Part shown: piece by piece, positions 1-530 of the stretch | How the letters are laid out: every line of letters starts with the position of its first letter | Position numbering within the stretch: the first letter of the stretch is position 1 | Source: Escherichia coli | Lineage (GTDB): Bacteria; Pseudomonadota; Gammaproteobacteria; Enterobacterales; Enterobacteriaceae | Assembly: GCF_003334765.1 (NCBI RefSeq) | Contig: NZ_QOWT01000114.1 | Direction: 5' to 3' (one strand) | Length of the DNA stretch: 530 nucleotides | Notes under the pieces: model-generated | What the model was told of the DNA's origin: nothing | What the model saw: only the letters and a program-made list of their open reading frames with translations | Database searches by the model: none | Translations under genes and position numbers: made by a program

Positions 1-57
1 GTCCTTCATCGCCTCTGACTGCCAGGGCATCCACCGTGTACGCTTAGTCGCTTAACC
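1..57 (-). rRNA. rrl: 23S ribosomal RNA, 5'-terminal fragment (gene continues beyond the window start)
   Basis: The reverse complement of 1-57 reads GGTTAAGCGACTAAGCGTACACGGTGGATGCCCTGGCAGTCAGAGGCGATGAAGGAC, which I recognise as the canonical 5' end of enterobacterial 23S rRNA. Mature 5' end placed at plus-strand position 57 from recalled E. coli sequence, not from a search. Confidence 0.93.
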
Positions 58-164
58 TCACAACCCGAAGATGTTTCTTACGATTCATCATCGTGTTGCG
101 AAAATTTGAGAGACTCACGAACAACTTTCGTTGTTCAGTGTTTCAATTTTCAGCTTGATCCAGA

Positions 165-177
165 TTTTTAAAGAGCA
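165..177 (-). promoter_or_regulatory. Spacer boxA-like transcription antitermination element (NusB/NusE binding site in rrn transcripts)
   Basis: The minus strand reads 5'-TTGCTCTTTAAAAATCTGG-3' across 160-178. Its core TGCTCTTTAAAAA matches the boxA consensus TGCTCTTTAACAA at 12 of 13 positions. A second boxA in the 16S-23S spacer is an established feature of E. coli rrn operons. Confidence 0.65.
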
Positions 178-217
178 AATATCTCAAACATCACCCGAAG
201 ATGAGTTTTGAGATATT
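178..217 (-). other. Extended imperfect hairpin in the spacer RNA with a C(UUCG)G tetraloop
   Basis: Plus-strand 178-188 (AATATCTCAAA) is the perfect reverse complement of 207-217 (TTTGAGATATT), giving an 11-bp outer stem. Inside it, CATC (189-192) pairs with GATG (200-203), with a 3-nt bulge at 204-206. On the transcribed strand the apex reads CAUC-UUCG-GGUG, a stable tetraloop closed by C-G with a U-G wobble. Confidence 0.6.
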
Positions 218-250
218 AAGGCAGGTGACTTTCACTCACAAACCAGCAAG

Positions 251-326
251 TGGCGTCCCCTAGGGGATTCGAACCCCTGTTACCGCCGTGAAAGGGCGGT
301 GTCCTGGGCCTCTAGACGAAGGGGAC
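251..326 (-). tRNA. gltT/U/V/W: tRNA-Glu (anticodon UUC), complete 76-nt gene with encoded 3' CCA
   Basis: The reverse complement of 251-326 is GTCCCCTTCGTCTAGAGGCCCAGGACACCGCCCTTTCACGGCGGTAACAGGGGTTCGAATCCCCTAGGGGACGCCA. It has a 7-bp acceptor stem (GUCCCCU/AGGGGAC), a 5-bp anticodon stem (CCGCC/GGCGG) and a 7-nt loop CU-UUC-AC; the anticodon corresponds to plus 290-292 (gaa). The T-arm GGTTCGAATCC and terminal CCA (plus 251-253) are present. It matches the E. coli tRNA-Glu of the spacer-Glu rrn operons. The paralog cannot be decided from this window; minus-strand placement would fit gltW of rrnG only if the contig follows K-12 orientation. Confidence 0.97.
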
Positions 327-497
327 ACGAAAATTGCTTATCACGCGTTGCGTGATATTTTCGTGTAGGGTGAGCTTTCATTAATAGAAAGCGAACGGCC
401 TTATTCTCTTCAGCCTCACTCCCAACGCGTAAACGCCTTGCTTTTCACTTTCTATCAGACAATCTGTGTGAGCACTGCAAAGAACGCTTCTTTAAGG
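327..497 (-). other. 16S-23S internal transcribed spacer, proximal part (16S to tRNA-Glu)
   Basis: Lies between the 16S 3' end (498) and the tRNA-Glu 5' end (326) on the same strand. No ORF or independent signal; contains a 7-bp perfect palindrome at 340-356. Confidence 0.9.
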
Positions 498-530
498 TAA
501 GGAGGTGATCCAACCGCAGGTTCCCCTACG
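498..530 (-). rRNA. rrs: 16S ribosomal RNA, 3'-terminal fragment (gene continues beyond the window end)
   Basis: The reverse complement of 498-530 reads CGTAGGGGAACCTGCGGTTGGATCACCTCCTTA, the conserved 3' end of bacterial 16S rRNA including the anti-Shine-Dalgarno CCUCC. Mature 3' end placed at plus 498. Confidence 0.95.

Follow-up and report, generated by a model that had tools for sequence, protein, structure and literature searches.

The 530-nt stretch of Escherichia coli DNA analysed here (the window) is almost certainly the internal transcribed spacer between the 16S and 23S genes of an rRNA operon, of the tRNA-Glu type and in its long, rrnB-like form, lying on the minus strand. Every testable defining feature of a tRNA-Glu-type enterobacterial 16S–23S spacer was found in it. 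The content of the window is already known: it is an ordinary, well-studied rrn spacer with nothing new within. The value of the analysis is that of a negative result. Because a textbook locus explains every base, the window can leave the lists of candidate novel systems. The spacer is also useful in practice for strain typing, since the polymorphism between long and short forms of a block upstream of the tRNA, together with a mosaic sequence pattern, records gene conversion between rrn operons.

Gene content, boundaries and genomic location

ARAGORN identified a single gene in the window, a tRNA-Glu with the anticodon UUC at 251–326 on the minus strand, whose 3′ CCA is encoded. The Rfam tRNA family was matched at 254–326 on the same strand (cmscan, 60.1 bits), and RefSeq annotates a tRNA-Glu at the corresponding position in the loci that were examined. 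The gene is identical to gltT, gltU, gltV and gltW of K-12 and invariant in all four copies.

The two rRNA ends were located by an Rfam scan that was run permissively, including hits below the gathering score. On the minus strand, positions 1–57 align to positions 1–57 of LSU_rRNA_bacteria (E = 1.8e-07), and positions 498–530 align to positions 1501–1533 of SSU_rRNA_bacteria (E = 1.1e-05); both hits are cut by the window end. Their scores of 30.2 and 26.0 bits fall short of the gathering score of 50, because just 57 and 33 nt of the respective genes fall inside the window. These are the first 57 nt of the 23S rRNA and the last 33 nt of the 16S rRNA, the latter including the anti-Shine–Dalgarno sequence CACCUCCUUA at 498–507 (minus strand). 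As determined by script, the reverse complement of the window equals positions 8001–8530 of a public locus of 100% identity (L001), so that the RefSeq boundaries can be transferred directly. They place the 16S end at window position 498 (L001 8033) and the 23S start at position 57 (L001 8474), the same boundaries as those obtained with Rfam. As is characteristic of enterobacterial tRNA-Glu-type spacers, both rRNA ends flank the spacer on the same strand. The total spacer length is 440 nt; on either side of the tRNA gene it consists of a 16S–tRNA interval of 171 nt (327–497, minus strand) and a tRNA–23S interval of 193 nt (58–250, minus strand).

The initial annotation had described the window as a 16S–tRNA-Glu–23S spacer on the minus strand and as a core housekeeping locus. 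The first of these statements is borne out by ARAGORN, Rfam, megablast and RefSeq annotation: the tRNA-Glu was called at exactly the coordinates that had been proposed for it, 251–326, and the rRNA covariance models align at both window ends, albeit with scores below gathering. The second agrees with the gene calls, the megablast matches and the RefSeq context of identical loci. The earlier account is thus refined and not contradicted, the refinements being the assignment to E. coli and to the rrnB type, the 171-nt length of the 16S–tRNA spacer, the signals within the spacers and the mosaic nature of the sequence.

The match to rrn operons that the initial annotation had anticipated was found by megablast in all 5426 of 5426 complete E. 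coli genomes; the median genome has 7 matching places, as many as E. coli has rrn operons (PMC4696680). Among the complete E. coli assemblies, 11 records match the window at 100% identity over 530/530 positions. Two of these 11 records were inspected, those of strains FORC 064 and H3, and in both the exact match sits in rrnB, between murI and murB. The gene order at these two identical loci, L001 and L002, is murI, 16S, tRNA-Glu, 23S, 5S and murB. With two of the 11 exact matches inspected, some strains could have a sequence identical to the window in a different rrn operon.

Of the 38043 places that match the window, ten fall on plasmid records of E. coli assemblies. These copies of rrn spacer sequence could be either assembly artefacts or genuine rrn fragments. 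At a distance of some 7 kb from rrnE, the interval between iclR and aceK of strain FORC 064 holds a gene (L007 9825–12011) that the annotation names EspL4, a type III secretion effector; this gene has no connection with the spacer.

Processing and antitermination signals

Both spacer ends are complementary to sequences beyond the window, for which the identical locus L001 supplied the flanks. On the 16S side, the pairing partner is the 16S leader, which falls outside the window, upstream of the 16S gene. RNA duplexfold of L001 6330–6491 against 8034–8110 yielded a leader–trailer duplex of −69.9 kcal/mol (z = −9.0 versus 300 shuffles). The trailer strand of this RNase III processing stem spans L001 8038–8105, equivalent to window 493–426 (426–493 on the minus strand). 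This complementarity agrees with the published 16S leader–trailer helix, which is essential and is cut by RNase III (PMC10250234).

On the 23S side, duplexfold of L001 8400–8480 against 11365–11472 gave a duplex of −54.0 kcal/mol (z = −5.2 versus shuffles), in which 27 consecutive leader nucleotides are paired (L001 8454–8480, equivalent to window 77–51). The leader strand of this predicted RNase III substrate (51–77, minus strand) comprises nucleotides 1–7 of the 23S rRNA and 20 nt of spacer. Its 27-bp core agrees with the published 23S leader–trailer helix, which is likewise 27 bp long and cut by RNase III (PMC10250234).

The interval between the tRNA and the 23S gene folds better than its shuffles (z −4.7). 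It contains a boxB-like hairpin of 16 bp with a cUUCGg tetraloop at 178–217 (minus strand; inverted repeat I1), which appears in both the MFE and the centroid fold and is located immediately upstream of the spacer boxA. The window was aligned with the four tRNA-Glu spacers of K-12 MG1655 (rrnB, rrnC, rrnE and rrnG). In K-12 rrnG, 3 of the 16 pairs of the hairpin are kept through changes on both sides, and 98.8% of cells are paired, compared with 30–50% for slid controls. The spacer boxA, UGCUCUUUAAAAA, occupies 165–177 (minus strand), differs by one mismatch from the leader boxA TGCTCTTTAACAA and contains the published consensus UGCUCUUUA; a match was seen in 0 of 200 shuffles. Like the tRNA and both rRNA ends, boxA is invariant across the window and the four K-12 spacers. 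The consensus has been reported in both leader and spacer regions, with boxB preceding it (PMC6614797). Judged by its sequence and the adjacent hairpin, the boxB–boxA signal of tRNA-Glu-type spacers is present in the window, and boxA is predicted to be a binding signal for NusB/NusE.

Two further observations concern these hairpins. In K-12 rrnG (L006), the boxB-like hairpin differs in its inner stem and in its loop, with GUUA instead of UUCG, and the hairpin that immediately precedes the 23S gene, at about window 79–94, shows substitutions and a 9-nt deletion. A direct repeat, D1 (63–84 and 193–214), was rejected as a repeat element, as it consists of two hairpins that share the loop-closing AUCUUCGGGU (cUUCGg tetraloops).

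Transcription within a pre-rRNA, the antitermination function and the enzymes are proposed here from what is established about the rrn operons of E. coli, in part cited above. The window would be transcribed within a single pre-rRNA from upstream rrn promoters. Ahead of the 23S gene, boxA would recruit NusB/NusE together with the other components of the antitermination complex, and the spacer boxB–boxA would let the Nus-factor antitermination complex re-form on RNA polymerase before 23S is reached. The stretch directly following 16S would pair with the 16S leader, and that directly preceding 23S with the 23S trailer; RNase III would cut both leader–trailer helices and release the rRNA precursors. 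RNase P would then free the tRNA-Glu at its 5′ end, with trimming at the 3′ end, and spacer fragments such as StyR-44 would be by-products.

StyR-44 (Rfam RF01830) was matched at 65–173 on the minus strand over the full model (1–107 of 107), the score of 124.9 bits exceeding the gathering score of 54. The matching region takes up the greater part of the sequence from boxA to the 23S helix. StyR-44, known as npcRNA 44 of Salmonella Typhi, is a 109-nt RNA that was cloned from the spacer upstream of 23S and is part of the ribosomal operon (PMC2943607). The window resembles it in the full-length match and in its place immediately upstream of 23S, as in every rrn operon; it differs in that the window is from E. 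coli, whereas the family comes from Salmonella. The family itself is a spacer fragment, not a demonstrated regulator.

Recovery of StyR-44 as a discrete RNA, with northern-blot signals in S. Typhi and E. coli and with growth-rate regulation, could be taken to mean that the StyR-44 region encodes an independently functional small RNA and not a by-product of the pre-rRNA; its discoverers, however, could not rule out a metastable intermediate of rRNA maturation (PMC2943607). The same could be proposed for a 106-nt block at 327–432, given that both this block (z −2.8) and the tRNA–23S spacer (z −4.7) have folding scores that would fit such a role. However, boxA, the hairpins and the 23S leader–trailer helix already account for the structure of the StyR-44 region, while about half of the E. 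coli genomes, and most rrn operons, lack the 106-nt block. We know of no target or phenotype for either candidate, and we consider an independent small RNA unlikely.

The 106-nt block upstream of tRNA-Glu

The block (327–432, minus strand) lies directly upstream of the tRNA and is the variable part of the spacer. It is present in rrnB and rrnG of K-12, to which it is identical at 106/106 positions, and absent from rrnC and rrnE (11/106 aligned identities), which carry about 20 unrelated nucleotides in its place. We take the block to be probably the rsl spacer loop of rrnB. This rsl ('ribosomal spacer loop') was reportedly described by Harvey et al. in 1988 as about 106 nt of extra sequence in the 16S–tRNA-Glu interval of rrnB that operons with the short spacer lack.

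Among the complete E. coli genomes, 2791 of 5426 contain the block, with a median of one place per genome and a maximum of 7. At least one genome has it in 7 places, which suggests either that every rrn operon of this genome carries the block or that the strain was engineered. The predicted fold of the block has two hairpin domains (−31 kcal/mol, z = −2.8), and no Rfam family matches it (cmscan). A terminator scan of the window returned one plus-strand site, at 339–357, compared with 0.6 expected from shuffles. The site was not significant and was rejected, being the antisense of a hairpin within the block. A promoter scan of the window returned 0 promoter-like sites.

The block could be a functional RNA module, as opposed to neutral spacer, that for example modulates the timing of tRNA-Glu or 16S 3′-end processing from the operon carrying it or yields a stable small RNA. 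We regard such a role as very unlikely. Being absent from about half of the genomes and from most operons, the block is dispensable.

The presence or absence of the block varies both between operons and between strains, and the block contains the internal inverted repeats I2 and I3, as might be expected if a small MITE- or REP-like element, mobile or inserted, had landed in the spacer. Its distribution argues against this origin. All 4008 of the 4008 block places in complete E. coli genomes lie on chromosomes, with none on plasmids and a median of one per genome; 11 of 12 sampled places adjoin an annotated tRNA-Glu, and the block was seen only in the context of rrn spacers. Moreover, the replacement of about 20 nt by 106 nt is not a clean insertion with target duplication, and gene conversion between rrn operons fits the distribution that was observed. 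With its copies staying in the rrn context within E. coli, a mobile element was rejected as a highly improbable explanation.

A short protein encoded in the spacer can be given practically no credence: with a minimum of 20 aa the window has ten ORFs (20–33 aa), but any 530 nt would be expected to contain as many, the longest (33 aa; 280–381, minus strand) overlaps the tRNA gene, all of them lie inside non-coding pre-rRNA and nothing points to translation. The earlier statement that neither a protein gene nor a mobile element or defence system would fit in the window holds. Further Rfam matches, to SNORD24, mascRNA-menRNA, ceN33, Tymo_tRNA-like and Plastid-psbl-rps4, were treated as chance. They are far below their gathering scores (E 0.13–0.86), and these eukaryotic or viral families overlap the tRNA or spacer hairpins.

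Comparison with the K-12 rrn operons

The text of PMC4696680 describes rrnD as the tRNA-Glu type and rrnE as the Ile/Ala type, whereas the RefSeq annotation of MG1655 (L005) has a tRNA-Glu gene, gltV, in rrnE. The two operons seem to have been swapped in PMC4696680.

The window is most like two of the K-12 operons. With rrnB (rrsB–gltT–rrlB) it shares the position between murI and murB, as seen in the exact-match strains, the 440-nt spacer, the 171-nt 16S–tRNA interval, and an identical 106-nt block and tRNA. It differs from rrnB by seven single-base differences, at window positions 483, 477, 226, 223, 222, 127 and 80, and at all seven (7/7) the window carries the state of K-12 rrnE. With rrnE (rrsE–gltV–rrlE) the window is identical at 98/98 positions on the 16S side and at 326/326 positions from the tRNA into the 23S gene. 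The latter segment is also 326/326 identical to the rrnE of the exact-match strain FORC 064. In contrast to the window, however, rrnE has a short 16S–tRNA interval of 85 nt, without the 106-nt block.

Judged by this alignment, the window is mosaic, with rrnE-like flanks around a 106-nt block of the rrnB/rrnG type. Gene conversion between rrn operons, measured in E. coli at a rate of ~3.6e-4 per genome per generation (PMC8022953), best accounts for the positions at which the window departs from K-12 rrnB. Because rrn gene conversion is this frequent, the mosaic pattern is an expected outcome (PMC8022953). Both the polymorphism of the 106-nt block and the mosaic are ordinary for rrn operons, and the window compares with the K-12 set as an rrnB-type long spacer whose flanks match those of rrnE.

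Follow-up and report, generated by a model that had tools for sequence, protein, structure and literature searches.

The boxA-like motif upstream of the 23S gene in an Escherichia coli rRNA operon segment is very probably the known spacer boxA

Do the boxA elements of rRNA operons act mainly in antitermination, or mainly in the co-transcriptional folding and processing of the transcript? The question bears in particular on the copy that precedes the 23S gene, which is much less studied than the copy in the 16S leader, and it is raised by a short motif in the DNA analysed here. The window, by which we mean the whole analysed stretch of 530 bases, is the reverse complement of a segment of an Escherichia coli rrn operon. 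The rrn operons of several E. coli strains are 100% identical to it, and a match to the window was present in 5,426 of the 5,426 complete E. coli genomes searched. Strain FORC 064 has an identical copy (locus L001) at the rrnB position, flanked by murI and murB, and the RefSeq annotation of this copy comprises 16S, tRNA-Glu, 23S and 5S. The window is not an exact substring of any K-12 operon; the few spacer positions that differ fall outside the boxA and its flanks.

All of the rRNA and tRNA sequence in the window lies on the minus strand. In the direction of transcription, the window contains the last 33 nt of the 16S rRNA (498..530; Rfam SSU_rRNA_bacteria model positions 1501-1533, and RefSeq annotation), a 171-nt spacer between 16S and tRNA-Glu (327-497), the tRNA-Glu(UUC) of the 16S-23S spacer (251..326; identified by ARAGORN, by the Rfam tRNA model at 60.1 bits and by RefSeq annotation), a 193-nt spacer between tRNA-Glu and 23S, and the first 57 nt of the 23S rRNA (1..57; Rfam LSU_rRNA_bacteria model positions 1-57, and the RefSeq annotation of L001). 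The 171-nt spacer is the long form, as in K-12 rrnB and rrnG, the corresponding spacer in rrnC and rrnE being 85 nt long, and it contains an inverted repeat at about 328-365. The core of this repeat is the sole terminator-like site in the window (339-357), which is antisense (plus strand) and at chance level. A scan of the window detected no promoter-like site, and the single open reading frame of at least 30 aa encodes 33 aa and lies over the tRNA. Several weak Rfam matches (SNORD24, ceN33, mascRNA, Tymo tRNA-like and plastid psbI-rps4, all with E > 0.1) scored far below the gathering thresholds and were dismissed as chance.

A preliminary description of this DNA had placed a near-consensus boxA on the minus strand of the tRNA-23S spacer, at 160-178. 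We located the 13-base sequence TGCTCTTTAAAAA as an exact match at 177..165, inside that range; it occurs once in the window, on the minus (rRNA-sense) strand, which is also the strand of 16S, tRNA-Glu and 23S. The element, which reads UGCUCUUUAAAAA in the pre-rRNA and is a predicted site for NusB/NusE (S10), begins 73 nt past the 3' end of tRNA-Glu and ends 107 nt ahead of the 23S 5' end. The designation as near-consensus was borne out, since the motif agrees with the rrn leader boxA consensus TGCTCTTTAACAA at 12 of 13 positions (one mismatch) and fits the consensus core UGCUCUUUA at 9 of 9 positions (core as quoted in PMC6614797). When windows were shuffled and searched with up to two mismatches, the mean number of matches was 0.06, and 11 of the 200 shuffled windows contained any match.

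Alignment with the leader boxA of the same operon and with the annotated E. coli rrn spacers, two checks that the preliminary description had suggested, gave the same picture. In L001 the leader boxA (TGCTCTTTAACAA) is located at 3348-3360, 131 nt before 16S, and the spacer boxA (TGCTCTTTAAAAA) at 5354-5366; the two are the same at positions 1-10 and 12-13 and mismatch only at position 11. With up to two mismatches allowed on both strands of the 10.5-kb locus, only two sites were recovered, the leader copy (no mismatch) and the spacer copy (one mismatch), both in the sense orientation, which argues that the motif is not a chance match. Each of the seven K-12 MG1655 operons likewise contains exactly two boxA sites, both on the sense strand: a leader copy with the sequence TGCTCTTTAACAA, 131 nt before 16S in all seven operons, and a spacer copy with the sequence TGCTCTTTAAAAA, identical to the motif in the window in 7 of 7 operons and lying 98-107 nt before 23S. 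The spacer boxA is invariant despite unrelated upstream flanks, which carry tRNA-Glu in rrnB, C, E and G and tRNA-Ile/Ala in rrnA, D and H. The block common to both types of spacer starts 2-3 nt upstream of boxA, and from boxA to 23S it is nearly identical across the seven operons. Because concerted evolution keeps this block near-identical, the invariance among the seven operons is weak evidence when taken alone, and the search was therefore extended beyond E. coli.

For this purpose, a genome collection was scanned with a conserved anchor from the 23S 5' end (GGTGGATGCCYTGGCA, 16 nt), which is independent of boxA, yielding 120 loci from many phyla. Some of these loci are not 23S genes, because the anchor also finds chance matches in protein-coding DNA. 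One such case is a Klebsiella MAG (L078) that had seemed to be a counterexample lacking boxA: its anchor match at 501-516 (minus strand) is a chance match within protein-coding sequence, and Rfam detected no rRNA there. Hamming distance to the E. coli 13-mer was discarded as a cross-phylum measure, as it proved too strict and the distributions for the sense and antisense strands overlapped except in the tail. The best sense-strand matches nevertheless form a clear family, exemplified by TGTTCTTTGAAAA, CGTTCTTTAAAAA and TGCTCTTTGACAA. We then used the transition-tolerant core G[CT]TC[CT]TT[AG]A, which was chosen after the best matches had been seen and was applied unchanged in the controls, on the 400 nt before 23S in 85 genomes. 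Sense-strand matches to the core occurred in 23 of the 85 genomes, compared to one genome with an antisense match, none with a match inside 23S and a mean of 1.38 of 85 in dinucleotide shuffles. A stricter set of 48 genomes, defined by a second 23S signature (GATGAAGGAYG) and searched with a slightly broader core, gave a sense-strand match in the spacer in 23 genomes and an antisense match in one; this set is conservative, because the signature filter was over-strict and dropped true 23S loci, including those of Pseudomonas and Vibrio. In the stricter set, 12 of the 13 sites in tRNA-bearing spacers lie downstream of the last tRNA, i.e. at the homologous position. Absence of the motif from the homologous position in related rrn spacers had been named at the outset as an outcome that would speak against it; instead, boxA-like cores precede 23S on the sense strand in many phyla.

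The distribution is not uniform. Most of the Alphaproteobacteria and many of the Actinomycetota sampled had no match to the core, and most of the sampled Alphaproteobacteria matched neither the E. coli-type core nor a variant with G at position 5. This variant (CGTTGTTTGAGAA or CGTTGCTTGAGAA) was observed in four Actinomycetota loci (L029, L068, L064 and L091), where it lies 38-99 nt before 23S, much nearer to the 23S start than the boxA of E. coli.

Which structures surround the element? Directly 5' of boxA, RNA folding predicts a boxB-like hairpin (178..217, minus strand) that ends immediately at boxA nucleotide 1. For the 76-nt stretch the folding energy is -19.5 kcal/mol (z -4.4), a stability that was not reached by any of 200 shuffled sequences. 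In the spacers of the Ile/Ala type a hairpin of unrelated sequence ends 2 nt before boxA (z -3.4). The order boxB then boxA is the one described for rrn operons (PMC6614797, PMC10250234, PMC8632103). The boxB region of the FORC 064 leader, in contrast to the spacer hairpin, does not fold significantly better than its shuffles (z 0.23). In rrnG (L003 3383-3460, minus strand) we observed a different inner stem and loop (AGACUGUUAAGUCU, compared to UCAUCUUCGGGUGA at 178-217 of the window), with the outer stem and the position adjoining boxA retained, such that structure is conserved and sequence is not. A boxC-like element above chance was not found past the spacer boxA: TGTGTGGG with up to two mismatches gave 7 matches versus 3.8 expected, and on the sense strand past the spacer boxA there is a single match, TGTGAGGT, which falls at the 23S 5' end (55-62). 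Antitermination in rrn operons reportedly does not require boxC (PMC6614797).

On its 3' side the element adjoins a strand of a processing helix. Cofolding of the 23S flanks predicts 58-60 intermolecular pairs. The pre-23S leader-trailer helix that they form has its leader (5') strand at 58..166 (minus strand), and in each of the 8 E. coli operon sequences this strand starts from boxA position 12. The partner of the strand is the 23S-5S spacer, and the strand contains the RNase III site. According to the fold predictions, boxA is a single-stranded segment with the upstream hairpin on one side and the leader-trailer helix on the other, except that the local MFE fold pairs boxA nucleotides 2-3 marginally (2 bp) with bases upstream. 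The spacer boxA is thus predicted to be bordered by the hairpin on one side and, on the other, by the 5' base of the helix for pre-23S processing, and cofolding places the leader boxA likewise at the base of the 16S leader-trailer helix. Beyond E. coli, the comparison covered 17 taxa whose locus includes a complete 23S, with mononucleotide shuffles as control; in 11 of the 17, complementarity between the 23S 3' flank and the 45 nt that follow the boxA-like site reached z <= -4. The start offsets of these helices are soft, because RNAduplex tends to stretch a duplex across the whole query segment. The preliminary description could support no regulatory protein-binding signal in the window other than boxA; as a small amendment, the window also holds further signals, namely the boxB-like hairpin and strands of two RNase III processing helices, the second belonging to 16S (see below).

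The same region matches the Rfam family StyR-44 (RF01830) at 65-173 (minus strand; 124.9 bits, E 1.6e-21). StyR-44 was cloned as a 109-nt RNA (Salmonella Typhi npcRNA 44) and lies upstream of 23S in all rrn operons; its discoverers could not exclude that it is a metastable intermediate of rRNA processing. The match has its 5' end at boxA nucleotide 5 and its 3' end 8 nt before 23S nucleotide 1, and it occupies the stretch predicted to form the leader strand of the pre-23S leader-trailer helix. Although it overlaps the motif (window 173..65), StyR-44 is an RNA fragment, probably a processing intermediate corresponding to the leader strand of that helix, and neither a protein-binding signal nor the boxA itself.

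The spacer boxA has been known since the late 1980s, is treated in current reviews and is present in every E. coli rrn operon. Berg, Squires and Squires (1989, J Mol Biol 209:345) reportedly described it in the E. coli rrn operons, and the title of a study by Pfeiffer and Hartmann (1997, J Mol Biol 265:385) is said to tie it to efficient 23S rRNA synthesis, with a reported effect of spacer boxA mutation on downstream rRNA synthesis or polymerase modification. The motif in the window has the same sequence, strand, position and preceding hairpin as this element in 7 of 7 K-12 operons, with no detectable difference in boxA or its flanks. We conclude with high confidence that it is the spacer boxA of a tRNA-Glu-type E. 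coli rrn operon at the rrnB position and that it acts as RNA rather than as DNA. Since the element has long been described, the value for annotation is small; the case serves as a positive control in which a real, short RNA-level signal was named on the correct strand from sequence alone.

Current accounts of rrn operons agree on two sets of signals. Leader and spacer each contain boxA and boxB, and each boxA is a site where RNA polymerase becomes modified (PMC6614797); a second boxB-boxA-boxC set is located upstream of the 23S gene (PMC10250234); and nut-like elements of the leader and of the 16S-23S spacer nucleate the assembly of the rRNA elongation complex (PMC8632103). The proposal that the internal boxA keeps the polymerase modified through 23S is accordingly the standard reading in these publications. 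The leader boxA is the copy used in studies of NusB/NusE binding and, according to reviews, in the cryo-EM structures (PDB 6TQN, 6TQO) of the rrn transcription antitermination complex (rrnTAC). In the crystal structure, base-specific contacts of NusB/NusE are confined to boxA nucleotides 1-8 (PMC3177189), and the Kd of NusB:NusE for the rrnG leader boxA is 5-8 nM (PMC2800207). Nucleotides 1-8 of the spacer boxA are identical to those of the leader copy, the mismatch at position 11 lying outside the contacted nucleotides, and because of this identity we strongly infer that NusB/NusE would bind the spacer copy as well. The two copies are further alike in the preceding boxB region and in their location at the 5' base of a leader-trailer helix; the spacer copy differs in carrying A instead of C at position 11, in lying mid-operon rather than after the promoters, and in that no boxC-like GU-rich match above chance follows it.

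The arrangement also resembles nutL and nutR of phage lambda, in which a single-stranded boxA for NusB/NusE likewise adjoins a hairpin and nucleates a Nus complex on RNA polymerase. The lambda nut sites are, however, organized as boxA-spacer-boxB and act with the N protein, whereas in the rrn operons the hairpin is 5' of boxA and no N protein takes part. Moreover, rrn boxA binds NusB:NusE about 10-fold tighter than nut boxA does (5-8 nM versus 80-90 nM; PMC2800207).

Together, these features suggest how the spacer boxA might work. Once RNA polymerase has moved past tRNA-Glu, the nascent RNA would expose the boxB-like hairpin and then the single-stranded UGCUCUUUAAAAA, and the NusB-NusE(S10) heterodimer would bind boxA nucleotides 1-8. 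With NusA, NusG, SuhB and S4, an rrnTAC could then be formed, or renewed, on the polymerase shortly ahead of the 2.9-kb 23S gene, and the polymerase modified in this way would elongate faster and resist pausing and Rho. A second loading site is plausible because, once RNase III cuts the 16S leader-trailer helix, the leader boxA would be separated from the RNA still being made, and the spacer copy may thus serve to renew the complex after this cleavage. The tethered RNA probably also helps the long-range pre-23S helix to form, because boxA lies at the 5' base of that helix.

If the element is both the spacer boxA and a binding site for NusB/NusE, its main job might still be RNA chaperoning, an alternative that concerns function rather than identity and is compatible with antitermination. 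Here, the complex would tether the 5' strand of the pre-23S helix to the polymerase until the 3' strand is made 2.9 kb later, which would permit rapid RNase III processing during transcription and correct assembly of the 50S subunit. Singh et al. (2016) argue that antitermination is not the main role of the Nus factors on rRNA (PMC4807359), and co-transcriptional folding and processing may be that role (PMC4807359; bioRxiv 10.64898/2026.03.17.712431). In vitro, a stably assembled rrnTAC increases the extent to which RNase III processes 16S co-transcriptionally, from ~3% to over 30% (bioRxiv 10.64898/2026.03.17.712431), and insertions past the leader boxA phenocopy deletion of boxA (PMC10250234). 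The pre-23S helix, which is predicted to start at boxA position 12 in each of the eight operon sequences from E. coli, and the same adjacency signal in 11 of 17 other taxa point in the same direction, but the adjacency is the prediction of an energy model, controlled by mononucleotide shuffles and soft in its start offsets, and the direct experiments that were found all concern the 16S leader. The title of the 1997 study, moreover, is said to point to transcript yield. On this balance we regard chaperoning as the main job of the spacer copy as a serious contender that is nonetheless somewhat doubtful.

A more specific form of this idea extends to 23S a tether role already put forward, and subjected to test, for the 16S leader copy. 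The spacer boxA would be primarily a tether that, while the 2.9 kb of 23S are synthesized, keeps the helix's 5' strand where RNA leaves the polymerase and drives co-transcriptional closure of the helix and the release of pre-23S by RNase III, and the adjacency of boxA and helix would be the selected feature. This proposal strikes us as rather unlikely in so strong a form.

We also considered that the motif is conserved for reasons unrelated to the Nus factors, either as the end of the pre-23S helix or of the StyR-44 fragment, kept uniform by gene conversion, or mainly as a binding site for ribosomal protein S1. The StyR-44 match does begin within boxA, the block from boxA to 23S is near-identical in the seven operons, and S1 is reported to bind boxA (cited in PMC8632103). 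However, the 10 nucleotides that the motif has in common with the leader boxA are predicted to be unpaired and outside the helix, the core recurs in a strand-specific manner before 23S in distant phyla with unrelated flanks, a processing intermediate could not be excluded by the authors who described StyR-44, and S1 would need to displace NusB/NusE in the solved complexes (PMC8632103), all of which makes this explanation very improbable. Finally, the locus, seven-operon and cross-phylum searches effectively refute the idea that a short AT-rich consensus was matched by chance, or that the motif is a signal at the DNA level (promoter, terminator or coding sequence): despite the A/T-rich 3' half of the motif and the occasional match in shuffled windows, it is an exact match on the correct strand and at the correct position, repeated in seven operons, and the promoter, terminator and ORF searches described above offer no such signal at the motif.

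The one position that distinguishes the two copies deserves separate mention. Position 11 is C in the leader and A in the spacer in all seven K-12 operons and in the rrnB of FORC 064, so that the leader AACAA includes the triplet ACA, which is missing from the spacer AAAAA. A MazF cleavage site has been reported inside the leader BoxA (PMC12541390), and judging from the sequences, the invariant C-to-A difference would remove the MazF ACA site, with the possible consequence that the spacer copy resists MazF. The difference between leader and spacer is not general, because other gammaproteobacteria (Vibrio, Shewanella, Colwellia, Glaciecola and Litoricola) have AACAA in the spacer copy.

The second processing helix in the window belongs to 16S. 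Cofolding of the 16S flanks from L001 predicts 63 intermolecular pairs, in which the trailer (3') strand of the 16S leader-trailer helix, at 417..492 of the window (minus strand), pairs with the leader boxC region (L001 about 3362-3390). Because this trailer strand pairs with the leader boxC, the plus strand of the window at 465-472 (TGTGTGAG) resembles boxC, with one mismatch.

Follow-up and report, generated by a model that had tools for sequence, protein, structure and literature searches.

An 11-nt sequence that occurs twice in the spacer upstream of the 23S rRNA of an Escherichia coli rrn operon belongs to two different, known RNA elements with different structures. In the explanation that best accounts for the data as a whole, and in which we have high confidence, the copy next to 23S is a strand of the processing helix, the upstream copy is the apex of the spacer boxB hairpin, and the identity between them is uncoupled. 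The window, the whole 530-nt stretch of DNA analysed, is the 16S–tRNA-Glu–23S spacer of E. coli rrnB and is transcribed from the minus strand. The plus-strand sequence ACCCGAAGATG (transcript RNA CAUCUUCGGGU) is present as exact copies at 63-73 (copy 1) and 193-203 (copy 2), as the sequence-only reading had reported. That reading also had copy 1 ending a few nucleotides from the 23S terminus at position 57, and this is borne out: copy 1 occupies -16 to -6 relative to 23S +1, with 5 nt (UGUGA) between it and 23S.

The repeat itself is not a strong signal. Dinucleotide-preserving shuffles produce a direct repeat of at least 11 nt in 2.7% of cases when the whole window is shuffled and in 1.35% when only the spacer is, so that the repeat is mildly unusual and not compelling, while this specific 11-mer is expected 0.02 times in shuffles. 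The identity of the two copies stops at 11 nt, with mismatches on both sides. Extension to 22 nt gives 77% identity, with 6 of the 11 extra positions matching in A-rich sequence. Since the likeness is limited to 11 nt, no module has been duplicated.

The window is 100% identical to the rrnB locus (btuB-murI-rrnB-murB) of many E. coli genomes, and a search with the spacer only found it to be nearly universal among E. coli genomes. The whole operon in transcript orientation is referred to as L001, where window position w corresponds to L001 4531-w, 23S to L001 4474-7378 and tRNA-Glu to L001 4205-4280 (RefSeq annotation of an identical rrnB locus). On the minus strand, where all the features described below also lie, the window contains nucleotides 1-57 of 23S at 1-57 (Rfam LSU model positions 1-57, with position 1 and the RefSeq annotation both placing the 23S 5' terminus at 57), tRNA-Glu (UUC) at 251-326 (Rfam tRNA match of 60.1 bits over 326-254; RefSeq annotation) and the 3' end of 16S at 498-530 (Rfam SSU model positions 1501-1533; RefSeq annotation). 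The plus strand of the window has no open reading frame above 33 aa and no promoter-like site, and a protein-coding or antisense-gene reading of it was therefore dropped.

Two further inverted repeats are seen in the spacer. A 10-bp perfect inverted repeat, ACACGAAAAU/AUUUUCGUGU (I3, 325-366), lies directly upstream of tRNA-Glu on the transcript and encloses an inner palindrome, UAUCACGCAACGCGUGAUA (339-357); the plus strand there scores as terminator-like. It may be a structure for tRNA 5' processing or of the spacer. The other, of 12 nt at 384-395 and 444-455 in the 16S-proximal part, is 92% complementary with the arms 48 nt apart, and may be part of the 16S trailer structure.

Two RNA elements behind one 11-mer

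Copy 1 lies within the 5' strand of the core leader–trailer helix of 23S (50-77), which is made up of leader positions -20 to -1 and 23S nucleotides 1-8, the 5' strand of helix H1. The partner strand consists of positions -9 to -1 from the 3' end of 23S and trailer +1 to +19, with one bulged G at trailer +6. The trailer following 23S is ACAACGCCGAAGAUGUUUUGGCGG; reverse-complemented it becomes AAACAUCUUCGGCGUUGU, which differs from the leader AAACAUCUUCGG-GUUGU only in the one bulged G. Co-folding of the short leader with the short trailer gave -51.6 kcal/mol, as against -17.9 and -11.3 kcal/mol for the separate strands, and the minimum free energy structure has 28 continuous pairs, helix H1 included. 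By the partition function, copy 1 pairs over its whole length with trailer +4 to +15, each base with a probability of at least 0.997.

The covariation obtained here is in line with this pairing. Species-representative genomes were scanned with the 23S 5' end as the anchor, which introduces no motif bias, giving 120 loci. Alignment A1 is gapless and comprises 22 distinct leader, H1 and trailer constructs from Enterobacterales, Vibrionaceae, Endozoicomonas and others. Over these 22 distinct operons 97.8% of the helix positions are paired, and two-sided changes are seen in nine pairs, amounting to 45 cells. The observed value was never reached in 500 shuffles, and slid controls give 33-50%. Within copy 1, changes on both sides are found among the 22 taxa at -16, -15, -14, -13 and -10, with the pair at -15 seen as AU, GC, CG or UG, that at -14 as CG, UG, GC or UA, and that at -10, which is the C of UUCG, as UA, CG or GC. 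The segment adjoining 23S differs by taxon, being CAUCUUCGGG in Escherichia and Enterobacter, CACCUUCGGG in Citrobacter sp. R56, CAGCUUCGGG in Enterobacter sp. JUb54, CGCCUGUGGG in Pantoea and Tatumella, CCUCUUGGGG in Vibrionaceae and UCGCUUUGGG in Endozoicomonas, and the trailers change in step.

The base opposite leader U(-14), at trailer +13, varies between the seven K-12 operons (L122-L128), being A in rrnC, G in rrnA and rrnE, and C in rrnB, rrnD, rrnG and rrnH, so that the core helix contains U-A, U·G or U·C three pairs from the RNase III site. Given the U·C mismatch in four of the seven, the helix is not perfect. The operon of the window has U-A at this position, in contrast to the U·C of K-12 rrnB, rrnD, rrnG and rrnH and the U·G of rrnA and rrnE. 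A bulged purine at trailer +6 (A1 column 54; L001 7384) is common to 22 of 22 distinct operons, from Enterobacterales to Endozoicomonas. It is a G, or an A in Vibrionaceae, and directly faces the RNase III cut, where it may help to set the cleavage register.

Two side observations concern Erwiniaceae loci. At A1 columns 16:58 a G·G mismatch is present in all seven distinct Erwiniaceae constructs (Pantoea and Tatumella; L013, L023, L025, L028, L031, L099 and L100), where U-A is found elsewhere. In Pantoea sp. 1.19 (L013 9845-10109) two 23S 5' ends with leader sequence lie 219 nt apart on one scaffold, where either part of the region has been duplicated or the assembly is at fault.

Copy 1 with its flanks is the same element as the E. 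coli 23S processing helix surveyed in PMC11404451, adjoining 23S, contiguous with H1, complementary to the trailer, covarying with it and containing the published cut at -7, and there is no essential difference between them. That leader–trailer helices of 23S are ubiquitous and essential is established (PMC11404451, PMC10250234, PMC8782170). The suggestion in the sequence-only reading that copy 1 is part of the processing stem for RNase III thus stands, on the trailer pairing, the strong covariation and the position of the cut. The E. coli helix with its RNase III site was reportedly described by Bram, Young & Steitz in 1980 and by Liiv & Remme in 1998.

Copy 2 has a different setting. It is an exact match to the apical 4 bp and the UUCG loop (196-199) of the spacer boxB hairpin (178-217; inverted repeat I1), in which 11 bp, a 2x2 internal loop and 5 bp lead up to a cUUCGg tetraloop. 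The minimum free energy of the hairpin is -16 kcal/mol. Among 11 homologues of the same length 97.2% of the positions are paired and six pairs have changed on both sides (0 of 500 shuffles), including all five apical pairs overlapping the 11-mer. The loop is UUCG, UACG, UGCG, UCCG or CACG, occasionally GUUA (rrnG) or GUAA. Selection on boxB acts on shape and not on sequence, with the apical stem varying freely. The joint ensemble leaves the UUCG of copy 2 unpaired; the bases on either side of it pair within the hairpin, and pairing with the trailer has a probability of 0. Copy 2 is accordingly a textbook member of the cUUCGg (UNCG) tetraloop hairpins, a C-G closed UUCG on a stable, covarying stem.

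Immediately 3' of the hairpin on the transcript is the spacer boxA (165-177; RNA UGCUCUUUAAAAA), and GCUCUUUAA(A/C)AAU is conserved at this place throughout Enterobacterales as well as in the spacers of many Vibrionaceae. A statement in PMC10250234, citing Berg et al. 1989, places a second boxB-boxA-boxC set upstream of 23S; the boxA string was not found in PMC3177189, and the identity of boxA therefore rests on its conservation together with that statement. As far as this statement describes the signal of Berg, Squires & Squires (1989), copy 2 corresponds to the hairpin apex before UGCUCUUUAAAAA. According to the role given to it in the literature, boxA, which boxB directly precedes, is the NusB/NusE site at which the rrn antitermination complex is re-established ahead of 23S. 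The conservation of the hairpin of the window is seen from covariation. Nus binding and antitermination activity are taken from the literature. The apex is one of several alleles (UUCG, UACG, UGCG, UCCG, GUUA and others), and spacers of the Ile/Ala type carry an unrelated hairpin. A separate case is Citrobacter amalonaticus S646 (L114), whose spacer is very short: boxA is within about 40 nt of the 16S 3' end, with no tRNA and no boxB hairpin. At the distance expected for it, no 23S 3' end was found in this locus.

Distribution of the repeat and origin of the identity

Each of the seven K-12 operons has copy 1 at -16, and three of them (rrnB, rrnC and rrnE) have copy 2. In rrnG, which is also of the Glu type, the boxB apex is GACUGUUAAGUC, and the Ile/Ala operons of K-12 have a different hairpin. 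Over Enterobacterales the repeat is found in 7 of 44 distinct spacers and is absent from 18 of the Glu type and 19 others. The seven that bear it have a single boxB-apex allele and come from E. coli, Citrobacter youngae, Kluyvera and Enterobacter mori. Spacers with the same leader copy often carry other boxB apices, and no spacer with a changed leader, for example CACC, CAGC or CGCC, shows a matching change at the apex. Judged by this comparison of spacers, the two copies are uncoupled and the match is not conserved. The idea of a duplicated module or a functional repeat family is not supported, as in relatives the copies are neither kept together nor change together.

The 11-nt identity is thus a property of one boxB-apex allele, without detectable functional coupling. 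Its origin is most likely chance convergence on a sequence containing C(UUCG)G. A cUNCGg apex already has 6 nt in common with the leader strand and, with the 3' GU set by stem complementarity, only about three further bases should have to match. The same apex allele is nevertheless found in four genera, Escherichia, Citrobacter, Kluyvera and Enterobacter, and this, taken with the 2.7% rate in shuffles, means that a non-random origin or weak selection is possible.

An old local transfer of sequence is a possible origin of that kind, and the alternative that survives best. Here a short piece of the leader strand, 130 nt downstream, would have served as template for the apex CAUCUUCGGGUG, through gene conversion or template switching, and rrn recombination would later have carried the allele to other operons and genera, with no function attached to the repeat. 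We consider this unlikely while leaving it some weight. The repeat is longer than expected by chance, and an identical allele in four genera and in three of the four K-12 operons of the Glu type fits the spread of one allele. Against such a transfer, the match breaks off sharply after 11 nt and is flanked by mismatches, a cUNCGg apex should need only about three further matching bases, and no intermediate alleles were found among the 44 distinct Enterobacterales spacers. Chance convergence on the C(UUCG)G-containing sequence is preferred.

A second case of a leader sequence recurring upstream was observed in Zobellella and Oceanimonas (L019, L020, L115 and L117), where the leader 9-mer ACUUCUUGG at -17 is found again at about -99 to -109. 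This second copy, some 85-90 nt upstream, is at the 3' edge of another hairpin, and the case is independent and structurally different; its chance expectation is about 0.02. As the only other case, and one lineage event, it does not support the idea that leader-strand sequences generally recur farther up the spacer, and such a rule was rejected.

The RNase III site, StyR-44 and a second partner for copy 1

The published E. coli cuts by RNase III lie 7 nt before the 5' terminus of mature 23S and 7-8 nt beyond its 3' terminus (PMC7261194, PMC8708148). These positions have been transferred from the E. coli papers to the present sequence. On the leader strand the published cut falls between -8 and -7, at the bond 65/64 of the window, which is inside copy 1 between CAUCUUCGG and GU, and it leaves the '+7' pre-23S 5' end. 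Mapped RNase III sites had been proposed as a check on the sequence-only reading, and they place the cut within the 11-mer. In the modelled duplex -7 pairs with trailer +5, and a 2-nt 3' overhang past the +6 bulge would give the published +7/+8 positions.

The same position marks the end of a known Rfam family. StyR-44 (RF01830) matches the window at 65-173 over its full length (model 1-107 of 107; 124.9 bits against a gathering score of 54 bits; E=1.6e-21), and the match ends at window 65 (L001 4466, -8), coinciding to the nucleotide with the published RNase III cut. StyR-44 would therefore be the spacer fragment released by the cut, and the data suggest that it is simply the stretch of leader strand excised between boxA and this cut. 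In an extended leader–trailer structure, most of it also serves as the leader strand. Co-fold minimum free energy predicts distal segments of this structure within 98-166 (98-102, 107-113, 145-158 and 161-166), pairing with trailer +21 to +55, and the trailer motif GAUUUUCAGC(C/U)UGAUAC recurs among Enterobacteriaceae trailers. The 5' part of StyR-44, AAUCUGGAUCAAGCUGAAAAUU (window 145-166), is unstructured in the Rfam model and is predicted here to pair with the trailer sequence GAUUUUCAGCCUGAUACAGAUU (L001 7412-7433, trailer +34 to +55), a motif found in many Enterobacteriaceae. This predicted distal helix shares 2 nt with the 3' edge of boxA.

The published description of StyR-44 is of an RNA of 109 nt that lies upstream of 23S in each of the seven operons, is seen on northern blots and is regulated with growth (PMC2943607); Rfam lists it as a 'gene'. 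Its model has a 3' hairpin of which copy 1 is the 3' arm. It could be argued from these blots, the strong Rfam match, the presence of the hairpin in the consensus and the conservation of that local hairpin that copy 1 is mainly part of a bona fide small RNA and not a strand of the processing stem. This appears very unlikely. The discoverers themselves allowed that StyR-44 might be a metastable processing intermediate and could not exclude it (PMC2943607), its 3' end is the RNase III cut, it is without a known target or function, and the leader–trailer pairing is far stronger in both covariation and energy. The copy in the window is best read as the excised leader strand.

The 3' hairpin of StyR-44 (65-95) does, nonetheless, offer copy 1 a second partner. 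Its 5' arm CGAUGAUG pairs with CAUCUUCG of copy 1, a pairing that is mutually exclusive with that to the trailer, and the Rfam consensus structure likewise pairs CGA-GAUG with CAUC-UCG. In the leader-only ensemble copy 1 pairs with L001 4435-4445 with a probability of 0.93-1.0. The hairpin is predicted in most of 33 distinct Enterobacterales leaders despite their differing sequences. Duplexes between the native 5' part and 3' arm have a mean energy of -8.65 kcal/mol, compared with -5.65 kcal/mol for chimeras between motif classes and -4.7±2.5 kcal/mol for shuffled 5' parts. Aligned with a covariance model, 19 distinct Enterobacteriaceae sequences have 95.8% of the hairpin positions paired, with shuffles at 74.2±1.1% and slid controls at 37-52%, and two pairs have changed on both sides, one of them at -14.

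These figures come from few independent lineages and from an alignment fitted to the covariance model. The model, R1, gave 51-nt off-target matches within 23S and missed the hairpins of Erwiniaceae (Pantoea/Tatumella); its rows were filtered by hand, and the count therefore covers Enterobacteriaceae only. Unguided alignment of 20 leader 3' segments with MAFFT followed by RNAalifold gave no consensus structure, because the 5' arms, being of variable length, were misaligned, and this result was not counted against the local hairpin. The energy control with swapped and shuffled parts and the covariance-model alignment took its place.

There is moderate evidence, from comparison of the leaders and trailers, that the strand adjoining 23S has two conserved, mutually exclusive partners, and position -14 covaries with both the local and the trailer partner. 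Before the trailer is made, the bases of copy 1 would form the 3' arm of the local hairpin with CGAUGAUG, some 20 nt upstream. Once the trailer has been transcribed, 2.9 kb downstream, AAACAUCUUCGG-GUUGUGA and 23S nucleotides 1-8 pair with the 23S 3' end and ACAACGCCGAAGAUGUUU. RNase III then cuts the duplex within the 11-mer, between -8 and -7, and on the trailer strand 7-8 nt beyond 23S. In the excised StyR-44, whose 3' end is the cut, the bases of copy 1 would probably refold into the local hairpin. We infer this order, from local hairpin to trailer pairing to refolding after cleavage, from the structures. It is a tentative proposal, and somewhat more likely wrong than right, that the strand is deliberately bistable in this way, with the 65-95 hairpin as a placeholder until strand exchange with the trailer and with refolding in StyR-44. 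Transient structures in pre-23S have reportedly been discussed by Liiv & Remme in 2004. The 11-nt repeat plays no part in this reading.

The repeat as a unit and what the two copies mean

A function for the repeat would call for one partner shared by both copies, either the trailer CCGAAGAUG pairing with them alternately or one protein, through which antitermination would be coupled to 23S processing. The trailer of this operon is indeed perfectly complementary to 9 nt of both copies, and the repeat is statistically mildly unusual. However, the boxB copy never pairs with the trailer in the joint ensemble (probability 0.0), the repeat is missing from four of the seven K-12 operons and from 37 of the 44 distinct Enterobacterales spacers, the leader or trailer has changed where boxB has not, and all the apical boxB pairs covary freely. 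In addition, deletion of boxB in the leader region, a different boxB copy, had little effect on 30S biogenesis (PMC10250234). We regard a shared function as highly improbable, and keep to two uncoupled copies.

The sequence-only reading had put forward copy 1 as a second UUCG-tetraloop module, possibly a duplicate of that in the 178-217 hairpin, while noting that its stem was short. The stem is as weak as it had supposed, with 3 bp (A-U, U·G and C-G) and +0.7 kcal/mol in isolation. The UUCG is base-paired in the leader-only and the leader-plus-trailer ensembles alike; in relatives UGUG, UUGG or UUUG takes the place of this 'loop'; and its C covaries with the trailer. In the relatives compared no compensatory changes were found in the 3-bp stem, its 3' partners being invariant. 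As copy 1 is within the trailer duplex cut by RNase III, the UUCG there is helical and not a loop. Folding with the 23S trailer leaves no room for a local tetraloop hairpin, and the repeat is absent from close relatives as well as from four of the seven E. coli K-12 operons; both are outcomes that the sequence-only reading had itself named as refuting. In contrast to copy 2, copy 1 has the letters of a cUUCGg hairpin without the structure, its bases lying within a long helix. Although the letters C(UUCG)G and a potential 3-bp stem are there, in an 11-mer identical to the apex of a genuine tetraloop hairpin, the unstable stem, the unconserved loop, the pairing of its bases elsewhere and a likeness that ends at 11 nt leave a second, independently folding hairpin hardly credible, and this candidate was ruled out.

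Knowledge of both elements in E. coli, the leader–trailer helix with the RNase III site and the spacer boxB-boxA signal, goes back to the 1980s; the repeat that links the helix with boxB is an allele-specific coincidence. With all its elements known, the finding carries little weight as a discovery. It does give a caution, in that the string C(UUCG)G is no evidence of a tetraloop: identical 11-mers form here a loop in one place and a helix in the other. Only the conserved bistability of the strand adjoining 23S adds something mildly new. Its two mutually exclusive partners point to a possible co-transcriptional folding device for a long-range pre-rRNA helix; were both pairings kept by selection, the local hairpin would be a chaperone that works during transcription and helps the 23S leader–trailer helix to form.

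Follow-up and report, generated by a model that had tools for sequence, protein, structure and literature searches.

The 530 nt examined here (the window, meaning the whole stretch of DNA that was analysed) run across the spacer between two ribosomal RNA genes, and the question they raise is how far such a spacer can be traced back to its source: to a species, to a class of rRNA operon, to one particular operon or even to a strain. The window is the antisense strand of an rRNA operon and all of its features lie on the minus strand (Table 1). In the loci 100% identical to it, the RefSeq annotation lets 23S rRNA begin at window position 57 and 16S rRNA end at position 498, and both rRNA matches to Rfam models fall below the gathering score only because the window truncates the two genes. 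The Rfam tRNA match (254-326, minus strand) scores 60.1 bits with an E value of 1.4e-12, and in alignment the tRNA-Glu shows no mismatch to K-12 gltT, gltU, gltV and gltW. Neither tRNA-Ile nor tRNA-Ala was found in the window by ARAGORN, and Rfam likewise reports just one tRNA. Coding potential is limited to four open reading frames of 26-33 amino acids, all overlapping RNA features. Rfam matches to SNORD24, ceN33, mascRNA, a plastid element and Tymo_tRNA-like were dismissed as chance, being far below their gathering scores and overlapping the tRNA or spacer. A position between the 16S and 23S ends, a single tRNA-Glu(UUC), a boxA and strands of the processing helices together place the spacer in the tRNA-Glu class. 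The preliminary description of this DNA had put a Glu-class spacer at 58-497, and ARAGORN, Rfam and the RefSeq boundaries agree with it exactly. The window is an ordinary, already known stretch of an E. coli rRNA operon.

Table 1. Features located in the 530-nt window, with the evidence for each.
Feature	Position	Strand	Evidence
23S rRNA 5' end	1..57	-	Rfam LSU_rRNA_bacteria model positions 1-57, E 1.8e-7; RefSeq 23S start in identical loci
5' strand of 23S-enclosing helix (RNase III processing stem), pairing just after the 23S 3' end	52..83	-	duplex energy
16S-23S internal transcribed spacer, 440 nt, tRNA-Glu class, 171 + 76 + 193 nt	58..497	-	bounded by rRNA ends
Match to Rfam RF01830 StyR-44	65..173	-	124.9 bits (gathering score 54); model positions 1-107 of 107
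Spacer boxA core UGCUCUUUAA	168..177	-	one exact match
UUCG-loop stem-loop (boxB-like) directly upstream of boxA	178..217	-	inverted repeat I2, 16-nt arms, 88% complementary; in fold
tRNA-Glu(UUC) gene, 76 nt	251..326	-	ARAGORN, anticodon ttc; Rfam; K-12 alignment
Hairpin at tRNA-proximal end of long block	325..366	-	inverted repeats I1, I5, I11; minimum-free-energy fold
Optional long-form block, 106 nt (20 nt here in short-form spacers)	327..432	-	alignment with the four K-12 Glu spacers
3' strand of 16S-enclosing helix (RNase III processing stem), pairing with the leader upstream of 16S	440..493	-	duplex energy
16S rRNA 3' end	498..530	-	Rfam SSU_rRNA_bacteria model positions 1501-1533, E 1.1e-5; RefSeq 16S end in identical loci
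Anti-Shine-Dalgarno CCUCC within the 16S 3' end	501-505 (ggagg)	read on +	

Judged by comparison with E. coli genomes, the source species can safely be taken to be E. coli. All of the 5426 complete E. coli genomes searched with megablast match the window, the median number of places in a genome being 7, in agreement with seven rrn operons, and a query that includes tRNA-Glu gives a median of 4 places, equal to the four Glu-type operons. Chance is far from accounting for such matching. Eleven records from these genomes are 100% identical over 530 nt, which is identity at within-species level, and eight more differ by one base. It is the matching of every genome together with these perfect matches that makes the species call safe, and the earlier impression of an Escherichia-like spacer is borne out by 100% matches in E. 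coli genomes. Shigella is phylogenetically placed inside the E. coli species and the first reading of this DNA was worded as Escherichia/Shigella-like, both of which leave some room for a Shigella strain as the source; however, the exact matches found in the collection of complete E. coli genomes are all named E. coli and their flanks equal those of K-12, and such a source is in our opinion quite unlikely. Among the genomes, IH5 (NZ_CP168269.1), labelled 'complete', gave one short partial place per spacer-half query, one of these places being listed under '16S ribosomal RNA | Ail/Lom family outer membrane beta-barrel protein'; the rrn operons of IH5 seem to be missing from the assembly or collapsed in it. 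Records labelled plasmids hold ten places that match the window, and these records are probably split chromosomes or mislabelled replicons.

The four Glu spacers of K-12 MG1655 differ in layout, which, given as 16S-to-tRNA + tRNA + tRNA-to-23S, is 171 + 76 + 193 (440 nt) in rrnB, 171 + 76 + 184 (431 nt) in rrnG and 85 + 76 + 193 (354 nt) in both rrnC and rrnE. The layout of the window equals that of rrnB and of no other K-12 operon. Between 16S and tRNA-Glu a 106-nt block replaces 20 nt, which makes this spacer a long form as in rrnB and rrnG, rrnC and rrnE being short. With K-12 rrnB (rrsB-gltT-rrlB) the window has in common the layout, the 106-nt block, tRNA-Glu, boxA and the hairpin, and 523 of 530 bases are identical, while seven substitutions separate the two at window positions 483, 477, 226, 223, 222, 127 and 80. 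At all seven sites the window has the base of K-12 rrnE. Outside 327-432 the sequence of K-12 rrnE (rrsE-gltV-rrlE) shows zero differences from the window; opposite the 106-nt block it carries the 20-nt short block, in a spacer of 354 nt. K-12 rrnG possesses the same 106-nt block and the same tRNA-Glu but is otherwise more distant: it shows 26 substitutions and a deletion of 9 nt, the hairpin in front of its boxA has another sequence, and its tRNA-23S segment measures 184 nt. Set against the K-12 operons, the allele would look like a rare mosaic in which a 16S-proximal segment of rrnE/rrnC type is joined to the long block, as inter-operon recombination would produce.

The exact allele is present in 11 of the 5426 complete genomes (0.2%). 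Its two halves are not equally common: of 60 rows spread over the respective ranking, 11 match the 23S-side half (window 1-326) exactly, and an exact match to the 16S-side half together with the long block (327-530) occurs in the top row only (1/60). The allele is rare on account of the combination, i.e. the rrnE/rrnC-type 16S-proximal segment beside the long block. When 60 rows were taken evenly over the ranking for 178-432, 21 had the long block with the hairpin type of the window, 10 had the long block with the hairpin type of K-12 rrnG and 29 had short spacers only.

Spacer exchange between operons may be tolerated because of the way in which the spacer pairs with its surroundings. The helices enclosing 16S and 23S are of the kind that RNase III is known to cut. 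At a locus identical to the window (L001), the duplex of the leader with the 54 nt of spacer nearest 16S (440-493) has an energy of -59.4 kcal/mol, compared with -23.8 +/- 3.7 for shuffled sequences (z = -9.5), and the duplex of 52-83, a stretch made up of the final spacer bases and the first ones of 23S, with the 23S trailer has -42.3 kcal/mol, compared with -17.9 +/- 3.7 (z = -6.7). The leaders of rrnB, rrnC, rrnE and rrnG agree over the whole length between their boxA (TGCTCTTTAA) and 16S, apart from a single base in the two rrnC loci; as this base lies outside the pairing stretch, the latter is identical in all four Glu operons. A swapped spacer would consequently keep its pairing with the leader, and this would explain why spacer exchange is tolerated.

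The tRNA-to-23S part of the spacer carries the elements connected with antitermination. BoxA is the assembly site of the Nus-factor antitermination complex, and a boxB-like hairpin in front of it is generally known to have a role in antitermination. The boxA core had an exact match in 0 of 200 shuffled sequences, and the motif is also found in the leaders of every operon examined. The two copies of a direct repeat (window 63-84 and 193-214) share the motif ACCCGAAGATG, read as CAUCUUCGGGU on the RNA strand, with a UUCG tetraloop sequence in it; one copy lies in the hairpin upstream of boxA and the other in the strand of the 23S processing stem. The spacer upstream of 23S also matches the full model of StyR-44 (Salmonella Typhi npcRNA 44), a 109-nt RNA that was described in front of 23S in each of the seven rrn operons of both Salmonella Typhi and E. 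coli and that, according to its describers, is possibly a mere metastable intermediate of rRNA processing (PMC2943607). The matching segment in the window differs from an independent gene, being simply the part of the spacer from boxA to just before 23S; any Enterobacteriaceae rrn spacer would match StyR-44 and the match should not be read as a separate small-RNA gene.

The position of the allele in genomes was determined from flanking genes in eight of the 11 exact-match records; the three left out (G6/7, G8 and SF10) look like sisters of G1/2 and HL15 by name and coordinates. As the search gives the best place per record, the rrnB region was additionally fetched for G1/2, 160-11H1, AF58, HSP425 and E423. 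The exact 530-mer is situated at rrnB (murI/murB) in all eight inspected carriers, which are FORC 064, H3, HL15 and the five just named. Five of the eight possess a second identical copy: at rrnG, between clpB and kgtP, in 160-11H1 and E423; at rrnC, between yieP and aspT-trpT-hdfR, in AF58 and HSP425; and at rrnE, between purH and yjaA, in G1/2. These copies were compared base by base, and the 530-mer is not confined to rrnB; it occupies two operons inside single genomes. The three neighbours with one mismatch that were placed, 33-6, DLI.5a and SCPM-O-B-9504, all have their copy at rrnB and differ from the window at positions 88, 483 and 477, respectively, the last two being sites that also separate the window from K-12 rrnB. 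In G1/2 (NZ_CP060083.1) the annotated 16S genes are 1534 and 1520 nt long and the 23S genes 2860 and 2893 nt, compared with 1542 and about 2904 nt elsewhere, which suggests indel errors in the assembly; both of its spacers are base-perfect to the window despite these irregular lengths.

The choice of operon could be attributed to a sequence that is diagnostic for rrnB, so that the paralog might be typed from the window itself, to a likelihood in favour of rrnB, or to one of the other Glu operons. A diagnostic sequence would be in accordance with K-12 rrnB being the sole K-12 operon with the 171 + 76 + 193 layout, with the allele at rrnB in 8/8 carriers and with the rrnB position of 3/3 one-mismatch neighbours. 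It is contradicted by the identical copies at rrnE, rrnG and rrnC and by the two copies in 5/8 carriers, and among the rows sampled along the ranking several that match 178-432 at 100% lie near 1.16-1.22 Mb on the minus strand, which from coordinates we infer to be the rrnG position in genomes rotated to a dnaA start. The strict rrnB rule is refuted and survives only as a statement of likelihood; the idea that the sequence as such is diagnostic has next to no probability left, and a firm rrnB call from the layout, which was also considered, was rejected for the copies at rrnG, rrnC and rrnE.

The converse explanation places the source of the window in one of the Glu operons other than rrnB (rrnC, rrnE or rrnG), which would have obtained an rrnB-type spacer by gene conversion. 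It has more in its favour, as second copies are present in five of the eight inspected carriers and operons are documented to exchange their spacers (PMC8022953). Against it, every inspected carrier has the allele at rrnB too, the rrnE spacer of FORC 064 is of the short form, and 8 of the at least 13 identical copies located in the eight checked genomes, by best place per record and the rrnB region, sit at rrnB. We regard a non-rrnB source as a real but lesser possibility. The layout shared with K-12 rrnB and the presence of the allele at rrnB in all eight inspected carriers make rrnB the most likely source operon, somewhat better than an even chance, and the window by itself is no proof of it, since the identical 530-mer is found at different operons in different strains. 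This bears out the reservation in the preliminary description that 530 bp do not suffice to tell the operon unless the flanking genes are seen.

The long block, which we take to be the 'ribosomal spacer loop' (rsl) of rrnB, deserves separate consideration. The rsl was reportedly described for rrnB by Harvey et al. in 1988, together with the figures of 106 and 20 nt. Of the 5426 complete E. coli genomes, 2791 contain the block, the median copy number being one and the highest seven, and in 2775 of these 2791 it is at least 99% identical to the copy in the window. Seven places in one genome would imply either additional Glu-type spacers beyond the customary four or the presence of the block in spacers of another type. 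The predicted fold of 327-456 (minus strand) has -37.4 kcal/mol (z = -2.86) and holds the hairpin beside the tRNA, and in it the far end of the block is base-paired with the part of the spacer that both forms have in common. The exact sequence of the block, searched as 98 nt and then as 38 nt, was absent from 100,044 species-representative genomes, a result that covers exact matches only and a collection in which many drafts perhaps lack rrn spacers.

Presence or absence as a unit, in about half of the genomes, and inverted repeats would be expected if a mobile element had once entered the spacer and left the block behind as its remnant. The remaining observations argue against such an origin. 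The block shows no similarity to phage records, and its sole match in the plasmid collection, CP061244.1, is a 1.41-Mb E. coli 'plasmid', probably likewise a split chromosome or a mislabelled replicon. The block takes the place of a 20-nt block and interrupts nothing, and in the alignment no target duplication was noted on either side of it. Its 4008 places in the 5426 E. coli genomes, at most seven per genome, are all chromosomal, with none seen outside rrn spacers. A mobile-element remnant is therefore highly improbable. It is also rather improbable, if less so, that the block is a structured module restricted to the E. coli lineage, spread preferentially from rrnB and endowed with a function of its own, e.g. 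in maturation of 16S or tRNA-Glu, rather than a neutral length variant. Neither the phage and plasmid searches nor the genome scans or the fold gave a pointer to a mobile element or a separate function.

Concerning lineage, the unique upstream flanks of 2 kb at rrnB, rrnG and rrnC are 100% identical among the carriers and to K-12, while in the control ABU 83972, presumably a phylogroup B2 strain, 38 of 2050 bases (1.9%) upstream of rrnG, on the clpB side, differ from the carriers and K-12. The allele appears, as far as these flanks tell, to circulate in strains close to K-12, and from their K-12-identical flanks we infer that the carriers belong to phylogroup A. Their isolation sources, spread over four continents, range from cucumber, duck and chicken meat to human faeces, urine and blood. 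We also observed that the rrnG-type spacer (431 nt, with its own hairpin and the 9-nt deletion) is identical in K-12 and ABU 83972 despite the 1.9% divergence of the flank. Some spacer types may be stably tied to one locus across distant lineages and others may be mobile. The preliminary title, that paralog and strain could be typed, holds in a coarse sense, the allele being rare and accompanied by K-12-identical flanks; no single strain or operon can be named from it.

Taken as a whole, we give a probability of about 0.95 to the explanation that the window is an E. coli long-form Glu spacer, an rrnE-like mosaic with its home at rrnB and with secondary copies elsewhere. Such a long-form spacer of 440 nt would be transcribed within a single 16S-tRNA-23S-5S precursor, in which, according to established knowledge of the enzymes, the two spacer ends would be base-paired, one with the 16S leader and the other with the 23S trailer, in the long helices that RNase III cuts, and tRNA-Glu would be excised from the middle. 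The hairpin and boxA would keep RNA polymerase in antitermination mode into 23S, as is likewise established. The usual home of the allele would be rrnB, in strains with flanks equal to K-12, and in several strains another Glu-type operon would have received a copy of it, with gene conversion as the most likely route, a mechanism taken over from established knowledge.

Spacer exchange between rrn operons is said to have been the subject of Harvey and Hill 1990 and of the Hill-lab work on the 'rsl'. Gene conversion and spacer exchange between E. coli rrn operons are well documented, with rates given (PMC8022953). Gene conversion between operons, the theme of these studies (Harvey and Hill 1990, the Hill-lab 'rsl' work and the G3 2020 rates), predicts the same allele at two operons of a genome and at four loci across strains, as seen here; in contrast to them, ours is a pattern in natural isolates and no measured event, in which donor and direction would have to be deduced. 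The constant carrier locus rrnB and the varying second locus fit gene conversion, with rrnB as the putative donor. Spacer mosaicism and inter-operon conversion are already known from publications, and our findings fit this knowledge.

From these results it follows that a spacer allele which looks specific for one operon of K-12 can be met with in natural isolates of E. coli at each of the four Glu-type operons, and twice within single genomes. The importance of this is little beyond bookkeeping, and its lesson concerns typing based on spacers or rrn operons: it is unsafe to decide from the K-12 reference which paralog a spacer read belongs to, and such alleles would carry coarse information on lineage rather than identify a strain.

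Follow-up and report, generated by a model that had tools for sequence, protein, structure and literature searches.

A covarying hairpin directly upstream of the spacer boxA in Escherichia coli rrn operons, very probably the boxB of a nut-like site

In the ribosomal RNA operons of E. coli boxB-boxA occurs a second time, in the spacer that precedes the 23S gene, an element credited to Berg, Squires and Squires (1989, J Mol Biol 209:345) where that work is cited in PMC2724277. Spacer boxB-boxA elements in E. coli rrn operons appear likewise in PMC10250234, PMC6614801 and PMC8632103. The spacer boxA is described in the literature as the binding site of NusB-S10. With NusB-S10 bound to boxA, and together with NusA, NusG, SuhB and S4, the rrn antitermination and RNA-chaperone complex is built or maintained. 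This complex is described as ensuring efficient 23S synthesis and as keeping the 5' flank of 23S near RNA polymerase for pairing with the trailer. That the spacer boxA is needed for efficient 23S synthesis is also stated in the title of Pfeiffer and Hartmann (1997, J Mol Biol 265:385). The site in the rrn leader is worked by the same machinery of Nus factors, SuhB and S4. As for boxB, 30S activity and growth are hardly or not at all affected when it is deleted from the leader (PMC10250234), it is dispensable for rrn antitermination under most conditions (PMC8632103), and its presence in rrn operons has been called "puzzling" (PMC10250234). In the rrn complex as described by cryo-EM, proteins touch boxA and the linker between boxA and boxC, and boxB is not among the listed contacts.

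The stretch of DNA studied here, which we call the window, is 530 bases long and represents the antisense strand of an E. coli rrn operon spacer. The 16S end, the tRNA-Glu gene and the 23S start all lie on the minus strand, so the minus strand is the transcript, and along it the order runs from the 16S 3' end through tRNA-Glu and the spacer to the 23S 5' end (Table 1). Many E. coli chromosomes contain a stretch that is 100% identical to the window, and a match was found in each of the complete E. coli genomes searched (5426/5426). One identical copy, in E. coli FORC 064, lies at the rrnB locus downstream of murI according to the RefSeq annotation. The hairpin segment occurs in a median of 4 copies per E. 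coli genome; four Glu-type rrn operons are expected in each. The spacer allele of the window is common, and it differs from others only outside the hairpin.

Table 1. Coordinates of features along the window; ranges refer to window positions.
Feature	Position	Strand	Basis
23S rRNA 5' end, first 57 nt	1..57	minus	Rfam LSU model positions 1-57; RefSeq annotation
Spacer segment 3' of boxA, 5' strand of the 23S leader-trailer (RNase III) helix	58..164	minus	Co-fold with the 23S trailer
Rfam StyR-44 (RF01830)	173..65	minus	124.9 bits; model begins inside boxA
Spacer boxA UGCUCUUUAAAAA	165..177	minus	Sequence; core UGCUCUUUAA at 177..168
Hairpin, very probable boxB of the spacer nut-like site	178..217	minus	Folds; inverted repeat I2; covariation; chance estimate
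Small conserved hairpin GUGA[GUGAAAG]UCAC, between tRNA-Glu and the boxB hairpin	225..239	minus	Folds; alifold on 10 homologues
tRNA-Glu (UUC), 5' of the boxB hairpin in the transcript	251..326	minus	ARAGORN; Rfam tRNA 60.1 bits; RefSeq annotation
16S rRNA 3' end, last 33 nt	498..530	minus	Rfam SSU model positions 1501-1533; RefSeq annotation of an identical copy

Read along the transcript from 217 to 178, the hairpin has the sequence AAUAUCUCAAA-AC-UCAUC-UUCG-GGUGA-UG-UUUGAGAUAUU. The outer stem pairs 217..207 with 188..178 and is perfect over 11 bp. It is followed by a 2x2 internal loop, formed by AC (206..205) and UG (190..189), and by an inner stem in which 204..200 pair with 195..191. The UUCG tetraloop (199..196) sits on the closing pair C200-G195. 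A sequence-only reading of the window had already described the perfect 11-bp outer stem and the C(UUCG)G apex on the transcript strand (200..195), and both can be read directly at these positions. It had also described an inner stem of 4 bp; the stem is there, and its size was slightly undercounted, as it consists of 5 bp, four Watson-Crick pairs and U201.G194. Sequence and coordinates of the hairpin are hence confirmed.

The folding of the minus-strand RNA, which the same reading had proposed as a check, came out in its favour. The hairpin reaches a minimum free energy of -15.8 kcal/mol against -5.0 ± 2.05 kcal/mol for 200 dinucleotide shuffles (z = -5.27), none of which (0/200) is as stable, and it is kept in a 56-nt context, in a 193-nt context and in a co-fold with the 23S trailer. 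The repeat finder returns it as an inverted repeat. That such a stem is improbable by chance had also been claimed, and among 1000 dinucleotide shuffles of the window just 2 have a perfect inverted repeat of 11 bp or more with 3-25 nt between its arms. The opposite strand folds less stably (-12.1 kcal/mol against the -15.8 kcal/mol of the transcript strand), the transcript strand making use of G.U pairs. In an Rfam scan no family above threshold covers 217..178. Matches to SNORD24 and ceN33 were dismissed as chance, their scores being far below the gathering scores. The terminator and promoter scan returned nothing at the hairpin site.

The hairpin ends at position 178 and boxA starts at 177, and thus the gap between them is 0 nt. 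In the transcript the hairpin (217..178) precedes the boxA core (177..168) directly, just as had been read from the window. The spacer boxA UGCUCUUUAAAAA and the leader boxA UGCUCUUUAACAA of the same operon agree at 12 of 13 positions. Beyond the spacer boxA, in the direction of 23S, we found no boxC (UGUGUGGG-like) within 1 mismatch on the transcript strand, and matches with 2 mismatches are no commoner than expected by chance. The absence of boxC is not decisive for assigning the site to the nut-like class because the 1989 definition of the spacer element, in the form in which it is cited, names only boxB-boxA.

When the spacer was co-folded with the 23S trailer of one rrn locus (L122), the 23S leader-trailer helix began right after boxA, boxA was unpaired and the hairpin stayed local. 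In this co-fold UCUGGAUCAAGCUGAAAAU (164..146) pairs with the trailer segment AUUUUCAGCCUGAUACAGA, and CAUCUUCGGGUUGUGA (73..58) pairs with the trailer beside the 23S 3' end (both L122 6679-6735). We considered whether the hairpin is part of the 23S RNase III stalk and rejected this, as the stalk is formed by 164..146 and 73..58 and the hairpin remains local. Two further observations concern these pairings. The long-range trailer pairing shares bases with a local stem of StyR-44 (GCUGAAAAUUG/CAAAUUUUCGC); since both use the same bases, the leader-trailer pairing and the local stem are alternative folds. In addition, an 11-nt direct repeat on the minus strand, CAUCUUCGGGU, occurs at 193-203 in the hairpin apex and at 63-73 in the 5' strand of the 23S RNase III stalk. 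In theory this repeat would allow the apex to form a duplex with the 23S trailer (energy -20.1 kcal/mol). The repeat is not conserved, other apex sequences being found in other Enterobacteriaceae and in E. coli F1053, and it is probably coincidental or the result of local conversion.

For the comparison among species, relatives were collected without presupposing the stem, by a pattern made of boxA and its downstream flank (TGCTCTTTAAMAATNTGGA) with one genome per species, which gave at least 120 loci. From the matches listed and one metagenome contig we aligned 16 distinct Enterobacterales homologues of the window hairpin, from Escherichia, Enterobacter, Citrobacter, Rosenbergiella, Brenneria, Rahnella, Photorhabdus and the metagenome contig. 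A metagenome scan anchored on the tRNA-Glu 3' end and boxA found a single locus, and the covariation sets therefore stayed at 16 sequences for the Glu type and 8 for the Ile/Ala type; both are small and their sequences are phylogenetically non-independent. Among the 16 homologues standard pairs fill 95.6% of the pair cells, a share that falls to 23-46% once the 3' partners are shifted by 1-3 columns. Changes on both sides of a pair are seen at 7 of 16 pairs, and 0 of 500 column shuffles reach the covariation score of the alignment. In the outer stem C-G is replaced by U-A in 8 sequences, and in Photorhabdus U-A has become G-C and A-U has become U-A. The inner stem alternates between UCAUC/GGUGA and UGACU/AGUCA, and U.G is found at two pairs in 5-6 sequences. 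RNAalifold independently predicts the same hairpin. We were thus able to show that the hairpin is maintained by compensatory substitutions. The sequence-only reading had staked itself on compensatory covariation across species, and such covariation is what the alignment contains.

A rare allele in E. coli F1053 (NZ_OY757949.1 4407371-4407497) keeps the outer stem exactly and replaces the apex UCAUC-UUCG-GGUGA by AGACU-GUUA-AGUCU, with pairing kept. This swap, and the two apex types seen in Enterobacter and Citrobacter, resemble a cassette-style replacement of the inner stem. It might be possible that the apex is replaced via recombination between rrn copies or between species.

The arrangement is not confined to spacers with tRNA-Glu. 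In the Ile/Ala-type spacer of E. coli the sequence is identical from boxA onward, and just 5' of boxA lies an unrelated hairpin, ACUUCAGAGUGUACCUGAAAAGGUUCACUGCGAAGU, whose fold ends 3 nt before boxA. In the family of this hairpin (8 sequences) 97.3% of the pair cells are paired and double changes occur at 7 of 15 pairs. Among the matches listed, 69 of 84 unique proteobacterial spacers, sites that are not phylogenetically independent, have a hairpin (at least 5 bp, -3 kcal/mol or lower) ending 0-3 nt before boxA, compared to 36% for dinucleotide-shuffled upstream sequence. In the same 84 listed spacers a median of 1 nt separates the hairpin from boxA (4 nt after shuffling), and the median free energy of the hairpin is -12.4 against -6.2 kcal/mol. 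The hairpin sequences themselves are unrelated among Vibrio, Photobacterium, Pseudoalteromonas, Shewanella, Enterobacterales and beta-proteobacteria. Apical tetraloops are the commonest apex of boxA-adjacent hairpins (39 of 66). Extra-stable UNCG or GNRA tetraloops cap 18 of the 66 and dominate in Enterobacterales, UNCG in the Glu type and GNRA in the Ile/Ala type. In rrn leaders from the same loci a hairpin ends 0-3 nt before the leader boxA at 15 of 15 sites examined, and boxC follows. The position of the hairpin is kept after tRNA-Ala, where its sequence is unrelated, and in leaders without a tRNA. The conserved relation is therefore the one to boxA and not the one to the tRNA.

Some spacers of this collection show features worth recording for their own sake. 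In Rosenbergiella (two pairs of loci) the same boxB hairpin (UAUCUUAAAG..CUUUAAGAUA) stands after both tRNA-Glu-type and tRNA-Ala-type spacers, which suggests that the boxB-boxA module has been homogenised between operon types in this genus. In E. coli, Enterobacter, Citrobacter, Rahnella and Photorhabdus the hairpin of one spacer type is unrelated to that of the other. At three loci of Shewanella and Parashewanella a long perfect stem followed by 7 U precedes the spacer boxA (GCCAAAGAUAAAU...AUUUAUCUUUGGC UUUUUUU AGCC). Stem and U run resemble an intrinsic terminator placed inside an rRNA operon, just 5' of the antitermination signal.

Two further hairpins of the window deserve mention. The small hairpin between tRNA-Glu and the boxB hairpin (Table 1) is extended by G-C pairs between 243-244 and 220-221. 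Its 7-nt loop, GUGAAAG, is invariant in 10 Enterobacterales spacers of the Glu type and its stem changes completely, the counterpart being GAUAAUGU/ACAUUAUC in Rahnella and GAUGACGG/CCGUCGUC in Photorhabdus. Compensatory changes are found at 6 of 7 predicted pairs. An invariant loop on a covarying stem suggests that this hairpin may be a recognition site. To our knowledge no function has been described for it. It is a neighbour of the boxB hairpin, and its membership in the nut-like site is only putative. A strong palindrome lies in the spacer between 16S and tRNA-Glu, at 339-357 on the plus strand, equivalent to 325-366 on the minus strand (ACACGAAAAU...AUUUUCGUGU, with the inner part UAUCACGC/GCGUGAUA). 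It corresponds to the repeats I1, I5 and I7, and the terminator scan flags it on the plus strand, which is not the transcript strand. On the transcript this palindrome stands immediately 5' of tRNA-Glu.

Several other explanations of the boxB hairpin have to be considered. At the level of DNA it could be a palindrome, for example the site of a dimeric protein, or simply a chance inverted repeat. The DNA does contain an inverted repeat here, and the opposite strand folds too. However, the shuffled windows argue against chance, the swap of the whole apex keeps the pairing and not the sequence, and unrelated sequences are found at the same spot. Moreover G.U, which can pair on the transcript strand only, serves as the intermediate at several of the varying pairs, and an RNA structure is therefore favoured over a DNA palindrome; we find a reading at the DNA level scarcely credible. 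The hairpin might also be a pause or terminator-like signal that slows RNA polymerase just after boxB and so lets the complex assemble on boxA. A stable hairpin in nascent RNA followed by a U-rich boxA (UGCUCUUU) would fit this, as would the stem and U run of some Shewanella spacers. Against it stand the A/U-rich base of the stem and the tail UGCUCUUUAAAAA, which has no U tract. A pause stabilised by a hairpin about 11 nt downstream would leave boxA inside the polymerase, and the rrn complex is described in the literature as suppressing hairpin-dependent pausing. An intrinsic (Rho-independent) terminator was rejected in the same way, given this tail and the lack of any terminator scan site at 178-217 on either strand. 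On balance a pausing role is very unlikely.

A role in RNA processing or stability, unrelated to Nus factors, would make the hairpin a barrier to the nucleases that free tRNA-Glu and trim the spacer, or a structure that they recognise. In its favour, the spacer is cut up and degraded, the hairpin follows tRNA-Glu at a distance of 33 nt, and the second conserved hairpin stands between the two. Yet the position relative to boxA persists after tRNA-Ala and in leaders that have no tRNA, and the helix is shorter and more interrupted than the 23S leader-trailer stalk, in which it takes no part in the co-fold. We therefore consider a processing element improbable, if somewhat less so than a pause signal. 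The hairpin could finally act as a folding insulator: with its extra-stable tetraloop it would quickly lock the upstream sequence so that boxA stays single-stranded, no protein touching the helix. The prevalence of tetraloops, with UNCG and GNRA in Enterobacterales, is what fast autonomous folding would lead one to expect, and boxA is indeed unpaired in the co-fold. In contrast, the mean unpaired probability of boxA across 81 sites is 0.48 with the native and 0.46 with the shuffled upstream sequence (Wilcoxon p = 0.36), and the accessibility of boxA in the window is equalled or bettered in 28% of shuffles. Because this test considers equilibrium folding of short fragments, the result weakens the insulator without doing more than that, and we hold such a role to be unlikely, though a more serious candidate than a processing element.

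The reading that we prefer is that the hairpin is the boxB of a nut-like boxB-boxA site in the 16S-23S spacer of a tRNA-Glu-type rrn operon; we regard this as very probable. As a partner of boxA it would be an accessory module that works independently of its sequence. Selection may act on an A-form helix that directly abuts boxA on its 5' side, and such a helix would be helpful rather than essential. The mechanism that might fit best can be drawn from crystal work on NusB-NusE. In the Aquifex complex a site for double-stranded RNA was occupied by a crystallisation duplex; in that work the site was related to lambda boxB and not to rrn. A site of this kind would match a helix on the 5' side of boxA, at a gap of 0-3 nt and of any sequence. 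Tentatively, and with more doubt than confidence, we suggest that the boxB hairpins of rrn operons, including that of the window, may be a working half of the NusB-S10 binding site. If this were true, it would account for the conservation of structure alone, for the gap of 0-3 nt that is kept in leaders and spacers of proteobacteria, and for the place of boxB before boxA in rrn. It would also answer why rrn operons retain boxB in a host without N protein. The spacing, the unrelated sequences at the same position, the extra-stable tetraloops and the apex swaps sharpen the question of the "puzzling" boxB into a testable one.

Features by which a nut-like site is recognised are found here: a location in the primary rrn transcript between 16S and 23S, a stable stem-loop 5' of boxA on the transcript strand, a consensus boxA (UGCUCUUUAACAA-like) directly 3' of this stem-loop, and a structure that is conserved across relatives when the sequence is not. 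From the location in the rrn spacer, the order of hairpin and boxA and the description in the literature it follows that the hairpin is very probably the known spacer boxB. The proposal that it is a boxB-like partner of boxA is thereby borne out, by the locus, by the adjacent consensus boxA, by the covariation and by the earlier description of spacer boxB-boxA. A functional RNA element was thus recognised correctly from the letters alone. The spacer boxB-boxA element was described as early as 1989, and for this reason the observation by itself adds nothing new.

Within the same genome the boxB of the Ile/Ala-type spacer is comparable. It too stands 5' of the identical boxA, has 13-15 bp with an internal loop and covaries, but it has no sequence similarity to the window hairpin and its loop is GNRA (GAAA, GUGA or GCGA) instead of UNCG. 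The boxB-boxA-boxC of the rrn leader, the nut-like site after promoter P2, shares the hairpin 5' of boxA at a gap of 0-3 nt and the same boxA core. Its hairpin differs in being shorter (7-13 bp, with about -8 to -15 kcal/mol in most of 15 leaders) and unrelated in sequence; in Enterobacteriaceae it ends 2-3 nt before boxA, and a boxC, UGUGUGGG, follows. StyR-44 of Rfam (RF01830) belongs to the same spacer, and the hairpin lies outside this model, which covers 173..65.

The nut site of phage lambda resembles the window in having a hairpin beside boxA in a nascent-RNA signal that depends on Nus factors. The order is reversed, however, with boxA, spacer and boxB in lambda and the hairpin 5' of boxA in the window. 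The lambda boxB has a 5-bp stem and a purine-rich, GNRA-like pentaloop and is read by N, whereas the window has an interrupted stem of 16 bp and a UUCG tetraloop. N protein is absent from the host (PMC10250234). A lambda-type, N-binding boxB is ruled out by the UUCG loop, the 11+5 bp stem, the position 5' of boxA and the lack of N in the host, and the label boxB is used here for a positional and structural analogue of the lambda element. The Box-B helix and Box-A of the cyanobacterial 16S-23S ITS, which are used in taxonomy, share the nomenclature and the combination of a spacer helix with boxA. They come from a distant phylum and have different sequences, and they are likened to the window by name and arrangement. 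The cyanobacterial nomenclature shows that a boxB-boxA arrangement in the spacer is widely recognised. The spacer antiterminator of Berg et al., matched by its description, has a stem-loop directly followed by boxA upstream of 23S; we see no substantive difference from the window and take the two to be the same element.

Follow-up and report, generated by a model that had tools for sequence, protein, structure and literature searches.

The palindrome before tRNA-Glu in the long-form 16S–23S spacer of Escherichia coli and the two-tier hairpin around it

A perfect palindrome of seven base pairs with a three-nucleotide loop, ATCACGC-GTT-GCGTGAT, stands a short way in front of the tRNA-Glu gene in the stretch of Escherichia coli DNA analysed here (530 nucleotides in full, and referred to below as the window). 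A sequence-only reading of the window had proposed that this palindrome could form a small hairpin influencing 5′ leader processing of the tRNA, and had mentioned a protein-binding site as another possibility. The locus thus raises the question of what structure the palindrome belongs to, and whether that structure has any bearing on how the tRNA is matured. Its position had been described correctly: the palindrome is matched exactly at 340..356 on the minus strand, lies 14-30 nt upstream (in transcript sense) of the 5′ end of tRNA-Glu as placed by ARAGORN and Rfam, and falls inside the 16S–tRNA spacer, whose two borders were set by the same programs.

The window and its optional spacer cassette

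The window is a Glu-type 16S–23S internal transcribed spacer of an E. coli rrn operon, with a transcript that runs from right to left. On the minus strand it carries the 3′ end of 16S rRNA (530→498, corresponding to Rfam SSU model positions 1501-1533 and to E. coli genome annotation), tRNA-Glu (UUC) (326→251, found by ARAGORN and by the Rfam tRNA model at 60.1 bits) and the 5′ end of 23S rRNA (57→1, Rfam). Compared with E. coli chromosomes, the 530 bases are identical by up to 100% across annotated 16S, tRNA-Glu and 23S, and the identity to rrnB of MG1655 is 98.7% over 530 nt. Related copies of the window occur in all of the complete E. coli genomes searched (5,426/5,426).

The spacer between tRNA-Glu and 23S rRNA contains a full-length Rfam match to StyR-44 (RF01830; 173→65, minus strand; 124.9 bits, E = 1.6e-21). 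A boxA-like sequence, TGCTCTTTAAAAA, at about 176-164, downstream of the tRNA, is the start of this match, which is preceded by a boxB-like hairpin (178-193/202-217; 16 nt, 88% complementary). On the other side of the tRNA, no boxA (TGCTCTTTAACAA-like) was found after the hairpin described below, as would be the order in the boxB-boxA arrangement of rrn antitermination.

The palindrome lies in a part of the spacer that occurs in two forms. The long and short forms are alike in the 16S-proximal part up to …AAGCAAGGCGT, after which the long form continues with a cassette of 106 nt (327..432, read 432→327 on the minus strand, and delimited by aligning the two forms) that stands in place of the 20-nt, unstructured block CTTGCGAAGCAGACTGATAC of the short form. 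The cassette runs exactly to position −1 of the tRNA, and the hairpin that contains the palindrome is its 3′-terminal module. In E. coli the long-form spacer measures 171 nt and the short-form spacer 85 nt, and MG1655 has both, with the 171-nt form in rrnB and rrnG and the 85-nt form in rrnC and rrnE. Of the 5,426 complete genomes of E. coli, 2,791 carry the 106-nt block, always on the chromosome, with a median of one copy and a maximum of seven, and it is at least 99% identical in 2,775 of these 2,791. The Glu-type operons, four in K-12, would be the expected carriers, compared with seven cassette matches in at least one complete genome.

The 106-nt block in place of a 20-nt block is presumably the element called 'rsl' (ribosomal spacer loop) of the E. 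coli rrn operons. Harvey, Hill, Squires and Squires reportedly described rsl in 1988 (J Bacteriol 170:1235) as a 106-nt block that replaces a 20-nt block. The size of rsl and its polymorphic distribution over operons and strains are the same as those measured for the cassette of the window, with no difference in identity, and we assign the element in the window to the long-form (rsl) cassette of E. coli. A relA1 subline is reported to have lost rsl from rrnB; the relA1 laboratory lines XL1-Blue and MC4100 each gave two cassette matches.

Several other identities for the cassette were considered and set aside. A mobile element or dispersed repeat of the REP, ERIC or MITE kind was rejected on its low copy number, its chromosomal location, the lack of any match in phages and the fact that the only plasmid match was to a 1.4-Mb E. 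coli replicon; given the same results, we regard the cassette as an optional, low-copy and rrn-specific element and not a mobile repeat. A known RNA family was ruled out by a search of Rfam 15 at E ≤ 1, where no family overlapped 327-432 and the matches in the window were tRNA, StyR-44 and the SSU and LSU ends. An open reading frame of 33 amino acids with an ATG start (MKAHPTRKYHATRDKQFSCPLRLEAQDTALSRR, 280-381, minus strand) begins within the cassette and extends through the hairpin into tRNA-Glu, and it is almost certainly spurious because its start codon is absent in Cedecea.

The distribution beyond E. coli was followed in a scan of one genome per species with a search pattern that lay wholly within the tRNA and was therefore free of bias from the leader. 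The scan returned at least 78 loci, mostly from Enterobacterales, and in nearly all of the listed loci that showed the 16S end the 16S–tRNA-Glu spacer was only 80-86 nt long and lacked the hairpin. Among the loci listed, a long form (168-173 nt) was seen for the window, for Cedecea colo (L051) and for Tatumella morbirosei, with two operons in the last (L009 and L010), and no other sampled species among those loci had the cassette. The sequence-only reading had named conservation across Glu-type spacers as a check on the palindrome, and the outcome is divided: the pairing is kept in three genera, whereas the palindrome is absent from most homologous spacers. The cassette is likewise missing from about half of the E. 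coli genomes and, in MG1655, from two of its four Glu-type operons. As most Glu-type spacers and many E. coli lack it, the hairpin is no general requirement for processing of the tRNA-Glu leader.

The short-form spacers have features of their own. Some 18-31 nt upstream of tRNA-Glu they contain a hairpin, GCAAG-GCGU-CUUGC, which is small and conserved (as in L025:12471-12555), and they end in one of two alternative 20-nt tails, …GAAGCAGACU… and …GAUUGAGACU…, in which the last 5 nt before the tRNA vary. Three loci filed under the labels Chryseobacterium sp. 18061, Chryseobacterium mucoviscidosis and an Oxalobacter MAG (L049, L061 and L067) have 16S–tRNA-Glu spacers of the Enterobacterales or E. 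coli type, those of L061 and L067 being identical to the E. coli short form. Spacers under these Chryseobacterium and Oxalobacter labels probably reflect contamination or mis-binning of public records.

The two-tier hairpin and its covariation

A structure prediction on the minus-strand transcript, also suggested as a check by the sequence-only reading, confirms a hairpin in the tRNA-Glu leader, although one that is neither small nor isolated nor 14 nt away from the tRNA. The palindrome is instead the apex of a two-tier hairpin of 16 bp, which ViennaRNA folds at −15.4 kcal/mol as an outer helix of 8 bp, an inner helix of 8 bp, a 3-nt loop and a one-sided AGCAA bulge of 5 nt. The transcript reads 5′-CACGAAAA-UAUCACGC-AAC-GCGUGAUA-AGCAA-UUUUCGU|G-3′, in which the vertical bar marks the RNase P site.

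At the DNA level the palindrome, as the core of the inner helix, extends to a perfect stem of 8 bp (TATCACGC/GCGTGATA, 339-346/350-357, inverted repeat I7), and a further inverted repeat, also perfect, of 8-10 nt (325-334/357-366, I5) encloses it. In the transcript the inner helix, which is supported by I7, by the folds and by covariation, joins the 5′ arm UAUCACGC (350..357, minus strand), paired in both the minimum free energy and the centroid folds, to the 3′ arm GCGUGAUA (339..346, minus strand) through the apical loop AAC (347..349, minus strand), whose sequence is variable. The bulge AGCAA (334..338, minus strand) is unpaired in all folds. The outer helix, which corresponds to I5, has CACGAAAA (358..365, minus strand) as its 5′ arm, and its 3′ arm (326..333, minus strand; placed by ARAGORN, I5, fold and covariation) consists of UUUUCGU, that is leader positions −7 to −1, plus G+1 of the tRNA. 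Thus 333→327 pairs with 358-364, and G+1 (326) is able in the fold to pair with C365, likewise in Cedecea and Tatumella. The RNase P cleavage site of tRNA-Glu falls between 327 and 326, so that the base of the hairpin adjoins it; this base is A·U-rich and weak.

Taken alone, a palindrome of 7-8 bp is only mildly unusual here, as a perfect hairpin with a loop of 3-8 nt and a stem of at least 8 bp arises in 5.4% of mononucleotide-shuffled windows, and in 12.6% when the stem may be as short as 7 bp. The composite hairpin is another matter. Dinucleotide shuffles fold at −4.4 ± 1.9 kcal/mol compared with its −15.4 kcal/mol (z = −5.8), none of 200 shuffles was as good, and the hairpin is retained when the whole spacer and the tRNA are folded together.

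The same two-tier hairpin ending at G+1 is formed in individual folds from E. coli, Cedecea and Tatumella (−14.9, −15.3 and −14.1 kcal/mol, with z of −4.8, −4.3 and −3.5, respectively). The outer helix is CACGAAAA/UUUUCGUG in E. coli, CACAAAAA/UUUUUGUG in Cedecea and CGUGAAAU/AUUUCACG in Tatumella, and the inner helix is UAUCACGC/GCGUGAUA, UAUCACCC/GGGUGAUA and UAGCGAAUC/GAUUCGCGA in the same order; the loop is AAC, GGU and AGU, and the bulge is AGCAA in the first two and (C)AGCAA in Tatumella. For the alignment, MAFFT did not place the Tatumella indel in the same register on both arms, and for this reason three bases, those of an additional G-C pair and of an additional bulge position, were removed from Tatumella by hand to give an ungapped alignment. 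In this hand-registered alignment of three genera, which represent three independent lineages, standard pairs occupy 63 of the 64 pair cells (98.4%; 100% of cells in the outer helix), and double-sided, compensatory changes are found in 7 of the 16 pairs, four of the eight in the outer helix and three of the eight in the inner one, while no pair shows one-sided variation only. None of 500 column shuffles reached any of five covariation measures, and sliding the 3′ partners by ±1-3 columns reduced pairing to 25-56% with at most one compensatory pair. The AGCAA columns are invariant across the three genera while both flanking helices change in sequence. Among rare E. coli variants, changes in the hairpin are confined to the loop (AAC→AGA in strain KD0845) and leave the stems unchanged. 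Judging from these sequences, base pairing is upheld by selection across Escherichia, Cedecea and Tatumella, as expected of a selected RNA structure. The alignment holds no G·U pairs by which to distinguish the strands; it is the rrn setting, along with the conserved, one-sided bulge, that assigns the hairpin to the minus strand.

These data bear directly on the view that the palindrome is a DNA site for a dimeric protein, or a product of chance, which we now consider so improbable that it hardly enters the argument. Its perfect dyad symmetry and the frequency given above for stems of at least 7 bp in shuffled windows would suit that view. The symmetry is kept, however, while the sequence is not: the inner stem of Tatumella (AGCGAAUC/GAUUCGCG) is almost entirely different and still paired, on which ground the protein-binding alternative raised by the sequence-only reading is rejected. 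The palindrome is moreover enclosed by a further helix that covaries and has an asymmetric bulge, and the z-score of the composite fold together with the covariation rules out a chance palindrome and makes the composite hairpin more than chance.

A second reading at the DNA level, an intrinsic terminator on the plus strand that would stop antisense transcription directed against the rRNA operon, is very improbable. In favour of it, TATCACGC-GTT-GCGTGATA is followed by TTTTCGTGT, and this is the only terminator-like site that a simple scan found in the window (plus strand, stem 339-357, span 339-366); Cedecea is similar, with TTTTTGTG after the stem. One such site must nevertheless be read against 0.6 ± 0.8 in shuffles, and the Tatumella tail, UAAUUUCA, is weak. 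A U-tract needs no distal CGUG–CACG pairing, yet pairs 2-4 of the outer helix covary, and the invariant AGCAA would have no role on the plus strand. The window contains no promoter-like site, and we know of no antisense promoter here. A terminator on the sense strand was likewise discarded, in that AGCAA separates the inner stem from UUUU, the U-tract is itself paired and the scan gave no minus-strand site.

The hairpin is not the only structured part of the cassette. Upstream of it lie the hairpin GCUUUC-UAUUAAU-GAAAGC (374..392, minus strand), seen in the individual folds and in the consensus fold with three compensatory pairs, a GGCU…GGCC hairpin (397..415, minus strand), seen in individual and consensus folds, and a further hairpin (422-440, minus strand). 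All three are kept across E. coli, Cedecea and Tatumella. In E. coli KD0845 a G→A change breaks one pair of the 374-392 hairpin.

Searches of metagenome contigs with patterns spanning leader and tRNA returned no further homologues. The pattern GCAANTTTNNNGTCCCCTTCGTCTAGAGG, which matches E. coli rrnB, gave 0 contigs among 241 million metagenome records, and this suggests that Enterobacterales rrn spacers are essentially missing from that collection or unassembled in it.

A possible role in 5′ maturation of tRNA-Glu

A precedent for an effect on RNase P comes from Ender et al. (2021), in which hairpins of 11-15 bp that use the leader directly upstream of an E. coli tRNA as their 3′ arm block the enzyme in vivo and in vitro, and in which opening the base of the engineered hairpins restores cleavage, a residual upper hairpin being harmless (PMC7897497). 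The rrn element resembles these engineered sequestor hairpins, and the RNase P riboswitch of the same work, in that its 3′ arm is the proximal leader and its base masks −1 to −7, and a 3′ arm made of leader positions −1 to about −7 and adjoining the tRNA is found in E. coli, Cedecea and Tatumella alike. The sequestor hairpins, however, are synthetic and ligand-switched, with 11-15 continuous base pairs and a demonstrated block (PMC7897497), whereas the rrn element is natural, bulged and built of 8 + 8 bp on an A·U-rich base, with no ligand known. Its likeness to a sequestor hairpin is one of geometry only.

Natural leaders offer further parallels. According to a 2023 review, kcat/Km is affected when the part of the leader next to the cleavage site forms a stable secondary structure, and leaders with G(−2)U(−1), the two residues with which the long-form leader ends, can extend the acceptor stem (PMC10731613). 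Pairing between the leader and the 3′-RCCA of natural pre-tRNAs (PMC9433436; PMC10731613) likewise puts paired leader nucleotides that need unwinding beside the cleavage site; in the rrn element, by contrast, the partner is an upstream segment of the leader within a discrete conserved hairpin.

By analogy with these systems we tentatively propose, with a confidence somewhat short of even, that the hairpin gates access of RNase P, keeps spacer and leader folded on themselves and caps the excised spacer, with the bulge serving as the site of a factor. Being transcribed ahead of the tRNA, and having the proximal leader from −1 to −7 as its 3′ arm, the hairpin would serve as a naturally occurring 'sequestor hairpin'. 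It would hold both the long spacer and the U-rich proximal leader in folds of their own and keep them from invading the tRNA or the 16S 3′ processing stem. Access of RNase P would require the A·U-rich outer helix to open, and 5′ maturation of tRNA-Glu would be slower, or gated, from long-form operons (rrnB and rrnG in K-12) compared with short-form operons. After the RNase III and RNase P cuts the hairpin would lie flush at the 3′ end of an excised spacer fragment of about 138 nt, which it would shield from 3′ exonucleases. The invariant single-stranded AGCAA bulge would probably be the place where a processing factor recognises or enters the RNA; more speculatively, an RNase E cut at AGCAA↓UUU would leave a leader of 7 nt and dissolve the outer helix. 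Any such effect must be modulatory and non-essential, since the cassette is absent from about half of the E. coli genomes and from most Enterobacterales sampled.

The main rival to gating is that the structure serves self-containment only: an optional insertion of 106 nt must fold on itself so as not to disturb 16S 3′ processing and tRNA folding, its hairpins would be kept for that reason alone, and there would be neither a specific kinetic effect on RNase P nor a role for the fragment. We regard this as possible though on the whole doubtful. That the cassette consists throughout of hairpins, each conserved in its own right, and that it is dispensable and patchily distributed all fit. So do the accessibility scores: with the measure used by Ender et al., the E. 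coli long form has a probability of 0.0001-0.0015 that −7 to −1 is unpaired, compared with 0.0000-0.03 in most short-form leaders and 0.47-0.81 in the Tatumella long form. As most short-form leaders score similarly low, thermodynamics does not mark the long form as more sequestered. What self-containment leaves unexplained is that the outer helix ends exactly at G+1 in three genera, and that an invariant 5-nt AGCAA persists between helices that change.

The same bulge invites a further explanation, that the hairpin is an endonuclease signal at which RNase E (AGCAA↓UUU) or RNase III trims the long spacer down to a short leader before RNase P acts, which we rate as quite unlikely. RNase E has the consensus RN↓WUU (PMC5222698), and the unpaired, invariant AGCAA with the bases that follow it fits this motif in all three genera; rrn spacer regions are also slightly up in rne mutants and strongly up in rnc mutants (PMC3082872). 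The motif is nonetheless short and degenerate, with a chance expectation of some 1 in 64 at each position, and half of it takes part in base pairs, its WUU part lying within the outer helix. For RNase III, the 16 interrupted base pairs fall below the length of typical substrates, which are longer. The literature searched holds no mapped site.

That literature is silent on the element more widely. Exact sequence strings of the element had no occurrence in searchable papers, which also yielded no experiment on this hairpin, no RNA from the region and no mapped processing site. Papers on the transcription of rrn spacer tRNAs and on RNase E and RNase III tiling arrays do not address this leader, and Mohanty et al. 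(2020) do not treat the rrn-embedded tRNA-Glu.

A more ambitious version of the gating proposal would make the long-form cassette a conserved module for operon-specific maturation of tRNA-Glu, working through RNase P gating, possibly licensed by RNase E, and yielding a stable spacer RNA of about 138 nt with a role of its own. We think this unlikely. Spacer-derived stable RNAs are known as processing by-products that persist through their hairpins, among them 3′ETS-leuZ, Ile-tRF-5X from the 16S–tRNA-Ile leader (PMC9514646) and StyR-44 (RF01830), and the excised long-form spacer is predicted to end in a flush hairpin, its accumulation being predicted only. Were the module reading true, it would explain why the fold has been kept in an apparently dispensable cassette across Escherichia, Cedecea and Tatumella.

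Meaning for the rrn operons

The hairpin is a modest and dispensable feature, and the palindrome is its tip within a larger RNA structure. The sequence and the cassette are already known, the rrn spacer cassette since the 1980s; what may be new here are the covariation across genera, the abutment to the RNase P site and the homologues in Cedecea and Tatumella, all of them modest details. On the comparison of sequences, the proposal of a leader hairpin is partly supported: the structure is selected and larger than had been reported, it reaches the cleavage site, and it is absent from most homologous spacers. An influence on 5′ leader processing is plausible by way of the sequestor-hairpin precedent (PMC7897497).

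If there is no gating, the palindrome is still explained by a known optional variant of the spacer, and should not be taken for a regulatory DNA site. E. coli has four tRNA-Glu genes, which all lie in rrn operons and encode an identical tRNA. If the hairpin does gate RNase P, these four genes would not be equivalent, and the rrnB and rrnG copies would mature with different kinetics. Gating would also give a functional meaning to the heterogeneity of rrn operons and to the cassette, and would make the hairpin a natural counterpart of the engineered RNase P riboswitch.

Follow-up and report, generated by a model that had tools for sequence, protein, structure and literature searches.

Segment 470-497 of an Escherichia coli 16S-23S spacer as the 16S-proximal portion of the classical 16S processing stem

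Two RNase III processing stems of E. coli rRNA are closest to the segment analyzed here: the stem of the 23S rRNA, which Bram, Young & Steitz are said to have described in 1980, and the 16S leader/spacer helix yielding the 17S precursor, which was reportedly described by Young & Steitz in 1978 (PNAS 75:3593). When positions 470-497 of the window (the whole stretch of DNA analyzed, 530 nt) were compared with these systems, the stem that contains them was found to be the classical 16S processing stem of E. coli, which is already known. The organism, the operon type and the position are the same, the leader strand that belongs to the window recurs unchanged in each of the seven K-12 operons, and there is no substantial difference. 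The segment itself, however, stops short of the putative cut (+33|+34) and lacks the last 19 nt of the strand on the distal side (spacer positions count from where the mature 16S ends, +n being window position 498 − n). The 23S processing stem shares the principle that the flanks of a mature rRNA pair over kilobases, and its 5' strand is also in the window. It is nevertheless a different helix: it starts directly at the ends of the mature 23S, and in the 16S stem about 88 nt of leader lie between the helix and the 16S 5' end. In the case of Salmonella, the rrsH stem has the same limits (-131..-102 / +17..+47, the in-vitro RNase III substrate) and the same -115 site, but the 3' extension is given as 21 nt (PMC12817084) instead of the 33 nt given for E. 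coli (PMC3996153, PMC8708148).

Read in reverse complement, the window is a complete 16S–tRNA-Glu–23S spacer of E. coli, of the enterobacterial type, and strain FORC 064 carries a 100 % identical sequence at its rrnB locus, between murI and murB. Eleven complete E. coli genomes were 100 % identical and the window was present in all 5,426 that were searched. The RefSeq 16S gene of FORC 064 occupies L001:2992-4533, with L001:4533 equivalent to window 498. The parts of the operon in the window are as follows:

498..530, minus strand: last 33 nt of the 16S 3' end, ...GGAUCACCUCCUUA-3' (Rfam SSU_rRNA_bacteria positions 1501-1533; RefSeq annotation)
326..251, minus strand: tRNA-Glu(UUC)
173..65, minus strand: StyR-44 (RF01830), located in the spacer directly before 23S (Rfam match of 125 bits)
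57..1, minus strand: 23S 5' end

At this rrnB-position locus, spacer +1..+62 (window 436-497) has exactly the sequence of K-12 rrnE, differs only slightly from rrnC and is not that of K-12 rrnB. An rrnE-like spacer at the rrnB position is what gene conversion from one rrn operon to another could produce. Elsewhere in the spacer, the 23S processing stem has its 5' strand at about 49-117 (minus strand), adjoining and overlapping the StyR-44 match; at -55.9 kcal/mol, this strand pairs with the 3' end of 23S and the flank beyond it (L001:7869-7920). A boxA-like motif, UGCUCUUUAAAAA, was observed downstream of the tRNA-Glu (window 165-177, minus strand), and the leader boxA, UGCUCUUUAACAA, is at L001:2848-2860, directly 5' of the 16S stem strand.

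On the plus strand, 470-497 reads GAGCACTGCAAAGAACGCTTCTTTAAGG; the transcript, which is the minus strand, is CCUUAAAGAAGCGUUCUUUGCAGUGCUC, exactly as it had been given in the sequence-only reading of the window. That reading had placed the segment next to the 16S 3' end and its partner outside the window, and both placements hold. The segment comprises +1..+28 and abuts the mature end at window 498, and its best partner over 9.5 kb of the operon is in the leader, approximately 1.65 kb upstream. Complementarity to the leader of the same operon, proposed there as the check, was also found. Using the leader of the same operon at the FORC 064 rrnB locus (L001:2619-2991, 373 nt), 21 of the 28 bases pair with L001:2880-2903 (-112..-89), in register with the stem.

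This leader carries UAUCAGACAAUCUGUGUG, which is the exact complement of CACACAGAUUGUCUGAUA in the spacer. RNAduplex returned one continuous helix of leader −131..−89 with spacer +47..+6, and the leader/spacer duplex energies for +1..+45, +1..+50 and +1..+60 were −55.2, −57.7 and −63.5 kcal/mol, respectively. The stem and its parts were mapped to the window as follows:

451..492, minus strand: full 3' strand of the 16S processing stem, +6..+47 (duplex folding, shuffles and RNAalifold consensus)
451..476, minus strand: RNase III substrate in the strict sense, where +22..+47 pairs with leader -106..-131 over 26 bp without a break (pair list)
470..497, minus strand: spacer +1..+28, where the 3' strand is nearest to 16S and pairs imperfectly (duplex folding and pair list)
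464..465, minus strand: putative RNase III scissile bond on the spacer side, +33|+34 (published 17S ends placed on the pair list)
465..497, minus strand: 33-nt 3' trailer kept on 17S, including all of 470-497 (PMC3996153, PMC8708148; cofold)
439..447, minus strand: predicted distal extension, +51..+59 with leader -136..-144, overlapping the leader boxA (duplex and cofold prediction only)

The 26-bp duplex is composed of 24 Watson-Crick and 2 G.U pairs and provides the unbroken dsRNA of about two helical turns that would serve RNase III as substrate. Towards the 16S it is followed by a bulged section of 6 bp, then 3 bp and then 5 bp, as far as +6. Only 7 bp of the 26-bp duplex overlap 470-497, and the longest unbroken run inside the segment is likewise 7 bp. 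With the leader (about L001:2879-2904) the segment forms 21 bp with two bulges at -22.6 kcal/mol, and the bases +1..+5, +11 and +21 are unpaired. At the other end, folding predictions suggest that the stem may be extended distally by pairing of 439-447 with the leader boxA region.

A 2-nt 3' overhang is the signature of RNase III. In the pair list -115 pairs with +31, and a 3' end at +33 therefore leaves a 2-nt 3' overhang, which puts the spacer-side bond at +33|+34, that is, at window 465|464. This putative cut is 5 nt outside 470-497, and the leader-side cut would be -116|-115. The two ends were taken from passages of PMC3996153 and PMC8708148 (citing Young & Steitz 1978), according to which 17S as released by RNase III exceeds the mature 16S by 115 nt at the 5' end and by 33 nt at the 3' end; both ends fall in the 26-bp duplex. 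Compared with the 21-nt extension in PMC12817084, the 2-nt stagger with -115 in the predicted duplex fits +33 only. In rnc mutants, 17S* ends at −133/+49 (PMC8708148), which is 2 nt past each end of the duplex. These 17S* ends and the limits of the Salmonella substrate agree with the mapped stem boundaries. As for the cleavage by RNase III, we infer it from the literature on identical or near-identical sequences (PMC3996153, PMC8708148 and PMC12817084).

The sequence-only reading had regarded 470-497 as the 3' half of the 16S RNase III stem. The segment does belong to the stem strand, but it is only the imperfect, 16S-proximal portion. With regard to its boundaries, +1..+5 (493-497) are unpaired, while the strand runs 19 further bases to window 451 and the putative scissile bond is located in that part. 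The segment is not the complete 3' half, and it would stay attached to 17S after cleavage. The interval 470-497 is mis-delimited and its limits are arbitrary relative to the structure. There is little significance beyond correct annotation, as the structure is the textbook long-range helix that starts E. coli 16S maturation. The useful outcome is a map of the window with the stem strand (451-492), the duplex (451-476), the putative cut (465|464) and the 17S trailer (465-497), in which the interval 470-497 covers just the part retained on the precursor.

We consider it very probable that 470-497 is the 16S-proximal, bulged part of the long-range leader helix, which is cut distally by RNase III, and that the segment is retained on 17S. 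The observations behind this are its location, the complementarity within the same operon, the statistical excess of pairing, the conservation of the pairing and the geometric fit of the published ends. In the primary transcript, spacer +6..+47 would pair with leader -89..-131, about 1.65 kb upstream. RNase III would cut the distal 26-bp section (451-476) at -116|-115 and +33|+34 and free 17S. The segment would then remain on 17S as most of the 33-nt 3' trailer, paired with leader -112..-89, until, according to the literature, 3' exonucleases/YbeY trim the trailer and RNase E/G removes the leader tail. When the 115-nt and 33-nt tails were cofolded, the −112..−89 / +28..+6 helix was kept at -45.5 kcal/mol, and the tails folded separately gave -30.1 and -3.8 kcal/mol. 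PMC3996153 discusses a 'long helix' that joins the 17S ends, and the cofold is in line with it. It would be a long shot to propose that the proximal helix (+6..+28 with -89..-112), which is bulged and in part self-complementary, is a timing device and not just a passive extension of the RNase III site, a device which holds the 17S ends and gates both the 3' trimming and the access of RNase E/G. If it were, the polymorphisms at +15/+21 and the swapped rrnB spacer type could give the operons slightly different maturation kinetics.

Species-representative genomes were scanned for comparable operons, and 69 stretches were obtained. Because CCTTAAAGA was required after the 16S end, the scan returned almost only Enterobacteriaceae. 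Leader and spacer were found on one stretch for 33 operons, including eight E. coli operons (L001–L008), and these comprise 24 distinct leader+spacer sequences. The seven K-12 operons share one and the same leader strand sequence (−131..−80), and all of them form the same stem. The K-12 spacer strand varies only at +15 (A/U) and +21 (C/U/A). The change at +15 shifts the bulge by one base and leaves the pair count unchanged, and +21 is the bulged base.

When 15 enterobacterial operon types were compared, 99.6 % of the cells were paired versus 47.7 % or less in slid registers, a count from which columns 31-39 and 60-65 of the MAFFT alignment A1 were excluded, these columns being structure-inconsistent between the E. 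coli-type and the Enterobacter-type. The pairs of the central bulged region were assessed by per-sequence energies instead. For the proximal part, native leader/spacer combinations averaged −23.6 kcal/mol and swapped combinations −20.1 kcal/mol. RNAalifold gave the same consensus at −46.77 kcal/mol, of which the covariation term was −0.65. One compensatory pair was identified (A-U→G-C in Pseudenterobacter, L029, together with matched 1-nt deletions), and six other pairs have one-sided changes with the pairing kept, among them G·U↔G-C at +26/+27 and G·U↔A-U at +19. The covariation score was matched by 41 of 500 shuffles. The covariation signal is limited, because the taxa are close relatives and the search pattern fixed +1..+9.

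Chance controls separated the core of the stem from the segment. Against the leader, +1..+48 gave z = -10.2 and the core +27..+46 gave z = -7.7, and neither energy was reached in 1000 shuffles (dinucleotide shuffles for +1..+48). When the 28 nt of the segment were tested on the complete leader (373 nt), z was -1.7 (61/1000 shuffles, not significant), and a rival site within the 23S scored nearly as well (-21.8 vs -22.6). This result is what would be expected if the proximal 28 nt were an unstructured spacer conserved for 3' maturation, with an incidental complementarity to the leader, and if only +29..+47 mattered for RNase III. The small number of compensatory changes points the same way, as does Citrobacter sp. 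R56, in which a hybrid of E. coli-type leader and Enterobacter-type spacer is tolerated and pairs, albeit more weakly (-22.1). However, the segment against the 31-nt leader stretch co-linear with the core gave z = -4.5 (3/5000), in a co-linear partner test adopted after the whole-leader energy test had given no significance. The pairing of the segment is therefore real as a continuation of the core helix and unconvincing by itself. In addition, the E. coli polymorphisms sit exactly on bulge positions, leader/spacer pairs are less stable when swapped than in their native combinations, and pairing is retained through the G.U/G-C swaps at +26/+27 and through the A-U to G-C change with its matched deletions in L029. 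The published in-vitro substrate also takes in +17..+28 (PMC12817084). An incidental pairing is weakened by the co-linear test, the bulge polymorphisms and the native-versus-swapped energies, and we regard it as improbable.

It is still less probable that +5..+19 acts mainly as a local trailer hairpin (AAAGAA-GCG-UUCUUU), perhaps as a stop or entry signal for the 3' trimming enzymes. The variant in the window is a perfect inverted repeat of 6-7 bp with a 3-nt loop, and the 33-nt trailer alone folds with an MFE of -3.8 kcal/mol. Such hairpins are nevertheless very weak (-2.9 to -5.4 kcal/mol, and -2.9 to -3.8 kcal/mol for the variant in the window) and are not conserved, as the spacers of K-12 rrnB/H, of the Enterobacter-type and of Citrobacter MGH106 fold otherwise or barely (-1.3). 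In Pseudenterobacter (L029) the CUUU arm is destroyed, whereas the pairing with the leader is kept via changes in both strands, and the cofold of the 17S ends favours the intermolecular helix over the hairpin by about 11.6 kcal/mol. The chance that a plus-strand feature antisense to rrn, for example a small ORF or an antisense RNA, explains the segment is negligible: the plus strand has no ORF of 25 aa or more that overlaps 470-497, and the opposite strand carries a highly transcribed rrn operon across the region. An Rfam search of 327-497 on both strands had no match at E <= 1. Because 1.6 kb separates its two strands, the long-range stem is not represented as a family in Rfam.

Several other sequences were observed in the scan. 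E. coli- or Enterobacter-type 16S 3' ends and spacers occur on contigs assigned to an Oxalobacter MAG, an uncultured Desulfovibrio and Chryseobacterium sp. 18061 (L049, L050, L056 and L057), and these contigs are probably mis-binned or contaminant. In the more divergent gammaproteobacteria Aeromonas (L015) and Alteromonas (L036/L074), CCUUAAAGA and the core CACACAGAUUG are kept and the intervening sequence is different and longer; these are short contigs that lack the leader and lie outside the pairing comparison. In Enterobacter sp. EA-1, one operon (L038) misses 2 nt from both strands of the core duplex (GU in the leader and CA in the spacer) with the helix kept, and two others (L041 and L042) miss 2 nt on the spacer side only. 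These losses could be either real compensation or an assembly error. Finally, one operon of Kluyvera ascorbata Colony413 (L066) has a G to A change at +34, which produces a C:A mismatch adjoining the putative scissile bond, and a second change (+43 A to G) that keeps a U.G pair.
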